Assembly: GCA_963845565.1 (NCBI GenBank)
Contig: CAWJSJ010000002.1
Coordinates: 2,336,001 to 2,400,000 of the forward strand
Direction of reading: 5' to 3'
DNA: 64,000 bases
DNA from: an uncultured Methylomirabilota bacterium
GTDB taxonomy: Bacteria; Methylomirabilota; Methylomirabilia; Methylomirabilales; 2-02-FULL-66-22
Part shown: one piece after another, positions 1 to 64,000 of the stretch
How positions within the stretch are numbered: the first letter of the stretch is position 1
Layout of the letters: every line of letters begins with the position of its first letter
Translations under genes and position numbers: made by a program
Notes under the pieces: generated by a model
What the model was told of the DNA's origin: nothing
Seen by the model: only the letters and a program-made list of their open reading frames with translations
Database searches by the model: none

Positions 1-214
1 AGGGCGCGTGCTGGAGATCGAGGCGCGACCGGCGGCGCAGGTGGTGCGTTCCGAGGTCCCGCTGGCAGAGCTGTTCGGCTATGCCACGGATATGCGCTCG
101 GCCACCCAGGGGCGCGCCAGCCATACGCCGTTCCAGTTTGCCCGGTACCAGCCGGTGCCGGCGCAGATCGCCGAGGAGATCGTCGCGAAGGTGGGTGGTC
201 GCACGGTCGCCTGA
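1..214 (+). CDS. fusA: Elongation factor G, C-terminal end (5' partial)
   Basis: EF-G domain V motif [21 protein letters not shown]; directly upstream of tuf. Confidence 0.92.
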
Positions 215-302
215 CCGCGGCGATCCCCAGATAGGTGCCCGCGCCGAGACGCGGGGAGGATGGGGGGCTCCGGCCCGGACGCCCCTGCAGGGAGACAGGC
301 AC

Positions 303-1505
<1,203 letters not shown>

Positions 1506-1558
1506 GGCGCACGGCAGACGAACGCGGCACAGGCCCAGAGCGGCCGTCAGGTACCCGA

Positions 1559-1867
1559 ATGGACAACCAGAAGATTCGCATCAAGCTGAAGGCGTACGAC
1601 CACCGACTGTTGGACCAGGCGGTGAAAGACATCGTGGGCACGGTGGAACGGTCCGGGGCGTTGATCTCCGGTCCCGTCCCCTTGCCGACCAAGATCAGCC
1701 GGTACACGGTGCTCCGTTCTCCCCACGTGGACAAGAAGTCGCGGGAGCAATTCGAGATCCGAACCCATGTCCGGATGATGGATATCGTGCAACCCACGCC
1801 GCAGACGGTGGACCAGCTCATGCGGCTGGACCTGCCGGCCGGAGTGGACGTCGAGATCAAACTCTAA
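1559..1867 (+). CDS. rpsJ: 30S ribosomal protein S10
   Basis: [29 protein letters not shown]. Confidence 0.99.
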
Positions 1868-1943
1868 GCGGTGTCCGGACCTTTTCGGGCGGCCTTTTCG
1901 AATTGACGAGGCGCCCGGCACCGGACCCATGGCGTGTGTGGCG

Positions 1944-2573
1944 ATGGCGATCGGGTTGGTAGGGCGCAAGGTCGGCATGACGCAAGTGTTTGACGAGCGC
2001 GGGAAGGCCGTGCCCGTGACGGTGATCCAGGCGGGGCCCTGTCCGGTGGTGCAACGGAAGACGACGGACCGGGACGGGTACGAGGCCATCCAGATCGGCT
2101 TCGAGTCGCAACCGAACAAGAACCGGGTCACCCGCCCCGTGCGGGGCCACTTTGACAAGGCGCAGGCGGCCTACCAGCGGTTCCTGCGGGAGATCCGCCT
2201 GGTCGGCGGCGAAGGCGAGCTCGCCGTCGGTCAGGTCTTGACCGTCAGCCTGTTCACCGCCGGCGAACGGGTGAGGGTGTCCGGCACCACCAAAGGGCGC
2301 GGATTTCAGGGCGGCGTGAAGCGCTGGAAGTACAAGGGCGGCCCGGAGACGCACGGGTCGATGTTCCACCGAGCGCCGGGCTCCATCGGGGCGTCGTCGT
2401 ACCCATCCCGGGTGTTCCGAGGACATCACCTGCCCGGCCACATGGGGGCGGAGCGCCAGACGGTGCGCGGTCTGCGGGTGGTGTCGGTGGATGCCGAGAA
2501 CAACTTGGTGCTGATCGAAGGGGCCGTCCCTGGGCCGACAGGCGGCGTGGTCACGATCCAGAAGGGCAAGTAA
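1944..2573 (+). CDS. rplC: 50S ribosomal protein L3
   Basis: GRKVGMTQVF, KGRGFQGGVKR, HRAPGSIG; start taken at ATG 1944. Confidence 0.97.
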   Translation: MAIGLVGRKVGMTQVFDERGKAVPVTVIQAGPCPVVQRKTTDRDGYEAIQIGFESQPNKNRVTRPVRGHFDKAQAAYQRFLREIRLVGGEGELAVGQVLTVSLFTAGERVRVSGTTKGRGFQGGVKRWKYKGGPETHGSMFHRAPGSIGASSYPSRVFRGHHLPGHMGAERQTVRGLRVVSVDAENNLVLIEGAVPGPTGGVVTIQKGK

Positions 2574-2621
2574 GGACCGAATTCCCTCCCGCGGCGAGCC
2601 CGGGGGGGACCGGATGGGCTG

Positions 2622-3251
2622 ATGGCGACAATCGTGGATGTGGTCAACGGAAAGAACGAGACGGTGGACCGCTGCGAGCTTCCCGAAGCGATCTTCGGAG
2701 CGCCCGTGAAACCGCATCTGCTCCACGACGTGGTGCGGATGCAGCTGGCGAATCGGCGCCAGGGCACGGCGGACACCAAGGGGCGGGCGGAGGTCAGCGG
2801 CGGTGGGAAGAAGCCCTGGAAGCAGAAGGGGACGGGTCGGGCCCGGGCGGGAACGACGCGGTCCCCGCTCTGGAGGCACGGCGGCACGGTGTTTGGGCCG
2901 CACCCACGCTCGTACGCCTACGAGGTCCCCAAGGCGGTTCGGCGACAAGCGCTGCTGGCGGCCCTGACGACCAAGGCGCAATCCGGGTCGGTCCGGATCG
3001 TGGAATCGCTGAGCTTGGAGCGGCCCAGTACCAAGACCATGGTGGGCCTCCTGAAGGGCGCCGGGGTGACCGGGAAGGCGTTGGTGGTCCTGCCGGCGCG
3101 GGACGAGGCGCTGGAGAAGTCGGCACGGAATCTGCCCACGGTGCGGGTCCTGACGGTCCAGGGGCTCAACGTCTACGACGTCCTCAGGGCGGACACCTTG
3201 GTCCTGACGCCGGAAGGTGTGCAGACCTTGCGGGAGGTGCTGGCGCCATGA
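2622..3251 (+). CDS. rplD: 50S ribosomal protein L4
   Basis: KPWKQKGTGRARAG motif; operon order. Confidence 0.98.
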   Translation: MATIVDVVNGKNETVDRCELPEAIFGAPVKPHLLHDVVRMQLANRRQGTADTKGRAEVSGGGKKPWKQKGTGRARAGTTRSPLWRHGGTVFGPHPRSYAYEVPKAVRRQALLAALTTKAQSGSVRIVESLSLERPSTKTMVGLLKGAGVTGKALVVLPARDEALEKSARNLPTVRVLTVQGLNVYDVLRADTLVLTPEGVQTLREVLAP

Positions 3252-3538
3252 AGGGAGCCTATCAGGTCGTGCAGAAGCCCCTCCTGACCGAGAAGGGGAC
3301 GCGGCTCCGGGAAGAAGGGAACCAGTTCCTCTTCCGGGTGGCGAAGCGCGCCAACAAGGTGGAGATCAAGCAGGCCATCGAAACCCTGTTCAAGGTCACG
3401 GTGGTGGACGTGCGAACGCTCCCAGTGCGCGGGAAGAAGAAGCGGCTGGGTAAATTCCAAGGGAAGCAAGCGGATTGGAAGAAAGCGATCGCGACTCTGA
3501 AGGCGGGCGATTCCATCGAGCTGTACGAAGGCGTGTAA
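3248..3538 (+). CDS. rplW: 50S ribosomal protein L23
   Basis: PLLTEKG, ANKVEIKQAIE, WKKAIATL. Confidence 0.98.
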   Translation: MKGAYQVVQKPLLTEKGTRLREEGNQFLFRVAKRANKVEIKQAIETLFKVTVVDVRTLPVRGKKKRLGKFQGKQADWKKAIATLKAGDSIELYEGV

Positions 3539-3571
3539 CGCAGAGCCGAGTGCCGAGAGAAGGACGCGACG

Positions 3572-4390
3572 ATGCCTGTACGCAAATACCGACCGACCTC
3601 CCCAGGACGACGGTTCCAGAGTGTCTCCACTTTCGAGGAGGTCACCAAGCGGACCCCCGAGAAGTCGCTGCTCACGCCCTTGCGCAAGACCGGCGGGCGG
3701 AATGCCCTGGGCCGGGTGACCTGTCGCCATCATGGGGGCGGCCACAAGCGCATGTACCGGCTGATCGATTTCCGGCGGGAGAAGTTGGGCGTGCCGGCCA
3801 AGGTGGTGGCGGTGGAGTACGATCCGAACCGCTCCTCCCGCATCGCCCTGCTGCATTACGCCGACGGCGAGAAGCGATATATCCTGGCTCCCCTCGGTCT
3901 GGCGGTCGGGGATCAGGTCATGTCCGGCCCGGACGCCGAGGTGCGGGTCGGGAACGCTCTGCCGTTGCGCAATATCCCGGTGGGCCTGAACGTGCACAAC
4001 GTAGAGCTCCAGCCCGGGCAGGGGGCACGCCTGGTGCGAACTGCGGGGGGGATGGCACAGTTCGTGGCCAAGGAGGGGGATCACGGCCTGCTGCGGTTGC
4101 CCTCCGGCGAGATGCGGAAGGTCCGGCTGGAGTGCATGGCCACGGTGGGCCAGGTGGGTAACCTGGAGCATGAGAACGTGTCCATCGGGAAGGCCGGCCG
4201 GTCGCGCTGGATGGGGGTCCGTCCCTCGGTACGCGGCGTGGCCATGAACCCCCATGACCACCCGATGGGTGGCGGCGAAGGGAAGAGCTCCGGCGGGCGC
4301 CACCCGTGCAGTCCCTGGGGGAAGCGCGAGGTGAAGACCCGGAAGCGGGGGAAGTTCTCCGATCGGTACATCGTGAAGCGGCGGAAGTAG
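3572..4390 (+). CDS. rplB: 50S ribosomal protein L2
   Basis: [24 protein letters not shown]. Confidence 0.99.
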
Positions 4391-4447
4391 TCGGTCGCCC
4401 GGCGCGTCCCCCGGACACGGTCCGGTGGCGCGGCAGACGGAGGCAGC

Positions 4448-4732
4448 GTGGCGCGGTCACTGAAGAAGGGCCCGTACATCGAGCCCAAACTGGTCAAGCG
4501 CATCGACGACATGAACCGGGCGCGTGAGAAGAAGGTCGTCAAGACCTGGTCTCGGCGCTCGACGATCTCGCCCGAGTTCGTCGGGCACACGCTGGCAGTG
4601 CACAACGGGAAGAAGTTCATCCCGGTGTACGTCAGCGAGAACATGGTGGGGCATAAGCTGGGCGAGTTCTCGCCCACCCGCACCTTCCGCGGCCACAGCG
4701 CGCACACCGCCAAGAGCACCGCGCCGAAGTAG
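4448..4732 (+). CDS. rpsS: 30S ribosomal protein S19
   Basis: [31 protein letters not shown] start. Confidence 0.99.
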
Positions 4733-4805
4733 CGGGGACGACAGATTGGCCCGTCGGGGGCGATCCGCCATAGGCGGATCCGGCGCCGGCGGCCGGGGTC
4801 ATGAC

Positions 4806-5153
4806 ATGGCAGAAGCCAGAGCAGTTGCGCGGTTTGTTCGGGTGCCGGCCCAGAAGGCCCGCCTCGTCGTGGATCTGATCCGAGGGAAGGACGTGAATAG
4901 CGCCTTGGTGCAGGTCCAGGTGGCAAAACGCCAGGCGGCGCGCCTCGTGGAGAAGGTTTTGCGGTCGGCCATGGCGAACGCCACACAGAACCACGGCGTG
5001 CGGGACGTGGACCGACTGGTGGTGAGCGAGGCCTTTGTGAACGAGGGGCCGACCCAGAAGCGCATCCAGCCTCGCGCCATGGGACGGGCCTTCCGGATCC
5101 GGAAGCGCAGCAGCCACATTACCATCGTGTTGCAAGAGCGCGGGCAGGGCTAG
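4806..5153 (+). CDS. rplV: 50S ribosomal protein L22
   Basis: [32 protein letters not shown] 4806. Confidence 0.97.
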
Positions 5154-5215
5154 CAGTGGGCTTCGCCCCCGTTGCGGTCCGCGGCGCGGACCGAGGCGGG
5201 GCGAGGGAGGACGGC

Positions 5216-5950
5216 GTGGGACAGAAGACGCACCCCTTGGGATTTCGCTTGGGCGTCATCAAAACGTGGCGCTCGCGCTGGTACGCCGGCCGGAACTACG
5301 CCGACACGCTGCACGAAGACCTTCGGCTGCGGCGCTACATCAAGGAACGCCTCTTTCATTCGGGGGTGTCCCGTATCGAGATCGAGCGGAAGGCCGACCA
5401 GATCCGGATCATCATTCACACGGCGCGGCCCGGTATCATCATCGGGAAAAAGGGTTCCGAAGTCGAGAAACTCCGCGGCGAACTGGGAAAGATGACGAAG
5501 AAGGAAGTGCGGCTGGACATCGAAGAGGTCCGCAAGGCCGAGACGGACGCCCAGTTGGTGGCGGAGCAGATCGCGCAGCAGTTGGAGCGGCGGGTGGCCT
5601 TCCGCCGCGCCATGAAGAAGGCGGTCCAATCGGCCATGCGGCTGGGGGCCCAGGGGGTCAAGGTGGCGTGCGCCGGGCGACTGGCGGGGGCCGAGATTGC
5701 TCGGTCGGAATGGTACCGCGAGGGGCGCGTGCCCCTGCACACGCTGCGGGCCGATATTGACTTCGGGCTGACGAACGCCACGACCACATATGGGATCATC
5801 GGGGTGAAGGCCTGGGTGTTTCACGGCGAGGTCCTTCCCGAGACCCTGGGGGTCGAGACCAAACCGGCGGAGCGTTTGCGGGATACCCGCCCACCGGCCG
5901 ATCGCCAGCGGCGACGCCGGACGCCCGGCCCCTCACCGTCGCAGGGCTGA
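5216..5950 (+). CDS. rpsC: 30S ribosomal protein S3
   Basis: [28 protein letters not shown] 5216 after GGAGG. Confidence 0.98.
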
Positions 5951-5968
5951 CGAGGGTAGGAGCAACAG

Positions 5969-6391
5969 ATGCTGGTTCCCAAGCGGGTAAAGTACCGAAA
6001 GCAACAACGGGGCAGGCGGTCCGGACTGGCCATTCGGGGAAGTTCCCTGGCCTTCGGCGAGTACGGCCTGAAAGCCCTGGAGGCGGCCTGGATCACCAAT
6101 CGCCAGATCGAGGCGGCCCGCCGCGCCATGACCCGGTATGTGAAGCGGGGCGGCAAGGTGTGGATCCGGCTGTTCCCGGATAAGCCCATCACCCACAAGC
6201 CCGCGGAAACCCGTATGGGAAAGGGGAAGGGCGCGCCGGAAGGCTGGGTAGCTGTGGTCAAGCCCGGCCGCATCCTCTACGAGATGGAAGGGATTTCCGA
6301 GACCGAGGCGAAGGAGGCCATGCGGCTCGCCGCCATGAAGCTGCCCATCGCCACTCGGTTCGTGGCTCGGAAGCCGACGGGAGCCGTGTGA
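5969..6391 (+). CDS. rplP: 50S ribosomal protein L16
   Basis: [20 protein letters not shown]. Confidence 0.99.
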
Positions 6392-6600
6392 TGAAGTACG
6401 CCGAGCTGAAGGACCTGACGACGGAGGAGCTCCGTCAGAAGGAGGCCGGGCTCCACGAGGAGCTGTTCAAGTTGCGCCTTCGCCAGGCCACGGCCCAGGT
6501 AGAGAATCCCATGCGAATCCGGCAGCTGCGCCGGGACATCGCCCGGATTCGGACGGCCCAGCGCGCCCTGACGGGATCGCTGGGCAAGGGAGGGTCATAG
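6388..6600 (+). CDS. rpmC: 50S ribosomal protein L29
   Basis: [24 protein letters not shown]. Confidence 0.97.
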
Positions 6601-6601
6601 G

Positions 6602-6862
6602 ATGGCGGAGGAGCGCGGCCGACGTCAAACGACCGTCGGCACCGTCGTCAGCGACAAGATGCAGAAGACGGTGGTGGTGGAGATTGCCCGGTTGGTGCGC
6701 CACCTGGGGTACAGCCGCATGGTGAGTCGCAAGACGCGGGTCAAGGCGCACGACGAGCAGGATGCGTGTCACGTCGGTGATACGGTCCGCCTGATGGAGA
6801 CACGACCGCTTTCGAAAGACAAGCGGTGGCGCGTAGTCGAGGTGCTGCAGAAGGCCGTCTAA
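6602..6862 (+). CDS. rpsQ: 30S ribosomal protein S17
   Basis: [25 protein letters not shown]. Confidence 0.98.
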
Positions 6863-6928
6863 GGTATTTTCCGGCCCTCGGCGACCGCAGGCGGCGGACC
6901 GGGTCGGGGCGACAGACAGGGAAGAGCC

Positions 6929-7297
6929 ATGATCGGCCTCCGAACGATTCTGGATGTGGCGGACAATTCCGGGGCGAAGCGCATCTCGATTATCAAGGTC
7001 CTGGGAGGGTCCGCCAAGCGATACGCCCGGCTGGGCGATATCATCGTGGCGAATGTGAAGGAAGCGGTCCCCGACGGGTCGGTGCGGAAGGGGGCCGTGG
7101 TGAAAGCCGTGGTGGTCCGGACGGTGAAAGAGAAGCGCCGGCCCGACGGCAGCTACATCAAGTTCGACCGCAATGCGGCCGTCCTCATCGATGAACACAA
7201 CGATCCGGTCGGGACGCGGATCTTCGGTCCCGTGGCGCGTGAGCTACGGGAGGCCCGGTTCATGAAGATCATCTCCTTGGCACCGGAAGTCATCTGA
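6929..7297 (+). CDS. rplN: 50S ribosomal protein L14
   Basis: [27 protein letters not shown]. Confidence 0.99.
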
Positions 7298-7335
7298 CAG
7301 GTCCGAGGCGGAGGCGCATTTCTCGGGAGTGGATC

Positions 7336-7665
7336 ATGGGCGTGGGACATCGGCTGGCAGTGCAAAAGAACGACCAGGTCGAAGTGATTGCCGGGAAGGA
7401 CAAGGGCAAGCGTGGCAAAGTCCTTCGCGTCCTTCCGAAGCTGGACAAGATCCTGGTCGAGAAGATCAATTTCGTCAAGCGGCACACCAAGCCGGGCGGC
7501 ATGAGCCAGCGGGGAGGGATTGTGGAGAAAGAGAATCCCCTGCATGTCTCCAACGTCCAGTTGGTGTGCGGGAAGTGCGACCGCCCGGTGCGGGTGGGAC
7601 GCACGCAACTAGCCGACGGACGGAGGGTCCGGGTGTGCCGCGAGTGCGGCGAGACAATGGAATAG
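7336..7665 (+). CDS. rplX: 50S ribosomal protein L24
   Basis: KOW motif VEVIAGKDKGKRGKV, PLHVSNV. Confidence 0.98.
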   Translation: MGVGHRLAVQKNDQVEVIAGKDKGKRGKVLRVLPKLDKILVEKINFVKRHTKPGGMSQRGGIVEKENPLHVSNVQLVCGKCDRPVRVGRTQLADGRRVRVCRECGETME

Positions 7666-7668
7666 GCC

Positions 7669-8319
7669 ATGGCGGATAAGTCGGAACGCAAGAGCCGCGC
7701 CGCAGCAGCGGCAAAGACGGAGAAGGGCGAAAAGCCGGGGAAGGGCAAGACCGAGGCGGCGCCGGTCGTTCCTCGGGTGCCCGCGCGGTTGCGGGCGCGG
7801 TTCCGCGCCGAGATCGCCCCGGCACTGATGCGGCAGTTCAATTACACGAATCGGATGCAGGTCCCCGAGGTCAAGAAGGTCGTGGTCAACATGGGCCTCG
7901 GCGAGGCGGTCGCCAATGTCAAGGTGATCGACACCGCGGTGGCCGAGATGGCGACCATTACCGGGCAGAAACCGGTCGTGACGCGGGCGAAGAAATCAGA
8001 GGCTGCGTTCAAGCTGCGTGCGGGAATGCCGATCGGTTGCAAGGTGACGCTGCGGGGCGAGCGCATGTACGAATTCCTGGATCGACTGCTGTGTATCGCG
8101 CTGCCGCGTATCCGCGACTTTCGCGGGGTGCCTGGCAAGTCCTTCGACGGGCACGGGAACTACTCCCTGGGGATCCGGGAGCAACTGATCTTTCCCGAGA
8201 TCCGGTACGACAAAGTGGAGGCGACCCGGGGCATGGATATCTGTATCGAGACGTCCGCCCGGACCGATGAAGAGGCCCGGGCCCTGCTGGAACACATCGG
8301 CTTTCCGTTTCGGAAGTAG
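7669..8319 (+). CDS. rplE: 50S ribosomal protein L5 (with charged N-terminal extension)
   Basis: [31 protein letters not shown]. Confidence 0.98.
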
Positions 8320-8331
8320 ACGAGAGGCGCC

Positions 8332-8517
8332 ATGGCGAAGACCAGCCTGAAGATCAAGCAACAGCGAACCCCGAAGTTCGCGGTGCGTCGGTACAACCGG
8401 TGCCGCATCTGTGGACGGCCTCGGGGGTATCTGCGAAAATTCCAGATGTGCCGGGTGTGTTTCCGGAACCTGGCCCTGCGCGGCGAGATCCCGGGAGTGA
8501 TCAAGGCGTCCTGGTAG
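8332..8517 (+). CDS. rpsZ: 30S ribosomal protein S14 type Z (Zn-binding)
   Basis: 61 aa, CRICGRPRG...CRVCFR. Confidence 0.97.
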
Positions 8518-8549
8518 TCCCGGGCCTCCGGTGACCAGTGGAGTGGCGA

Positions 8550-8948
8550 ATGTCAATGACCGACCCGATCGCAGACATGTTGACCCGAATCCGAAACGCC
8601 AACCAAGCGTTGCTCGAGCGGGTGGACATCCCAGCCTCCCGCTTCAAGGTGGAACTGGCGAAGATCCTCAAAGCCGAGGGCTTCATCCGGGCCTACCGCC
8701 TGATCGACGACAAGAAGCAGGGCGTCCTGCGGGTGTATCTGAAGTTCGGCGCGGGAAACGAGCGGGTCATTCAGGGACTACGGCGCGTCAGTCGACCCGG
8801 GCTTCGGGTCTACCGGAAATCCCCGAAGATCCCTCGCACGGTGGGGGCGTTAGGTGTGGCGGTGGTGTCCACCCCCCAGGGCCTGATGACCGGGAAGGTT
8901 GCCCGGGAACGGGGTCTGGGCGGTGAGGTGCTGTGTTACGTGTGGTAA
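8550..8948 (+). CDS. rpsH: 30S ribosomal protein S8
   Basis: [36 protein letters not shown]. Confidence 0.98.
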
Positions 8949-9026
8949 GACCGATGGCCCCTCGCGGCGGCGGGCCCACCACGGGTCGGTCGGACGCGAG
9001 GACGGGCGGCGCGGAGTCTTAGACGT

Positions 9027-9569
9027 ATGTCACGCATCGGCAAGCTTCCAGTTCCCGTCCCCGATGGGGTGCAGGTGGAGATCCAGGGTCAGACCGTGAC
9101 GGTGCGGGGACCCAAAGGAACCCTGAGCCTGGCGGCACATTCCGCCGTACAGGTGCAGGTCGAGGATCGCAACATCCTGTGCCGCCGGTCGACGGACGAG
9201 AAGTTCCACAAGGCCCTTCACGGCCTCACCCGCAGCCTCCTCCGGAACATGGTGGACGGGGTGGTGAAGGGATTCGAGCGCCGGCTTGATCTGGTCGGTG
9301 TTGGGTACCGGGCCTCCCTGCTGGGGTCGGGTTACCTGAACCTGGCACTGGGGTACTCGCATCCCATCATCTACCCCATTCCGCAGGGGGTCAAGATCGA
9401 GGTCAAGGATCAGACCCAGGTCCTGATCAGCGGTATCGACAAGCAGTTGGTTGGGGCGGTGGCGGCCAAGATCCGGAGCTTCCGGCCGCCGGAACCCTAC
9501 AAGGGGAAGGGCGTCAAGTACGCCGAGGAACGGATCCGGCGGAAGGCCGGGAAGGCCGGCGCGAAGTAG
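9027..9569 (+). CDS. rplF: 50S ribosomal protein L6
   Basis: [22 protein letters not shown]. Confidence 0.99.
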
Positions 9570-9598
9570 CGTCCGCGCGGGCGAGGAGAGGGCGGCAG

Positions 9599-9967
9599 GT
9601 GGCACAGGTTCAAGCGAAGCGAGCAGCGCGCGAGCGCAGACATCAGCGCGTACGGAAGGTGGTCCAGGGCACGGCTGTGCGACCGCGACTCTGTGTGTTT
9701 AAGAGCCTGCGGCACATCTACGCGCAGATCATCAACGACGAGGAGGGCCGGACGCTGGTGGCGGCGTCGACCGCCTCGAAAGGGTTCCCGCCGGCGGGCG
9801 AGCGCTTGAAGAAGACCGAGGCGGCCAAGGTCGTGGGGACGTTGGTGGCCGACCGGGCGCTGGCGGCCAAGATCGAGACGGTGGTCTTCGACCGGGGCGG
9901 GTATCCGTTCCACGGGCGGATCAAGGCCCTGGCGACCGCGGCCCGGGATAGGGGGTTGAAATTCTGA
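9599..9967 (+). CDS. rplR: 50S ribosomal protein L18
   Basis: [31 protein letters not shown]. Confidence 0.98.
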
Positions 9968-10497
9968 TGGGTGCCGCACGGACGGTCCAGCGCATCAATC
10001 CGGAAGGGCTGCGTCTCACCGAGCGCGTGGTTCACATTAACCGGGTCGCCAAGGTGGTGAAGGGCGGCCGCCGGTTCAGTTTTGCCGCCCTGGTGGTGGT
10101 GGGTGACCAAGGTGGGCACGTGGGCATGGGACTGGGCAAAGCCAACGAAGTGCCCGAGGCCATCCGGAAAGCCATCGAGGAGGCGAAGAAGGGTTTGGTG
10201 AAGGTGTCCCTCCGCGACACGACCATCCCGCACGAAATCCTGGGCCACTACGGCGCCGGGCGCGTGCTGCTCAAACCCGCCTCCGCGGGGACGGGGATCG
10301 TGGCCGGTGGGGCGGCCCGCTCGGTCCTGGAGGTAGTGGGGGTGCGGGACATCCTGTCGAAGTCTCTGGGCTCCGACAACCCCCACAACGTCGTCAAGGC
10401 GACGATCCAGGGCCTCAAGGAACTCCGGACGGTGCAGGATGTGGAGCGGGCCCGTGGGCGGGAGGTCGTCGCGGCGCCGGAAGGAGGGCGGTCGTGA
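9967..10497 (+). CDS. rpsE: 30S ribosomal protein S5
   Basis: [24 protein letters not shown]. Confidence 0.99.
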
Positions 10498-10712
10498 GCG
10501 GGCATCTCAAGATCACGCTCCGCAAGAGCCGGATCCACTCCACGCCCCGCCAGCGGGAAGTGCTGCGTGGGCTCGGTCTGGGCCGGGTGGACTCCAGCGT
10601 CGTCCGACAGGATGACGCCGCCATTCGCGGCATGGTGTTCAAGGTGGTCCACCTTGTGGAGGTGGAATCGGTGACCGACGCCGAGCATGGACCGGGGAGC
10701 AAACGGCGATGA
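10494..10712 (+). CDS. rpmD: 50S ribosomal protein L30
   Basis: [28 protein letters not shown]; operon order. Confidence 0.95.
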
Positions 10713-11158
10713 AACTGCACGAGTTGAACTCGCCCGCCGGGTCGCACCAGCGGCGGAAGATCGTGGGGCGCGGCCCGGGGTCGGGCCACGGGAAAACCTC
10801 CGGCAGAGGCGAGAAGGGGCAGAAGGCCCGCTCGGGCGGGAGCAGCCATCCGTGGTTTGAGGGCGGGCAGCTCCCGCTGCACCGGCGGGTTCCCAAGCGG
10901 GGGTTCGTCAACATCTTCCGGAAGGAGTACGCCGTCCTGAACGTGAAGGACTTGGAGCGCTTCGCGGCGGGGACGGCGGTGTCGCCGGCCACGTTTGTCG
11001 AGGCAGGCCTGGTGAAGCGGGCCGCCGCCGTCGGGGTCAAGGTGCTCGGGGAGGGCAGCCTGACGAAGCCGCTGACCGTGTCGGCGCACCAATTCTCGAA
11101 GGTCGCCGCGGAGAAGATCCGAGCGGCTGGTGGCACCGTCGAGGTCATCGGATCGTGA
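10709..11158 (+). CDS. rplO: 50S ribosomal protein L15
   Basis: [32 protein letters not shown]. Confidence 0.99.
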
Positions 11159-12462
11159 TCGAGCAGGTTCGGAACATCTTCCGCGTTCCCGAGCTGAAGC
11201 GGCGGGTCCTCTTCACCTGTGCGCTGCTCATCGTGTACCGTATCGGGGCCCACGTTCCCACGCCGGGCATCGACGCCCACGCGCTGTCCCAGTTCTTCCA
11301 GACGCAGGCCGGGAACCTGCTTGGGTTCTTCGACCTCTTCTCGGGCGGCGCGCTGCGGCGCCTTTCGGTGTTCGCCCTGGGCATCATGCCGTATATTTCG
11401 GCCTCGATCATCCTGCAACTCTTGGCGGTGGTGGTTCCCGCGCTGGAACGGCTGCAGAAGGAAGGGGAGCAGGGCCGAAAGAAGATCACCCAGTACACCC
11501 GATTCGGAACGGTCGGGCTGGCGGGGATTCAGGGGCTCGGGATCGCCATCGGCCTGGAGAGCATGCAGATCCAGGGCGCCATGGTTGTGCCGAGCCCGGG
11601 CTGGGGTTTCCGGCTGATGACCACCGTCACGCTCACCGCCGGGACCATTTTTCTGATGTGGCTCGGGGAGCAGATCAGCGAGCGCGGCATCGGCAACGGC
11701 ATTTCCCTGTTGATCTTCGCGGGGATCATCGTGCGCTTGCCCGAGGCCATCCTGGCCTCGTGGACGTTGATCACCCAAGGGGAAATGAATCCGCTGGTTT
11801 TCCTGCTCCTCTTGGTGTTGATGGTGGCGGTCGTGGCCGGGGTCATCCTGATGACCTTGGGGCAGCGGCGCATCCCGGTGCAGTATGCGAAGCGGGTGGT
11901 CGGCCGCCGGGTCTATGGCGGGCAGAGCACCCACATTCCACTCCGGGTCAACACGGCGGGTGTCATCCCAGTCATCTTCGCCAGTTCCATCATCGCGTTT
12001 CCCGCCACGGTGGCGCAGTTCATCGACCACCCCTGGGCGAACGCGGTCAAGAATTTTCTGGCCTTCGGCGGGATCCCGTACACCCTGATCTACGCCGGGG
12101 GGATCATCTTCTTCACGTATTTCTACACCGCCATCGTCTTCAATCCCAGCGACGTGGCGGATAACATGAAGAAGTATGGTGGATTCATCCCGGGCCTCCG
12201 GCCGGGCAGCAAGACGGCGGAGTTCATCGAGCGGGTGCTGGACCGGGTGACCCTGGTCGGGGCGTTGTATCTGGCCGGCATCTCCATCCTGCCGGAGATC
12301 ATGATCACCTGGATGAACGTCCCGTTTTACTTCGGCGGGACCTCGCTCCTGATCGTGGTGGGCGTGGCGCTGGACACCGTGCAGCAGGTCGAGTCTCATC
12401 TGTTGATGCGGCATTACGAAGGCTTCCTGAAAAAGGCGAAGGTGCGCGGTCGGATCAGCTAG
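11155..12462 (+). CDS. secY: Preprotein translocase subunit SecY
   Basis: [42 protein letters not shown]. Confidence 0.99.
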
Positions 12463-12500
12463 CCCGGGCTTCGGCCGGCGCGGAGTGCGAATCAGCGACG

Positions 12501-13145
12501 ATGCGAATCATTCTCTTGGGCCCTCCGGGCGCTGGCAAGGGGACGCAAGCAAAGCTGCTCGTCGAGCGGCTGGGCGTTCCGCAGATCTCCACCGGCGACA
12601 TGTTGCGGGCCGCGGTGAAGGCGGGCACCCCGCTGGGGCGCGAGGCCAAGGCGTACATGGACCGCGGGGCCCTTGTCCCGGATGGGGTGATCATCGGGTT
12701 GGTCCGGGAGCGGTTGCAGTCCACCGATTGCATTCGCGGGTACATCCTGGACGGTTTCCCCAGGACTGTGGCCCAAGCGGAGGCGCTCGAGAAGGCATTG
12801 CTGGACCTCCGCCTCAGCTTGGATCACGTCCTGTGCCTGGAGGTTCCCCCCGAGGATCTGGTCGTGCGCATCGCGGGCCGCCGGACCTGTCGGGCGTGCG
12901 GGGCGATGTTTCATGTGCGCTTTTCGCCGGCCAAACGCGACGGTGTCTGCGACGCGTGCGGCGGCGAGACGTACCAGCGGGACGACGATCGGGAGGATAC
13001 CGTCCGGCATCGGCTCGAGGTGTACGCTCAGCAAACGGAACCCCTGGTCCGGTTTTTCGAAGGGCGAGGGCTGCTTCGGCGCATCGCCGGGACGGGCGAG
13101 ATCCCCGAGATCTTCGCCCGGATGGTCGAGAGCCTGGGCGGCTGA
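12501..13145 (+). CDS. adk: Adenylate kinase (Zn-lid type)
   Basis: GPPGAGKGTQA, ISTGDMLR, LDGFPRT, CRAC/CDAC lid. Confidence 0.99.
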   Translation: MRIILLGPPGAGKGTQAKLLVERLGVPQISTGDMLRAAVKAGTPLGREAKAYMDRGALVPDGVIIGLVRERLQSTDCIRGYILDGFPRTVAQAEALEKALLDLRLSLDHVLCLEVPPEDLVVRIAGRRTCRACGAMFHVRFSPAKRDGVCDACGGETYQRDDDREDTVRHRLEVYAQQTEPLVRFFEGRGLLRRIAGTGEIPEIFARMVESLGG

Positions 13146-13148
13146 CGC

Positions 13149-13925
13149 ATGCGGGACCGAATCATCCTGAAGGCGCCCTGGGAACTGGAAATCCTGCGCA
13201 GGGCAAATCGGCTGGTCGCCGCGACCCTTCGGGAGTTGGCCAACCGGACGCTGCCCGGCGCCACCACTCTTGAGCTGGACCGCTTCGCCGAGACGTATCT
13301 CCGGGAACGGGGAGCGCAGCCGGCGTTCAAGGGGTATCGGGATTATCCGTTCACGCTCTGCGCCTCGATCAACGAGGCGGTGGTTCACGGGTTCCCGTCG
13401 ACCAGGCCCCTCCAGGAAGGGGATATTCTGAGCCTGGACATGGGTGCCGTGGTCGACGGATACTACGGCGACGCCGCGGTCACGCTGCCGATCGGACGAA
13501 TCTCCGCCGAGGCGGAGCGACTGCTCCGCGTGACGCAGGAATGTCTGGACCGGGCGGTGCGGGCTGCCCAACCGGGTGGGCGACTGGCCGAGATCTCGCG
13601 CGCCGTTCAAGAGCACGCCGAAGGGAACGGGTTCTCGGTGGTGCGGGTGTTCGTCGGGCACGGTATCGGGAAGGCGCTGCACGAGGCGCCGCAGATCCCG
13701 AACTTTGTGGAGGCCGGACAGGGGCGGGGTCCGGTGCTGAAGCCGGGGATGGTGCTGGCCATCGAGCCGATGATCAACGCGGGCGGTCCGGACGTGCGGG
13801 TGTTGGAGGACCGATGGACTGCGGTGACGACTGACGGCTCCCTGTCGGCCCACTTTGAGCATACGATCGCCATCACGGAGCAGGGGCCGGAGATTCTGAC
13901 GGTTCTGGACGGGCGCGGCGCCTGA
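13149..13925 (+). CDS. map: Type I methionine aminopeptidase
   Basis: GHGIG..LHE, AIEPM, SAHFEHT. Confidence 0.98.
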
Positions 13926-13959
13926 CGCAGGCGCGGCCCATGCGAGGCACGCCGGGCTT

Positions 13960-14178
13960 ATGGCCAAAGAAGAGGCCATCGAAGTCGAGGGGACGGTGGT
14001 GGAGCCGCTCCCGAATGCCATGTTCCGGGTGGAACTGGAGACAGGACACAAGATCCTGGCCCATATTTCCGGCAAGATGCGGATGCATTTCATCCGGATC
14101 CTGCCGGGGGACAAGGTCACCGTGGAATTATCCCCCTACGACCTGACGCGGGGACGGATCATCTATCGCTTCAAGTGA
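13960..14178 (+). CDS. infA: Translation initiation factor IF-1
   Basis: [29 protein letters not shown]. Confidence 0.99.
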
Positions 14179-14214
14179 CCCCGGGCTGGGGCAGGCCGGG
14201 AGACGGGTGCTCGG

Positions 14215-14328
14215 ATGAAGGTGCGGGCGTCGGTAAAGCCAATGTGCGAGAAGTGCAAGGTCATCAAGCGCAAGGGGGTCCTCCGCGTGGTCTGTGAGAA
14301 CCCCAAGCACAAGCAGCGCCAGGGCTAA
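14215..14328 (+). CDS. rpmJ: 50S ribosomal protein L36
   Basis: Read by hand (below the ORF-track cutoff): [37 protein letters not shown]. Confidence 0.98.
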
Positions 14329-14365
14329 GCTGTAAGGCGCCGTCGGCGCGCCAGGGAGGTTTGCG

Positions 14366-14764
14366 GTGGCGAGAATTGCGGGCGTGGATCTGCCGCGGGA
14401 GAAGCGGCTGGAGGTCGCCCTCACCTACATCTTCGGGATCGGCCGTTCTCTGTCGCGGAAGATCCTGACCGAAGCCGAGGTCAGTGCGGAGGTCCGAGTC
14501 AAGGACCTCACCGAGGACCAGGTCAACAAGGTGCGCCGAGTCATCGAGGGCGGGTACCGCGTGGAAGGCGACCTGAAGCGCCAGGTGGCCATGGACGTGA
14601 AACGACTGATGGACATCGGCTGTTATCGCGGGCTGCGGCATCGCCGTGGGCTTCCGGTCCGCGGGCAGCGGACCAGCACCAACGCCCGCACCCGGAAGGG
14701 GCCGAAGCGGACCGTCGGTGTGAAGCGATCGGCCAAGACGTCCCCGACCGGCAAGGGGGCCTAG
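14366..14764 (+). CDS. rpsM: 30S ribosomal protein S13
   Basis: [27 protein letters not shown]. Confidence 0.99.
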
Positions 14765-14840
14765 GCCGGCGGGAGCTCGCGGGCGACCGCCTTGAGGCAG
14801 GCCGCTGCGGCATCGGTGCGGGACGGATCCGGAGGAACGA

Positions 14841-15245
14841 ATGGCGACACCAGCGAGACGAACAGGCCCCGCGCGCCCCAGCAAGAAGGAGGGCAAGGGG
14901 GTCACCCACGGCATCGCCTGCATCCAGGCGACCTTCAACAATACCATCGTGACCATCACCGACGGGACGGGTAACGTGGTTACCTGGGCGAGCGCGGGCA
15001 GTGTGGGTTTCAAGGGTTCCCGCAAGAGCACGCCCTTCGCGGCCCAGATGGCGGCCGAGAACGCGGCCCAGAAGGCGATCGGGCAGGGGATGAAAGAGGT
15101 CAAGGTCTATGTGAAGGGGCCCGGGGCCGGCCGGGAAGCGGCCATCCGCTCCCTGCAGGCGGCGGGACTGGAGATCACGGCCATCAAGGACGTGACGCCG
15201 ATCCCGCACAACGGGTGCCGGCCGCGCAAGCGGCGGCGTGTTTAA
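14841..15245 (+). CDS. rpsK: 30S ribosomal protein S11
   Basis: [23 protein letters not shown]. Confidence 0.99.
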
Positions 15246-15260
15246 GAAGGAGTAGCGTCC

Positions 15261-15887
15261 GTGGCCCGATACACGAATCCGGTCTGCAAGCTGTGCCGAC
15301 GCGAAGGGGGCAAGCTGTTCCTGAAGGGCGATCGGTGCTTTACGGTCAAGTGCGCCGTCGAGAAGCGGAATTTTCCGCCCGGCCAGCACGGCCAGCGCCG
15401 CTCCAAGCCGTCCGAGTACGGCCTCCAGCTTCGCGAGAAGCAGAAGATGAAACGGATCTACGGCGTTCTCGAGACCCAGTTCCGAAACTATTTCGAGATG
15501 GCCGAGCGGCAGAAGGGGATCACCGGTGAGAACCTGGTCCGCCTCCTGGAGCAACGCTTGGACAACATCCTGCACCGCGTGGGGTTCGCGGCCTCGCGAG
15601 CCCAGGCGCGGGTGCTCGTGCGGCACGGACACTTCCGGGTGAACGGCCGGCGGGTGACCATCCCCTCGGTTCTCCTGCGGGCCGGCGACGTGGTCGAGGT
15701 CCAGCCGAAGAGCCGCGAGCTGGTCGAGATCGGCGCCGCACTGGAGGGGGCGAAAAAGCGTCGGGTGCCCGCCTGGCTGGAGTTGGACGCCGCCAATTTC
15801 AAGGGCACGGTGCGGACGCTGCCCAGCAAGGAAGAGATGGCCATCCCGGTTCAGGAGCAACTGGTGGTTGCCCTGTATTCGAAGTAG
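15261..15887 (+). CDS. rpsD: 30S ribosomal protein S4
   Basis: [27 protein letters not shown]. Confidence 0.99.
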
Positions 15888-15908
15888 GCGGCGAGGGAGA
15901 GGCTGAGC

Positions 15909-16913
15909 ATGCAGAAGTTCAAGGGATTCCAGAAGCCAAAGCGGCTGGAGTGCGAGCTGGAGACCCTCACCAGCACGTACGGGAAGTTTTTTGCGGAGCC
16001 GCTGGAACGCGGCTTCGGATTGACGCTGGGGAATTCGCTCCGACGGGTGCTCCTCTCGGCCATCGAAGGGGCGGCCGTGACCTCCGTCCGGATCGCCGGT
16101 GTCCTGCACGAATTCTCCACGATCCCGGGGGTCCGGGAGGACGTCACCGACGTCATCTTGAACCTGAAGCAGTTGCGTCTGAAGCTCTCCTCGGACGGGC
16201 CGAAGACCCTGACGCTGAAAGCGGCGGGAGAGGGCGAGGTGCGTGCCGCTCAGATCACGCCCGACGCCGACGTGGAGATCTTGACGCCCGACCTGTATCT
16301 CTGCAGTCTCGACAAGGACGGGCGGTTGGACGTGGAGTTGGAGATCCGACACGGTCGAGGTTACGTCCCGGCGGATCGGAACAAGCGGGAGGGGATGCCG
16401 GTGGACGTCATCCCCATCGACGCCATTTTCTCCCCGGTGCGGAAAGTCAACTTCCAGGTCGAGGATACACGCGTCGGTCAGGCGACGGACTACAACAAAT
16501 TGATCGTTGAGGTCTGGACCGACGGATCGGTGCTCCCGCAGGACGCCGTGGCCTACGCCGCCAAGATCCTCAAGGACCATTTGGCCATCTTCATCAACTT
16601 CGAGGAAGAGCCGGAAGGGGAAGAAGAGGCGGTGGACGAGGCCCGGGACCGGATGGTTGAGAACCTGAGCCGTCCGGTGGACGAATTGGAGTTGTCGGTC
16701 CGGTCGGCCAACTGTCTGAAAAATTCCAATATTCGCTTTATCTTCGAACTGGTGGAAAAGACCGAGGCCGAGATGCTCAAGACGAAGAATTTCGGCCGGA
16801 AGTCGCTGAACGAGATCAAGGAAATCCTGGCGACGATGGGGCTGAGCCTGGGGATGAAGTTGGAAGGCCTGCCCGTGGGCGAGGCCGCCAGGCGGAAGGC
16901 GGCCAAGGGCTAG
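15909..16913 (+). CDS. rpoA: RNA polymerase subunit alpha
   Basis: [42 protein letters not shown]. Confidence 0.99.
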
Positions 16914-16953
16914 GGGCGACCCCATCCGGCGCACCCTGGGGAGACCAACGGCA

Positions 16954-17469
16954 ATGCGGCACAGGCAAGCGGGACGAAAACTCGGTCGGACCATGGCGCA
17001 TCGCGAAATGATGATGCGCAATCTGGTGACCTCCTTGGTTCTCTACGAGAAGATCATCACCACAGCGGCCAAGGCCAAGGATTTGCGTGGCGTCGCGGAG
17101 AAGATGGTCACGCTCGCCAAGCGCGAGGATCTCCACGCCCGACGGCAGGCCGCAGAGGTGCTGACCGATGACAAGGCGCTGAAGAAACTTTTCGAGACCA
17201 TCGGGGCGCGCTTCCGCGAGCGGGACGGCGGGTATACGCGGATCACCAAGCTCGATTATCGGATGGGCGACGGGGCCCCGCTGGCGGCCATCGAGTTCCT
17301 GGGGGCGGAACCGGCGGAGCCACCCAAGACAAAAACGAAGGCAAAGGCGAGTACCGCGGACAAGAGTGAGGACGACACGGCCACCCGGGCGCGGCGGCGC
17401 CGGCGGCGGCGCGGAAAGCGCGGCGGCGCGGCGGCAGAGACGGCTTCCCCATCCGGCTCCGAAGCCTGA
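16954..17469 (+). CDS. rplQ: 50S ribosomal protein L17 with long C-terminal tail
   Basis: [25 protein letters not shown]. Confidence 0.98.
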
Positions 17470-17504
17470 GCGGTCGGCTTCGCCAAGAAGGATACGGATC
17501 TCGT

Positions 17505-17545
17505 GCGCCCTTCCGCGTCACCCTGCGGGAGGGCGCTTTGCGTTT
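17505..17545 (+). terminator. Likely intrinsic terminator of the alpha operon
   Basis: GCGCCCTTCCGC/GCGGGAGGGCGC stem followed by TTTGCGTTT. Confidence 0.65.
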
Positions 17546-17563
17546 CTGCCCGGGAGGCGGATG

Positions 17564-17638
17564 ATGGAGCTCCCGCTCAAATACGGATCGACCACGCAGT
17601 GGCTCCGGCTGGCACCGGATATCCGGCCGCGGTGCTGA
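17564..17638 (+). CDS. Possible 24-aa small ORF or leader peptide
   Basis: GGGAGG SD 6 nt before the ATG; MELPLKYGSTTQWLRLAPDIRPRC; followed by a terminator-like hairpin. Confidence 0.35.
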   Translation: MELPLKYGSTTQWLRLAPDIRPRC

Positions 17639-17670
17639 CCCCGCGGCGGCGGGCCGCGGCGTTTTTTCTT
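17626..17670 (+). terminator. Terminator-like hairpin upstream of the EF-G paralogue
   Basis: GCCGCGG...CCGCGGC stem followed by GTTTTTTCTT. Confidence 0.55.
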
Positions 17671-17788
17671 GCGCCTGCCGAGGCGGGTGTGTTAGGAAAC
17701 CGAGGCTGGTCCGGCCTGTCCGGGATGCCGACCCGGCCCTGCCGGGCCGAGCACGCAGCTGACCCCATCTGGAATCGCGAGGGAGACC

Positions 17789-19879
17789 ATGAAGCGAACG
17801 GAGACGGCCAAGATCCGAAACATCGCCCTGGTGGCCCATGGCACCGCGGGCAAGACGACACTGACGGAAGCCCTCCTGTTTTGCGCCGGTGCCACGACAC
17901 GGTTGGGGCGGGTGGATGACGGCACCACGACGACCGACTTCGACGAGGATGAGATCCGTCGTAAGATCAGCATCAGCACCGCCCTGGCCTGGGCCGAATG
18001 GAAGGGGCACAAGCTGAACCTGGTGGACACTCCGGGTTTCGCCGCGTTCCTGACCGACGCCCGCAACGCCCTCCGAGTGGTGGACGGGGCGGTGGTGGTG
18101 GTGGGCGCCACGGACGGCGTGAAGGTCCAGACGGAAAAGATCTGGAGCGCCGCCGCGTCGCTGGAGCTTCCGCGCGCCGTCTATCTCTCCAAGATGGACC
18201 GGGAGCGGGCGGACTTCGCGCGCGCCGTGGAGGACGTGCGCAAGAATCTGTCGGCCAGCGCGATCCCGGTGCAGGTGCCCATCGGCAAGGAGGCGGGGTT
18301 CGTCGGGGTGGTGGACCTGATCCGCATGCGCGCCCTGCGCTTCACGCCGGATGGTAACGGAAAGCCGACGGAGGAAGATGTCCCGGCGACCGTACGGGAG
18401 CTGGCGGTGGGCCAGCGGGCGGCCCTGGTCGAGGCGGTGGCGGAGGCGGACGACCGGTTGCTGGAAAAATACCTGGAGAGCGGCGAACTCAGCGAAAACG
18501 AGGTGCGCGAAGGCCTCATCCGGGGGATCCGGGAGCAAAAGCTCTTCCCCATCCTGTGCGGGGCGCCGGCCCGGAACATCGGCGTGACGCCACTCCTGGA
18601 CCTCCTGGTCGAGGCGTTCCCGTCCCCCCTGGATCGCCCGCCGACGACCGGGACGGATGCCAAGGGGAACGCGGTCCGGTGCGAGGCCAAGGACGGCGGA
18701 CCCTTGACGGCCCTGGTCTTCAAGACCATCGCCGACCCCTTCGCGGGCAAGGTCACCATGTTCCGGATCTACTCCGGTACCATGACGTCCGACTCGTCGG
18801 TCCTGAACGTGGGCAAGGGGGCCAAGGAGCGAATCGGGCAACTCCTGCTCCTCCGGGGCAAGCAGCAGACGACGACGGAGGCCTTGGGGGCCGGAGATCT
18901 CGGAGCGGTGGTGAAGCTCAAGGAGACGGGCACCGGTGATACGCTCTGCGATGAGAAGGCACCGGTGCGCCTGCCGGAGATCACCTTCCCCGCTCCCGTG
19001 ATCTCGTTCGCGGTGGAACCGAAGGCGAAGGGTGACGAGGATAAGATGAGCATCGCCTTCACCCGGCTACGCGAGGAGGACCCGACGATCCAGATCCGTT
19101 ATGACCCTCAGACCAAGGAGACGGTGGTCTCAGGCATGGGGCGGGCGCACGTCGAGATCGTGGCAGAGCGCCTGAAGCGGAAGTTCGGCGTGGAGGTGAT
19201 GCTCAAGACGCCGCGGGTGCCCTACAAGGAGACGATCAAAGCCCGGGTGCGCGAGGTGCAGGGGCGCCACAAGAAGCAGACGGGGGGGCGTGGTCAGTTC
19301 GGGGACTGCTGGATCCACATGGAGCCGATGCCTCGGGGCGGCGGCTTCGAGTTTTCCAATCAGATCGTGGGCGGTTCCATCCCGCGGAACTTTATCCCCG
19401 CGGTGGAAAAGGGGGTCGTGGAGGCCATGGAACGAGGCGCCGTGGCGGGCTACCAGGTGGTGGACCTCAAGGTCGTCCTGTACGACGGTTCCAGCCACTC
19501 CGTGGATTCCTCGGAAATGGCCTTCAAGCTGGCGGGGCGCCTGGCGTTCCGGAAGGCCATGACGCAGGCCAAGCCCACCCTCCTCGAGCCCATCATGACC
19601 GTGGAAGTGACGGCCCCCAGCGAGTGCATGGGGGACATCGTGGGCGACCTGAACAGCAAGCGCGGCCGCGTCCTGGGCATCGATGCCAAGGGCCGCAATC
19701 AGGCGGTGAAGGCCAGCGTCCCGTTGTCGGAGATGCTGGAGTTCGATCCGCGACTGCGGTCCATCACCGGCGATCGGGGTGACTATAGCATGGAGTTTTC
19801 CCACTACGAAGAGGTGCCGGCACATATCCAGGAGAAGATCGTGGCCGAATCGAAGCCGGTGGAGGAGGAAGAGGAGTAA
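17789..19879 (+). CDS. fusA2: Elongation factor G paralogue (EF-G2 type)
   Basis: IRNIALVAH.GKTT, DTPGF, HKKQTGGRGQFGD, DSSEMAF, LLEPIM; switch I RKISI instead of RGITI. Confidence 0.93.
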   Translation: MKRTETAKIRNIALVAHGTAGKTTLTEALLFCAGATTRLGRVDDGTTTTDFDEDEIRRKISISTALAWAEWKGHKLNLVDTPGFAAFLTDARNALRVVDGAVVVVGATDGVKVQTEKIWSAAASLELPRAVYLSKMDRERADFARAVEDVRKNLSASAIPVQVPIGKEAGFVGVVDLIRMRALRFTPDGNGKPTEEDVPATVRELAVGQRAALVEAVAEADDRLLEKYLESGELSENEVREGLIRGIREQKLFPILCGAPARNIGVTPLLDLLVEAFPSPLDRPPTTGTDAKGNAVRCEAKDGGPLTALVFKTIADPFAGKVTMFRIYSGTMTSDSSVLNVGKGAKERIGQLLLLRGKQQTTTEALGAGDLGAVVKLKETGTGDTLCDEKAPVRLPEITFPAPVISFAVEPKAKGDEDKMSIAFTRLREEDPTIQIRYDPQTKETVVSGMGRAHVEIVAERLKRKFGVEVMLKTPRVPYKETIKARVREVQGRHKKQTGGRGQFGDCWIHMEPMPRGGGFEFSNQIVGGSIPRNFIPAVEKGVVEAMERGAVAGYQVVDLKVVLYDGSSHSVDSSEMAFKLAGRLAFRKAMTQAKPTLLEPIMTVEVTAPSECMGDIVGDLNSKRGRVLGIDAKGRNQAVKASVPLSEMLEFDPRLRSITGDRGDYSMEFSHYEEVPAHIQEKIVAESKPVEEEEE

Positions 19880-19903
19880 GCGACCCCCAGGTGTATTTTC
19901 TCC

Positions 19904-19933
19904 TTGCGCCGCCTCGGCGTGCCGTGGTACTTT
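19904..19933 (+). promoter_or_regulatory. Putative sigma70-type promoter of the rimP operon
   Basis: TTGCGC-18 nt-TACTTT with extended -10 TG. Confidence 0.45.
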
Positions 19934-19943
19934 CGGACACCAG

Positions 19944-19974
19944 AGAGTGGGCGCCCCGCCCACTCTTTGTTTTT
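19944..19974 (+). promoter_or_regulatory. rimP leader attenuator-like hairpin
   Basis: AGAGTGGGCG-ccc-CGCCCACTCT followed by TTGTTTTT just upstream of rimP, as in the GGGC/GCCC leader known for rimP-nusA-infB operons. Confidence 0.7.
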
Positions 19975-19995
19975 CGGGGGCTGACAGGACACGGT

Positions 19996-20490
19996 ATGGC
20001 ACGGCCGAAAAATCCCGGGAGCTCGCCGCAGGCCGCGGAGGTTGAGACGCGTTTCCGGGCGCTGGCGGAACCGATTCTGACCGACCGCGGGTTGGAATTG
20101 GTCGACGCCGAGTTCCGTCGGGAACCGCAGGGCTGGGTCCTTCGTCTGTACATGGACAAGCCGGGCGGCGTGACGCTGGATGACTGCCAGCGGGTGAGCG
20201 AGGAGTTGGGCGACCATCTGGATGTCGAGGACTTCATCGGGCTTTCCTACCATCTCGAGGTGTCCTCTCCAGGGCTGGATCGGCCGCTGACCCGGGATCA
20301 GGATTTCGAGCGGTTCGTGGGGCAGGAGGCTCGAATCGCGACCCGGGAAGATTTCGAGGGCCGGCACAACTTCCGCGGCCGCCTGGCGGGACTGCAGGAC
20401 GGCGCGGTGTTGCTGGATCTCCCCGGCGGCCAGCGCGTGGCCATTCCCCGCCAGTTGATTCATCGCGCCAGGCTCCAGCCGGAGCTGTAA
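19996..20490 (+). CDS. rimP: Ribosome maturation factor RimP
   Basis: GVTLDDCQRVS, YHLEVSSPGLDRPL. Confidence 0.97.
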   Translation: MARPKNPGSSPQAAEVETRFRALAEPILTDRGLELVDAEFRREPQGWVLRLYMDKPGGVTLDDCQRVSEELGDHLDVEDFIGLSYHLEVSSPGLDRPLTRDQDFERFVGQEARIATREDFEGRHNFRGRLAGLQDGAVLLDLPGGQRVAIPRQLIHRARLQPEL

Positions 20491-20598
20491 GGCGGTCTTG
20501 GCGCTCCAGGCACGAGACGTGTCGGACGGCGCGGCGCGAGGGGGGTCGTTCGGGCCGGTGCGGCCCGTACCGTTCGGGGTCTACACGGGAGGCATGGC

Positions 20599-22002
20599 AT
20601 GGACCTGATGCAGGTCATCGATCAAATCGGTCGCGAGAAGGGCATCGAGAAGGGGATCCTCATCGATGCGGTGGGGGCCGCGATCCTTTCCGCGTCCCGC
20701 AAGAGTCTGCCAGTGGCGCAGGCGGCGCTGGATCTCCGGGTGGATTTCGACGGCAAGACCAGCCAATTCATGCTGTACGCCGTCCGGAAAGTCGTCGAGA
20801 CACCGCTCAACGTGAAGGTCGAGATCAGTCTGGAGGAGGCGCAGCAGATCAACCCGGGCGCACATCTGGGAGACGAGGTGAAGACCCCCGTGCCGGTGCC
20901 GGCCCAGAGCTTCGGCCGCATCGCCGCCCAGACCGCCAAGCAGGTCATTATCCAGCGGGTGCGGGAAGCCGAGCGAGACTCCGTGTTCCAGACTTTCAAG
21001 GAAAAGGAAGGCGAGCTGCTCCACGGCGTCGTGCAGCGCGTCATCAAGGGCAACGTGATCCTGAACATCGGCAAGGCCGAGGCGATTCTCCCCGTGCGCG
21101 AGCAGCTTCCCCGAGAAGAGTTCCGGGTGGGAGACCGGGTCCGGGCCTTCATCCTGGACGTGAAGAAGACCTCCAAGGGGTCCCAGATCGTCGTGTCCCG
21201 CACGCACCCCGGGTTCCTCAAGCGGTTGTTCGACTTGGAAGTTCCGGAGATCTACGAGGGGATCGTGGAGGTGAAGGTCGCGGCGCGCGAGGCCGGCGAA
21301 CGGGCCAAGATCGCCGTCGTCTCCAAGGACAGCAACGTGGACCCGGTCGGGGCCTGTGTGGGGTACCGGGGGGCTCGCGTCCAGGCCATCGTGCGGGAGC
21401 TCATGGGGGAAAAAATCGACATCGTCCCGTGGCGGGAGGACCCGGCCGCCTTCGTGAAGGCAGCCCTGGCGCCGGCCGACGTGCAGCATGTGACCGCGGA
21501 TTCCGAGACCCGGACGCTCAAAGTGATGGTCGCGGACGACCAGCTCTCGCTGGCCATCGGCAAGCGGGGGCAGAACGCCCGCCTGGCGGCGAAGCTGGTG
21601 GGCTGGAAGGTGGACATCAAGAGCGCGACCGAGTTGCAGCGGGAAGCCGGGGCAACCCTGAGCGGGCTGATGGGTGGCGACGCCCGCAGGGAGGCCGGCC
21701 CGCCGCCGCCGGACCCGGAGGCCGCGCTGGCGCAGTTCGTGTCCTTGCCGGGGGTGGGGGAGAAGCTGGCCGGGCGTTTGGTGGCAGCCGGCTATTTCAG
21801 CCTCGCCACGCTGGCCGAGGCCGAGGTTGAGGCGCTCCAGGAGATCGAGGGCATCGGGCCGAAGAGCGCCGAGCGGATCCTGCAGGTGGCGCGCGACGCG
21901 GTCAGCCGCCAGACCGGAGCCCCCGCGGGGGGGGAACCCGAGACCCCCGCTGTCGGGGAAGAGGTCGCCGACGCGGCAGCCCCGGCCGCCGAGGCGGTCT
22001 AG
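20599..22002 (+). CDS. nusA: Transcription termination factor NusA with C-terminal HhH repeats
   Basis: FGRIAAQTAKQVI, DPVGACVG, AIGKRGQNARLA; LPGVG/IEGIGPK HhH motifs. Confidence 0.98.
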   Translation: MDLMQVIDQIGREKGIEKGILIDAVGAAILSASRKSLPVAQAALDLRVDFDGKTSQFMLYAVRKVVETPLNVKVEISLEEAQQINPGAHLGDEVKTPVPVPAQSFGRIAAQTAKQVIIQRVREAERDSVFQTFKEKEGELLHGVVQRVIKGNVILNIGKAEAILPVREQLPREEFRVGDRVRAFILDVKKTSKGSQIVVSRTHPGFLKRLFDLEVPEIYEGIVEVKVAAREAGERAKIAVVSKDSNVDPVGACVGYRGARVQAIVRELMGEKIDIVPWREDPAAFVKAALAPADVQHVTADSETRTLKVMVADDQLSLAIGKRGQNARLAAKLVGWKVDIKSATELQREAGATLSGLMGGDARREAGPPPPDPEAALAQFVSLPGVGEKLAGRLVAAGYFSLATLAEAEVEALQEIEGIGPKSAERILQVARDAVSRQTGAPAGGEPETPAVGEEVADAAAPAAEAV

Positions 22003-22009
22003 CGCGGTG

Positions 22010-22327
22010 GTGGCGTCCAGACCGGGCGGCGGTCCCCAGCGGACCTGTGTGGGTTGCCGGACCGTACGCGCCCAAGGACGCCTGGTCCGGATCGCGCTGG
22101 ATGCGTGCGGCGGACTGGCGGTGAATCCGCGGCGGGTCACGGGACGGAGCGCCTATCTGTGCCCGTCCCCCACCTGTCTGGAGCAGGCACTGCGCCGAAG
22201 CGCGCTGCCGCGCGCGCTTCGCGTCCAGGTGCCGAGGTTGGACGTGGCGATGCTCCGCCAGTTGGTCCGGTGCGCAGCCGCCGACGTGTGCGATACGCCC
22301 GTGGAGAGTTCTGGAGTGTCACACTGA
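22010..22327 (+). CDS. ylxR: YlxR/RnpM (DUF448) RNA-binding protein
   Basis: [25 protein letters not shown]; between nusA and infB; start uncertain (GTG 22007 or 22010). Confidence 0.88.
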
Positions 22328-22371
22328 ACCGCTTTCCTTGCGCGGTCGCGGGAAAGCCGGAGGATGTCAGC

Positions 22372-25032
22372 GTGGGAATGGTTCGGGTATATGATCTGGC
22401 GACAACGTTCCGTCTGACGACCAAGGAAGTCCTGGAGCGGCTGCACGCGGGCGGGATCGACGCCTTGACGTTCGGCAGCACGGTGGACGAGGAACGCGCC
22501 CGAGAGATCCTGTCCCAGCCGATCGCCAGGATCCCCGCGCACGCCATCCGGCCTGGAACGGGCGCGCCGCCAAAGCCTGCGGCGCGCCGGAGCACCCGGA
22601 CGAAGGCCACCGCCGCGGCCGGCGATGGTGCGGAGACGCCCGGCGCGGCACCCAAGGCCCGCCCGCGGGCGAAGCCCCTCGCCGAGGGGGAGGTCAAGGC
22701 GGAGCCCAAACCGCGCGCCCCGCGGCGGCAGCCGCCCGTGTCGCCCCCCACGGCCAGGCCGCTGGTGGTCACCCTGGACGCCCCCACGGTCGAGCCGGCC
22801 GTTCCGCTCGTCACCGAGCCGCCCGTGCCGGCCCCCGAGGTGCATGTGTCACCGGAACCGGCCGTGGTGCCGGTCGCCCAGCCTGTCCCCGCTCCGGCGG
22901 AACGGGCGGAGGCCGCCGCGCCCGCCGAGCCCGCACCGGCCGTCGAGCCGCCGAAGCCGGTCAGCGTCGCACCAGCGGAGCCCGCGGCCGAGACCCAGAA
23001 GCCGGAACCGGCCCCGCCGCCCGAGGCTCCCCTTCCGCCCCGTCCGGCGCCGCCGGAACCGACCCGGGTGGAGCCGCGCCGCCCCCTGCCGTCTTTCCGC
23101 GGCCCCCGCCAGCATCCCCCGCGGCCCGCCGCCGCCGGCGACGGAAAGCCACGCCCACGCCCGGTTGTCGAACCGCCGCGGCCCGTGGCGGCCACGACGC
23201 ACGCCCCGGACGCGCGCACCTTCCCCTCGCGTCCGGCGCCCGTCGACGTGGCGCCCCCAGCCCCCCCGGCGCCCAAGATCCTCAAGGTCGGCGAGGGGAT
23301 GACGCCCAAGGAGTTGGCAGAAAAGATGTCCGCCACGCCCAGCGACGTGATCAAGCGACTGATCAAGCTCGGTGTGCTGGTGACCATCAACACCCCCATC
23401 GATCCCGAAACGATCGGGAAGGTGGCGCAGCAGTTCGGTTATACGATGGAGAAGGCCTCGCCCGAGGAGATGATGGAGGAGGGGGCGACCGACGTCGAGT
23501 CCCCCGATCTGCTGAAGCCCCGCGCGCCGGTGGTCACGGTCATGGGACACGTGGATCACGGCAAGACATCGCTGCTCGACGCCATCCGACACACCAACGT
23601 GATCGCCACCGAGGCGGGCGGCATCACCCAGCACATGGGGGCGTACGAGGTCGAGGTTCCCGGCCACGCCGTCAACCGGGTGGTCTTCCTGGACACGCCG
23701 GGCCACGAGGCGTTCACCGCGATGCGTGCCCGGGGTGCCCAGGCGACCGACATCGTGGTGCTGGTGGTGGCGGCGGATGACGGGGTGATGCCCCAGACGA
23801 TCGAGGCCATCAACCACGCCAAGGACGCCAAGGTGCCGATCCTCGTGGCGATCAACAAGATCGACCGACCGAACGCCGACCCGAACCGGATCAAGCAGCA
23901 ATTGACGGAGTACGGGCTGTTGTCCGAGGAGTGGGGCGGCGAAACCATTTTCGTCTCCGTCTCGGCCAAGCGGCGCGAGGGGATCGAGAATCTGCTGGAT
24001 AACCTCCTGGTGCTGGCCGAGGTGCAGGAGTTGAAGGCCAATCCGCTCAAGCCGGCGCGCGGTCTCGTGGTTGAGGCCGAGCTGGACAAGGGCCGGGGCC
24101 CGGTGGCGACGGTTCTGGTGCAGACGGGCACGCTCAAGGTGGGCGATTCCGTGGTGGCAGGTCTGCATCACGGGAAAGTCCGCGCCATGCTGAACGACAA
24201 GGGCAAGAAGCTCCAGGAGGCGGGACCGGCCACCCCTGTGGAAATCCTCGGCCTTTCGGGTGTCCCCTCGGCCGGGGATAACTTCGCGGCGGTGGGGGAT
24301 GAGCGGAAAGCCCGCCAGATCGCCGCGGCCCGGCTGGAACGCCATCGCCAGGAAGCCATGGTGAGCCAGCCGCGCATCACGCTGGACGCACTGCACCAGC
24401 AGATCGAGCAGGGCGCGGTCAAGGAACTCCGCATGATCATCAAGGGGGACGTGCAGGGATCGGTGGAGCCCCTGCGCGACTCCCTGGAACGGCTGAGCAC
24501 CGAGCGGGTCAAGGTGATCGTCATCCATAGCTCCGTGGGGGCCATCACGGAGAGCGACGTGATGCTGGCCTCGGCCTCGAACGCCATCATCGTGGGCTTC
24601 AACGTCCGCCCCGAGCCCAAGGCCCAGAAGCTGGCCGAGCAGGAGCACGTCGACCTGCGCCTCTACGCCGTCATCTACGAGGCCATCAATCAGGTGCGGT
24701 CGGCCATGGAGGGGTTGCTGGAACCGACGTTCGTGGAGCGGGCGGTGGGACGGGTGGAAGTCCGGCAGGTCTTCAACATCACCAAGGTGGGGACCATCGC
24801 CGGCTCCTTCGTGCTGGACGGGAAGGTGTTGCGTGACGCCTCGGTGCGACTGCTCCGCGACGGACGGGTGGTGCACACGGGGAAGATCGGGTCGCTTCGC
24901 CGGTTCAAGAACGACGTGCACGAGGTCCAGAACGGCCAGGAGTGCGGGATTGGCCTCCTCAACTACAACGACGTCCATGCGGGCGACGTCTTCGAGATCT
25001 ATGAACTGGAGCAGATCGCGACCACGCTCTAG
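22372..25032 (+). CDS. infB: Translation initiation factor IF-2
   Basis: [24 protein letters not shown]; Pro/Ala-rich linker; GTG 22372 after GGAGGA. Confidence 0.98.
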
Positions 25033-25074
25033 CCGGCCGCCGGCCGCCGGCCGGAGGGTGCTGCGGGGTCGTCC

Positions 25075-25365
25075 ATGATGACGGTCGGCGCCTGCACCAT
25101 CGAGCTCCGGATCCCCGGGAGCGATTCCTTGAAGGCCAAGCGGCGGGTCGTGAAGAGCCTGAAGGAGCGCGTGCAGGGCCGGTTCCACGTCGCCATCGCC
25201 GAGGTGGACCGACTGGACGATTGGCAACGGGCCACCCTGGGGGTGGCCTGTGTGAGCAACGACTCCCGCCTGGTGGACGCCACGCTGTCCAAGGTGGTCA
25301 ACTGGATCGAGGTCAGTGGGGACGTGTTGGTGGTCGATTACCAGATCGACCTCGTCACCCACTGA
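25075..25365 (+). CDS. DUF503 (YlxP-like) protein
   Basis: SLKAKRRVVKSL..RF.VAIAEVD..D.WQRA; usual position between infB and rbfA. Confidence 0.9.
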   Translation: MMTVGACTIELRIPGSDSLKAKRRVVKSLKERVQGRFHVAIAEVDRLDDWQRATLGVACVSNDSRLVDATLSKVVNWIEVSGDVLVVDYQIDLVTH

Positions 25366-25477
25366 TCCCGCTCGAACCGCCGGTTCCCGCGCCGAGCAGT
25401 CGGTTTCCCATCGGACCGTTTCGGACCGACGGGGGCGACCATCGGACGCCGGGGGTGCCGGACAAGGTCCCGCGACG

Positions 25478-25843
25478 ATGCCGCTGCCGTTTCGACGTGC
25501 CGATCGGGTCGGCGATTCCATCCGACGCGAATTGAGCCGGCTCCTGCTCCGCGAAGTCAAGGACCCCCGGCTGAGCCAGGTGGTCGTCACGGGCGTCCAG
25601 GTGAGTCCGGACCTTCGCCACGCTCGGATCTCGTTCACGGCGGGCGTCGGACGGACCGACCGCCGGGCGGAGCTCCAGGGCCTGCAGGCGGCGGCCGGGT
25701 TCCTGCGGGGACAGCTGGGGCGGAGTCTTGGGCTCCGCTACGCGCCCGAGCTGGCGTTCGAGGTGGACGACTCGGTGGACCGGAGCCTCCACATTGCGGC
25801 CCTCCTCAAGCAGGTCGCACCTCCGGAGCCGGACGATGAGTGA
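25478..25843 (+). CDS. rbfA: Ribosome-binding factor A
   Basis: RADRVGDSIRRELS, KDPRL, VSPDLRHARI, LRYAPELAF. Confidence 0.96.
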   Translation: MPLPFRRADRVGDSIRRELSRLLLREVKDPRLSQVVVTGVQVSPDLRHARISFTAGVGRTDRRAELQGLQAAAGFLRGQLGRSLGLRYAPELAFEVDDSVDRSLHIAALLKQVAPPEPDDE

Positions 25844-26798
25844 TCTGGCACTGGCGGCGGCGGCGCTCGGGGCCGCCCCCTCGGTGGCGGTGGTCTCCCA
25901 CGTCAACCCCGAAGGGGATGCCATCGGGTCCGTGCTGGCGGCGGCGCTGGCGCTCCGGGGGGTGGGGAAGCAGACCGGGGCGTTCAACGCGGATCCGCTG
26001 CCACCGGGGCTGCAGCACCTGCCCGGCGTGGCCGAGTTCCGGCGAGAGATGCCGCGGGATCGGTCCTATGCGTGCTACTTGGTCCTGGACAGCGCCGATC
26101 TGCCCCGGACGGGAGGCCTGCTCGACGGGCGACCGCCGGACGCGGTGGTCTTGAACGTAGACCACCACCCGGGAAACACTCGATTCGGCGACGTGAACTG
26201 GGTGGACCCGACGGCATCCTCCGCCGGCGAGATGGTGTACCGTCTCCTGCGGGAGATGGCGCTACCGATTCTACCGGACGTGGCAGCGAATCTGTACGCC
26301 GCCATCCTCACGGATACGGGCGGCTTCCGGTATGGAAACACGACGGCGGAATCGCTCCGAGTGGCCGCGGAGCTGGTCACGGCCGGGGCCGTACCCGAGA
26401 CGATCGCGCAGGGGCTGGTGGCCAATCGGGACCTGGGGGAGTGGCGGCTCCTGAGTGAAGTGTTGGCCGGCCTCACGGTGGGGGCGGGTGGCCGGGTGGC
26501 CTGGATCGAGATCACCGCCGCGGCGCGGCAGCGCGCGGGCGTGGGGCTGGAGGTCACGGAGGATTTTATCCAGTATCCACGCAATCTGGCCGGGGTCCGG
26601 CTCGCCGTGGCGTTCAAGGAGATCTCGGCCGACGAGGTGCGGGTGAGCTTGCGCTCTCACGGGGAGGTGGACGTGGCGCGGTTGGCCGGCGCCTTCGGCG
26701 GCGGGGGCCACCGGAATGCCGCCGGCTGTACCATTCGGAGCGGGTTGGCGGCCGCCAGGGCGCAGCTGCTGGCGGCGGCCGAGGCGCTGTGGGCGTGA
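25836..26798 (+). CDS. nrnA: DHH/DHHA1 phosphoesterase (NrnA-like nanoRNase/pAp phosphatase)
   Basis: H.NPEGDAIGS, NVDHH, TDTGGF, GGGGHRNAAG. Confidence 0.9.
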   Translation: MSDLALAAAALGAAPSVAVVSHVNPEGDAIGSVLAAALALRGVGKQTGAFNADPLPPGLQHLPGVAEFRREMPRDRSYACYLVLDSADLPRTGGLLDGRPPDAVVLNVDHHPGNTRFGDVNWVDPTASSAGEMVYRLLREMALPILPDVAANLYAAILTDTGGFRYGNTTAESLRVAAELVTAGAVPETIAQGLVANRDLGEWRLLSEVLAGLTVGAGGRVAWIEITAAARQRAGVGLEVTEDFIQYPRNLAGVRLAVAFKEISADEVRVSLRSHGEVDVARLAGAFGGGGHRNAAGCTIRSGLAAARAQLLAAAEALWA

Positions 26799-26862
26799 GC
26801 GGCCCCAGGACCGAGGCGATACTGCAGCGCGCAGCGGCCCTTGGGAAACGATCGTGGCCAAC

Positions 26863-27822
26863 ATGATGAAGACCAGACCGGAAGTCCATGGAGTGCTGAA
26901 CGTCAACAAGCCGGCGGGGATGACCTCCCACGACGTGGTGGATGCGGTGCGCCGCATCCTGGGGATGCAGCGGATCGGGCACACCGGGACGCTGGACCCG
27001 CAGGCCACGGGGGTGCTCCCGGTCTGTGTAGGGCGAGCCACGCGCATCGCACAGTACCTGACCCAGGCGGAGAAGGAGTACGTCATGACCCTCCGCCTGG
27101 GGATCACCACCGACACGCTGGACGCGGCCGGCAAGGAGACGAGCCGAGCCGACGCGGTCCACGTCCGACGCGAGGACGTGGAGGCCATCCTGCCGCGTTT
27201 CGTCGGGGAGATTCTGCAGGTGCCGCCCATCTACTCCGCCAAGAAGCACCAGGGGGAGCGCCTCTACCGGTTGGCTCGGCGGGGCGAGGTCGTGGAGCGA
27301 CCGCCGGTGCCCGTGAAGGTGTTCGCGCTGGAGCTGCTGGGATTCGAAGCACCGGACGTGCACCTGAAGGCGACCTGCTCCAAGGGCACCTACGCGCGGA
27401 GCCTCTGCGACGACATCGGGCGCGCGTTGGGGTGCGGGGGGCACCTCTACGCGCTCCGGCGAACCCGGGCGGGCCGCTTCCTCTTGGAGGGCGCAGTCAC
27501 GCTGGACGGTTTGGAGGAGCGGGTGCGCACCGGACGGCTGGGGGAGGTCCTGATGTCGATCGCCGAGGCCCTGGCCCACCTGCCCGGGGTTCGCGTGGCG
27601 CCCGAGGCCGGACCGCTCATCCTGCACGGAAACGCCGTGACGGCCGGCATGGTGGCACAGTTCCCGGCGGAGGTGTCCCGCGGGACGTTGGTGCGTGTCT
27701 TGGGTTTTCGCAAGCAACTGCTGTCGTTGGCGGAGGCCGCGGTGACCTCGGAGGAGTTCGGCGCCTGCGAGCCGACCCGGATGGTTCTGGCGCCCGTCCG
27801 AGTCTTTTCCAGCGCCGGCTGA
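26863..27822 (+). CDS. truB: tRNA pseudouridine(55) synthase
   Basis: NKPAGMTSHDVV, GHTGTLDP.ATGVL, CSKGTY. Confidence 0.98.
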   Translation: MMKTRPEVHGVLNVNKPAGMTSHDVVDAVRRILGMQRIGHTGTLDPQATGVLPVCVGRATRIAQYLTQAEKEYVMTLRLGITTDTLDAAGKETSRADAVHVRREDVEAILPRFVGEILQVPPIYSAKKHQGERLYRLARRGEVVERPPVPVKVFALELLGFEAPDVHLKATCSKGTYARSLCDDIGRALGCGGHLYALRRTRAGRFLLEGAVTLDGLEERVRTGRLGEVLMSIAEALAHLPGVRVAPEAGPLILHGNAVTAGMVAQFPAEVSRGTLVRVLGFRKQLLSLAEAAVTSEEFGACEPTRMVLAPVRVFSSAG

Positions 27823-27834
27823 GGCGTCTCGCCC

Positions 27835-28803
27835 ATGCAGGTGATCCACGTCGCCACCGTCGAGGAGTTTCGCTGGGACCTGTCCGACGCCGTGGTGGGG
27901 ATGGGAACGCTGGATGGCGTCCACGTGGGGCACCAGGCCATCCTGCGGCGTGTCGGCGAGCGCGCGGCCACCGAGGGGGGGGTGCCGGCGGTCGTCACGT
28001 TCGCCCAGCATCCCCTGGAGGTCGTCCGGCCGGCGCAGGCGCCGGCGCTGTTGACGCCGCTGCCACTGAAGCTGGCGCTTCTGGCCAAACTGGGGGTGGC
28101 CTGCGTGGTGGTGATCCACTTCTCCCCGGCCCTGGCTGCCCTGGACGCCCGGGAGTTCGTGGAGCGAGGCTTGGTCGGCGGCCTGGGCGTCCGCGGCCTG
28201 TGCGTCGGATACGACTTCGGCTTCGGCCGCGGGCGACGGGGCAATGTCGAGCTCCTCCGAGAGCTCAGCGTTCGGCACGGGTTCTGGCTGGACGTGGTGT
28301 CGCCGGTCTCGGTGGACGGCCAGGTGGTGAGCAGCCGCGCAATCCGAGGGCTCCTGATCCAGGGGCGGGTCGCCGAGGCGCAGCAGCTCCTGGGGCGCCC
28401 CTACTGCGTGGCGGGTGAGGTGGAGCGGGGCGAGGGCCGAGGCCGTGGGCTGGGGTTCGCCACGGCCAACCTGTCCGTCCCGGACACGGAACTGGCGAAG
28501 GACGGTGTCTACGCGGGGCGCGTCCTGGTCCGCGACGAGCTCCGGGACGCCATGATGAACCTGGGGACCGCCCCCACGTTCGGCGGCGGCAGGCGCCGGT
28601 TGGAGATTCATGTACCGGGCTGGGAGTCGCCGCTCTACGGGGAGCACCTCCTGGCGTTCTTTCTGGCGCGCCTCCGGGACGAGCAACGTTTTCCGGACGG
28701 TGCCGCGCTCAGCGCCCAGTTGGCGCGGGACCGCGACGCCGCGCGAGTCGTCTGGCAGGGTGCGCAGGCGCTTCCCTGGCCAGAATGGACTTTACACTCC
28801 TAA
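27835..28803 (+). CDS. ribF: Bifunctional riboflavin kinase/FAD synthetase
   Basis: [31 protein letters not shown]. Confidence 0.96.
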
Positions 28804-28819
28804 GGCCCTGTGGTACTTT
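28791..28819 (+). promoter_or_regulatory. Putative promoter of rpsO-pnp
   Basis: TTTACA-17 nt-TACTTT with extended TG. Confidence 0.45.
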
Positions 28820-28868
28820 GCCCACGTGTTTCGGTTCACTGTTGGGCGCGAAAGGGGGACGAGCGATC

Positions 28869-29138
28869 ATGCCCAAGGATGTCATCAACAAAGGTAACGT
28901 CATCGGTTCGTATCGGCTGCACGAGAAGGACACCGGGTCGCCGGAGGTGCAGATCGCCCTCCTGAGCGGCCGCATCGGCTATCTCACAGAGCACCTCGGT
29001 GTGCACAAGAAGGATCACCACTCGCGCCGCGGCCTCCTCATGATGGTCGGCCGCCGCCGCAAGTTGCTCGACTATTTGAAGAGCAAGGATGTGGCGCGCT
29101 ACAAGCAGGTGATCGAAAGGTTGGGTATCCGCAAATGA
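28869..29138 (+). CDS. rpsO: 30S ribosomal protein S15
   Basis: [22 protein letters not shown]. Confidence 0.99.
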
Positions 29139-31312
29139 CGTATCGGAGCGAGATCGACCTGGGGGGGCGGACCCTCTCCATCGAGGCGGGGCGTGTGGCC
29201 CGCGCCGCGGACGGCGCTGCCTGGGTGCGCTACGGGGACACGGTGGTCCTGGTGACGGCCGTGGCCTCCAAAGAGGCCCGCGAGGGGATCGACTTCTTCC
29301 CCTTGACGGTGGACTATCAGGAACGGGCCTATGCCGCCGGGAAGATCCCCGGCGGGTTCTTCAAGCGCGAGGGGCGCCCGCACGAGAAGGAGACGCTGAC
29401 CTCCCGGCTGATCGACCGGCCGATCCGTCCCTTGTTTCCGCACGGCTACCATCAGGATGTCCAGATCATCGCCACCGTCCTTTCCGCCGATCAGGAGAAC
29501 GACCCCGACGTCTTGGCGGTGGTGGGGGCCTCGGCGGCCCTGACGGTGTCCCAGATTCCATTCCAAGGACCCATCGGCTGCGTCCGGATCGGCCGCATCG
29601 GCGGCCGCCTCGTGGTGAATCCCTCTTACGCCCAGCTTGCCGAAAGCGACATGGATGTCGTCCTGGCCGGCACCAGCGCCGCCGTGGTCATGGTGGAGGG
29701 CGGTGCCAACGAGGCGCCCGAGGAGGCGCTCCTGGAGGGGCTCCTCTTTGGCCACCAGACCCTGCAGGCCATCGTCAAGCTGCAACAGGACCTGGTCCGG
29801 CAGATGGGAGTGGTGAAGCCGCCCTTCGTCGCAACGCCGGTGGACGCTGCCGTGAAGGCGCGAGTGGAAGGCCTGTGTCGCGCCCGCATCCGGGAGCTGG
29901 CGTTCGTGCCCCAGAAGGAAGAACAGAAGGCGCGCCGCCGGACACTGTTGGACGAGGCGCTGGCGACCGTGGCGGCAGAGCCGGCCGCGGTGAAGCTGCA
30001 GGTGACGGAGATCTTCGAGGAATTGGAGAAGCAGGAGATGCGCCGGCTGATCCTGGAGGAGGGGCGACGGGCCGATGGCCGCGCCGTCACCCAGGTCCGC
30101 CCCATCACCTGCGAGACCGGTGTCCTGCCCCGCACGCACGGCTCCGCCATCTTCACGCGGGGCCAGACGCAGGCTCTGGCCACCACGACCCTGGGAACCT
30201 CCGAGGACGAGCAGCGGATGGACGCCCTGGAGGGGGAGAGCAAGAAGCGGTTCATGCTGCACTACAACTTCCCCCCGTTCTCGGTGGGGGAGGTGAAGTT
30301 CATGCGGGGGGCGAGCCGGCGGGATATCGGACACGGGGCGCTGGCGGAGCGGGCCATCCAGCCCGTCCTCCCTGGCAAAGAAGAATTCCCGTACACCGTC
30401 CGGATCGTCTCCGACATCCTGGAGTCGAACGGCTCGTCGTCCATGGCCACGGTCTGCGGGGCGAGCCTGTCCCTGATGGACGCCGGCGTGCCGGTCAAGG
30501 CGGCGGTGGCCGGGGTGGCGATGGGCCTGGTGAAGGAGGGGGACAAGACCGTCGTCCTCACCGACATCCAGGGTCTCGAAGACCACCTGGGCGACATGGA
30601 CTTCAAGGTGGCCGGCACCCGCACCGGGGTCACCTCGATCCAGATGGACATCAAGATCCAGGGAATCACCGAGGCCGTCCTGAAGCAGGCCCTGACGCAG
30701 GCCCGCCAGGCGCGCCTGGAAGTCCTGGACATCATGGAGCGGGCGATCGGCAAGCCGCGCGCCGCGCTCAGCCCGTATGCGCCGCGGATCATCACGTTCA
30801 AGATTCCCACGGATAAGATCCGTGAAGTCATCGGCCCCGGCGGGAAGGTCATCCGCAGCATCGTGGAGCAGACCGGCGTCAAGATCGACATCGAGGACGA
30901 CGGAACGGTGGCCATCGCCTCGGTGGACGAGGCGGCCGCGCGGAAGGCCATGGACATCATCGGGAAGATCGTCGAGGTTCCCGAGGTGGGCAAGGTCTAT
31001 CTGGGTAAGGTCGTCAAGATCATGGAGTTCGGCGCCTTCGTGGAGATCCTGCCCGGCACCGACGGCCTGCTGCACATCTCCCAGATCTCCACGGAGCGGA
31101 TCAAGCGCGTGGAGGACGTCCTCAAGGAAGGGGACGAGCTGCAGGTCAAGGTCCTCGAGGTGGACAGGGCGGGCAAGATTCGCCTCAGTCGGAAGGAGCT
31201 CTTGAAAGACGCCGAAGAGAAGGCCGGCCCCGCACGACCGCCGGAGGGTGGGACCGGATCGCCCCGAGGCGAGGAGCGGCGCCGCGGAGGGACGGGGCCA
31301 TCGGGAACGTAG
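29135..31312 (+). CDS. pnp: Polyribonucleotide nucleotidyltransferase
   Basis: [37 protein letters not shown] and S1 domains. Confidence 0.99.
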
Positions 31313-31332
31313 CCGCGCTCTTCGCGAAGACG

Positions 31333-32541
31333 GTGCTGCCGAACGGCATCGTCATCCTGACGGAACGGATGCCCCACGTGCGTTCCGTCGCGATCGGTCT
31401 GTGGGTCCGGGTTGGCTCCCGCTACGAGCGGGCGGAATGCGCCGGGGTGTCCCATTTCATCGAGCATCTGCTCTTTAAGGGGACCGAGCGCCGCAGCGCC
31501 GAGGACATTGCGAAAGCCATCGATAGCGTCGGCGGGACTCTGGACGCCTTCACCTCCCGCGAGAACACCTGCTTCTACGCCAAGGTCCTCGGAGAGCACC
31601 TGCCCCTGGCCGTGGACCTCCTGAGCGACCTGCTCCTGCACCCCCGCTTGGACCCGGACGATGTGGAGAAAGAGCGGCGGGTCGTCCTGGAAGAGATCAA
31701 GATGGTCGAGGACGACCCGGACGACCTGATCCACGACCTGTTTGCGCAACAGGTGTGGCCAGACCACCCGCTGGGTCGGCCGATCCTGGGAACTCGGCAG
31801 AGCCTCCAAGCCATCGGCCGGCAGGACGTCGTGAAACAGCTCCAAGATTTCTACCAGCCGGATCGGGTGATCGTGGCCGCCGCCGGCGATCTTGAGCACG
31901 GCCGGGTGGTGGATCTGATTCGGGAGGCCCTGGGCGACTGGCGAGGTCAGTCGGTCCCGACCAACGGGGGGTCGCCGGTCAGCTGCCGCACCGTGCACCA
32001 CGAGGAGCGGGACTCGGCCCAGCTGCACCTCGTTCTGGGGGCCGAGGGGCTCCCCTACAGCCACGCCCACCGGTATGCCTTCTTCCTGCAGAACGCCATC
32101 CTGGGCAGCTCCATGAGCTCCCGGCTCTTCCAGGAGATCCGCGAGAAGCGGGGGCTGGCCTACTCGATCTACTCGTATCAGGCGTCGTACCGGGATTCCG
32201 GGCTGATGGCGGTGTACGCCGGCACGAGCACCGAGTCGTACCCGCAGGTTGTGGATCTGATCCGGGCGGAGCTCACGCGGCTGCGGAACGAGCCCGTGGA
32301 CCTGGACGAATTCCGGCGGGCCAAGGCACAGCTCAAAGGCAACCTGCTGCTGGGCCTCGAGGGGACGTCGAGTCGAATGACCCGGCTGGCCAAGGCCGAG
32401 ATCTATTTCCAGCGCTACTTCGACCTGGACGAGATCATCCGGGGCATCGACGAGGTGTCGCCCGACACGTTCGCCGAGCTGAACCGCTCCCTCCTCGAGC
32501 CGGAGCGCTACGCCCTGACCACGATCGGCCACCTGCAGTAA
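31333..32541 (+). CDS. M16 family (pitrilysin-like) zinc peptidase
   Basis: HFIEH (HxxEH) motif, SSRLFQEIREKRGLAYS; the true start may be upstream (ATC 31300). Confidence 0.95.
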   Translation: MLPNGIVILTERMPHVRSVAIGLWVRVGSRYERAECAGVSHFIEHLLFKGTERRSAEDIAKAIDSVGGTLDAFTSRENTCFYAKVLGEHLPLAVDLLSDLLLHPRLDPDDVEKERRVVLEEIKMVEDDPDDLIHDLFAQQVWPDHPLGRPILGTRQSLQAIGRQDVVKQLQDFYQPDRVIVAAAGDLEHGRVVDLIREALGDWRGQSVPTNGGSPVSCRTVHHEERDSAQLHLVLGAEGLPYSHAHRYAFFLQNAILGSSMSSRLFQEIREKRGLAYSIYSYQASYRDSGLMAVYAGTSTESYPQVVDLIRAELTRLRNEPVDLDEFRRAKAQLKGNLLLGLEGTSSRMTRLAKAEIYFQRYFDLDEIIRGIDEVSPDTFAELNRSLLEPERYALTTIGHLQ

Positions 32542-32721
32542 GAGCCGTCCGCAGTCCAAACCGAAACGGTCTCCCGCACATTGTGTTCAGCCTTGACACG
32601 CTCGTTCGCCGCTGGTAGCGTGCCCACTGTCGTGTCCCGACGCTGTCTGGCGGCGTCCGCCAGCGGACAATTCGCGCTGTTCAACGGGTTCGAGGTTCGC
32701 GCAACGCTGCGGGGGAATCGC

Positions 32722-33195
32722 GTGGAACGAGACGAATTGTTGCGCGTTTTGAGAGCGTTCGAGGACGAGAGACTCGAGTATATCCTGATAGGTGCCACGG
32801 CCTTGGCGTTGCACGGCATCGTTCGCGCCACCGAGGACGTCGACTTCTTCATCCGCGCGACGGCAGACAACGTCGAGCGACTCAAGCGGGCGCTCCGGAC
32901 CGTCTACGCTGCCGACCCGAGCATCGACGAGATCCACGCCGAGGATCTGCTCGGGGAATACCCGTCGGTCCGGTACTACCCTCCGACGGGCGACCTCTAC
33001 TTCGACATATTGACGCGATTAGGTGAGGCCGCGCGCTACGAGGATGTGGCGGTCGAGACGAAGATCGTCGCCGGCATTCGTGTCTGGGTGGCCACGCCCC
33101 GCGCGCTGTACGATCTGAAGAAGGGCACCGTGCGCGCACTCGATCGGCAGGATGCCGAAGCGCTCCGGCAGCGCTTCGATCTGGAGGATCGTTGA
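32722..33195 (+). CDS. Nucleotidyltransferase (AbiEii/DUF6036-like)
   Basis: ILIGATALALHG..RATEDVDF pol-beta-type signature; GTG 32722 after GGGGA. Confidence 0.8.
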   Translation: MERDELLRVLRAFEDERLEYILIGATALALHGIVRATEDVDFFIRATADNVERLKRALRTVYAADPSIDEIHAEDLLGEYPSVRYYPPTGDLYFDILTRLGEAARYEDVAVETKIVAGIRVWVATPRALYDLKKGTVRALDRQDAEALRQRFDLEDR

Positions 33196-33197
33196 GC

Positions 33198-33407
33198 GTG
33201 CCAGTTCAAAAGTTTCGCTCGATCGAAGAGATGGCCCGCGCCCCCGTGCCGGTTCGGACCGAGGATGGTTTCGAGCGGTTCATGCGCCACTGCGCCCGAA
33301 TGTTACGACTCGCGCCGCGTCGTTACCCGCGTGGAGTGTTCCGGTTCCGAACGATCGAGGAGGCGCAGGAGGCCCGTTGCGATGCAGGCCGGCCCGAAGA
33401 CGGTTGA
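33198..33407 (+). CDS. Small basic protein directly downstream of the nucleotidyltransferase
   Basis: GGAGGA SD, GTG start; internal repeat KFRSIEE / RFRTIEE. Confidence 0.7.
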   Translation: MPVQKFRSIEEMARAPVPVRTEDGFERFMRHCARMLRLAPRRYPRGVFRFRTIEEAQEARCDAGRPEDG

Positions 33408-33516
33408 GCCCAGACGTCCGCGTGTCGTCGCCGTCCCCACGGTCTTCCGACTATCCTCCCCGGATCTCCTTCACTGTTTCCTCTTGACACCACAAATGTC
33501 TACCCATGGTTTCCTC

Positions 33517-33546
33517 TTGACTTTGCCTGAGCGCAATCGGTAAGCT
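33517..33546 (+). promoter_or_regulatory. Putative promoter of the ABC operon
   Basis: TTGACT-18 nt-TAAGCT; spacer contains a TTGC-N6-GCAA palindrome. Confidence 0.4.
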
Positions 33547-33642
33547 GCTTTGCCTACGGCGCGATCCGCATCGATCTTCGATCGGCGAGGTCCATTTTCT
33601 TGCATCGCGGCCCCCCCAGGGGGTGGCCACAGGAGGAGGTCC

Positions 33643-34831
33643 ATGACGCGTTATCGAAAAGGATCCATCGGCACGCTCGCCTGCCTCTCGTTCCTGGTTG
33701 CGGCGGTCGTCCTGTGCGGCGTTCCATTACCCGCCGCCGCCGGGCAACCGATCGTACTCTCGATCATCGACAACGGGGGCGATCTACGCCTCCACCGGGG
33801 TGATCATCGAGAACTACAAGAAGGCCAATCCCGACAAGGTGAAGGAGATCAAGATCCAGCGCGGGCCCGCCCCGGAGACACCCGCCAAGATCAAGGCGCA
33901 GCAGGACTGCCGGCCGGGCGGACATCAACCTGGTCCTCACCGGCCAGGATGCCGGCTCCGTCCTCGCCGCCAACAAGCAGACTGATCGAGCTGTTCCCCA
34001 AGTACGACAAGATGTTCCCCAGGGATGAGCTGAACGAGGCGGCGAAGGTCCTGCAGGATTCGGGCGGAGGCTCGCTCATGCCGGTCGTGGTGAACGCCGG
34101 CGGACCGGTCTTCATCTACAACCCGAAGAAGGTGACAGAAGCCCCCGAAGACCGTCGACGAGTTCCTGGCCTGGGCCAAGGCGAACCCCAACCGGTTCCT
34201 CTACGCCCGCCCGGCGAACAGCGGCCCCGGCCGGTCCATCATGTGCGGGCTTGCCGTACATCCTGAGACGACAAGGCCCCCATGGATCCGGAGAAGGGAT
34301 GGGACAAGACCTGGGCCTTCCTGAAGGAGTTGGGGAAGTCCATGGAGTACTACCCCACGGGCACCCTCTTCACCCTCCGGGAGTTTGCCCAGGAGCAGCG
34401 GTGGATGATCTCCGGCATCATGGAGTGGGACATGAAGCCCCGGGCCGAGGGCGTGATCCCGCCGGAATGCCAAGATCACCGTCCTGGACAACACCACCTT
34501 CGTCATCGACGGCCACTACTGGGGGATTCCCAAGGGCGTGCCCCAGAACGAGGTGGACGTCCTCCTGGATCTCATGAAGTTCATGCGCCGCCCCGACCAG
34601 CAGGTCCTGACCTGGAAGGCCTTCATCGGCCCGTCCATCAAGGCGGCGACCTTCGACAAGGCGCCGGCGGCCATCCGGGACCTCGTCAAGGAACACTGGC
34701 GGCCCGAGTATGATCAGATCGGCCCCGGCAAGAAGTACAAGATGGCGCCGCAGCTCGACTTCAAGGAGCTGACCTACGCGATGGATCGCTGGGACCGGGA
34801 GATCGGCGCCCAGCAGATCAAGAAGCAGTAG
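33643..34831 (+). pseudogene. ABC transporter substrate-binding protein, broken by multiple frameshifts (probably assembly errors)
   Basis: AGGAGGAGG SD and signal peptide; SBP-like fragments in alternating frames (IIENYKKANPDKVKEI, GPVFIYNP, DPEKGWDKTWAFLKELG, MDRWDREIGA). Confidence 0.75.
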
Positions 34832-34856
34832 CGCGGGACGCAGCGGATACTGACGG

Positions 34857-34890
34857 AAGGGGAGGGTCCCGGTCGAGCGACCCTCCCCTT
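34857..34890 (+). other. Stem-loop after the SBP gene (mRNA stabiliser or partial terminator)
   Basis: AAGGGGAGGGTC/GACCCTCCCCTT perfect 12-bp stem. Confidence 0.6.
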
Positions 34891-34925
34891 CATTGCCTAA
34901 CGGCGGGAGACCATGAAAGAGACGA

Positions 34926-35999
34926 TTGATATCGCTGCGATTCCGGATCACCAAGCGGTTTGGGACGAAGACCGTGCTGCGGGATTTTGCCCTGGAGGTC
35001 CGCGGCAAGCAGTTCATCACCTTTCTGGGGCCCAGCGGCTGCGGCAAGTCCACGGCCCTGAACATCATCGCCGGGCTGATCCCCGCCACCGAGGGCGAGG
35101 TCTGGATCGACGGGGAGCGCATCGACCACCTGCCGCCCGAGAAGCGGGGGTTCGGCATGGTCTTCCAGAACTACGCGCTCTTCCCGCACATGACCGTCTT
35201 CGCCAACATCGCCTTCGGCCTGCAGCTCCAGCGCCGGCCGGCGGCGGAGATCACCGAGCGCGTCCAGCAGATGCTGGAACTGGTCCAGCTTCTCGGCTAC
35301 GAGGGGCGCTACCCGGGGCAGCTCTCCGGCGGCCAGCAGCAGCGGATCGCCATCGCCCGGGCCCTGGTCCTGCACCCGCGCCTCATGCTGCTGGACGAGC
35401 CGCTCTCGAACCTGGACGCCAAGCTGCGGATCGAGATGCGGGCCGAGATCAAGCGGCTCCACACCAGCCTGGGCCTCACCTCCATCTACGTGACCCACGA
35501 CCAGACGGAGGCCCTCTCGCTCTCCGACTGGGTGGTGGTGATGAAGGACGGCCTCCTGATCCAGGCGGGCCCGCCGCAGGAGATCCACGACCAGCCCGTC
35601 AACGTCTTCGTGGCGGACTTCATGGGGTTCCGGAATTTCTTCCCGACCCGGGTCGTGGCCCTCGGGCCGGACCGGGACGTGGAGGCCGCGGGCAACGGGA
35701 TGACGATCCGGGGCAAGACCCGGCACACCTTCGCCCCCGGCGCCTCGGTGGTGGCCGCCATCCGTCCGGATGATGTCGTGGTCGGTGGGGACGCCGCCGG
35801 TCCAAATGCGTTCCGGGCCAAGGTGGACATCGTCGAATACCTGGGGCGTGAGGACGAGGTGATCGTGACGCTGGAGGCCGGCGGACGTCTCTGGGTGCGG
35901 ACGGCCGCCCGGGTGACCCCGGGGGAGAACGTGACCGTGGTCCTCCCGCCGGACCGGGTCATCTTCCTCCCGGCGGAGGGATCCGGAGGTACGGCATGA
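34926..35999 (+). CDS. ABC transporter ATP-binding protein (PotA/MalK-like, TOBE domain)
   Basis: GPSGCGKST, LSGGQQQR, LLDEPLSNLD; the SD-preceded ATG 34913 is out of frame (likely indel). Confidence 0.93.
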   Translation: MISLRFRITKRFGTKTVLRDFALEVRGKQFITFLGPSGCGKSTALNIIAGLIPATEGEVWIDGERIDHLPPEKRGFGMVFQNYALFPHMTVFANIAFGLQLQRRPAAEITERVQQMLELVQLLGYEGRYPGQLSGGQQQRIAIARALVLHPRLMLLDEPLSNLDAKLRIEMRAEIKRLHTSLGLTSIYVTHDQTEALSLSDWVVVMKDGLLIQAGPPQEIHDQPVNVFVADFMGFRNFFPTRVVALGPDRDVEAAGNGMTIRGKTRHTFAPGASVVAAIRPDDVVVGGDAAGPNAFRAKVDIVEYLGREDEVIVTLEAGGRLWVRTAARVTPGENVTVVLPPDRVIFLPAEGSGGTA

Positions 36000-36883
36000 G
36001 GCGCGCAGGGACCGGCGAACCGAGCGAGCTGGACCTGCTGGCGATCGCCTGCCTGCTCCCCTCGCTCCTCTACGTGCTGGTGCTGTTCGTCTACCCGTTC
36101 CTCTACGGCATCTACCTGAGCGTCCACCCGCTCAAGGTGGACGGCTTCAGCCTGGCCAACTACATCGCCTTCTTCACCGACCAGTACCAGTACAAGACCG
36201 TGGGGATCACCTTCCGCCTCGCCGTCCCCAACACCATCGTGGTCGTGGCCATCAGCCTGCTCTTCGCCTACAACATGCGCCGGGGGATCTGGCTGGAGCG
36301 GACCATCACCACGATCCTGGTCCTGCCCATCTCGCTCGGCGTGATCCTGCTGGCCCAGGGGATCCTGGGCTTCTACGGAGGGAAGGGGTGGTTCAACCAG
36401 TTGCTCCTGGGCCTCGGCGTCCTGGAGGAACGCGCTGATCGCTGACTCACAACTTCACCGGGGTGATGCTCTCCCTCTTCATGCAGCAATTCCCCTTCTG
36501 CTTTCTGATGCTGCTGGGCTACATCTCGGGCATCGACCCCAGCATCGAAAACTCGGCGCGCACGCTCGGGGCGAACCCCTGGACCGTCTTCCGGCGGGTC
36601 ATGTTGCCCCTGATCGCCCCCGGACTGGCGATCGCTTTCGCCCTGGTCTTTGTCATGAGCTTCGGCACCTTCGCCTCGGCCATCATGCTGGGGCAAGCCG
36701 TCGGGTTCCACCCGGACCATCGCCATCGCCGCCTATGCACAGGCCTTCGAGATGTTCGACATGCCCTATGCCTCAGCCATCGCGGTGATCATGGGGATCT
36801 TCCAGCTCGCCGGTCTGCTCGTCATCCTCCTGCTGCGCAAGCGGATGGTCACGGCGGCAACCATGGGGGTTGGGAAGCGGTGA
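35996..36883 (+). pseudogene. ABC transporter permease 1, frameshifted
   Basis: TM segments; EAA-like ENSARTLGANPWTVFRRVMLPL; frame breaks near 36435 and 36700. Confidence 0.75.
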
Positions 36884-36900
36884 GGGGCCAATCGAAAATG

Positions 36901-36976
36901 AAAACCGACAACCGACAACCGGCCATTGAGCGTATTCTCTTCAATGATCGGTTATCGGTTGTCAGTTGTCAGTTTT
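36901..36976. repeat. Inverted heptamer tandem repeats (AACCGAC)n ... (GTCRGTT)n
   Basis: AAAACCGACAACCGACAACCG ... CGGTTATCGGTTGTCAGTTGTCAGTTTT. Confidence 0.75.
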
Positions 36977-37023
36977 ACGACTGACTTTGTGAGTTCCGGA
37001 CGATTCGTCACTGAGGAAGGTCT

Positions 37024-37846
37024 ATGCGCGGCCGACTGTGGGGACTGGCAGTTTATGTGTTCGTTCTGGGGTTCATCCTGAACCTGCTGGGGATCGTGAG
37101 CCATGTCGTGGTGAGCTCGTTCGCCAAGCGGTGGTTCGGCACCCCGTTTCCCGCGCTCGCTCACCACCGAGTGGTACAGCTACGCCTGGACGGAGTTCGG
37201 CCTCGCCCAGGTCCTCGGGGTGACGGTCTTCGTGGCGCTGACCGTGGTGGTTCTGGCCCTGCTCATGGGGTTCCCGGCCGCGTACATCCTGGCGCGCCGC
37301 AACTTCCGGTGGAAGCCGGTGCTGCTCCTGCTCTATTTTCTGCCGCTGCTCATCCCCCAGATGACCTACGGCATCCCGCTTGCGACCACCATGTTCCGGT
37401 ACGGGATCGGCGGGACCGTGGCCGGCGTCATCCTGGCCGTGATGGTCCCGATGGTGCCCCTGGCCATCTTCATCCTCATGCCCTTCTTCGAACAGATCAG
37501 CGTCAACCTCGAGTGGGGTGCGGCCATGATGGGCGCCAACCGGTTCCAGATTTTCCGCCGCGTCCTCTTGCCGCTCACCCTGCCCGGACTCCTCACGGCC
37601 GGGATCCTCGTCCTCGTGAACACGGTCTCGAACTTCGAGCTGACCTTCCTGGTCTCCGGCGCCGGCTCCCAGACGCTGGTCGTGGCCCTGTTCTACAACG
37701 TCTTCGCGGGCGGGGTCCGCCCCGTCTATTCCGTGGACGCCATGGCCGTGATGTACATGACCATGATCATGGTCCTGCTCCTCATCGCCCTGCGCTTCGT
37801 CCGTCCGACGCAGATGGTCTTCCGCCTCGACCAGCCCAAGCGCTGA
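37024..37846 (+). pseudogene. ABC transporter permease 2, frameshifted near 37160
   Basis: N-terminal TM in the ORF from 37024, remainder in ORF 37220..37846 with LEWGAAMMGA..FRRVLLPL motif. Confidence 0.75.
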
Positions 37847-37955
37847 CCGGCCCCACCCATTGGGCTACCACTGAAGCGTGGGGTGGTGGCCTCGCGTGAA
37901 CGGCCGACAGAAAGATCACGTTCCGGCGGGCGGGGCGTTCGTATGGGGGTACGCA

Positions 37956-39029
37956 ATGGGGAACGGTGCACCGAGAAGAGCGAACCCGGAGAGGCTCGAT
38001 CGTTTCGTGTCGTCGGCCTTCCGCGGGGTGGGCGTTCCCCCCGGCGATGCCGACTTGGCCGCCAAGATTCTGGTGGATGCCGATCTGCGCGGAATTGACT
38101 CCCACGGCGTCATCAACCTCCACGGGACCTACATCCGGGGGCTGCAGACCGGGGCCATCAACCCCACGCCGGAGATCCGGGTGGCCCTGGGGAGCCCCAC
38201 CACGGCCTCGGTGGACGGGGGCAACGGGTTGGGAGCCGTGGTGAGCCACCACGCCATGACCGAATGTCTCCGGATGGCCCGAGAACACGGGACGGGGTGG
38301 GCGACGGTCTGTAATAGTCACCATTCCGGAGCGGGTGCCTACTACGTCTTGATGGCGGCCAACCAGGACATGATCGGCCTCCACTCCTCCTCGGGAGGGT
38401 CAACCGTGGCCGCGCCGGGGGGCAGGGGGAGGCTCATCGGAAACAACGTGCTGGCGTTCGCGGCGCCCGGCCGGAAGCACGGCCCCTTCGTGCTGGACAT
38501 GGCGCCGACCATGGCCATCGCCAACAAGCTACACATGCTTCAGTGGGCCGGGAAGCCGATGCCGGAGGGGTGGGCGGTAGATTCCGAAGGGCGGCCCATC
38601 ACGGACCCCAAACGCTACTTCGCAACCGAAGGCGCCATTCTGCCCCTGGGGAGCACCCCCCAGAACGGTGTGCACAAAGGATTCGGACTCCTACTGGTCT
38701 CGGACATTCTCACGGGTCTCCTCTCCGGAGATGGCGGGAGCATGTTCCGCAGAAAAGGCGAGCACACGCATGTCTTCTGTGCCCTGCGCATCGACGCCTT
38801 CCCGACCGGTGGGGACTTCAAGGACTTGATGGACGCCATGATCGAGAAGCTGCATGCAACCCCCACCGTGGGGGCCACGGGCCGGATCCGGTACCCCGGC
38901 GAGCGCGGGAACCTGACCCACCGCGAGCGCAGCGCCACGGGGATCCCCCTCCGCCAGAACGTCGTGGAAGATCTGCAGCGCATGAGCGCGGCGCTACACC
39001 TCTCGCTGGACGATATCTGGGAGCGGTAG
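37956..39029 (+). CDS. Ldh_2 family (AllD/ComC-like) NAD(P)-dependent oxidoreductase
   Basis: ADLRGIDSHG, NSHHSGA, GNNVLAFAAP, VLDMA, HKGFGL, RYPGE. Confidence 0.9.
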   Translation: MGNGAPRRANPERLDRFVSSAFRGVGVPPGDADLAAKILVDADLRGIDSHGVINLHGTYIRGLQTGAINPTPEIRVALGSPTTASVDGGNGLGAVVSHHAMTECLRMAREHGTGWATVCNSHHSGAGAYYVLMAANQDMIGLHSSSGGSTVAAPGGRGRLIGNNVLAFAAPGRKHGPFVLDMAPTMAIANKLHMLQWAGKPMPEGWAVDSEGRPITDPKRYFATEGAILPLGSTPQNGVHKGFGLLLVSDILTGLLSGDGGSMFRRKGEHTHVFCALRIDAFPTGGDFKDLMDAMIEKLHATPTVGATGRIRYPGERGNLTHRERSATGIPLRQNVVEDLQRMSAALHLSLDDIWER

Positions 39030-39388
39030 CGGTTCGCGCGGCCTGTGGGCGGGTCGCGTGGCCGGTCCCCAGCGACTGCGTCACTTCCTGCCGGAGTACG
39101 GCAAAGCGGCCTGGGGGGGTGCGTTGGTCGCCCTCGGCAATCCCTCTCCATCTGCATTTGCCCTATCCTGCCGTGCCCGCCTTGACACCCCAAGGAGCCG
39201 ATGATAGCGTCCTGGCCGTTTCGAGTGTCCCCGATTTCCGATCCTTGTTTCGGTCATTTCCATGGCAGGTGCGGGTGTCCCAGTCGAGACGCTGGGCCTT
39301 GGTCGCCACTGAATTTCCTCCTCCGTGTTCTGGCCTCCGATCGCATGCCGATGATGTTGTGGCACCTTTCCTGAAGAAGGGGGACTCT

Positions 39389-39949
39389 ATGAGGACATGG
39401 GTGTCGATCCTGGGAGTGTTCATCGTGATCACCGGGATGGGTGCGACGGACTCCGCGCGGCCCGGAGCCGCCGCCACGGACCAGAACGTGGTCGTCAATG
39501 GGAATCAGTCCGTGTCCGTTTCCGCCAACCGGAGCCTCAATGTCGGTGTTGATGACTTCGAGGCGGTGGGGAGGAACCGTACCATCACGGTGGGGTCCAT
39601 GGAGTCAACGACGGTCGGCGCCGGGCAGACGATTCGGATCGGCAGCGACCAACAGATCGCCGTTGGGAGGACACAGACAGTCAGCGTCGGTCGGGACGTG
39701 AATGTCACGGCCGGCGGCAACAAGATGGAGCAGACAGGGGGAAGCGTGATCTACCGGGCGGGCCATACGATGGTGATTGAAGCCCGTGAGGAGATCGTCC
39801 TTCGGACCGGGGCAGCGTCGATCCAGATGAAGAAAGACGGTACGGTCGTCATCCGTGGGAAGGATATAACGATTTTGGGGAGTGGAAAAATCAATGTTAG
39901 GGAGGAGGGAGTGGTTCAGAAGCAGACCCCCGGTGTGCAGTCGAAATAG
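39389..39949 (+). CDS. Putative exported gp5/VgrG C-terminal beta-helix protein
   Basis: GAAGGGGG SD; hydrophobic signal-like N-terminus; about 10 octapeptide xxxxxVGx repeats; VgrG-like end ASIQMKKDGTVVIRGKDITILGSGKINV. Confidence 0.75.
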   Translation: MRTWVSILGVFIVITGMGATDSARPGAAATDQNVVVNGNQSVSVSANRSLNVGVDDFEAVGRNRTITVGSMESTTVGAGQTIRIGSDQQIAVGRTQTVSVGRDVNVTAGGNKMEQTGGSVIYRAGHTMVIEAREEIVLRTGAASIQMKKDGTVVIRGKDITILGSGKINVREEGVVQKQTPGVQSK

Positions 39950-40150
39950 GTGCAAGGTCGAGGCGCGTTGCCGTTTCTGGGTGCAGCTCGCCGGTTTTTC
40001 CTTTGGTGATAACCCCTGCCCGCCGTTGTCTCTGGCGTCTGTCTGTGATAGCCTGCGGACGATGTGTGGGGCCGGCGGCGGTAGCACGGGGGCGGGAGAC
40101 CGCCGCCGGATGTCTGGAATGGCAGCGCAACCTTTCCTGAAGGAGCGGAA

Positions 40151-41458
40151 ATGATCCCGCGGTATTCCCGACCGAAAATGGCGGCCATCTGGGAGCCGGC
40201 GAACCGGTTCTCACTCTGGCTCACCATCGAGATCCTGGCCTGCGAGGCCTGGGCCGAGCTGGGTGTGGTGCCGAAGGAGGCCGTGGCCGAGATCAAGGCC
40301 AAGGCCAACTTCGACATGGCCGCACTGGTCCCGCGCATCGACGAGATCGAGCGGCGGACCAAACACGACGTGGTGGCGTTCACCGAGGCGGTGGCGGAGA
40401 AGATCGGGCCGGTCTCCCGGTACATCCACCTGGGCCTCACCTCCTCGGATATTCTGGATACCTGCCTCGCCTGCCAGATGCGGCAAGCGGCGGATCTCCT
40501 CCTCGAGGATGTGTCGGCTGTGGAGGCCGCCCTGGCGACGCTGGCCGTGCGGCACAAGCGCACCGCCATGATCGGCCGCACGCACGGCATTCATGCCGAG
40601 CCCACCACCTTCGGCCTGAAGGTTGCCATGTGGCTGATGGAGATGCGGCGGGCGGCAGAGCGGCTGACCCGGGCGCGCGAGGTGGCGAGCTACGGCAAGC
40701 TGTCGGGGGCGGTGGGGACGTTCGCGAATGTCCCACCCCAGGTTGAGGAGTACGTGTGTGCCAAGCTGGGACTCAAGCCTGAACCCATCTCCACGCAGAT
40801 CATCCAGCGCGACCGGCACGCCGAGTACCTGGCGGTCCTCGGGATTGTGGGGGCCTCGCTGGACAAGTTCGCCACCGAGATCCGGCACCTGCAGCGGACC
40901 GAGGTCCGGGAGGTGGAGGAGCCGTTCAGCGAAGGCCAGAAAGGCTCCTCGGCCATGCCCCACAAGCGGAACCCGGTCTCGTGCGAGCAGATCTCGGGCC
41001 TGGCGCGGCTGCTCCGGTCCAACGCGCAGGCCGGGCTGGAGAACGTGGCGCTCTGGCACGAGCGGGACATCAGCCACTCCTCGGTGGAGCGGGTGATCCT
41101 GCCGGACGGGACCATCCTGCTGGACTACCTGCTGGCGAAATTCCGGGACATCGTGCAGGGAATGCGGGTCTATCCGGAGCAGATGCTGCGGAACTTGAAC
41201 GCCACGCACGGCGTCATCTTCTCGCAGCAGGCGCTCTTGGCGCTCTCCAAGGCGGGCGCCACGCGCGAGGCCGCCTACCAGATGGTCCAGCGGAACGCCA
41301 TGCGGGCCTGGGAGACTGGAGAGGGGTTCCGGACGCTGCTTCTGGCCGACGCCGAAGTCGGCGCGGTGCTGTCGCCCGCGGAAATTGAAAGCTGCTTCGA
41401 ACTGGAGTATCATCTGCGCCACGTGGATGCCATATTCCGGCGGGTCGGGCTCGACTGA
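40151..41458 (+). CDS. purB: Adenylosuccinate lyase
   Basis: MIPRYSR, TKHDVVAF, GRTHGIHAEPTT, GSSAMPHKRNP. Confidence 0.99.
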   Translation: MIPRYSRPKMAAIWEPANRFSLWLTIEILACEAWAELGVVPKEAVAEIKAKANFDMAALVPRIDEIERRTKHDVVAFTEAVAEKIGPVSRYIHLGLTSSDILDTCLACQMRQAADLLLEDVSAVEAALATLAVRHKRTAMIGRTHGIHAEPTTFGLKVAMWLMEMRRAAERLTRAREVASYGKLSGAVGTFANVPPQVEEYVCAKLGLKPEPISTQIIQRDRHAEYLAVLGIVGASLDKFATEIRHLQRTEVREVEEPFSEGQKGSSAMPHKRNPVSCEQISGLARLLRSNAQAGLENVALWHERDISHSSVERVILPDGTILLDYLLAKFRDIVQGMRVYPEQMLRNLNATHGVIFSQQALLALSKAGATREAAYQMVQRNAMRAWETGEGFRTLLLADAEVGAVLSPAEIESCFELEYHLRHVDAIFRRVGLD

Positions 41459-41461
41459 TTT

Positions 41462-41584
41462 AGGCTGCTGAAAAAGGCCCATCTACTGCGTTGGCGCGCT
41501 CGGGCGCTCGTTGCGGCGTACGGGAAGTACGCCTCACTCGACCCATCGCTTGCCGCCTTGTATCTGGACCTTTTTGAGCCGCCC
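41462..41584 (+). mobile_element. MITE-like repeat family A, copy 1
   Basis: Ends AGGCTGCTGAAAAAGGCCC / GGACCTTTTTGAGCCGCC; central GGCGTAC-N5-GTACGCC hairpin. Confidence 0.75.
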
Positions 41585-41625
41585 GGGGGCAAAGCGAGTT
41601 CTTCAATTTCCCGTGAGGGGTGGAA

Positions 41626-42342
41626 ATGGCCGTTGTGCGGGGTCGGAAGCTCTACGAGGGGAAGTGGAAGATCCTCTTCGAGACCACGGATCCCGGCCGG
41701 TTGCTCCTACGGTTCAAGGACGTGCCGGCATTCGACCGGGCGGCGGCCCGCCCGACGTTGCCCCGGCGCGGGGCCATGAAGACGCAGATTGCGGCGGCGC
41801 TCTTCACGCTGCTCCAACAGCAAGGGATCCCGACCCATTTCCTGGAGGTGGGCGGCACTCGGGATCTGCTGGTGCGCAGGCTCGAGATGATTCGGTTGGA
41901 GGTGGTTCTTCGGAACGTGGTGGCCGGCAGCCTCGCCAAGCGCCTCGGGATGGAGGTGGGGAGTCCGCTGCCGGCGCCGATCCTGGAGTGGTACTACAAG
42001 AGCGATGCGCTCGGTGATCCGCTCCTGAACGATGCGCATGTCAGCGCGCTGGGTCTTGCCTCTGTCGAGGAACTCAAGGCCATCCGCGAGATGACCTTCC
42101 GCGCCAACGGCATCCTGTTGCCTTTCTTCGCGGAGCGGGAGATCATGTTGGTGGATTTCAAGCTGGAGTACGGGCGGCAGGCCGGCCGGCTGATGCTGGG
42201 GGACGAGCTCACGCCGGACGGGTGTCGATTCTGGGACCGCGCGACGCGCGAGCGCCTCGGCAAGGACCGCGCGCGCCGGAGCCCCGCCCGCGAGGCGGCC
42301 GCGTACCAGGAGGTGTTCCGGCGCATCTGCAGCGGCTGTTGA
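41626..42342 (+). CDS. purC: SAICAR synthetase (divergent)
   Basis: LYEGK, LEVVLRNVVAGSL, YKSDALGDP, LVDFKLEYG, DELTPDGCRFWD. Confidence 0.9.
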   Translation: MAVVRGRKLYEGKWKILFETTDPGRLLLRFKDVPAFDRAAARPTLPRRGAMKTQIAAALFTLLQQQGIPTHFLEVGGTRDLLVRRLEMIRLEVVLRNVVAGSLAKRLGMEVGSPLPAPILEWYYKSDALGDPLLNDAHVSALGLASVEELKAIREMTFRANGILLPFFAEREIMLVDFKLEYGRQAGRLMLGDELTPDGCRFWDRATRERLGKDRARRSPAREAAAYQEVFRRICSGC

Positions 42343-42493
42343 AAAGGGCCCATCTGCGGTGACCCAGTCTTCGGCTGGGTACCCCGCCCGCCTCGGCACT
42401 CACTGCGACGTACTTCCAGTACGCCTGGACCCAGCGGACTGGGTACCCCGGCCTCCGGCGTGCCGCCTTGCAGCTGGACCTTTTGAGCAGCCT
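42333..42493 (+). mobile_element. MITE-like repeat family A, copy 2 (expanded; overlaps the purC stop)
   Basis: CGGCTGTTGAAAAGGGCCC ... GGACCTTTTGAGCAGCCT with two internal GACCCAG..CTGGGTACCCCG inserts. Confidence 0.75.
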
Positions 42494-42639
42494 ACTAGAA
42501 GCGAAGGACGACAGAGTAGGGTTAGAGACAGGATGCTTCCAGGCTGTCGGGCGGCTAAGCCGCCGAGCCGCCTAGCTGTCGGCGCTGTCGCTATGGAATA
42601 TCGATATTCCTCAACCGGACGTGTGACGAAAGGGCGAAC

Positions 42640-42894
42640 ATGATTGAGGCCCGGATACATGTGACCCTCAAGAAGAGCGTGCTGGACCCGCAGGGCGACA
42701 CCGTGAAGAGCGGCCTCGCCAGTCTGGGATTTTCGACCGTGCACGATTGCCGGATCGGGAAGTTCATGGTCCTGCGACTGAACGAGACCGACGCGACGGC
42801 GGCCAAGGCCAAGGTGGACGAGATGTGTCGGAAGTTGCTGGCCAATCCGGTGATCGAGGAGTACGTGTTCCAGATCAGCGAGGTGGCCGGATGA
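42640..42894 (+). CDS. purS: FGAM synthase subunit PurS
   Basis: VTLKKSVLDPQG, KLLANPVIEEY. Confidence 0.98.
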   Translation: MIEARIHVTLKKSVLDPQGDTVKSGLASLGFSTVHDCRIGKFMVLRLNETDATAAKAKVDEMCRKLLANPVIEEYVFQISEVAG

Positions 42895-43586
42895 AGGTCG
42901 GCGTGCTGGTCTTTCCGGGTACCTGGAGTCACCAGGACTTCGCCCACGTGTTGCAGGACGTCCTTGGCGTCGGCTGGGGGTATGTCTGGCACAAGGAGAC
43001 CTCGGTGGCAGGATACGACTGCCTCATCCTGCCCGGCGGGTTCGCCCACGGGGATTACCTGCGCTGCGGGGCGATCGCGCGTTTCTCGCCGGTGATGGAG
43101 GCGGTGATCCGGTTCGCGAAGAGCGGCGGCCCGGTGATCGGGAGCTGCAACGGATTCCAGATCCTCTGCGAGGCGGGCCTCTTGCCCGGGGCGCTCCTTC
43201 GAAACGACTCCCTGCAGTACCGCTGCCGGTGGGTGCACCTTCGCGTGGAGAATGCGGACACTCCGTTCACCCGGGCTCTGCGGCCGGGTCAGATCCTGAA
43301 GATGCCCATCTCGCACGGCGAGGGGCGTTACTTCGCGACCCCCGAGGTCCTCGCGGCGCTCAGGGCGAACGGCCAGATCGTCTTCCGCTACGCCACCCCC
43401 GATGGCCAGCTCACGGCGGCGGCAAACCCGAACGGTGCGCTGGAGCACATCGCCGGGATCTGCAGCGAGGGGCGGAACGTGGTCGGGCTCATGCCGCATC
43501 CGGAGCGGGCCGCCGAGCCGCTGCTGGGATCGGAGGACGGTCGGCTGCTGTTCGACGCCATGTTGGATGCGGCTCTCCCGCGGTAA
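42891..43586 (+). CDS. purQ: FGAM synthase glutaminase subunit PurQ
   Basis: [35 protein letters not shown]. Confidence 0.98.
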
Positions 43587-43706
43587 ATCCGTAAAGCGTT
43601 CGACTGTTCGACGGTTCACGGTTCGATAGAACCGCCGAACCGCATGTGACTCGTTTTCCAATACGACCACCCGACTCTAAGAGAATGCTGACGTTCCCCT
43701 TTCTTC

Positions 43707-43829
43707 AGGCTGCTCAAAAAGGTCCAGATGCAAGGCGGCACGCCGGAGGCCGAGCGAGGCGTACTGGAAGTACGTCGCAGCGAGTGCCGAGGCGGGCCAA
43801 CGTGGCAGATGGGCCTTTTTCACCAGCCT
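43707..43829 (-). mobile_element. MITE-like repeat family A, copy 3 (inverted)
   Basis: AGGCTGCTCAAAAAGGTCCAGAT ... AGATGGGCCTTTTTCACCAGCCT. Confidence 0.75.
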
Positions 43830-43841
43830 GCTAGGGACACC

Positions 43842-46066
<2,225 letters not shown>

Positions 46067-46153
46067 TTATGAGCGGGTCCCGGCGCCAAGCGTTCCGCGG
46101 TCTACGCCGGTGATTCTGCTGCCGTTAGGAAAGCGCAAAGGAAAGGTTGTGGG

Positions 46154-47455
46154 ATGAAGACGATCAGCGTTGGCCTGCTGGGGTTGGGGACGGTCGGGTC
46201 GGGAGTCGTGAAACTGTTCCAAGAGCACCCCGACCTCTTGGATCGGCGCGTGGGCGCGAAGCTCCGCATCCGGAAGATCGCGGTGCGTAGGACTCCCCCC
46301 CGGATTCCCGTCGATCTGAAACTGGTCACCACGGACGCTCTGGATGTCGTCAGGGATCCCCAGATCGACATCGTGGTGGAATTGATCGGCGGGACGGACG
46401 TGGCCAAGACGCTGTGCCTGGAAGCCGTGGCGAACGGGAAGCACCTGGTCACCGCCAACAAGGCGCTCCTGGGCGAACACGGGTTGGAGATCTACCGCGC
46501 GGCGGCCGAGAAGCACGTGGATCTGGGGTTCGAGGCCAGCGTCTGCGGCGCCATTCCCATCATCCGCTCGGTCAAGGAGGGCCTGGTCGCCAACCGGATC
46601 CTCTCCATCATGGGGATCGTGAACGGGACCACCAACTACATTCTGACCAAGATGACGGCGACGGGGGAGGCGTTCGCATCGGTCCTGGCCGAAGCGCAGG
46701 CCAAGGGATATGCCGAGGCGGATCCGACGCTCGATGTGGGCGGGATCGACGCGGCGCACAAACTGCAAATTTTGGCCTCGCTGGCCTACGGCGGCTACAT
46801 CCGGTTCGCCGATATCTACGTTGAGGGAATCCAGAAGATCGAGGCGATCGATATCGAGTTCGCCCGGCAGTTGGGCTATCGCATCAAGCTTCTGGCCATC
46901 GCCAAGGAGGACCAGGGGGAACTGGAGGTCCGGGTACACCCGACGATGATCCCCGAGGCACACCTCTTGGCGTCGGTCGGCGGCGTGTATAACGCCGTGC
47001 ACATCCGCGGCGATTCCTGCGGCTCCCTCATGTTCTCGGGCCGCGGTGCCGGGCAGATGCCGACGGCCTCGTCCGTGGTGGCCGACATCGTGGAGATCGC
47101 CCACAACATCGTGTATCACCGACCCGCCCGCGCGGGGCTGCTCCCGACCGGTGCGGTAGGGTCCGAGATCACGCTGCGGCCGATGGAGCGGATCTCCAGC
47201 CGGTATTATCTCCGGGTCATGGCGCTGGACCAGCCGGGCGTGCTCTCCCGGGTGTCCGGCGTCCTGGGCGAGAACCACATCAGCATCGCCTCCATGATCC
47301 AGAAGGGCCGGGATGAAGCCGCCGCGGTGCCTATCGTGATGCTGACGCACGCCGCGGTGGAGGGGGATATGCGGCGGTCGCTGCAGCGCATCAACGCCCT
47401 GGACGTGATCGCCCAGGACACCGTCTGTATCCGCGTCGAGGGCGCCGAGGAATAG
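46154..47455 (+). CDS. hom: Homoserine dehydrogenase with ACT domain
   Basis: GLGTVGSG, VTANKALL, FEASVCGAIP, NGTTNYIL, GYAEADPT.DV.G.DAAHK. Confidence 0.98.
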   Translation: MKTISVGLLGLGTVGSGVVKLFQEHPDLLDRRVGAKLRIRKIAVRRTPPRIPVDLKLVTTDALDVVRDPQIDIVVELIGGTDVAKTLCLEAVANGKHLVTANKALLGEHGLEIYRAAAEKHVDLGFEASVCGAIPIIRSVKEGLVANRILSIMGIVNGTTNYILTKMTATGEAFASVLAEAQAKGYAEADPTLDVGGIDAAHKLQILASLAYGGYIRFADIYVEGIQKIEAIDIEFARQLGYRIKLLAIAKEDQGELEVRVHPTMIPEAHLLASVGGVYNAVHIRGDSCGSLMFSGRGAGQMPTASSVVADIVEIAHNIVYHRPARAGLLPTGAVGSEITLRPMERISSRYYLRVMALDQPGVLSRVSGVLGENHISIASMIQKGRDEAAAVPIVMLTHAAVEGDMRRSLQRINALDVIAQDTVCIRVEGAEE

Positions 47456-47456
47456 C

Positions 47457-47580
47457 CGGCTGCTGAAAAAGGCCCATCTGCTGCGTTGGACCACTCGCGC
47501 GCTCGTTGCGGCGTACATCCCAGTACGCCTCACTCGGCGCTCCGTGCTCCGCCTTGCATCTGGGCCTTTTTGAGCAGCCT
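47457..47580 (+). mobile_element. MITE-like repeat family A, copy 4
   Basis: CGGCTGCTGAAAAAGGCCCATCT ... GGGCCTTTTTGAGCAGCCT. Confidence 0.75.
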
Positions 47581-47697
47581 GAGTGATTGGGGGCGATTGG
47601 TCGATGAGTCAACGAGTCGATGTGTCGACATGCCAACTCGCTGTTGCGAGTTGACGACTCGACCAATTGACGAATCGACAACGCGGAGGACGCACGT

Positions 47698-48753
47698 ATG
47701 TTATGGCGAGGGTTGATTCACGAGTACCGCCAGTACCTGCCCGTGACGGATGCCACGCCGGTCGTCACGCTGAACGAGGGGAACACGCCGCTCATTCGGG
47801 CGGACCGCCTGCGGCAGCGGTTGGGTTTGAGCTGCGAGGTATACCTCAAGTATGAGGGGCTGAATCCGACCGGGTCGTTCAAGGATCGCGGGATGACGGT
47901 GGCGATCAGCAAGGCTGTGGAGCGCGGCGCGAAGGCCGTCATCTGTGCCTCCACCGGGAACACCTCCGCCTCGGCGGCGGCCTATGCGGCACGGGCGGGG
48001 ATCCGGGCCTTCGTCCTGATCCCGGAAGGAAAGATCGCCCTGGGGAAGCTGGCCCAGGCCATGTTTCACGGCGCGCAGGTCCTGCAGATCCGCGGGAATT
48101 TCGATGACGCCTTGCGGCTCGTCCGGGAGATCTCGGAGAAGCATCCTGTGGTCCTCGTCAATTCCGTGAACCCGGATCGGATCGAGGGGCAGAAGACGGG
48201 GGCCTTCGAGATCTGCGAACAACTGGAGGGTGCGCCGTCCTACCAGTTCATGCCCGTGGGGAACGCCGGCAACATCACGGCGTACTGGCGGGGATACCGG
48301 GAGTACCATCGGATCGGGAAGATTTCTCGCCTGCCGCGGATGATCGGATGGCAGGCCGAGGGCGCGGCGCCCATCGTCCTGGGGCACGTCGTGGAGAAGC
48401 CGGAGACGATCGCGTCCGCCATCCGGATCGGAAACCCGGCGAGCTGGCAGGGGGCGACAGACGCCTTGCAGCAGTCCGAGGGGGCCATCGATGTCGTCTC
48501 CGACGAGGAGATTTTGACCGGGTACGCGCTGCTGGCGCAGACCGAAGGCGTGTTCTGTGAGCCGGCCTCCGCCGCGTCCGTGGCCGGCCTCGTCAAATGG
48601 GTCAAGACCCGCGGATTCACACCACGCGATCGGGTGGTGCTCATCCTGACCGGCCACGGTCTGAAGGACCCCGACACGGCGGTCAAGCGCTCGACCGCGC
48701 CGCTGACGGTGGACGCAGGCATGGGACCCGTGATGGACGCGCTGCAGATGTGA
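47698..48753 (+). CDS. thrC: Threonine synthase
   Basis: [43 protein letters not shown]. Confidence 0.98.
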
Positions 48754-48880
48754 ACCGAGCTTTCTCGCCACAAGAGGCACAAAACGCACAAAGGCCTCGA
48801 TCACCTGGGGCTATCGGCGAGGCTACAGGAAGAAACGAATTGACAGATCTGGGTTTTTCTTGCTATCTTCCTCTGCCGAT

Positions 48881-48956
48881 GCGGGAATAGCTCAGCTGGT
48901 AGAGCACAACCTTGCCAAGGTTGGGGTCGCGGGTTCGAATCCCGTTTCCCGCTCCA
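48881..48956 (+). tRNA. tRNA-Gly(GCC)
   Basis: GCGGGAA acceptor stem, TTGCCAA anticodon loop, GTTCGAATC, CCA end. Confidence 0.98.
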
Positions 48957-48964
48957 AAGAAAGC

Positions 48965-49010
48965 AACCCGGGATTGTGGGCGAAACGCCTGCAATCCCGG
49001 GTTTTCTTTT
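48965..49010 (+). terminator. Intrinsic terminator after tRNA-Gly
   Basis: AACCCGGGATTGTGGGCG/CGCCTGCAATCCCGGGTT stem followed by TTCTTTT. Confidence 0.85.
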
Positions 49011-49072
49011 GCGTGCGGTGTGCTGAGTTTTATACCTTGCAAATCTAAACAATGCGTTTGATAATGCACGGT

Positions 49073-50301
49073 ATGAAACGAGCCTACGAAGGGCTGCTAC
49101 AGTCGTATCTGGGGATGTTTCCGTGTGTCGCCGTCATCGGTGTCCGGCAATGTGGCAAGACGACATTGCTCCAGACTCTGCCGGAAGGCTGGCAGTATTT
49201 CGACCTGGAGCGGCGGGCGGATCATGAGGTCGTTTCCCGCGACGCGGATGCGTTCTTTCGCCTCCATTCCCGACGGGTAGCGCTGGATGAAGTCCAGTTG
49301 ACACCAGAGGTGTTCTCTGCGCTTCGGGTGGCGATTGACGAACACCGCGCGGAGAAGGGCCGATTCGTCGTCACCGGCTCCAGCTCGCCGGAGCTGTTGC
49401 GGTCGGTCTCGGAGAGTCTGGCGGGCCGGGTCGGGATCATTGAGCTGGCACCGTTGTCCTGGGAGGAGGCGACGCAGACCTGCGGGCGGGACTCGATCTT
49501 GCGCCGATTGCGGGACCGAAAGGCCAAGCCCGCAGACCTGATCGAGGGGTTGAGGGCGCGCGGGGACGTGGCGCGAGCGCACGAGTTCTGGTTCCGGGGT
49601 GGATTCCCCGAGCCGTGGCTGAATCCGGGGACGAATTCCGCGAGCGCTGGGTGGAGCAATACCTCCAGACCTACCTGTACCGGGACGTGAAGCGCTTCTT
49701 TCCGGGGTTGGACGATGTCCGGTTCCGGCGATTTCTGGCCATGCTGGGCGGGCTGTCGGGGCGGGTGTTGAACAATGCCGAAGTGGCGCGGGCGCTCGCC
49801 GTGTCCCAGCCGACGGTACGGGATTACTTCGAGATCGCGCACGGCACCTTTGTTTGGCGGCGCATCCCCGCTTTCACGCAGGACGTGGTGAAGCGGGTGG
49901 TGAAGCACCCCCGGGGATATTTGCGCGACAGCGGCTTGCTGCACGCGCTCCTGCGCATCCCGGACACCGACGCGCTGTTGAGCCACCCCCAGATGGGCGC
50001 CTCGTGGGAGGGGATGGTGGTGGAGGAAATCCTCCGCCAGTTGAATGCGCTGGGCGTGGGGCATGAGTATTCGTACTACCGCACCGGCGGCGGCGCAGAG
50101 GTGGATCTGATACTCGAAGGTGACTTCGGTCGCGTGGCCGTCGAGATCAAGCACGCCTCCACCGTGAACGCGCGCGAACTGCGGGGCCTCGGCGACTTCG
50201 TCAGGGAGCACAAGGCGCGCCTGGGCCTGGTGGTCACCAACGACTGCGCGGCCCGGCAATACGATGAGAAGCTGCTGGGACTGCCGTTCAACTGGTTGTA
50301 A
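49073..50301 (+). CDS. AAA_14-type ATPase with DUF4143 C-terminus (one frameshift in a G run near 49630)
   Basis: GVRQCGKTT, LDEVQ, VTGSS, GGFPE; second frame holds YLRDSGLL, GASWEG, EVDLI, VEIK. Confidence 0.85.
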
Positions 50302-50403
50302 GCCGTTGTCAAAGAATACGTTGAGCGGAGACATTTCGAAACGGCATAAGGAGCCGTAACGAAATAGAAAAAGAGGTATAGGTTATTTCGTAACGGCTCC
50401 TAA
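50299..50403 (+). repeat. Palindromic repeat family B, copy 1
   Basis: TAAGCCGTTGTCAAAGAAT...AAACGGCATAAGGAGCCGTAACGAAAT...ATTTCGTAACGGCTCCTAA; the first TAA is the ATPase stop codon. Confidence 0.92.
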
Positions 50404-50805
50404 GAATCGGGCTCCCAACCCACACGCGCCGCGGGCGCGTTTATTCGGCCTGCGGAGAAATTCGAACAGGATGCTTCGGGATGACCTGAGATCTTCAGGC
50501 CGCGGCCTCGCTAGCTCCGCGCTTGACACCAATGCGCGCTTGGCATAGCCTTTCCATCGACTTGGTCCCGCATCAACCGGTGTCCCGGCTGGGGCGCTGA
50601 ACACTCACGGCCCATCCGGTCTCCGCGTCCGATACGATCGCGCTCTCTGGTATGCATCGAGGTGCTGCCGGGCTTCTCGGAAGCTGGGCTGGTTCTCCCA
50701 TACGGAGGACGAGCGACGCAGCGGCCCTTTCGATCGGGGACCAGGGGTCCTCGCGGAGCGCCCACACCTGACCGGTCGACCGCGGGCGGGACGAAGGAGC
50801 AGACC

Positions 50806-51189
50806 ATGGCCGAGACATCCGACCGCCGCCGCGCCGCGCGGCTGACCGTTGCGCGGCATCTTCGCGGCTCCGAACTGGAACTCCACCTCGTGCGACTCCT
50901 CGATCTCAGCCCCACGGGCGCGCGCATCGAGCACCTAGAGCCGATGCGCCAGGGGGGGATGTGTCACCTGGATCTCCCGCCCGCCTTTGGACGGGTCCGG
51001 CTCACCGGCCGGGTCGTATGGACCGAAGTCCGCGGGAGCGAACAGACACTGGAGGGTGATCGCCGTTTCCATCACCAGAGCGGCATCGAGTTCGAAGGGC
51101 TCACCCCCGAGCAGCGCGCCGCCTTGGCCACCGCGCTCGAGACGTTGCGAGCGGCGAGCGAGGCGCCGGACCACCCGTCGCTTCGCTGA
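50806..51189 (+). CDS. PilZ domain protein (putative c-di-GMP receptor)
   Basis: AAGGAG SD; RRAAR (RxxxR) and DLSPTG (DxSxxG) motifs, GRVVW, GIEF. Confidence 0.85.
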   Translation: MAETSDRRRAARLTVARHLRGSELELHLVRLLDLSPTGARIEHLEPMRQGGMCHLDLPPAFGRVRLTGRVVWTEVRGSEQTLEGDRRFHHQSGIEFEGLTPEQRAALATALETLRAASEAPDHPSLR

Positions 51190-51319
51190 CGCCCCGCGGC
51201 GCACGGCGAGACGCATTGCACTCATCAACACGCGCGTCACGTGCCGGATCCTTCCGGCCCGCGCCCCAATGATGGTTCAGGTTGACCGCTCTGGCGAGAT
51301 CGCCTATTATGCACGGTGT

Positions 51320-51395
51320 GGCGCGGTACCCAAGTGGTTAAGGGGGAGGTCTGCAAAACCTTTACTCGGCGGTTCGAATCCGCCCCGCGCCTCCA
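51320..51395 (+). tRNA. tRNA-Cys(GCA)
   Basis: GGCGCGG/CCGCGCC acceptor stem, CTGCAAA loop, GTTCGAATC, TCCA end. Confidence 0.97.
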
Positions 51396-51446
51396 AGTAG
51401 TATAGCCTTCAGCTTTCAGCGATCAGCTTCCGGGTGGTTTCTCATC

Positions 51447-51770
51447 TTACCCTTCGGCTGCCCGTCTCCGCACCAACCGGATCTCCAGCGAGCACCCCAC
51501 CGCCTTCGCGTACTTCTTCAAGGTGGCGATCGTCGGGGAGTGTGTGCTCCCCGACAGCGAGGTCTCTAGCCGCGTCACCGCCGGTGCTTTGGTTCCCATC
51601 TTCTTCGCGACCCCGGCCTGGCTCAGCCCCGCCTGTTGCCGGGCGAGGAGGAGTTCCCGCAGCAGCGCGAACTCGGTGTCGAGCTCGGCGTACCCTTTCA
51701 GAAACGTCGGGTCATTTTTCCACCGCTCCACCATCTGGCGATGGGTGAGCCGCGGTGTCTTCCTGGTCAT
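51447..51770 (-). CDS. XRE-family HTH antitoxin (HigA-like)
   Basis: ARQQAGLSQAGVAKKMGTKAPAVTRLE, SPTIATLKKYAKAVG. Confidence 0.88.
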   Translation of the reverse strand: MTRKTPRLTHRQMVERWKNDPTFLKGYAELDTEFALLRELLLARQQAGLSQAGVAKKMGTKAPAVTRLETSLSGSTHSPTIATLKKYAKAVGCSLEIRLVRRRAAEG

Positions 51771-51961
51771 AGCGTACGTACCTCCCGTTGCCGCCGACGG
51801 GCAAGCGCAAGCTCACGTGTGGGCGTTCCTGGCGTCTTCTTGTCGAGGCCGAACTCTTCGAGGAGTTCGGTCAGTCGGGCGTAGGCCGCCCGGATTCCCA
51901 CGGGCAGGGCCTCGATTTCTAGCCGGACCGCCTCGCTGTAGTAGTCGATCGTCCATGGCAT
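51767..51961 (-). pseudogene. RelE/HigB (Gp49-like) toxin with an internal deletion
   Basis: N-terminus WTIDYYSEAV..IEALPVGIRA.Y.RL joined directly to C-terminal KKTPGTP.RELALARRR; only 64 aa. Confidence 0.7.
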
Positions 51962-52321
51962 GATGAATACATAACATATGTGTTATGCCACGACAAGAGA
52001 AACATCTAAGAATGCCGCTTGTCCGGTGTGGTCCATAAGAACTCTACCCCCCAGGATCCACATATGCGGCCTCACGTGTGGTAAGCAGCCCGTGAGATTG
52101 TTAGCGTCGCCATTCGCCTCCGTATGTTGGAACCGTGCTCCGATCGATCGCAGCAGGGGCCTTTGTACTTCTGGCGAGCCGTCCATGCGATGGAGGAAAT
52201 GGGTCGCGGCTCTCAGAGCTTCCGTTTCTGCTCGAGGCGGATAGCCGACCGCCGACTGTTCGTATGCGCCAGTGGACAATCGTCCGCAGGCTGTGGTAGG
52301 TATCATGTCGGCGCATGCGCT

Positions 52322-52408
52322 GCGGGAGTGGCGAAATAGGCAGACGCGCGAGACTTAAAATCTTGTGCGCGAAAGCGCGTGGGGGTTCGATTCCCCCCTC
52401 CCGCACCA
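52322..52408 (+). tRNA. tRNA-Leu(TAA)
   Basis: GCGGGAG/CTCCCGC acceptor stem, CTTAAAA loop, long variable arm, ACCA end. Confidence 0.97.
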
Positions 52409-52757
52409 TTTCTCGTCCGATAGTCACGAGCCCGACCCATCCCGCAGGGATATCCAGCCCGTCGGCCGCCGCTCGAAGGTCCGCCTCGCTTCCTATATTG
52501 TACCGTCGGGAAAGCTATCAGTTTCTGCAGAGTTGCGGAATCGTCCTCCCAACGCGCCTCGCCACCCACTCCCTCGCAACTACTTGGGATTACACGGTTG
52601 CGTGAATCACGAGTCGTGGCCTTTTGTATTTCTGAAAGCTTGGGCACGGTCTATGCTCTGCCTGACTCAGCGTTATCCATCTCCTTCGGAATATTCTAGA
52701 AAAGAACGGGCGAACAACCATCTTCATTAGCCCACAAACAGCCAGGGAGGACAGAGC

Positions 52758-53081
52758 ATGACCAGCGAGATGGCGGGTACACCTCAGGAGCACGTGTTTC
52801 GGTGGATGGAAGAAGGTCCGACTGTCCTCGCGGGTATTCGCTGTATTGTCCAGGAGGACGCCAACCTCAAGAGGATCGTGGAGGCTACCCAGAAGGAATG
52901 CGAGCGACTCCGGCACGAGTGTGAGCAATTACGCGTCGAGGTCAGCCGACTCACAGCCGGGACCGAGCGCCTCCAGAAAGAGCGGGCCGAAACGGCCCAA
53001 TGGTTCACCGCCATGATGAACGAAGCTGCCGCTCGGCTTCGGCGCGAGCATTCGCCCGCCGTGAGCGATGGCCGCCAATAG
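52758..53081 (+). CDS. Hypothetical coiled-coil protein
   Basis: GGGAGGA SD; heptad pattern ECERLRHECEQLRVEVSRL. Confidence 0.65.
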   Translation: MTSEMAGTPQEHVFRWMEEGPTVLAGIRCIVQEDANLKRIVEATQKECERLRHECEQLRVEVSRLTAGTERLQKERAETAQWFTAMMNEAAARLRREHSPAVSDGRQ

Positions 53082-53395
53082 CCGACACGGCGAGCAGGAG
53101 TGACTCCAGCCTGAGCGTCGGGACTCCCCTCTGCGTCCGGCGTTGGCCATGTTCGTACGTCTGGTGGCCACTTGCGCCACCACACTATCCTTCCCGGAGC
53201 CATTTCATGCGGTGGGCGTGCGGGTCGAGCACCATCGCCCCGGACTTGCCGCGACCTCCCTTTAGATTTGACAGGCTTCGGACCGTCCGCTAGCGTTCCG
53301 GGTATCGGGACGGCGGCGATGCGCATCACGGAGGGCTCCGATGCGCTCTGGGTACCCCCTGCCCGAGGGCGGCCATTCGACGGGGAGCGAGACAG

Positions 53396-53653
53396 GTGAC
53401 GGCGCAACGGGAGATCGGCTATACCTGCTGGCCATGCCGGGACGAGGACGGGCGGGTAGCCGTTCCGGCCACGTACCGACTCCTGGTACGAGAGGTCGGT
53501 AAGAAAGTTGGGGACGAGGTCTGGGGATGCGGCGCGCATATCTGCGAGTTGTACGTGCACATCATCAGCCTGGGGAAACCCCTCGACGTGATCGTCCACA
53601 ACATGGCGACCGGCGCGTGCGTGGCCGAAGCACACCCGAGGCAGGCGGGGTGA
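53396..53653 (+). CDS. Small Cys/His-rich hypothetical protein (possible Zn finger)
   Basis: CWPC and CGAH motifs; GGGGAG SD; ends 14 nt before repeat B2. Confidence 0.55.
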   Translation: MTAQREIGYTCWPCRDEDGRVAVPATYRLLVREVGKKVGDEVWGCGAHICELYVHIISLGKPLDVIVHNMATGACVAEAHPRQAG

Positions 53654-53667
53654 GGCCTCACGGCTCC

Positions 53668-53772
53668 TAAGCCGTTGTCAAAGAACAAATTGAGCGGAGA
53701 CATTCCGAAACGGCATAAGGAGCCGTAACGAAATAGAAAGAGATGTCTAGGTTATTTCGTAACGGCTCCTAA
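53668..53772 (+). repeat. Palindromic repeat family B, copy 2
   Basis: Same consensus as copy 1; preceded by an extra right-end fragment ACGGCTCC. Confidence 0.92.
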
Positions 53773-53784
53773 GGCTCGAATGTC

Positions 53785-54312
53785 ATGACACGCGAGCGGG
53801 GTAGCTTCTGGACGTGGGTGGCGAGGCGCTTGGCGACCGCCCGAGACACCCCGATCGTCCTGGACCGGCGCCAAGCGGAGCGCCGACAACAGCTCCAGCC
53901 TCCAGACGAGGAGCGGCGGCTTACGGACCGTCGGCGTCCGGAAAGCAGCGACCTGGGCGAGGTCGGCGGTTTCTTGGAGGCGGGGATTCATCTCCGGGGC
54001 GTCCTGCAGTTCAGCGGCGCACTCCGCGTCGACGGCCATTTCGAGGGGGAGCAGGTTCGCGGCGAGACGCTCGTCATCGGTGAACACGGATTGGTGAACG
54101 CCGAAATCCGGGTTGAGATTCTGCAGGTCAGCGGTCAGGTGCTGGGGGACGTCACTGCGAAGCGGTGGGTTGAACTCCTCGAGTCGAGCACGGTGACCGG
54201 AACTATCCGTACCCCGCGATTGACGATATGGAAGGGGGCCGTCTTCAACGGGACCTGCGACATGCCCGCCGCACATTCCCCGGAGAGCGAAGTTCTCTCA
54301 CGGCCGGCGTGA
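53785..54312 (+). CDS. Bactofilin (polymer-forming cytoskeletal) protein with Arg-rich N-terminal extension
   Basis: GVLQFSGALRVDGHFEG, LVIGEHGLVNAEI, V.G.I..PRLTI.KGAVFNGTCDM. Confidence 0.88.
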   Translation: MTRERGSFWTWVARRLATARDTPIVLDRRQAERRQQLQPPDEERRLTDRRRPESSDLGEVGGFLEAGIHLRGVLQFSGALRVDGHFEGEQVRGETLVIGEHGLVNAEIRVEILQVSGQVLGDVTAKRWVELLESSTVTGTIRTPRLTIWKGAVFNGTCDMPAAHSPESEVLSRPA

Positions 54313-54415
54313 GCCGTTGTCAAAGAATAACTTGACCGGAGAAATCCCGGGAACGGCATAAGGAGCCGTAACGAAATTCCAAAAAGTGGACAAGCTATTT
54401 CGTAACGGCTCCTAA
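54310..54415 (+). repeat. Palindromic repeat family B, copy 3
   Basis: TGAGCCGTTGTCAAAGAAT...ATTTCGTAACGGCTCCTAA; the first TGA is the bactofilin stop codon. Confidence 0.92.
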
Positions 54416-54658
54416 CGACAGGCGACCTCGTGTGGGATGATCAGGTTCGCGGTCATCCCGGCGGGCGTCGGCGGGCGCGCCTGCACGTCTCTGCGTTCAG
54501 CTTCCTCGCTTCGGTCTACGATGAATTGTCCCCTCGCCGATCTTTCCTCGTGAGCACGCTCACTCCGTGCTGCGTATTCCCGTTCATTCCTATTCGGTTA
54601 CACTCCTCGATCTCGCCGGATCGCTAGGAGCCGGGCAGGTCTCTATCCCTTGGCCGGC

Positions 54659-54982
54659 TCAGGCAGCGGGAAGACACCGGGCGAGTGCCTCGGCGGTGAT
54701 GTCGTCGTGCGAGGCGCTCCACACGACCACGCCCCGCCGGAAGACGATGATCTGGGGCGACTCGTGTTCTATGCCTGACCGCGCCGCGATCTGCTGGGAC
54801 ATGGAGCGCTGCGCGCGAACGTCCACGAGATACGCCGGGATCTGTGGGTGCTGAAGGAGGAAAGCTTCGACCTCGCCCAAGGCCGTCACGCACGTAGGTC
54901 AGGTTGGGCTATGCTTGTACAAGAACGCACGCTCCGCGGTGAAGACATTTTCCAGTTCGCGCTCTTCGCTAATGCGCCGCAT
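54659..54982 (-). CDS. YtxJ/BrxC (DUF2847) thioredoxin-fold redoxin, candidate selenoprotein (in-frame TGA at 54899-54901)
   Basis: GGAGAGGGG SD; LYKHSPT-(TGA)-PTC continues in frame to IEHESPQIIVF and WSASHDDIT; 107 aa with readthrough. Confidence 0.8.
54868..54885 (-). promoter_or_regulatory. Putative bacterial SECIS hairpin
   Basis: CGGCCUU-GGGC-GAGGUCG stem-loop; G-led apical loop 20 nt after the UGA. Confidence 0.55.
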
Positions 54983-55533
54983 GATCCCCTCTCCGACATT
55001 GGCCGCGATGGATGTGCTGGTCCGATTTCGGCCTGTGTATTTATCATTCTTTGGGCGAAGTTTCAATCTGTGGAGGCGGCGCGACCTCACGCGCTCACCT
55101 CTTTTCCACAGATGTCCGACCCTGGCCGCTGAGCCACTGTTTGCTGCCCGCCATTACCTGCGCATAGGACCTCCCATCGAGTCCTGCGGTGGAAAAAGTT
55201 CCTGGCAAACTTTACACCGCCCCGGACCACGGATTTCCCGCGAACCACGTGGCTTTTCCGCTTTGACGACCCATAACCTTTTGCGTTTATGGCTCTCTGC
55301 TTATCGCTCCAGGTGACGATCTCAAATGGCACCGTAATTGCCCTGTATGAATCACGACGAAGAAGGGGGTTAGTCAATCCTGACCCCCGGTCGGCCCCAC
55401 CGGGCCCGCAGTCCTGGCCCTGACACGACACAGCGTGAAGGGGAGGGATCGGAGATGCGGGGAGGGCTCCTGGAGAAGGAGTCTCAGGGGCACTGTAACC
55501 CGGATCGTCATCCGGCAAGAAAGGAGGAGCATC

Positions 55534-55779
55534 ATGAAGTACGGTATCGCAATCACGCACCTGATCTTGGTGCTCACCGTGAGTGGCAGCCTGGCCTTCG
55601 CCGCGACGGAGGTTCCTCGGGTGCCGCCGAAAGGCACGGAGGGCCCGGACGTGCGCGCCAGGGTAGAGCCGAAGGGCCAGGAGGGGCCCGATGTCCGACG
55701 CATCCGTGAAACTGATTGCCACGGCGTGGAAGGGCCGGACGTTCGCCACAATGCCAGCGCCTCTTGTTTCACGCTGTAA
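55534..55779 (+). CDS. Small putatively secreted protein with three GxEGPDVR repeats
   Basis: AGGAGGAG SD, signal peptide ending in AFA, three EGPDVR repeats, two Cys. Confidence 0.75.
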   Translation: MKYGIAITHLILVLTVSGSLAFAATEVPRVPPKGTEGPDVRARVEPKGQEGPDVRRIRETDCHGVEGPDVRHNASASCFTL

Positions 55780-55881
55780 GCCGTTGTCAACGAATTAGTT
55801 GAGCGGAGACATTCCGAAACGGCATAAGGAGCCGTAACGAAATAGAAAGAGATGTCTAGGTTATTTCGTAACGGCTCCTAA
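55777..55881 (+). repeat. Palindromic repeat family B, copy 4
   Basis: Near-identical to copy 2; the first TAA is the stop codon of the repeat peptide. Confidence 0.92.
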
Positions 55882-56193
55882 GGGGCACCCTGCATAGTGG
55901 ATCCCACTGCTGACCGACCGGCCGGGGAGGCGCGGTAACCTCGTCATGACGCGACCGCCTCCCCGGCCTAGCCTCACGCCCAGTCCCCGGTTTCGCGCCC
56001 CAGCCGGTCCAGTGCTCTCTAATCGCGTACGGAGCAGGATGCCCTGGTGAGGGGCCCTGCGCATCTTGCGACTCCCGCTTCTCAAGTGGCTCTGTCGGGC
56101 GCCCCTCGCCGCCGGCTCGTATCAACCGCACAACCATCCGGTGGGGGGACGGTGTTTCCGGATGTTTCGAGATCTTTCCCCACAGGTTTTCTC

Positions 56194-56223
56194 TTGACAC
56201 GTGATAACGATCACAATTCTAAT
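56194..56223 (+). promoter_or_regulatory. Putative promoter with an overlapping palindromic operator
   Basis: TTGACA followed by GTGAT-AACG-ATCAC palindrome (LacI-like) and TCTAAT. Confidence 0.45.
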
Positions 56224-56316
56224 CACTATCGTCCGGCGAGCGTCTTGGACCGCTGCGCGGCTAGGCCGGTTTCATTCACACACTGCACGGCATTCACTCG
56301 CAAAGGAGAACCACTC

Positions 56317-57666
56317 ATGATCTCACCGAAGCTCCTCAAGCGCCACGCGGCCGGCAACCCGATCAAGGTCGGCTGGGTGGGGGCCGGCCGCATGATCACC
56401 GGGGCGATCTGCCAGACGGCGCTCATGAAAGGGATGCGCAACGCCGTGATCTGTGACATCCGCCCGGAGGTCGCTATCCGGGCGTATGAGATCAACGGCG
56501 TGAAGAAGCAGGACATCGTGTTCTCGGAACAGCTGGGCCCGATCAACGACGCGCTGCGGGCCGGGAAGCCGGTGATCACCCAGGACAGCCACCTGATGCC
56601 CGCCCTGGAGGTGGACTGCGTGGTGGAGGGGACGGGCGTCCCCGAGGTGGGGGCGAGCGTGGCCTATCGCTGCATCCAGGGCGGGAAGCACATCATCATG
56701 CTGAACGTCGAGGCGGACGTGGTGATCGGCCCGATCCTGCACCAGATGGCGGAGCGGGCCGGCGTGGTCTATTCCGTGTCGAGCGGCGACGAGCCCGGCC
56801 TGATCACCGAGCTGGTGGACCGCTGGGGCGGCCTGGGGTTCGAGATCGTGGCGGTGGGCAAGACGCCGGCCAGCCTGGGGAAGCTGGATCTGTACTGCAC
56901 CCCCGACACGCTCGCCGCCGAGGCCAAGCAGCTCAACGTCAACCCCCACTTCTTGGTGACGTTCCGGGATGCGACCAAGACCGCCATCGAGATGTCCTGC
57001 ATCGCCAACGCCACCGGGCTCATCCCCGACGTGCGGGGAATGCACGGGCCGGTGGCCGGCATCTACGAGATGGCCAATGTCTTCCGACTCAAGGCCGAGG
57101 GCGGCCTCCTCAACAACCGGGGCGTGGTGGACTACGCGCGGCCCCTCAAGAACGCCGACGGCTCCATCGACTACCTGCGCAGCGTGACCCCCGGGGTGTT
57201 CGTCGTCGTCCGGGCCACCCACCCCCAGATCCAGCAGGACCTCGGGTATTTCGACGTCGTGCACACCGGCGAGTACTTCACGTTCCACACCCCCTACCAC
57301 CTGGTCACCAACGAGATCCCGCTGTCCATCGTCTGGGCCGTCGAGGATGGGGAGCCGACGGTGGTGCCGCGGCACGGGTTGCTGGCGGAGGTCCTGGGCG
57401 CCGCCAAGGCCGACCTGAAGGCGGGCACCATCCTGGATGGCGGCGGCGGCTTCACGCTCTACGGGGTGAACGACCTGGCCTGCGTGGCCAAGCGGGAGGG
57501 GTGCGTCCCCTTGGGCCTGCTCGACGGGGCCACGCTGCGCACCGCCGTCAAGAAAGATCAGGTCATCACCCACGACATGGTGCAGCTCCAGACGGAGACG
57601 ATGCTCTACCACCTGCGGCGGATCCAGGACGAGGTGCTGCCGCCGACGGACGTCAGCCGGAGCTGA
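56317..57666 (+). CDS. NAD(P)-dependent oxidoreductase, homoserine-dehydrogenase-like with C-terminal SAF domain
   Basis: AAGGAG SD; VGWVGAGRM Rossmann motif, NVEADVVIGP.L, GDEPG, TKTAIEM..IANATG; SAF-like AKADLKAG..LDG.GG. Confidence 0.85.
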   Translation: MISPKLLKRHAAGNPIKVGWVGAGRMITGAICQTALMKGMRNAVICDIRPEVAIRAYEINGVKKQDIVFSEQLGPINDALRAGKPVITQDSHLMPALEVDCVVEGTGVPEVGASVAYRCIQGGKHIIMLNVEADVVIGPILHQMAERAGVVYSVSSGDEPGLITELVDRWGGLGFEIVAVGKTPASLGKLDLYCTPDTLAAEAKQLNVNPHFLVTFRDATKTAIEMSCIANATGLIPDVRGMHGPVAGIYEMANVFRLKAEGGLLNNRGVVDYARPLKNADGSIDYLRSVTPGVFVVVRATHPQIQQDLGYFDVVHTGEYFTFHTPYHLVTNEIPLSIVWAVEDGEPTVVPRHGLLAEVLGAAKADLKAGTILDGGGGFTLYGVNDLACVAKREGCVPLGLLDGATLRTAVKKDQVITHDMVQLQTETMLYHLRRIQDEVLPPTDVSRS

Positions 57667-57759
57667 GGATCGGCGGCGCCCCGACCTTGACAACCGCAAT
57701 GTCGTCATCTACTCAATGAAAGGAGGAGCGAGCGGAATCGAGATTTGATGGGCCCCCGT

Positions 57760-57865
57760 TAAGCCGTTCTCAAAGAATAACTTGACCGGAGACATTTCGG
57801 GAACGGCATAAGGAGCCGTAACGAAATTACAACAAATGGACAAGTTATTTCGTAACGGCTCCTGA
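57760..57865 (+). repeat. Palindromic repeat family B, copy 5
   Basis: TAAGCCGTTCTCAAAGAATAACTTGACC...ATTTCGTAACGGCTCCTGA; same subtype as copy 3. Confidence 0.92.
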
Positions 57866-57937
57866 GATGCCATGCTCCCCGCGGGGTTTGGTGTTCCGGT
57901 TCCCGCAGAAGCAGGCCTCGAGACGGGTGGAGGTTCT

Positions 57938-58231
57938 ATGGAGGTCGAGTCGGCGGATTCCCAGGATGCGATCCGGACGCGCCTCCAGCGCCGGGTGGCG
58001 CTGATGGTGGAGCATGTCCAGGCGATCGAGGGGCTCCTCGATGGGCTGCAGACGGCGCTGCAGGATCCGGCCACCTCCTCGCTCGGTCAGGTCCATGTCA
58101 AGGCGCTTCAGGACGTGTCGGATATCCTGCGCGAATGTCAGCAACTCGCCTTCTCCAACGCCTCGGACATCATCCGGGACACGGAGGAAGACTCCCGACG
58201 ATCGGACGCCGGCTCTCCCGGCGGGGATTGA
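57938..58231 (+). CDS. Hypothetical helical protein
   Basis: GGAGGT SD before ATG 57938; amphipathic helical pattern. Confidence 0.55.
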   Translation: MEVESADSQDAIRTRLQRRVALMVEHVQAIEGLLDGLQTALQDPATSSLGQVHVKALQDVSDILRECQQLAFSNASDIIRDTEEDSRRSDAGSPGGD

Positions 58232-58410
58232 GGTCCCGGCGTGCGACTCGCGAAGCGTCGCCGCCGTGTTCCCGCGGTTTCCCGCCCTTTCTGTCTCCTT
58301 GCCAATCCCGGCGCATCTCACTAGAATACCATCGGTGCGAGCTATTGACGCGGCTTCCAGGGCTGATGGTTCGTTTCGTCTCCCGTTGCCACATCAGGGG
58401 TAGGTGACGC

Positions 58411-59121
58411 ATGGAGCAGGTGCTCAATGAGTTCGTGGGGGAGGTGCAGTATCTGTACGGGAGCGACCTCGTCGCCGTCTTCCTGTACGGAAGCGCGGTC
58501 ACCGGCGAGCACGTTCCGGGGCGCTCAGATATCAACGTGGCGGTCCTCCTCGCCGAGGTCACCGCGGCGGCGCTGCGCAAGGCATCCGGGAAGCTCCGCG
58601 GTTGGGCCCGCCAGGGATTCGCCACGCCCGTGTTCTTCGATGTGGAGTTCCTGCGCGACGCGCTGGACGTCTTTCCCATCGAGCTCCTCGACATGCAAGA
58701 GCGCCACCGGATGCTCTGCGGACCGGACGTTTTGGCCGGGCTGCAGATCGAGGTCGGAGCGCTGCGCCGCCAGTGCGAGCAGGAACTGCGCGGGACGCTG
58801 CTCAAGCTCCGGCAGGCGTACCTCGAATCCTCCCCATCCCCGAAGGACCTGCAGATCGTCCTCACCGCGGCGGCGAGCGGCTTGGTCGTGTTGGCCCGGA
58901 CGCTTCTGCACTTGGCGCGGGCGGATGAGAGCGGCGGCACCGAGGCGGTGTTCCGGCGAGTCGAAACCCAGTTCGGCGTCCGCGTGGCGCACCTCCGCAA
59001 GGCGTGGCAGCTCAAGCGCGGCGAGGCGCGCGTGACGGGATCGGAGATTGATCTGCTGTACCAAGGCGTGCTGGAGGAATTTCAGCACCTCGTGCGGGTG
59101 GCGAATGCGCTCCCGGCGTAG
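58411..59121 (+). CDS. Pol-beta-type nucleotidyltransferase-domain protein
   Basis: AVFLYGSAVTGE..PGRSDINV, DVFPIE.LDM; overlaps the TPM gene start. Confidence 0.8.
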   Translation: MEQVLNEFVGEVQYLYGSDLVAVFLYGSAVTGEHVPGRSDINVAVLLAEVTAAALRKASGKLRGWARQGFATPVFFDVEFLRDALDVFPIELLDMQERHRMLCGPDVLAGLQIEVGALRRQCEQELRGTLLKLRQAYLESSPSPKDLQIVLTAAASGLVVLARTLLHLARADESGGTEAVFRRVETQFGVRVAHLRKAWQLKRGEARVTGSEIDLLYQGVLEEFQHLVRVANALPA

Positions 59122-59956
59122 CCTCGCGCTCTGGGCGGCGTTCTTGGTCCTGGCGGCGCTGGTAGCGGGCGGGCACGCTACCGCGGCCGAGATCCCATCA
59201 CCCGAGGGTCCGGTCACCGATCGGGCCGGCGTGCTCGGTCAAGACGTCCGCCAACGACTGGTCCGGATCATCGAGCAGGTCCGGGGACGAACCGGGGCCG
59301 AGATCGCGGTCCTGGTGGTGCCCTCCACGGCACCGGATTCGATCGAGGACTACTCGATTGCGGTCTTCGACCGCTGGAAGATCGGCCAGCAGGGGAAGGA
59401 TAACGGGGTCTTGTTCCTGGTGGCGGTTCAGGACCGGCGGATGCGGATCACCACCGGTTACGGCCTCGAGGGTATCCTGCCCGACGGTAAGGTCGGGGAG
59501 ATCCGGGATCGGGCCGTCATTCCCCTGTTTCGGGCCGGCCGGTACGCCGACGGGATCGTGCAGGGAACCGAGGCGCTGGCGGCGGCGATTCTCGGTCAGG
59601 CGGGCGGAACGCCCGGATCGGGGGCGCAGGCCAAACCTCGGCAGCGCGCGGGCCAGGTCGGGTTTCGATGGACCGGCGTTCTGTTGGTGGTATTCGTCCT
59701 GCTGATTCTCGTCGCTGTCGCCGTCTCTGCGGCGGACCGACGTGCCGCCTCGGGCGGCCGCGGGGTCGGCAGGCGGCGAACCGGCTGGCTGCCATGGGGG
59801 ATCGGAGGCGGCGTGGGCGGCGGCTACGGGGCGTGGTCGGGTGGCCGGCACGGCGGCTGGTCCGGCACAGGATTCGGCGGAGGGTTCGGGGGCGGGGGAT
59901 TTGGCGGTTTCGGCGGGGGCGGATCGGGTGGCGGCGGAGCGGGCGGATCGTGGTAG
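59105..59956 (+). CDS. TPM domain (YgcG-like) membrane protein with Gly-rich tail
   Basis: Signal peptide, VTDRAGVL, WKIGQQGKDNGVL, GYGLEGILPD, TM helix, GFGGGGSGGGGAGGSW. Confidence 0.93.
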   Translation: MRSRRSLALWAAFLVLAALVAGGHATAAEIPSPEGPVTDRAGVLGQDVRQRLVRIIEQVRGRTGAEIAVLVVPSTAPDSIEDYSIAVFDRWKIGQQGKDNGVLFLVAVQDRRMRITTGYGLEGILPDGKVGEIRDRAVIPLFRAGRYADGIVQGTEALAAAILGQAGGTPGSGAQAKPRQRAGQVGFRWTGVLLVVFVLLILVAVAVSAADRRAASGGRGVGRRRTGWLPWGIGGGVGGGYGAWSGGRHGGWSGTGFGGGFGGGGFGGFGGGGSGGGGAGGSW

Positions 59957-59995
59957 GGTGCGGTATCGACTGAAACCGAAAAGGAGCGAGTGCGC

Positions 59996-60562
59996 ATGAA
60001 ACCAGTGTGGATTGTCTTGGGGGTTATCGCCCTGCTCGTCGTCGGGATCGGGGGTTTGACCGCCTCGAAATGGAACCAGCTGGTCGCCATGGATACCGAC
60101 ATCAAGGCCAAGTGGGCCCAGGTGGACAACCAACTCCAGCGACGGGCCGACCTCATTCCTAATCTCATCGAGACGGTGAAAGGCTTTGCGGGTCAGGAGC
60201 GCGCGGTGATCGACTCCGTGACCGCCGCCCGGGCGAAACTGGCCGGCGCGGGGAGCGTGCCCGACAAGATCGCGGCCTCCAACGACCTGTCCGGGGCCCT
60301 TTCCCGGCTGCTGCTGGTGGTGGAGAATTACCCAAACCTGAAGTCCGACGCCACGTTCGCCCGATTGATGGATGAACTTGCCGGGACCGAGAACCGCCTG
60401 TCGGTGGAGCGCAAACGGTACAACGACGCCGTCCAGGTCTACAATGTGGCGGTCAAGCAGTTCCCAGGAAACCTGATGGCCGGCCTGCTGGGGTTCCGGG
60501 AGCAGGCGTTCTTCGAGGTGCCGGCAGCGGCACGGCAGGTGCCGCAAGTGAAGTTTCCTTAG
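59996..60562 (+). CDS. lemA: LemA family protein
   Basis: WAQVDNQLQRRADLIPNL, ENYPNLKS, ELAGTENR, RYN. Confidence 0.96.
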   Translation: MKPVWIVLGVIALLVVGIGGLTASKWNQLVAMDTDIKAKWAQVDNQLQRRADLIPNLIETVKGFAGQERAVIDSVTAARAKLAGAGSVPDKIAASNDLSGALSRLLLVVENYPNLKSDATFARLMDELAGTENRLSVERKRYNDAVQVYNVAVKQFPGNLMAGLLGFREQAFFEVPAAARQVPQVKFP

Positions 60563-60709
60563 ACCGGACGTCCGAGAGTCGGGGATGGCTGCGGGGCTCG
60601 GCAACGGATCGCAGGGCCCGCAAGGGCTTTTTCCCTTGACACTTCTGGGCATTCGAGTATAAATATCCGTCGCTTTGTATACCAATTCCGTCTGTGCCGG
60701 ACTGAGCGA

Positions 60710-60784
60710 GGGCGCGTAGCTCAGGGGGAGAGCGCTTGCTTGACACGCAAGAGGTCGGTGGTTCGATACCACCCGTGCCCACCA
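60710..60784 (+). tRNA. tRNA-Val(GAC)
   Basis: GGGCGCG/CGTGCCC acceptor stem, TTGACAC loop, GTTCGATA, ACCA end. Confidence 0.96.
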
Positions 60785-60821
60785 CGTTACATCCTGTGAT
60801 GGAATAATAATGTGTGGCCTA

Positions 60822-60860
60822 AGCATCACGATGGAAGTGGTGTCGTGATGCTCTTTTCTT
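60822..60860 (+). terminator. Terminator-like hairpin between tRNA-Val and thrS
   Basis: AGCATCACGA/TCGTGATGCT stem followed by CTTTTCTT. Confidence 0.6.
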
Positions 60861-60888
60861 CTGTGATGACATACGTTTGTGATGACAC

Positions 60889-62886
60889 ATGTCTGACGCC
60901 GAACTGATTCTCGTCGACGGCCGTCGGGTCCGGGTTCCGGCCGGGCAGCCCCTGGCTGGTCCCTTGTCCGCACTGGGGCCGGACGCGGTGCGGGGCGCCG
61001 TGGCGGCTGCCTGCGACGGCCAGTTTCTGGATTTCATGACCCCGGTTCCGGCGGGCGCCGTACTCACCCTGGTGCCGGCGGATTCGCCCGAGGGTCTCCG
61101 GATCGTGCGGCACAGTACCGCCCACCTGATGGCATCGGCCGTCCAGGCCTTGTTTCCGGAGGCGAAGTTCGCCATCGGGCCGGCCATCGACGACGGGTTT
61201 TATTACGACATGGAACTCCCGCGGGCTCTCGCCCCCGAGGACCTGCAGGCCATCGAGGCCAAGATGCGGGACCTAGGCTCGACGGCGATCCCCTTCGAGC
61301 GCCGGGAGATGGACATGCCTGCGGCCCTCGCCTGGGCCCGCGATACGCAGCAACCCTACAAGGTTGAGATCCTGGAGGCGCTGCGGGACCACGGGACGAG
61401 TAGAGCCGAAAGCCGAGAGCCGAGAGCTGAAATCGACGAGCTGGCAAGCGAGGCGACGCCGGGAGCGGGGTCGGCGAGCTTCTATCGGACGGGGGCATTC
61501 ACCGATCTGTGTCGCGGTCCCCACGTGCCGGACACCTCGTGGCTGACGGCGTTTCGCCTCACGCACCTGGCCGGGGCCTATTGGCGCGGAGACGAGCGGC
61601 GCCCGATGCTGCAGCGTATCTACGGGACGGCGTTTCCGACGCAGCAGGCGCTCGAGGATCACCTCGCCCGGCTGGAAGAGGCGCGGCGCCGGGACCACCG
61701 CCGGCTGGGGCAGGATCTGGAGTTGTTCAGCATCGTCGACGAGGTGGGCGGCGGCTTGGTTCTCTGGCATCCCAAGGGCGGGATGGTTCGCAAGCTGATC
61801 GAGGACTTCTGGCGGGACGAACACCTCAAGAACGGGTACGACCTCGTCTACAGCCCCCACGTGGGGCGCGCCAAGCTGTGGCAGACCAGCGGGCACCTGG
61901 ACTTCTACCAGGAGATGATGTACCCCCGGATGGAGCGGGAAGGGAACGACTACTACCTCAAGCCCATGAACTGCCCGTTCCACATCATGATGTACCAATC
62001 GCGGGTGCGGAGCTATCGGGAACTCCCGCTCCGATTCGCTGAGCTGGGGACCGTCTATCGGTTCGAGCGGGCCGGCGTGCTCCACGGATTGATGCGGGTT
62101 CGGGGCTTCACGCAGGACGATGCGCACTTGTTCTGCACGCCGGAGCAGATGGACGAGGAGATCACCCGGACGGTGCAGTTCAGCCTGTTCTTCCTGCGGA
62201 CGTTCGGGTTCACCAACTACGAGCTCTACGTCGCGACCCGACCGGACAAGTACGTCGGGGATCTGGCGGCGTGGGATGCGGCGACGGAGGCCCTGACGCG
62301 GGCGGCGGAACGCGCCGGGCAGACGTACACCATCGACCCGGGCGGCGGCGCGTTCTACGGGCCGAAGATCGACATCAAGGTCAAGGACGCGCTGGGGCGT
62401 CCCTGGCAGTGCACCACCGTCCAGTTCGACTTCAACCTGCCCGAGCGGTTCGGCATCAGTTACGTGGGCGAGGACAATCGCCCACATCGGCCCTTCATGG
62501 TCCACCGGGCTCTCCTGGGGTCCTTGGAGCGGTTCCTGGGCGTCCTCATCGAGCACTACGGCGGCGCCTTCCCGGTGTGGCTCGCCCCGGTCCAGGTTCG
62601 GATTCTGCCCGTGGCGGATCGCCATCGCGTCTACGCGCAGAGCGTGTGCGACCGATTGCGTGCGGCGGGCCTGCGCGGTGAAGTGGACGTCCGGAGCGAG
62701 AAGATCGGCTTCAAGATCCGCGACGCGGAGGTCCAGAAGATTCCGTATATCCTCGTGGTGGGCGATAAAGAGACGACAGCGGGCACAGTGTCGGTCCGTC
62801 AGCGGGGCGGCCAGGATCGCGGCGTGATGCCCCTGGCGGACCTAGTCCAGTCCGTGTCTGCTGAGAACGCGCCGCAGATCGCCTGA
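60889..62886 (+). CDS. thrS: Threonine--tRNA ligase
   Basis: RHSTAHLMA, DLCRGPH, KPMNCP, RVRGFTQDDAH, HRALLGSLERF. Confidence 0.99.
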   Translation: MSDAELILVDGRRVRVPAGQPLAGPLSALGPDAVRGAVAAACDGQFLDFMTPVPAGAVLTLVPADSPEGLRIVRHSTAHLMASAVQALFPEAKFAIGPAIDDGFYYDMELPRALAPEDLQAIEAKMRDLGSTAIPFERREMDMPAALAWARDTQQPYKVEILEALRDHGTSRAESREPRAEIDELASEATPGAGSASFYRTGAFTDLCRGPHVPDTSWLTAFRLTHLAGAYWRGDERRPMLQRIYGTAFPTQQALEDHLARLEEARRRDHRRLGQDLELFSIVDEVGGGLVLWHPKGGMVRKLIEDFWRDEHLKNGYDLVYSPHVGRAKLWQTSGHLDFYQEMMYPRMEREGNDYYLKPMNCPFHIMMYQSRVRSYRELPLRFAELGTVYRFERAGVLHGLMRVRGFTQDDAHLFCTPEQMDEEITRTVQFSLFFLRTFGFTNYELYVATRPDKYVGDLAAWDAATEALTRAAERAGQTYTIDPGGGAFYGPKIDIKVKDALGRPWQCTTVQFDFNLPERFGISYVGEDNRPHRPFMVHRALLGSLERFLGVLIEHYGGAFPVWLAPVQVRILPVADRHRVYAQSVCDRLRAAGLRGEVDVRSEKIGFKIRDAEVQKIPYILVVGDKETTAGTVSVRQRGGQDRGVMPLADLVQSVSAENAPQIA

Positions 62887-62922
62887 ACCGGCGGTCGCCG
62901 ACCGCGGCGGGAGGTAGCCTCC

Positions 62923-63435
62923 ATAAGTAAGGGCCTGCGCGTCAACGATCGGATTCGCATCAAAGAAGTCCGCGTGATCGCTCCGGACGGGAGTCAGCTC
63001 GGCATCCTTCCGACCGAGCAGGCGCTGCAGACCGCGTACTCGCAGAACCTCGACCTGGTCGAGGTGGCCCCCGAGGCGCGGCCGCCGGTCTGCCGGATCA
63101 TGGACTACGGCAAGTTCCGGTACGAGCAGAGCAAGAAGGCGAGGGAGGCCAAGAAGAAGCAGACGGTGATCGAGCTGAAGGAGATCAAGCTCCGCCCCAA
63201 GACGGAGGAGCACGATTTCCAGTTCAAGGCCCGCCACGCCGAGCGGTTCCTGCAGGAGGGGAACAAGGCGAAAATCACCATGATGTTCCGGGGACGCGAG
63301 ATGGCCCGTATGGATCGGGGCCGGGTGATCCTGGACCGGTTCGTGGAGACACTGAAGGAAGTGTGCGTCGTGGAGCAGGCCCCCAAGGTCGAGGGCCGGA
63401 ACATGACGCTGATCCTGGCACCGAAGCAGAAGTGA
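62923..63435 (+). CDS. infC: Translation initiation factor IF-3 (non-canonical ATA start)
   Basis: GGAGGT SD then ATA-SKGLRVNDRIRIKEVRVI; PPVCRIMDYGKF, KEIKLRP, FRGRE. Confidence 0.95.
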   Translation: MSKGLRVNDRIRIKEVRVIAPDGSQLGILPTEQALQTAYSQNLDLVEVAPEARPPVCRIMDYGKFRYEQSKKAREAKKKQTVIELKEIKLRPKTEEHDFQFKARHAERFLQEGNKAKITMMFRGREMARMDRGRVILDRFVETLKEVCVVEQAPKVEGRNMTLILAPKQK

Positions 63436-63552
63436 CTCGGTGCGCTCGTCCATCGCCAACGTGACGCGCCGCGCGCGGGCGGGTGACGATCGGCCGGCGG
63501 ATATTTTCACGCGGCAGTTACGGGCCGCGTCATCGCAAGGAGAGGACCAGTC

Positions 63553-63750
63553 ATGCCCAAGATGAAGAGTAACCGAGGGGCGACCAAGCGGTTTCGCACC
63601 ACCGGCACCGGAAAGATTCGCCGTGCCCATGCCTGCAAGGGCCATCTGTTGACCGGGAAGTCGACCAAGCGGATGCGAGGCCTCCGGAAGGGGACGCTGG
63701 TGGACAAGGCGGATGTGAAGCGGATGCGGGTGCTCGCGCCCTATATTTGA
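63553..63750 (+). CDS. rpmI: 50S ribosomal protein L35
   Basis: [20 protein letters not shown]. Confidence 0.98.
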
Positions 63751-63854
63751 TTTGATCAGTCGGCGACGGCGGCTGACGCACCGCTCGCGGGCGATGGGGC
63801 CTGATGAGTTATGCGTCATGCGCCGCGGGCTTTACGTGAGGAGGAGTCGTAGTC

Positions 63855-64000
63855 ATGCCACGCGCAAAAGGTGGATTCAAGACGCGCCATCGGCGCAATC
63901 GAGTGTTGAAGCAGGCCGAGGGATACTTCGGCAAGCGGAAGAACTGTTTCCGCAGCGCGCAGGAAGCGGTGGACCGGGCGCTGGCCTACAGCTACCGGGA
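63855..64000 (+). CDS. rplT: 50S ribosomal protein L20 (3' partial)
   Basis: GAGGAG SD; MPRAKGG...[10 protein letters not shown]...ALAYSYRD. Confidence 0.97.

Follow-up and report, generated by a model that had tools for sequence, protein, structure and literature searches.

How did five co-oriented palindromic repeats come to lie among unrelated small genes at this locus? The window is the whole 64-kb stretch of DNA that was analyzed, taken from a genome (G000) that is 98.7% complete in 6 contigs. A repeat search of the window finds five repeats of ~105-107 nt, all on the + strand and in the same orientation, where the preliminary description had placed them (Table 1). The consensus reported there is upheld by alignment and reads TRA-GCCGTT...AACGGCA-TAA-GGAGCCGTAACGAAAT-loop-ATTTCGTAACGGCTCC-TRA. 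The repeats were also described as touching stop codons, and the sequence agrees. The first triplets of copies 1, 3, and 4 are the stop codons of the upstream ORFs, and copy 2 begins 14 nt past the TGA of the ORF at 53396-53653. The 5' TAA of copy 5 falls on no called stop, and the end of the SAF/DRL gene lies 94 nt upstream.

Table 1. Repeats, genes, and tRNAs at the locus, in window coordinates
Feature	Position	Strand	Details	Source
tRNA-Gly	48881-48956	+	tRNA cluster framing the variable segment	
AAA_14 ORF	49052-49690		overlaps DUF4143 ORF 49615-50301	Pfam
Copy 1	50299..50403	+	5' TAA 50299-50301, the stop of DUF4143 ORF 49615-50301; 99-nt body; 3' TAA 50401-50403	
PilZ	50662-51189			Pfam
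tRNA-Cys	51320-51395	+	tRNA cluster framing the variable segment	
HTH_3	51447-51770	-		Pfam
Gp49-like small ORF	51767-51961	-	beside HTH_3	
tRNA-Leu	52322-52408	+	tRNA cluster framing the variable segment	
Coiled-coil ORF	52758-53081			ORF list
Cys-rich ORF	53396-53653			ORF list
Likely remnant, 9 nt, CACGGCTCC	53659..53667	+	abuts the start of copy 2, within the 14-nt gap	
Copy 2 (reference copy)	53668..53772	+	5' triplet TAA; 5' branched stem 53671-53714; internal TAA 53716-53718; 3' hairpin 53719-53769; 3' TAA 53770-53772	
Bactofilin	53785-54312			Pfam
Copy 3	54310..54415	+	5' TGA, the stop of bactofilin ORF 53785-54312	
BrxC-like redoxin	54659-54889	-		Pfam
Peptide ORF, 81 aa, secreted	55534-55779			ORF list
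Copy 4	55777..55881	+	5' TAA, the stop of the 81-aa secreted-peptide ORF 55534-55779	
DRL/SAF oxidoreductase	56317-57666			Pfam
Copy 5	57760..57865	+	5' TAA; 3' triplet TGA	

All five copies fold into a 5' branched stem and a long 3' hairpin, with z-scores of -5.6 to -7.7, and none of 200 shuffles is as stable. The fold energies of the hairpins range from -35 to -44 kcal/mol. Copy 3 belongs to a second subfamily and differs in its loop. The 9 nt directly before copy 2 are identical at 8 of 9 positions to the final bases of the element, AACGGCTCC. They are likely left from the 3' end of an earlier copy, a trace of tandem insertion at an element-borne TAA.

The gene names given earlier (AAA_14, DUF4143, PilZ, HTH_3, Bactofilin, BrxC-like redoxin, and DRL_cat/SAF) are confirmed by Pfam. 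The overlapping AAA_14 and DUF4143 ORFs may be a single frameshifted gene, and the HTH/Gp49-like pair may be a toxin-antitoxin system.

The repeats were thought to occur only in this 7.5-kb stretch. This is true of the window, where there is no sixth copy, but not of the genome, in which nhmmer finds 192 full-length copies (96 on the + strand and 96 on the - strand) distributed over all 6 contigs. Another 25 independent fragments are detected at E<1e-3. The median spacing between copies is 19 kb, and most of them lie between ordinary genes, such as the copy after a groEL paralogue. The five-copy cluster is indeed the densest in the genome, but it exceeds chance only mildly: when 189 copies are placed at random, 35 of 1000 trials give five in 8 kb.

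Positions relative to genes were scored for 189 anchored copies against our own crude gene calls (4448 genes, 79% coding). Only one of these copies is located within a gene. The adjacency to stop codons extends to the whole genome, where the 5' triplet of 80 of the 189 copies is exactly the stop of a co-oriented upstream gene (58 TAA, 16 TGA, and 6 TAG). In a further 19 copies, the element end ...CTCCTAA supplies a TAG stop to a gene on the opposite strand. Among TAA-flanked copies, 58 of 121 lie on stops, compared to 11% expected from the available TAA sites (binomial p=3e-24) or 16% for G/C-flanked TAA sites, an expectation that is approximate because the gene calls are crude. Copies co-oriented with the upstream gene outnumber the others by 130 to 59.

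The nearest relative, G009, keeps the gene order of the locus and has one of the five window copies, copy 3. Because the same gene order is found with one of five repeats, it is the repeats that have moved and not the genes; the genes at 49052..57666 are flanking genes and not cargo. At the position of copy 4, the G009 sequence is a precise empty site that keeps one TAA, and the gene is present. Copy 1 and the ATPase-PilZ segment are missing from the syntenic region, where the interval from tRNA-Gly to tRNA-Cys (ATPase, copy 1, PilZ) is absent. In run X1, one contig passes over copy 1 with exactly 102 nt missing. For copy 2, nhmmer finds no counterpart at the same place in the G009 region, and at copy 5 G009 is without window segment 57718-58149. 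Copy 3 is present in G009 as a degenerate copy, likewise with TGA, and is thus the oldest of the five. Of 22 copies examined in G009, three have sites that are empty in G000 and five are common to both genomes.

The repeat is present in 4 of 20 same-genus genomes and in none of 20 genomes from other families of the order. A search for the exact 19-nt 3' end finds at least 98 stretches of metagenome-assembled genomes (MAGs) labelled as several phyla, and these give at least 66 distinct full-length two-domain (two-hairpin) copies. The occurrence of the two-hairpin unit in MAGs labelled as several phyla is new here.

The element is a 102-nt non-coding unit, GCCGTT...GGCTCC-TAA (102-105 nt), that has stops in its frames and no spanning ORF. 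Its terminal inverted repeats are 26-29 nt and consist of a 13-nt tip and an inner AATAAC-TGNCC box. The 5' end, GCCGTTGTCAAAG-AATAACTTGACC, matches the reverse complement of the 3' end, GGAGCCGTTACGA-AATAAC(C/T)T.G. The inner box co-varies across lineages, and the tips are 3 nt apart in register. The element also contains internal copies of the tip, and each end folds into its own hairpin.

Relative to its asymmetric target triplet, the element is always oriented one way. The 5' triplet is derived from the target and may be one base off TAA, and the 3' TAA is constant. Unequal flank pairs among 157 copies include TGA/TAA (17), CAA/TAA (12), and TAG/TAA (7); TTA is very rare as a flank, with 3 of 189 copies at each end. 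In the youngest 66 copies, a non-TAA triplet is found on the 5' side in 15 and on the 3' side in 3 (Fisher p=0.004); in groups with identical bodies, the counts are 7 of 22 and 0 of 22. The TAA...TAA flanks do not amount to a target duplication of the classical kind. Several features of a MITE are present, as the element is small, non-coding, multi-copy, and bounded by terminal inverted repeats. The fixed-length, identical target-site duplication expected of a MITE is absent, with flank pairs unequal and the 5' side variable. Strand-specific insertion 3' of a short target, lack of duplication, and subterminal hairpins resemble the behavior of HUH elements, a likeness that is not proof of membership.

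Elements of comparable habit are known. Bacterial MITEs found on TA-containing targets at gene ends include Correia/NEMIS of Neisseria, RUP of S. pneumoniae, ERIC, and Chunjie of Geobacter. Like these, the repeat is ~100 nt, non-coding, intergenic, and high in copy number, with hairpins and terminal inverted repeats related to an insertion sequence. It is likewise patchy in relatives and often overlaps stop codons, leaving genes unharmed. Unlike them, it has flank triplets that are no true duplication, a fixed orientation to the target, ends that fold on an internal copy of their own tip and not on each other, and near-identical ends in several phyla.

The ends of the repeat point to the ISAzo13 family. 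Locus L067, in an Elusimicrobia MAG, contains a 1.2-kb element with a PF07592 (DDE_Tnp_ISAZ013) transposase in two frames (Pfam, E 4.8e-80 and 6.3e-26). The right end of this element is identical to copies 1, 2, and 4 over 24 of 24 uninterrupted nt and to copy 3 over 20 nt. This match of the repeat ends to an ISAzo13-family insertion sequence over 24 nt is new here. Among ISAzo13-like insertion sequences from metagenomes, 39 are classifiable; these have GG/GA tips and TNA flanks, 26 direct and 13 unequal in the middle base. The repeat has in common with such insertion sequences the GG tip, a GCCGTT-type core, an AATAAC-TTGAAC-like inner box in the inverted repeats, and the TNA flanks. It differs in having no transposase, in its length of 102 nt compared to ~1.3 kb, and in being almost always TAA-oriented, whereas the insertion sequences have both TAA and TTA flanks.

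The preliminary description proposed looking for a transposase gene flanked by the same ends. One PF07592 insertion sequence in another phylum has such ends, and no ISAzo13 transposase is found in this genome. Among the matches listed, an insertion sequence with matching ends occurs at 1 of 98 loci, and its transposase is frameshifted. ISAzo13 transposases were not found in three of the other four repeat-bearing genomes either, and ISAzo13 copies in repeat-free relatives have ends that do not match the repeat. A hint at the IS5 family finds no support: the genome has no PF01609 or PF13586 transposase, and matching ends were found only on an ISAzo13-family insertion sequence. A literature search at listing level returned no biochemical study of the ISAzo13 family.

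With moderate confidence, we take the five repeats to be copies of a 102-nt non-coding mobile element that lies immediately behind TAA-like triplets, often stop codons. Its spread most likely depended on an ISAzo13-family DDE transposase acting in trans, the gene for which is not visible in this genome. The earlier suggestion of a TAA/TGA-targeting miniature element is supported in this respect, but the element has colonized the whole genome and not just the island. The transposase would recognize the inner boxes. The 3' TAA would travel with the element or be regenerated, and a gene would therefore stay intact after insertion at its stop codon. Purifying selection would clear insertions from genes and regulatory DNA and so enrich gene ends. 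The apparent array would be a cluster born of chance plus opportunity in a variable, tRNA-linked region of lower GC content and short genes. Several points speak against the ISAzo13 view, among them the missing transposase and the single, frameshifted insertion sequence described above. A DDE transposase with a 3-bp staggered cut should give equal flanks in either orientation, and pairs such as TGA/TAA and CAA/TAA are seen, with TTA very rare. Moreover, the combination of one fixed orientation, a 5'-side target, a hairpin per end, and no duplication characterizes HUH single-strand transposition rather than DDE enzymes.

It is conceivable, though unlikely, that an HUH/Y1 single-strand transposase moves the element as a PATE-like derivative of IS200/IS605 or in the manner of REP/RAYT, reading each terminal hairpin on one strand, inserting 3' of a TAA-like target, and using the element's own TAA as the cleavage site at the end. 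The fixed orientation to the asymmetric triplet, the variable 5' and constant 3' triplets, and the hairpin adjoining each end, with an invariant A-A mismatch in the 3' hairpin, all fit such a mechanism, and the genome has four long genes with a Y1_Tnp domain. PATE, IS200/IS605, and REP/RAYT elements also have a hairpin per end, a single orientation, insertion 3' of a short target without duplication, and the target sequence repeated at the right end. Their targets are 4-5 nt, compared to 3 nt here, and the repeat, unlike them, has no linked cognate Y1 gene. It flanks none of the four Y1_Tnp genes of G000, and Y1 genes are present in 21 of 21 genus genomes when the repeat is in 5 of 21, so the two do not track each other. 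Neither G000 nor G013 has a canonical IS200-type TnpA, and no TnpB was found. The ends of the repeat, with their inner box, share homology with the inverted repeats of a PF07592 (DDE) insertion sequence. Finally, the triplet preceding the 3' hairpin is TAA, the same as the cleavage triplet, whereas the guide sequences of IS608 are complementary to their cleavage sites. Host utility is a poor candidate as the main explanation, even though it is compatible with a mobile element. Selection, and not insertion preference alone, would keep the element at gene ends as a structured RNA or DNA acting, for example, as an mRNA 3'-end stabilizer, an intra-operon attenuator, or a terminator. The strong hairpins, the 2:1 preponderance of copies that point the same way as the upstream gene, the ~3-fold enrichment of stops over TAA availability, and the 93-96% pairing of both helices in 46 copies from many genomes are consistent with it. 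Against it, the sequence has no U-tract after the hairpin and matches no Rfam family, one third of the copies are antisense to their neighbors, and the repeat is patchy among close relatives. It is the sequence that is conserved rather than a covarying structure, with any double change in 4 of 21 pairs, a count made with a search pattern that fixed the 3' arm.

The repeats could also serve a gene-cassette system, integron-like or new, as recombination sites, with the genes between them captured through a recombinase encoded elsewhere. As in integron attC sites, they are imperfect palindromes in the range of ~60-120 nt that abut stops, are co-oriented locally, and flank unrelated small genes, here in the densest cluster of the genome. 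The genome even encodes a bona fide IntI (TIGR02249, 483 bits vs a cut-off of 265), but it lies at G000:C2:1646488-1647432, 740 kb from the array. The RYYYAAC...GTTRRRY pair of attC sites, already reported as lacking, is absent from the alignment and from a strict scan of the array; the scan is also blank beside intI and so has no positive control. Unlike attC sites, the repeats are dispersed over both strands, and the gene order is the same without them. Cassette units of gene plus site, varying in order and content, do not fit the order kept in G009 or the empty copy 4 site beside its gene. Copies scattered over both strands of the genome and conserved synteny, both seen here, are what the preliminary description named as refuting its gene-capture array, which is therefore very improbable.

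Returning to the ISAzo13 family, its members and their miniature derivatives might, unlike textbook DDE elements, dock one way behind a triplet matching their own right-end triplet, with one mismatch tolerated. This reading of the sequences is tentative, and we consider it more doubtful than not. If true, it would describe a short "core-matching" insertion for which stop codons are safe landing pads. It would also explain the spread of one 102-nt parasite, with near-identical ends, in Methylomirabilota, Desulfobacterota, Nitrospirota, Elusimicrobia, Acidobacteriota, and Gammaproteobacteria.

The repeat is a 102-nt non-coding element. A repeat search recovered its window copies as a single five-member family, all on the forward strand, as the preliminary description had held, and alignment of the five returned the consensus proposed there. 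By loop sequence, they form two subfamilies (copies 1, 2, and 4 versus copies 3 and 5). Folding gives every window copy a branched stem on the 5' side (GCCGTT...AACGGC) and, on the 3' side, a long hairpin in which GGAGCCGTAACGAAAT is paired with ATTTCGTAACGGCTCC, with a single A-A mismatch. The fold z-scores of the five copies range from -5.6 to -7.7. At E<=1, an Rfam scan of positions 49000-59000 returned tRNAs only and no family for the repeat. The stretch contains three tRNA genes (Gly, Cys, and Leu), and the gene names assigned earlier agree with Pfam matches. In the BrxC-like monothiol redoxin ORF (76 aa), Pfam matched only profile positions 35-102; its proposed identity as a Sec-redoxin would depend on an in-frame TGA upstream. 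Copies 1, 3, and 4 do contact stop codons as described. For copy 2, a TGA lies 14 nt upstream, and 9 of these 14 nt resemble an older copy's 3' tip.

Coordinates of the repeats and of the other features discussed (G000, genome under study; C1 to C3, its contigs)
Feature	Sequence	Position	Strand
Repeat copy 1	window	50299	+
Repeat copy 2	window	53668	+
Repeat copy 3	window	54311	+
Repeat copy 4	window	55777	+
Repeat copy 5	window	57761	+
Second palindromic repeat	window	41463-41583	
Second palindromic repeat	window	47458-47579	
tRNA-Gly to tRNA-Cys segment	window	48957-51269	
BrxC-like monothiol redoxin ORF	window	within 54659-55047	-
Youngest TGA-flanked copy	G000:C2	246588	
Integron integrase	G000:C2	1646488-1647432	
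groES-groEL, repeat on groEL stop	G000:C1	322890-324901	
groES-groEL	G000:C2	912970-914990	
groES-groEL	G000:C3	94903-96887	
Inverted-repeat element of L012	L012 (G005:C44)	2350-2548	
Match to 5' start of repeat	L067	within 100-190	

The confinement of the repeat to a 7.5-kb stretch holds within the window, where there is no sixth copy, but not in the genome. A profile built on the five window copies found 192 full-length copies in the 5.36 Mb of G000, with 96 per strand and all 6 contigs represented. Approximately 25 more independent fragments are truncations or internal deletions. The median spacing is 19 kb, near random, and 38 neighbor pairs lie within 5 kb where 30 are expected. The five window copies are the densest cluster in the genome, and 35 of 1000 random placements give five copies in 8 kb. 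The G+C content is 62.6% in the stretch versus 66% in the genome. A second, unrelated palindromic repeat of ~120 nt (GGCTGCTGAAAAAGGCCC...GGGCCTTTTTGAGCAGCC) is also present in the window; by BLAST it has 138 genome matches of at least 100 nt, some of which adjoin fragments of the first family.

Two readings of the five copies had been put forward, a non-integron gene-capture array and a miniature element targeting TAA or TGA. The cassette array is rejected on the pattern that the preliminary description itself had named as refuting it: the copies are dispersed genome-wide on both strands at near-random spacing, and the nearest relative, G009, keeps the gene order without most of the repeats. 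G000 encodes a full-length integron integrase (TIGR02249, 483 bits versus a cut-off of 265) located 740 kb from the window. A strict attC scan found no sites in the window and none beside this intI either, and is thus uninformative on attC sites. The miniature-element reading is supported and extended.

Among other members of the genus, 4 of 20 genomes carry the repeat, against 0 of 20 from other families of the order. In G009, which is 88-94% identical, the window genes are in the same order, and the syntenic 17 kb carries copy 3 alone of the five, in degenerate form. G009 is without the tRNA-Gly to tRNA-Cys segment (ATPase, copy 1, PilZ), and its copy 4 site is cleanly empty, one TAA serving there as the stop codon. 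Among 22 G009 copies examined, five are common to both genomes and three occupy sites that are empty in G000, at which the sequence is too diverged to fix the exact target. At copy 1, exactly 102 nt are missing from one metagenome contig of a public sequencing run (X1, depth 4.9). The repeats are therefore gained and lost while the surrounding genes keep their place. The tRNA-Gly to tRNA-Cys segment appears to be a small insertion, specific to the strain, within the tRNA cluster; besides copy 1 and PilZ it contains the AAA_14/DUF4143 ATPase, which is spread over two overlapping ORFs and may be frameshifted.

Copies were placed relative to genes with our own codon-usage caller (4448 genes, 79% coding), which is crude, so the gene-position numbers for the 189 anchored copies are approximate. 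By these calls, one of the 189 lies inside a gene. In 80, the 5' triplet is the exact stop codon of the co-oriented upstream gene, and 19 further copies give an opposite-strand gene a TAG stop through the CTA of ...CTCCTAA. Of the copies with a 5' TAA, 58 of 121 sit on stop codons, compared to an approximate expectation of 11% when non-coding and stop TAA sites are treated as equal (p=3e-24), or 16% when restricted to G/C-flanked TAA sites. Three groES-groEL paralogue pairs, 86-89% identical, illustrate such a position: the repeat sits at the TAA stop of the C1 groEL (ATGTAC-TAA-repeat), and the other two, which lack it, end in ATGTAC-TAA.

The flanking triplets differ between the two ends. 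At the 3' end, 164 of the 189 copies have TAA, and at the 5' end, 121 have TAA, 22 TGA, 13 CAA, 9 TAG, and 8 TAC. Mixed 5'/3' pairs (TGA/TAA, 17; CAA/TAA, 12; TAG/TAA, 7) occur in place of the expected TGA/TGA, and the TAA...TAA flanks are no classical duplication. Decay as the source of the mixed flanks is ruled out by the asymmetry among the youngest 66 copies, where 15 have a non-TAA triplet at the 5' end versus 3 at the 3' end (p=0.004), and among the 22 copies in identical-body groups, where the counts are 7 and 0. Variants within identical-body groups likewise rule out a master copy as the source of the 5' triplet. Later mutation does occur too, since one copy common to both genomes has TGA in G000 and TAA in G009. 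Alternative duplications (TA, AA, A, or one past the 3' TAA), compared by eye, do not fit the flank lists. TTA flanks, expected for the opposite orientation, are nearly absent, with 3 among the 189 copies at each end. Together with the asymmetry, this suggests that the repeat inserts in one orientation behind a triplet within one mismatch of TAA, and that its own TAA travels along or is regenerated. Young copies with TGA or CAA as the 5' triplet include those at G000:C2:246588, C2:2049539, and C5:131269. At the first of these, the youngest TGA-flanked copy, contigs of 4 of 4 runs continue across the flank into the repeat, none of them showing an empty allele; the strain occurs in wetland and freshwater samples. 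The ISAzo13-type insertion sequences behave somewhat similarly: of 39 that could be classified, the TNA flanks agree in 26 and are unlike at the middle base in 13. On these comparisons, the flank behavior appears closer to that of HUH elements or core-matching recombination than to a staggered DDE cut.

The repeat extends well beyond the genus. Among GTDB representative genomes, at least 98 stretches contain its exact 19-nt 3' end. The matches listed include records titled Desulfobulbaceae, Desulfocapsaceae, Desulfoarculaceae, and Desulfobacterales, together with Chromatiaceae, Nitrospirota, Holophagaceae, Elusimicrobia, and Methylomirabilota, as well as two isolates, Hydrosulfovibrio ferrireducens CB1MN and Desulforhopalus sp. 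IMCC35007. At least 66 distinct copies cover both domains of the unit in full and share a near-invariant junction, ...ACGGCA-TAA-GGAGCCGTAACGAAAT. By alignment, the terminal inverted repeats are composed of a 13-nt tip and an inner AATAAC-TGGCC-type box that changes at both ends in step from lineage to lineage. Internal segments are additional tip copies, and each end is thereby folded into its own hairpin. In 46 copies, both helices are paired at 93-96% with little covariation, which is a weak test since the 3' arm is fixed by the search pattern. Helix pairs were counted on our own structure; the RNAalifold consensus was unhelpful, pairing the two ends together.

At one locus among the matches listed (L066/L067, in an Elusimicrobia MAG), the repeat's ends form the borders of a 1.2-kb element. 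The transposase that this element codes for belongs to PF07592 (DDE_Tnp_ISAZ013) and is divided between two frames, and the right end of the element equals copies 1, 2, and 4 over 24 identical nt. Related ISAzo13-type metagenome loci (n=80) have the same end layout and TNA flanks. On the strength of these matching ends, ISAzo13 appears to be the closest family. Just outside the left end, L067 reads TAAGCCCTTGTC in reverse complement, matching the repeat's 5' start TAAGCCGTTGTC at 11 of 12 nt; this may be a remnant of a neighboring miniature copy, or chance.

Searches of G000 for PF07592, PF01609, PF13586, PF13358, and PF07282 gave no match to any, and self-BLAST found no multi-copy insertion sequence, the long repeats being groES-groEL paralogues or repeats internal to large genes. 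A search of G000 for a longer element between the repeat's ends gave truncated or internally deleted fragments, and no fragment pair encloses a transposase. Four long Y1_Tnp-domain genes are present. None has the repeat at its flanks, and genes of this kind occur in every genome of the genus. The IS5-type, IS200-type, and ISAzo13 loci of relatives are rejected as the source by their different ends, and the ISAzo13 copies of repeat-free relatives also have other ends. The cognate insertion sequence may have been lost or may be missing from the assembly; otherwise, a different enzyme is responsible. In G005, a relative without the 105-nt repeat, locus L012 contains a different inverted-repeat element of ~200 nt with TAGCCGTTACACAAAGGTGTTGA at both ends. 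This element has an apparent ~10-bp flanking direct repeat (AGACTCGCCC, judged by eye) and lies ~500 nt downstream of an IS200-type tnpA.

The repeat behaves like a MITE descended from an ISAzo13-family insertion sequence, except that its flanks and fixed orientation fall outside the MITE definition. No published description of it was found: its end motifs appear in no relevant paper, titles and abstract openings of the MITE and stop-codon literature show nothing pertinent, and the listing of ISAzo13-mentioning papers points to no mechanism study. The features that merit follow-up are the asymmetric flanks and the connection with an uncharacterized transposase family. For annotation, these repeats account for many odd gene-end palindromes in Methylomirabilota and sulfate-reducer MAGs, and reading them as integrons, terminators, or regulatory RNAs is to be avoided. 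Logan contigs from public runs end at repeat copies, and the repeats thus fragment short-read assemblies. The ISAzo13 transposase family, as putative mobilizer, is tied to a very abundant, cross-phylum miniature element whose flank statistics are at odds with a simple staggered-cut duplication. The repeat is a natural case of insertion that preserves host genes, in which a stop codon is landed on or recreated. A carried-triplet mechanism, if real, would give a family named for its DDE transposase a new mode of insertion.

Follow-up and report, generated by a model that had tools for sequence, protein, structure and literature searches.

A predicted selenocysteine-containing BrxC (YtxJ) with a U-P-T-C motif in an uncultured Methylomirabilota bacterium

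On the minus strand of the window (the whole stretch of 64,000 nt analyzed here) an in-frame TGA interrupts a gene, and the ORF track lists its parts separately as 54899..55090 and 54659..54889; we reproduced this split, described in an earlier note on this DNA, with an ORF tool. The locus raises the question of whether the TGA ends translation or is decoded as selenocysteine (Sec), and, in the latter case, what kind of enzyme the full-length protein would be. If the TGA is taken as Sec, the reading frame extends over 107 codons: 27 codons, the TGA at 54901-54899, then 79 codons. The features of the locus are the following:

54659..54982, minus strand: brxC/ytxJ gene, 107 aa with predicted Sec28, terminal TGA stop at 54661-54659
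54986..54994, minus strand: Shine-Dalgarno-like GGAGAGGGG, 3 nt ahead of the ATG
54982-54980, minus strand: start ATG, 3 nt downstream of the SD-like GGAGAGGGG
54908..54916, minus strand: K-H-S motif upstream of the active site, nearly invariant in 130 aligned proteins
54899..54901, minus strand: in-frame TGA, predicted selenocysteine 28, at the catalytic Cys position in the motif KHSPT-U-PTC
54890..54892, minus strand: Cys31, predicted resolving cysteine of U-P-T-C
54868..54885, minus strand: SECIS-like hairpin CGGCCUU-GGGC-GAGGUCG, 7 bp, -7.8 kcal/mol
54878-54875, minus strand: apical loop GGGC of the hairpin, beginning 20 nt past the UGA
54752..54766, minus strand: H-E-S-P-Q motif, residues 73-77, with H73 and P76 invariant in the 130 aligned proteins

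An ATG start at 54982 with a Shine-Dalgarno sequence had been proposed, and the SD-like element was found at 54994-54986; homologues with the TGA have purine-rich equivalents ahead of their start. A GTG start at 55090 was rejected: the extension is not coding-like (dicodon score -15.2 versus +4.6 for codons 1-27). The 20 codons 3′ of the UGA score -2.2, which is why our genome-wide dicodon read-through scan missed brxC. A promoter scan at brxC found none. The HESPQ motif claimed for the read-through product is there, as residues 73-77; Pro76 presumably is the site of the cis-proline of thioredoxin folds.

Several other features of the region deserve mention. A 107-nt repeat containing palindromes lies between genes in five copies within 13 kb (50299-50405, 53668-53774, 54311-54417, 55777-55883 and 57761-57867), with 174 BLAST matches genome-wide (at least 80 nt, at least 80%); we take this repeat to be REP- or MITE-like. 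An ATPase-like gene at 49052-50301 is seemingly split into overlapping frames, 49052-49690 and 49615-50301, and may represent another indel error. A DRL-type oxidoreductase with SAF domain (PF21135) is encoded at 56317-57666 (plus strand), near brxC here as well as at one further locus (L016); we know of no link between this enzyme and BrxC.

The read-through protein matches the Pfam model PF11009 (BrxC) over residues 4-100 (E 1.5e-27; 95.9 bits, cut-off 24.2) and the YtxJ model TIGR04019 with 93 bits (cut-off 77.25). Residue 28 falls in an invariant Cys column of an alignment of the window protein with 129 homologues, which bears out the earlier placement of the TGA at the catalytic Cys position of YtxJ/BrxC. 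An alignment-based AlphaFold model, with Cys in place of Sec, has pLDDT 94.1; in this model residue 28 stands directly before helix 30-44 and Cys31 lies in the helix's first turn. Model and alignment together give a thioredoxin fold in which the second helix has the redox residue at its N-terminus, with both KHS and HESPQ in place; prediction from the single sequence was uninformative (pLDDT 47). The top fold match of the model in the PDB, 3iv4 (TM 0.87, rmsd 1.4), is also the sole PDB sequence match (E 1.2e-14), and all structural matches ranked below it are thioredoxin-fold proteins. The selenoprotein-specific models of NCBIfam gave no match (GRX_bact 13.5 bits, PDO_seleno_TRX 12.3 bits). 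Monothiol bacilliredoxins have a single redox residue, in CxxS; the window motif is UxxC.

In family (PF11009, TIGR04019), size, fold and catalytic position the window protein is like B. subtilis BrxC (YtxJ), as described in the part of PMC8113031 considered here, and the bacillithiol genes bshA, bshC and BrxA/B of its host match the B. subtilis context. It differs in having predicted Sec where B. subtilis BrxC has its catalytic Cys31, and a second Cys, three residues further on, where the B. subtilis protein has Ser (TCPIS, from the portion of PMC8945050 covered); also, unlike in B. subtilis, brxC of the window lies outside any ytxGH operon and the host genus yielded no Bdr/YpdA. The protein of 3iv4 (‘putative oxidoreductase with a thioredoxin fold’) is 32% identical and has a CPIS motif with Cys. 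Deinococcus AbxC (NF053651) has a BrxC-related N-terminal domain (E 1.2e-11 with the window protein); it has, however, ∼200 aa and a TCHKT motif (same portion of PMC8945050), and the window protein scores 44.8 against its cut-off of 340. The catalogued UxxC families (Trx, Grx, TIGR02187 PDO, SaoT, UXX-star and HUIPC; Table 1 of PMC13188914) share fold class, motif and SECIS geometry with the window protein, but it belongs to a different family, and none of them is listed with a bacillithiol link.

In the genome carrying the window brxC (G000; other G numbers denote further genomes compared) bshA and bshC are adjacent, both above cut-off; the best bshB1 match has 162 bits with a cut-off of 182.5. 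BrxA/B with CGC is present, and TrxR is above cut-off. Across the genus bshC occurs in 19 of 21 genomes, as against seven for BrxC, yet Bdr/YpdA was found in none of the 21, i.e. no bacillithiol disulfide reductase was found in a genus with bshC. The neighbours of brxC include no bacillithiol or selenium genes, and no such neighbourhood is conserved among the matches listed.

According to the part of PMC8113031 considered, B. subtilis BrxC strips bacillithiol from BrxB, Bdr and probably Gap via its single Cys. From this protein and from general dithiol glutaredoxin chemistry we infer a possible course of the reaction. The selenolate of Sec28 would attack the mixed disulfide between a protein and bacillithiol, freeing the protein thiol and taking up bacillithiol; Cys31 would then attack Sec28, so that bacillithiol is released and an internal Se-S bond is formed; this bond would be re-reduced by thioredoxin reductase/thioredoxin or by excess bacillithiol. 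These two recycling routes are proposed in view of the lack of any Bdr/YpdA match in the genus. Given Sec, the enzyme is probably a bacillithiol-linked reductase, and it is just as probable that Cys31 serves as the resolving residue.

One could argue instead that Sec is inserted into a general thioredoxin/glutaredoxin-like reductase with no specificity for bacillithiol, e.g. an electron donor to the Sec peroxiredoxins of this genome or a Se-S reductant; Sec thioredoxins and glutaredoxins have a UxxC motif (Table 1 of PMC13188914), TrxR is present where Bdr/YpdA was not found, BrxC is in far fewer genomes than bshC, and beyond 3iv4 the structural matches are simply thioredoxin-fold proteins. 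Nevertheless, the family motifs KHS, HESPQ and SH are intact, the cut-off of the YtxJ model is passed, and bshA, bshC and BrxA/B are all there; we regard a general reductase as possible but rather unlikely, and a bacillithiol-linked reductase remains the preferred reading of the function.

Conservation bears on whether the codon is translated at all. Five of the seven genus genomes with BrxC have TGA at the catalytic codon, in the active-site motifs UPTC (G000 and G009), UPLC (G012 and G013) and UPVS (G006), and two have TGC (CGVC in G005, CGIS in G020). Cys31 is retained in every TGA homologue examined except that of G006. Among 50 metagenome loci, the nine at 78-99% identity all have TGA and 28 more distant ones have TGY; one was misplaced and 12 were unplaceable. 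In homologues with identity down to 52% the interrupting codon is TGA every time, TAA or TAG never, and it occurs at the catalytic site only. Downstream of the TGA, dN/dS against four TGA homologues is 0.17-0.30 (binomial p 7e-5 to 4e-4); the upstream values, 0.26-0.41, are not significant by themselves (p 0.07-0.21, 22 codons). Thus, a TGA kept in homologues where others have Cys and purifying selection on the downstream part, both of which the earlier note had expected of a Sec codon, were observed. Database entries for TGA forms are fragments of 66-78 aa without the active site; the close NCBI proteins are named Ca. Methylomirabilis sp.

These data bear on the possibility that the TGA is a genuine stop, either a nonsense allele fixed in the clade or the boundary of a 76-aa downstream part translated from GTG 54889. 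Gene callers do annotate brxC as split, selB is out of frame in the G000 assembly, and close relatives have full-length Cys alleles. Still, a stop would hardly be TGA, and at the catalytic codon, in every case; the first 27 codons with start and SD have been retained, the downstream part is under the selection just described, and the downstream fragment would have neither redox residue while GTG 54889 has no SD. We consider a genuine stop very improbable, and Sec insertion the far better reading.

The genome has most of what such insertion requires in intact form. Out of the Sec machinery to which the earlier note pointed, selA (578 bits), selD (with an in-frame TGA of its own) and tRNA-Sec(UCA), the selC product, are intact in G000; selB (L170, about C4:5490-7400), when set against G009, carries three extra single bases within the first 420 nt and is frameshifted as assembled, but in G005, G006 and G009 it reads as a single open frame, and in G013 it is partial. 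The frameshift of selB in G000 is likely an assembly error, since the window itself has 4-5 single-base gaps per 3-4 kb in comparison with near-identical contigs. Among the 21 genus genomes 18 have selA and 13 have tRNA-Sec, and the two Cys-form genomes (G005 and G020) have both; G012, whose brxC has the TGA, yielded neither a selB nor a tRNA-Sec match, though selA and a TGA-type selD are present.

A genome-wide scan of G000 yielded 162 candidate read-through TGAs. Of 20 candidates picked by eye from this set, 17 continue past the TGA into a domain known to Pfam or NCBIfam: PDO, rhodanese, three peroxiredoxins, PrdB-like, two CMD, YeeE, TlpA-like, NifU, HesB, DsbA, UXX-star, C-GCAxxG-C-C, OsmC and ArsM. 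Several of the catalogued UxxC thioredoxin-fold selenoproteins are encoded in this genome too. The NifU case (a NifU/Nfu-domain CxxU protein at G000:C1:455247-455441, L157) is an observation in its own right: in the 21 genus genomes, 13 of 31 PF01106 matches carry one TGA, and a hairpin CACUCC...GGAGUG is conserved in the nine TGA copies examined. NifU is not named in the 2026 selenoprotein review (PMC13188914), and we found no paper linking NifU, selenoprotein and CxxU.

Cysteinylated tRNA-Sec-like tRNA is a conceivable route for Cys insertion at UGA. Such a route, or else reassignment of TGA to Trp or Gly, would give a full-length protein without selenium; however, TGA is the commonest stop in G000, ending 1085 of 2098 long coding-like ORFs, so there is no genome-wide reassignment. 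Furthermore, the only tRNA found with a UCA anticodon is tRNA-Sec, and selA and selD are intact. Reading of the TGA as another residue is therefore quite improbable, more so than a genuine stop, and Sec remains the residue of choice.

The codon itself appears secure. It is covered by four public runs from four studies, one of them RNA, and none has another letter at 54899-54901; TGC or TGT, which the earlier note had considered, was not seen. The RNA run is a metatranscriptome contig spanning 54667-54989, which is compatible with transcription of brxC. An assembly or sequencing error for TGC/TGT, conceivable in an assembly that departs from near-identical contigs by about one single-base indel in every kb, has a negligible chance given these runs, four metagenome contigs 100% identical across brxC, and the TGA in four other species.

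The 7-bp stem with a G-led GGGC loop starting 20 nt after the UGA, described before, was reproduced with -7.8 kcal/mol. The bSECIS model, as given in the Fig. 2 legend of PMC13188914, has a loop of 3-9 nt, a stem of 4-16 bp, G in the first two loop positions, a spacing of 16-37 nt and an MFE at or below -7.5. The hairpin fits this published model (4-nt loop, 7 bp, 20 nt; -7.8 for the stem-loop alone, -10.9 with flanks), as a bacterial SECIS should, with weak covariation: one of eight pairs is altered on both sides, and 71 of 500 shuffles were equally high, a non-significant result. A hairpin of -7.8 or lower at 20 nt is present in 12 of 15 TGA loci (which are not independent and include duplicates); among Cys loci, two of 100 reach -3 at 18-24 nt. 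Random TGA trinucleotides of the genome (n=1500) have a hairpin of -7 or lower at 18-24 nt in 3.8% of cases, and synonymous recodings (n=3000) one of -7.5 or lower at 16-24 nt in 6%; the z-score of the hairpin is -1.29.

Over the hairpin (codons +5 to +11) synonymous sites diverge by 0.059, versus 0.236 elsewhere in brxC, where one other segment equals or exceeds the conservation of the hairpin and several nearly do so. A rare Leu codon, TTG (9% usage), is retained in six of seven compared sequences. The hairpin has a mismatch in L095/L096 and is weaker and shifted in G006. Naked RNA that includes the UGA prefers an alternative fold (pair probability of the hairpin 0.01-0.15); after removal of the UGA and upstream bases the probability is 0.69-0.997. 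The brxC hairpin is of a kind with others in G000: that of selD, with a GGC loop on a stem of 7 bp, is spaced 17 nt from its TGA, and stems of 6-8 bp occur at 17-26 nt in 13 of the 17 other TGA genes. We take the brxC hairpin as modest supporting evidence for a SECIS, not as proof. The hairpin core of G006 brxC (L013), GCCCUC-GGU-GAGG, is also part of the hairpin of the YeeE gene (G000:C2:2494387, L154); this may be chance, as both encode A-L-G-E.

Reads over the codon, the machinery (with the caveat of the frameshifted selB), the conserved TGA and purifying selection all favor the claim of the earlier note that Sec replaces the catalytic Cys. On this comparative evidence we have little doubt that UGA28 is decoded as Sec, which would give a full-length 107-residue BrxC with thioredoxin fold; tRNA-Sec and SelB would decode the codon, guided by the hairpin 20 nt downstream. 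The explanation as a whole, a Sec-BrxC with hairpin-guided decoding, is in our judgment highly likely; the bacilliredoxin chemistry sketched above is a probable but less certain part of it.

A coupled change of CxxS to UxxC had also been suggested; this did not hold. CxxC is present even in the nearest relatives with Cys (CSIC in P0004, P0006 and P0214; CGVC in G005), and G006 has UPVS. Because Cys relatives carry CxxC and G006 carries UxxS, the resolving Cys and the predicted Sec are separate changes. Among the best 150 representatives 129 have CxxS, 13 CxxC and two CxxA; one is another match and five are without a match to the regular expression.

One cluster at 90% identity holds nine full-length entries, all CSIC, and six truncated entries. 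The truncated P0218 differs from P0004, a Cys form, at one of 75 downstream residues (Ser for Ala), and this Ser is the residue found at the stem in the TGA alleles of G012 and G013. The truncated entries thus presumably carry the TGA; judged by these sequences, near-identical Cys and truncated BrxC alleles coexist. The UxxS form of G006 has a set of its own, 11 truncated relatives plus CxxS neighbors. The Cys form P0006 is like the protein of G012 in its N-terminal half and like that of G013 in its C-terminal half, a hint that alleles have recombined. In the TGA-type brxC of G012 (L015, C31) a short stretch following residue 43 is scrambled and there is one additional residue, as would fit compensating indels.

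In the tree the UxxS and UxxC groups form separate supported clades (92/98 and 98/92); a single clade for both was not rejected by the AU test (p 0.155 and p 0.157). A value of p 0.034 came from a run omitting the Cys rows nested in the second clade and was set aside. Tests of the direction of the Sec/Cys change favored neither (p 0.09 and 0.33). Changes from Sec to Cys are termed rare in bacteria in the part of PMC13188914 considered. One could speculate that BrxC is the first selenoenzyme of the bacillithiol network, with Sec gained twice in one genus (CxxC to UxxC and CxxS to UxxS) along with different SECIS hairpins, a natural and recent Sec/Cys switch in which Sec and Cys alleles still alternate between near-identical proteins, and a Se-S form that TrxR could recycle without Bdr; we offer this combination tentatively, as less likely than not.

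Within its own phylum BrxC was found in seven of 251 genomes, all seven within the genus. A GTDB scan gave a catalytic TGA at one of 72 loci (L016, the same DNA as L014), 70 with Cys and one misaligned, with some bias against TGA forms as one of the six patterns used presupposed Cys. No catalytic TGA was present in 212 matches from three other phyla: those of G251 (22 matches in 167 genomes, no stops), G254 (119 matches in 135 genomes, no stops) and G252 (71 matches in 401 genomes, one with a TGA). That match turned out to be a frameshifted copy whose active site has Cys, and was rejected.

The earlier note did not know YtxJ/BrxC as a selenoprotein family, and BrxC is indeed absent from the 119 prokaryotic selenoprotein families of Table 1 in PMC13188914 (2026). 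BrxC/YtxJ has no mention in the main text and the covered part of the supplement of BSepDB, in SelCysML (text and supplements), in the deep-Sep supplements, or in the covered text of the Haft 2022 preprint. A literature search, mostly of titles and abstract openings, found no paper on Sec-containing BrxC, YtxJ or DUF2847; of Haft & Tolstoy 2025 it covered the families taken up in Table 1 of PMC13188914. According to PMC13188914, Deng et al. 2026 assigned 63 predicted selenoprotein genes to a Methylomirabilota MAG and reported unvalidated new candidates. As far as checked, BrxC appears to be a selenoprotein family not yet catalogued, and its TGA form was found in a single genus.

New selenoproteins are most often Sec versions of Cys enzymes with a thioredoxin fold; with BrxC the list of prokaryotic selenoproteins would gain a family, and dozens of database entries, the 66-78 aa BrxC fragments without active site, would stand corrected. 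Selenium would be tied to bacillithiol redox control, a link made by no paper that our literature search found. Finally, one 107-aa enzyme that occurs within one genus in UxxC, UxxS, CxxC and CxxS form would make a small testable system.
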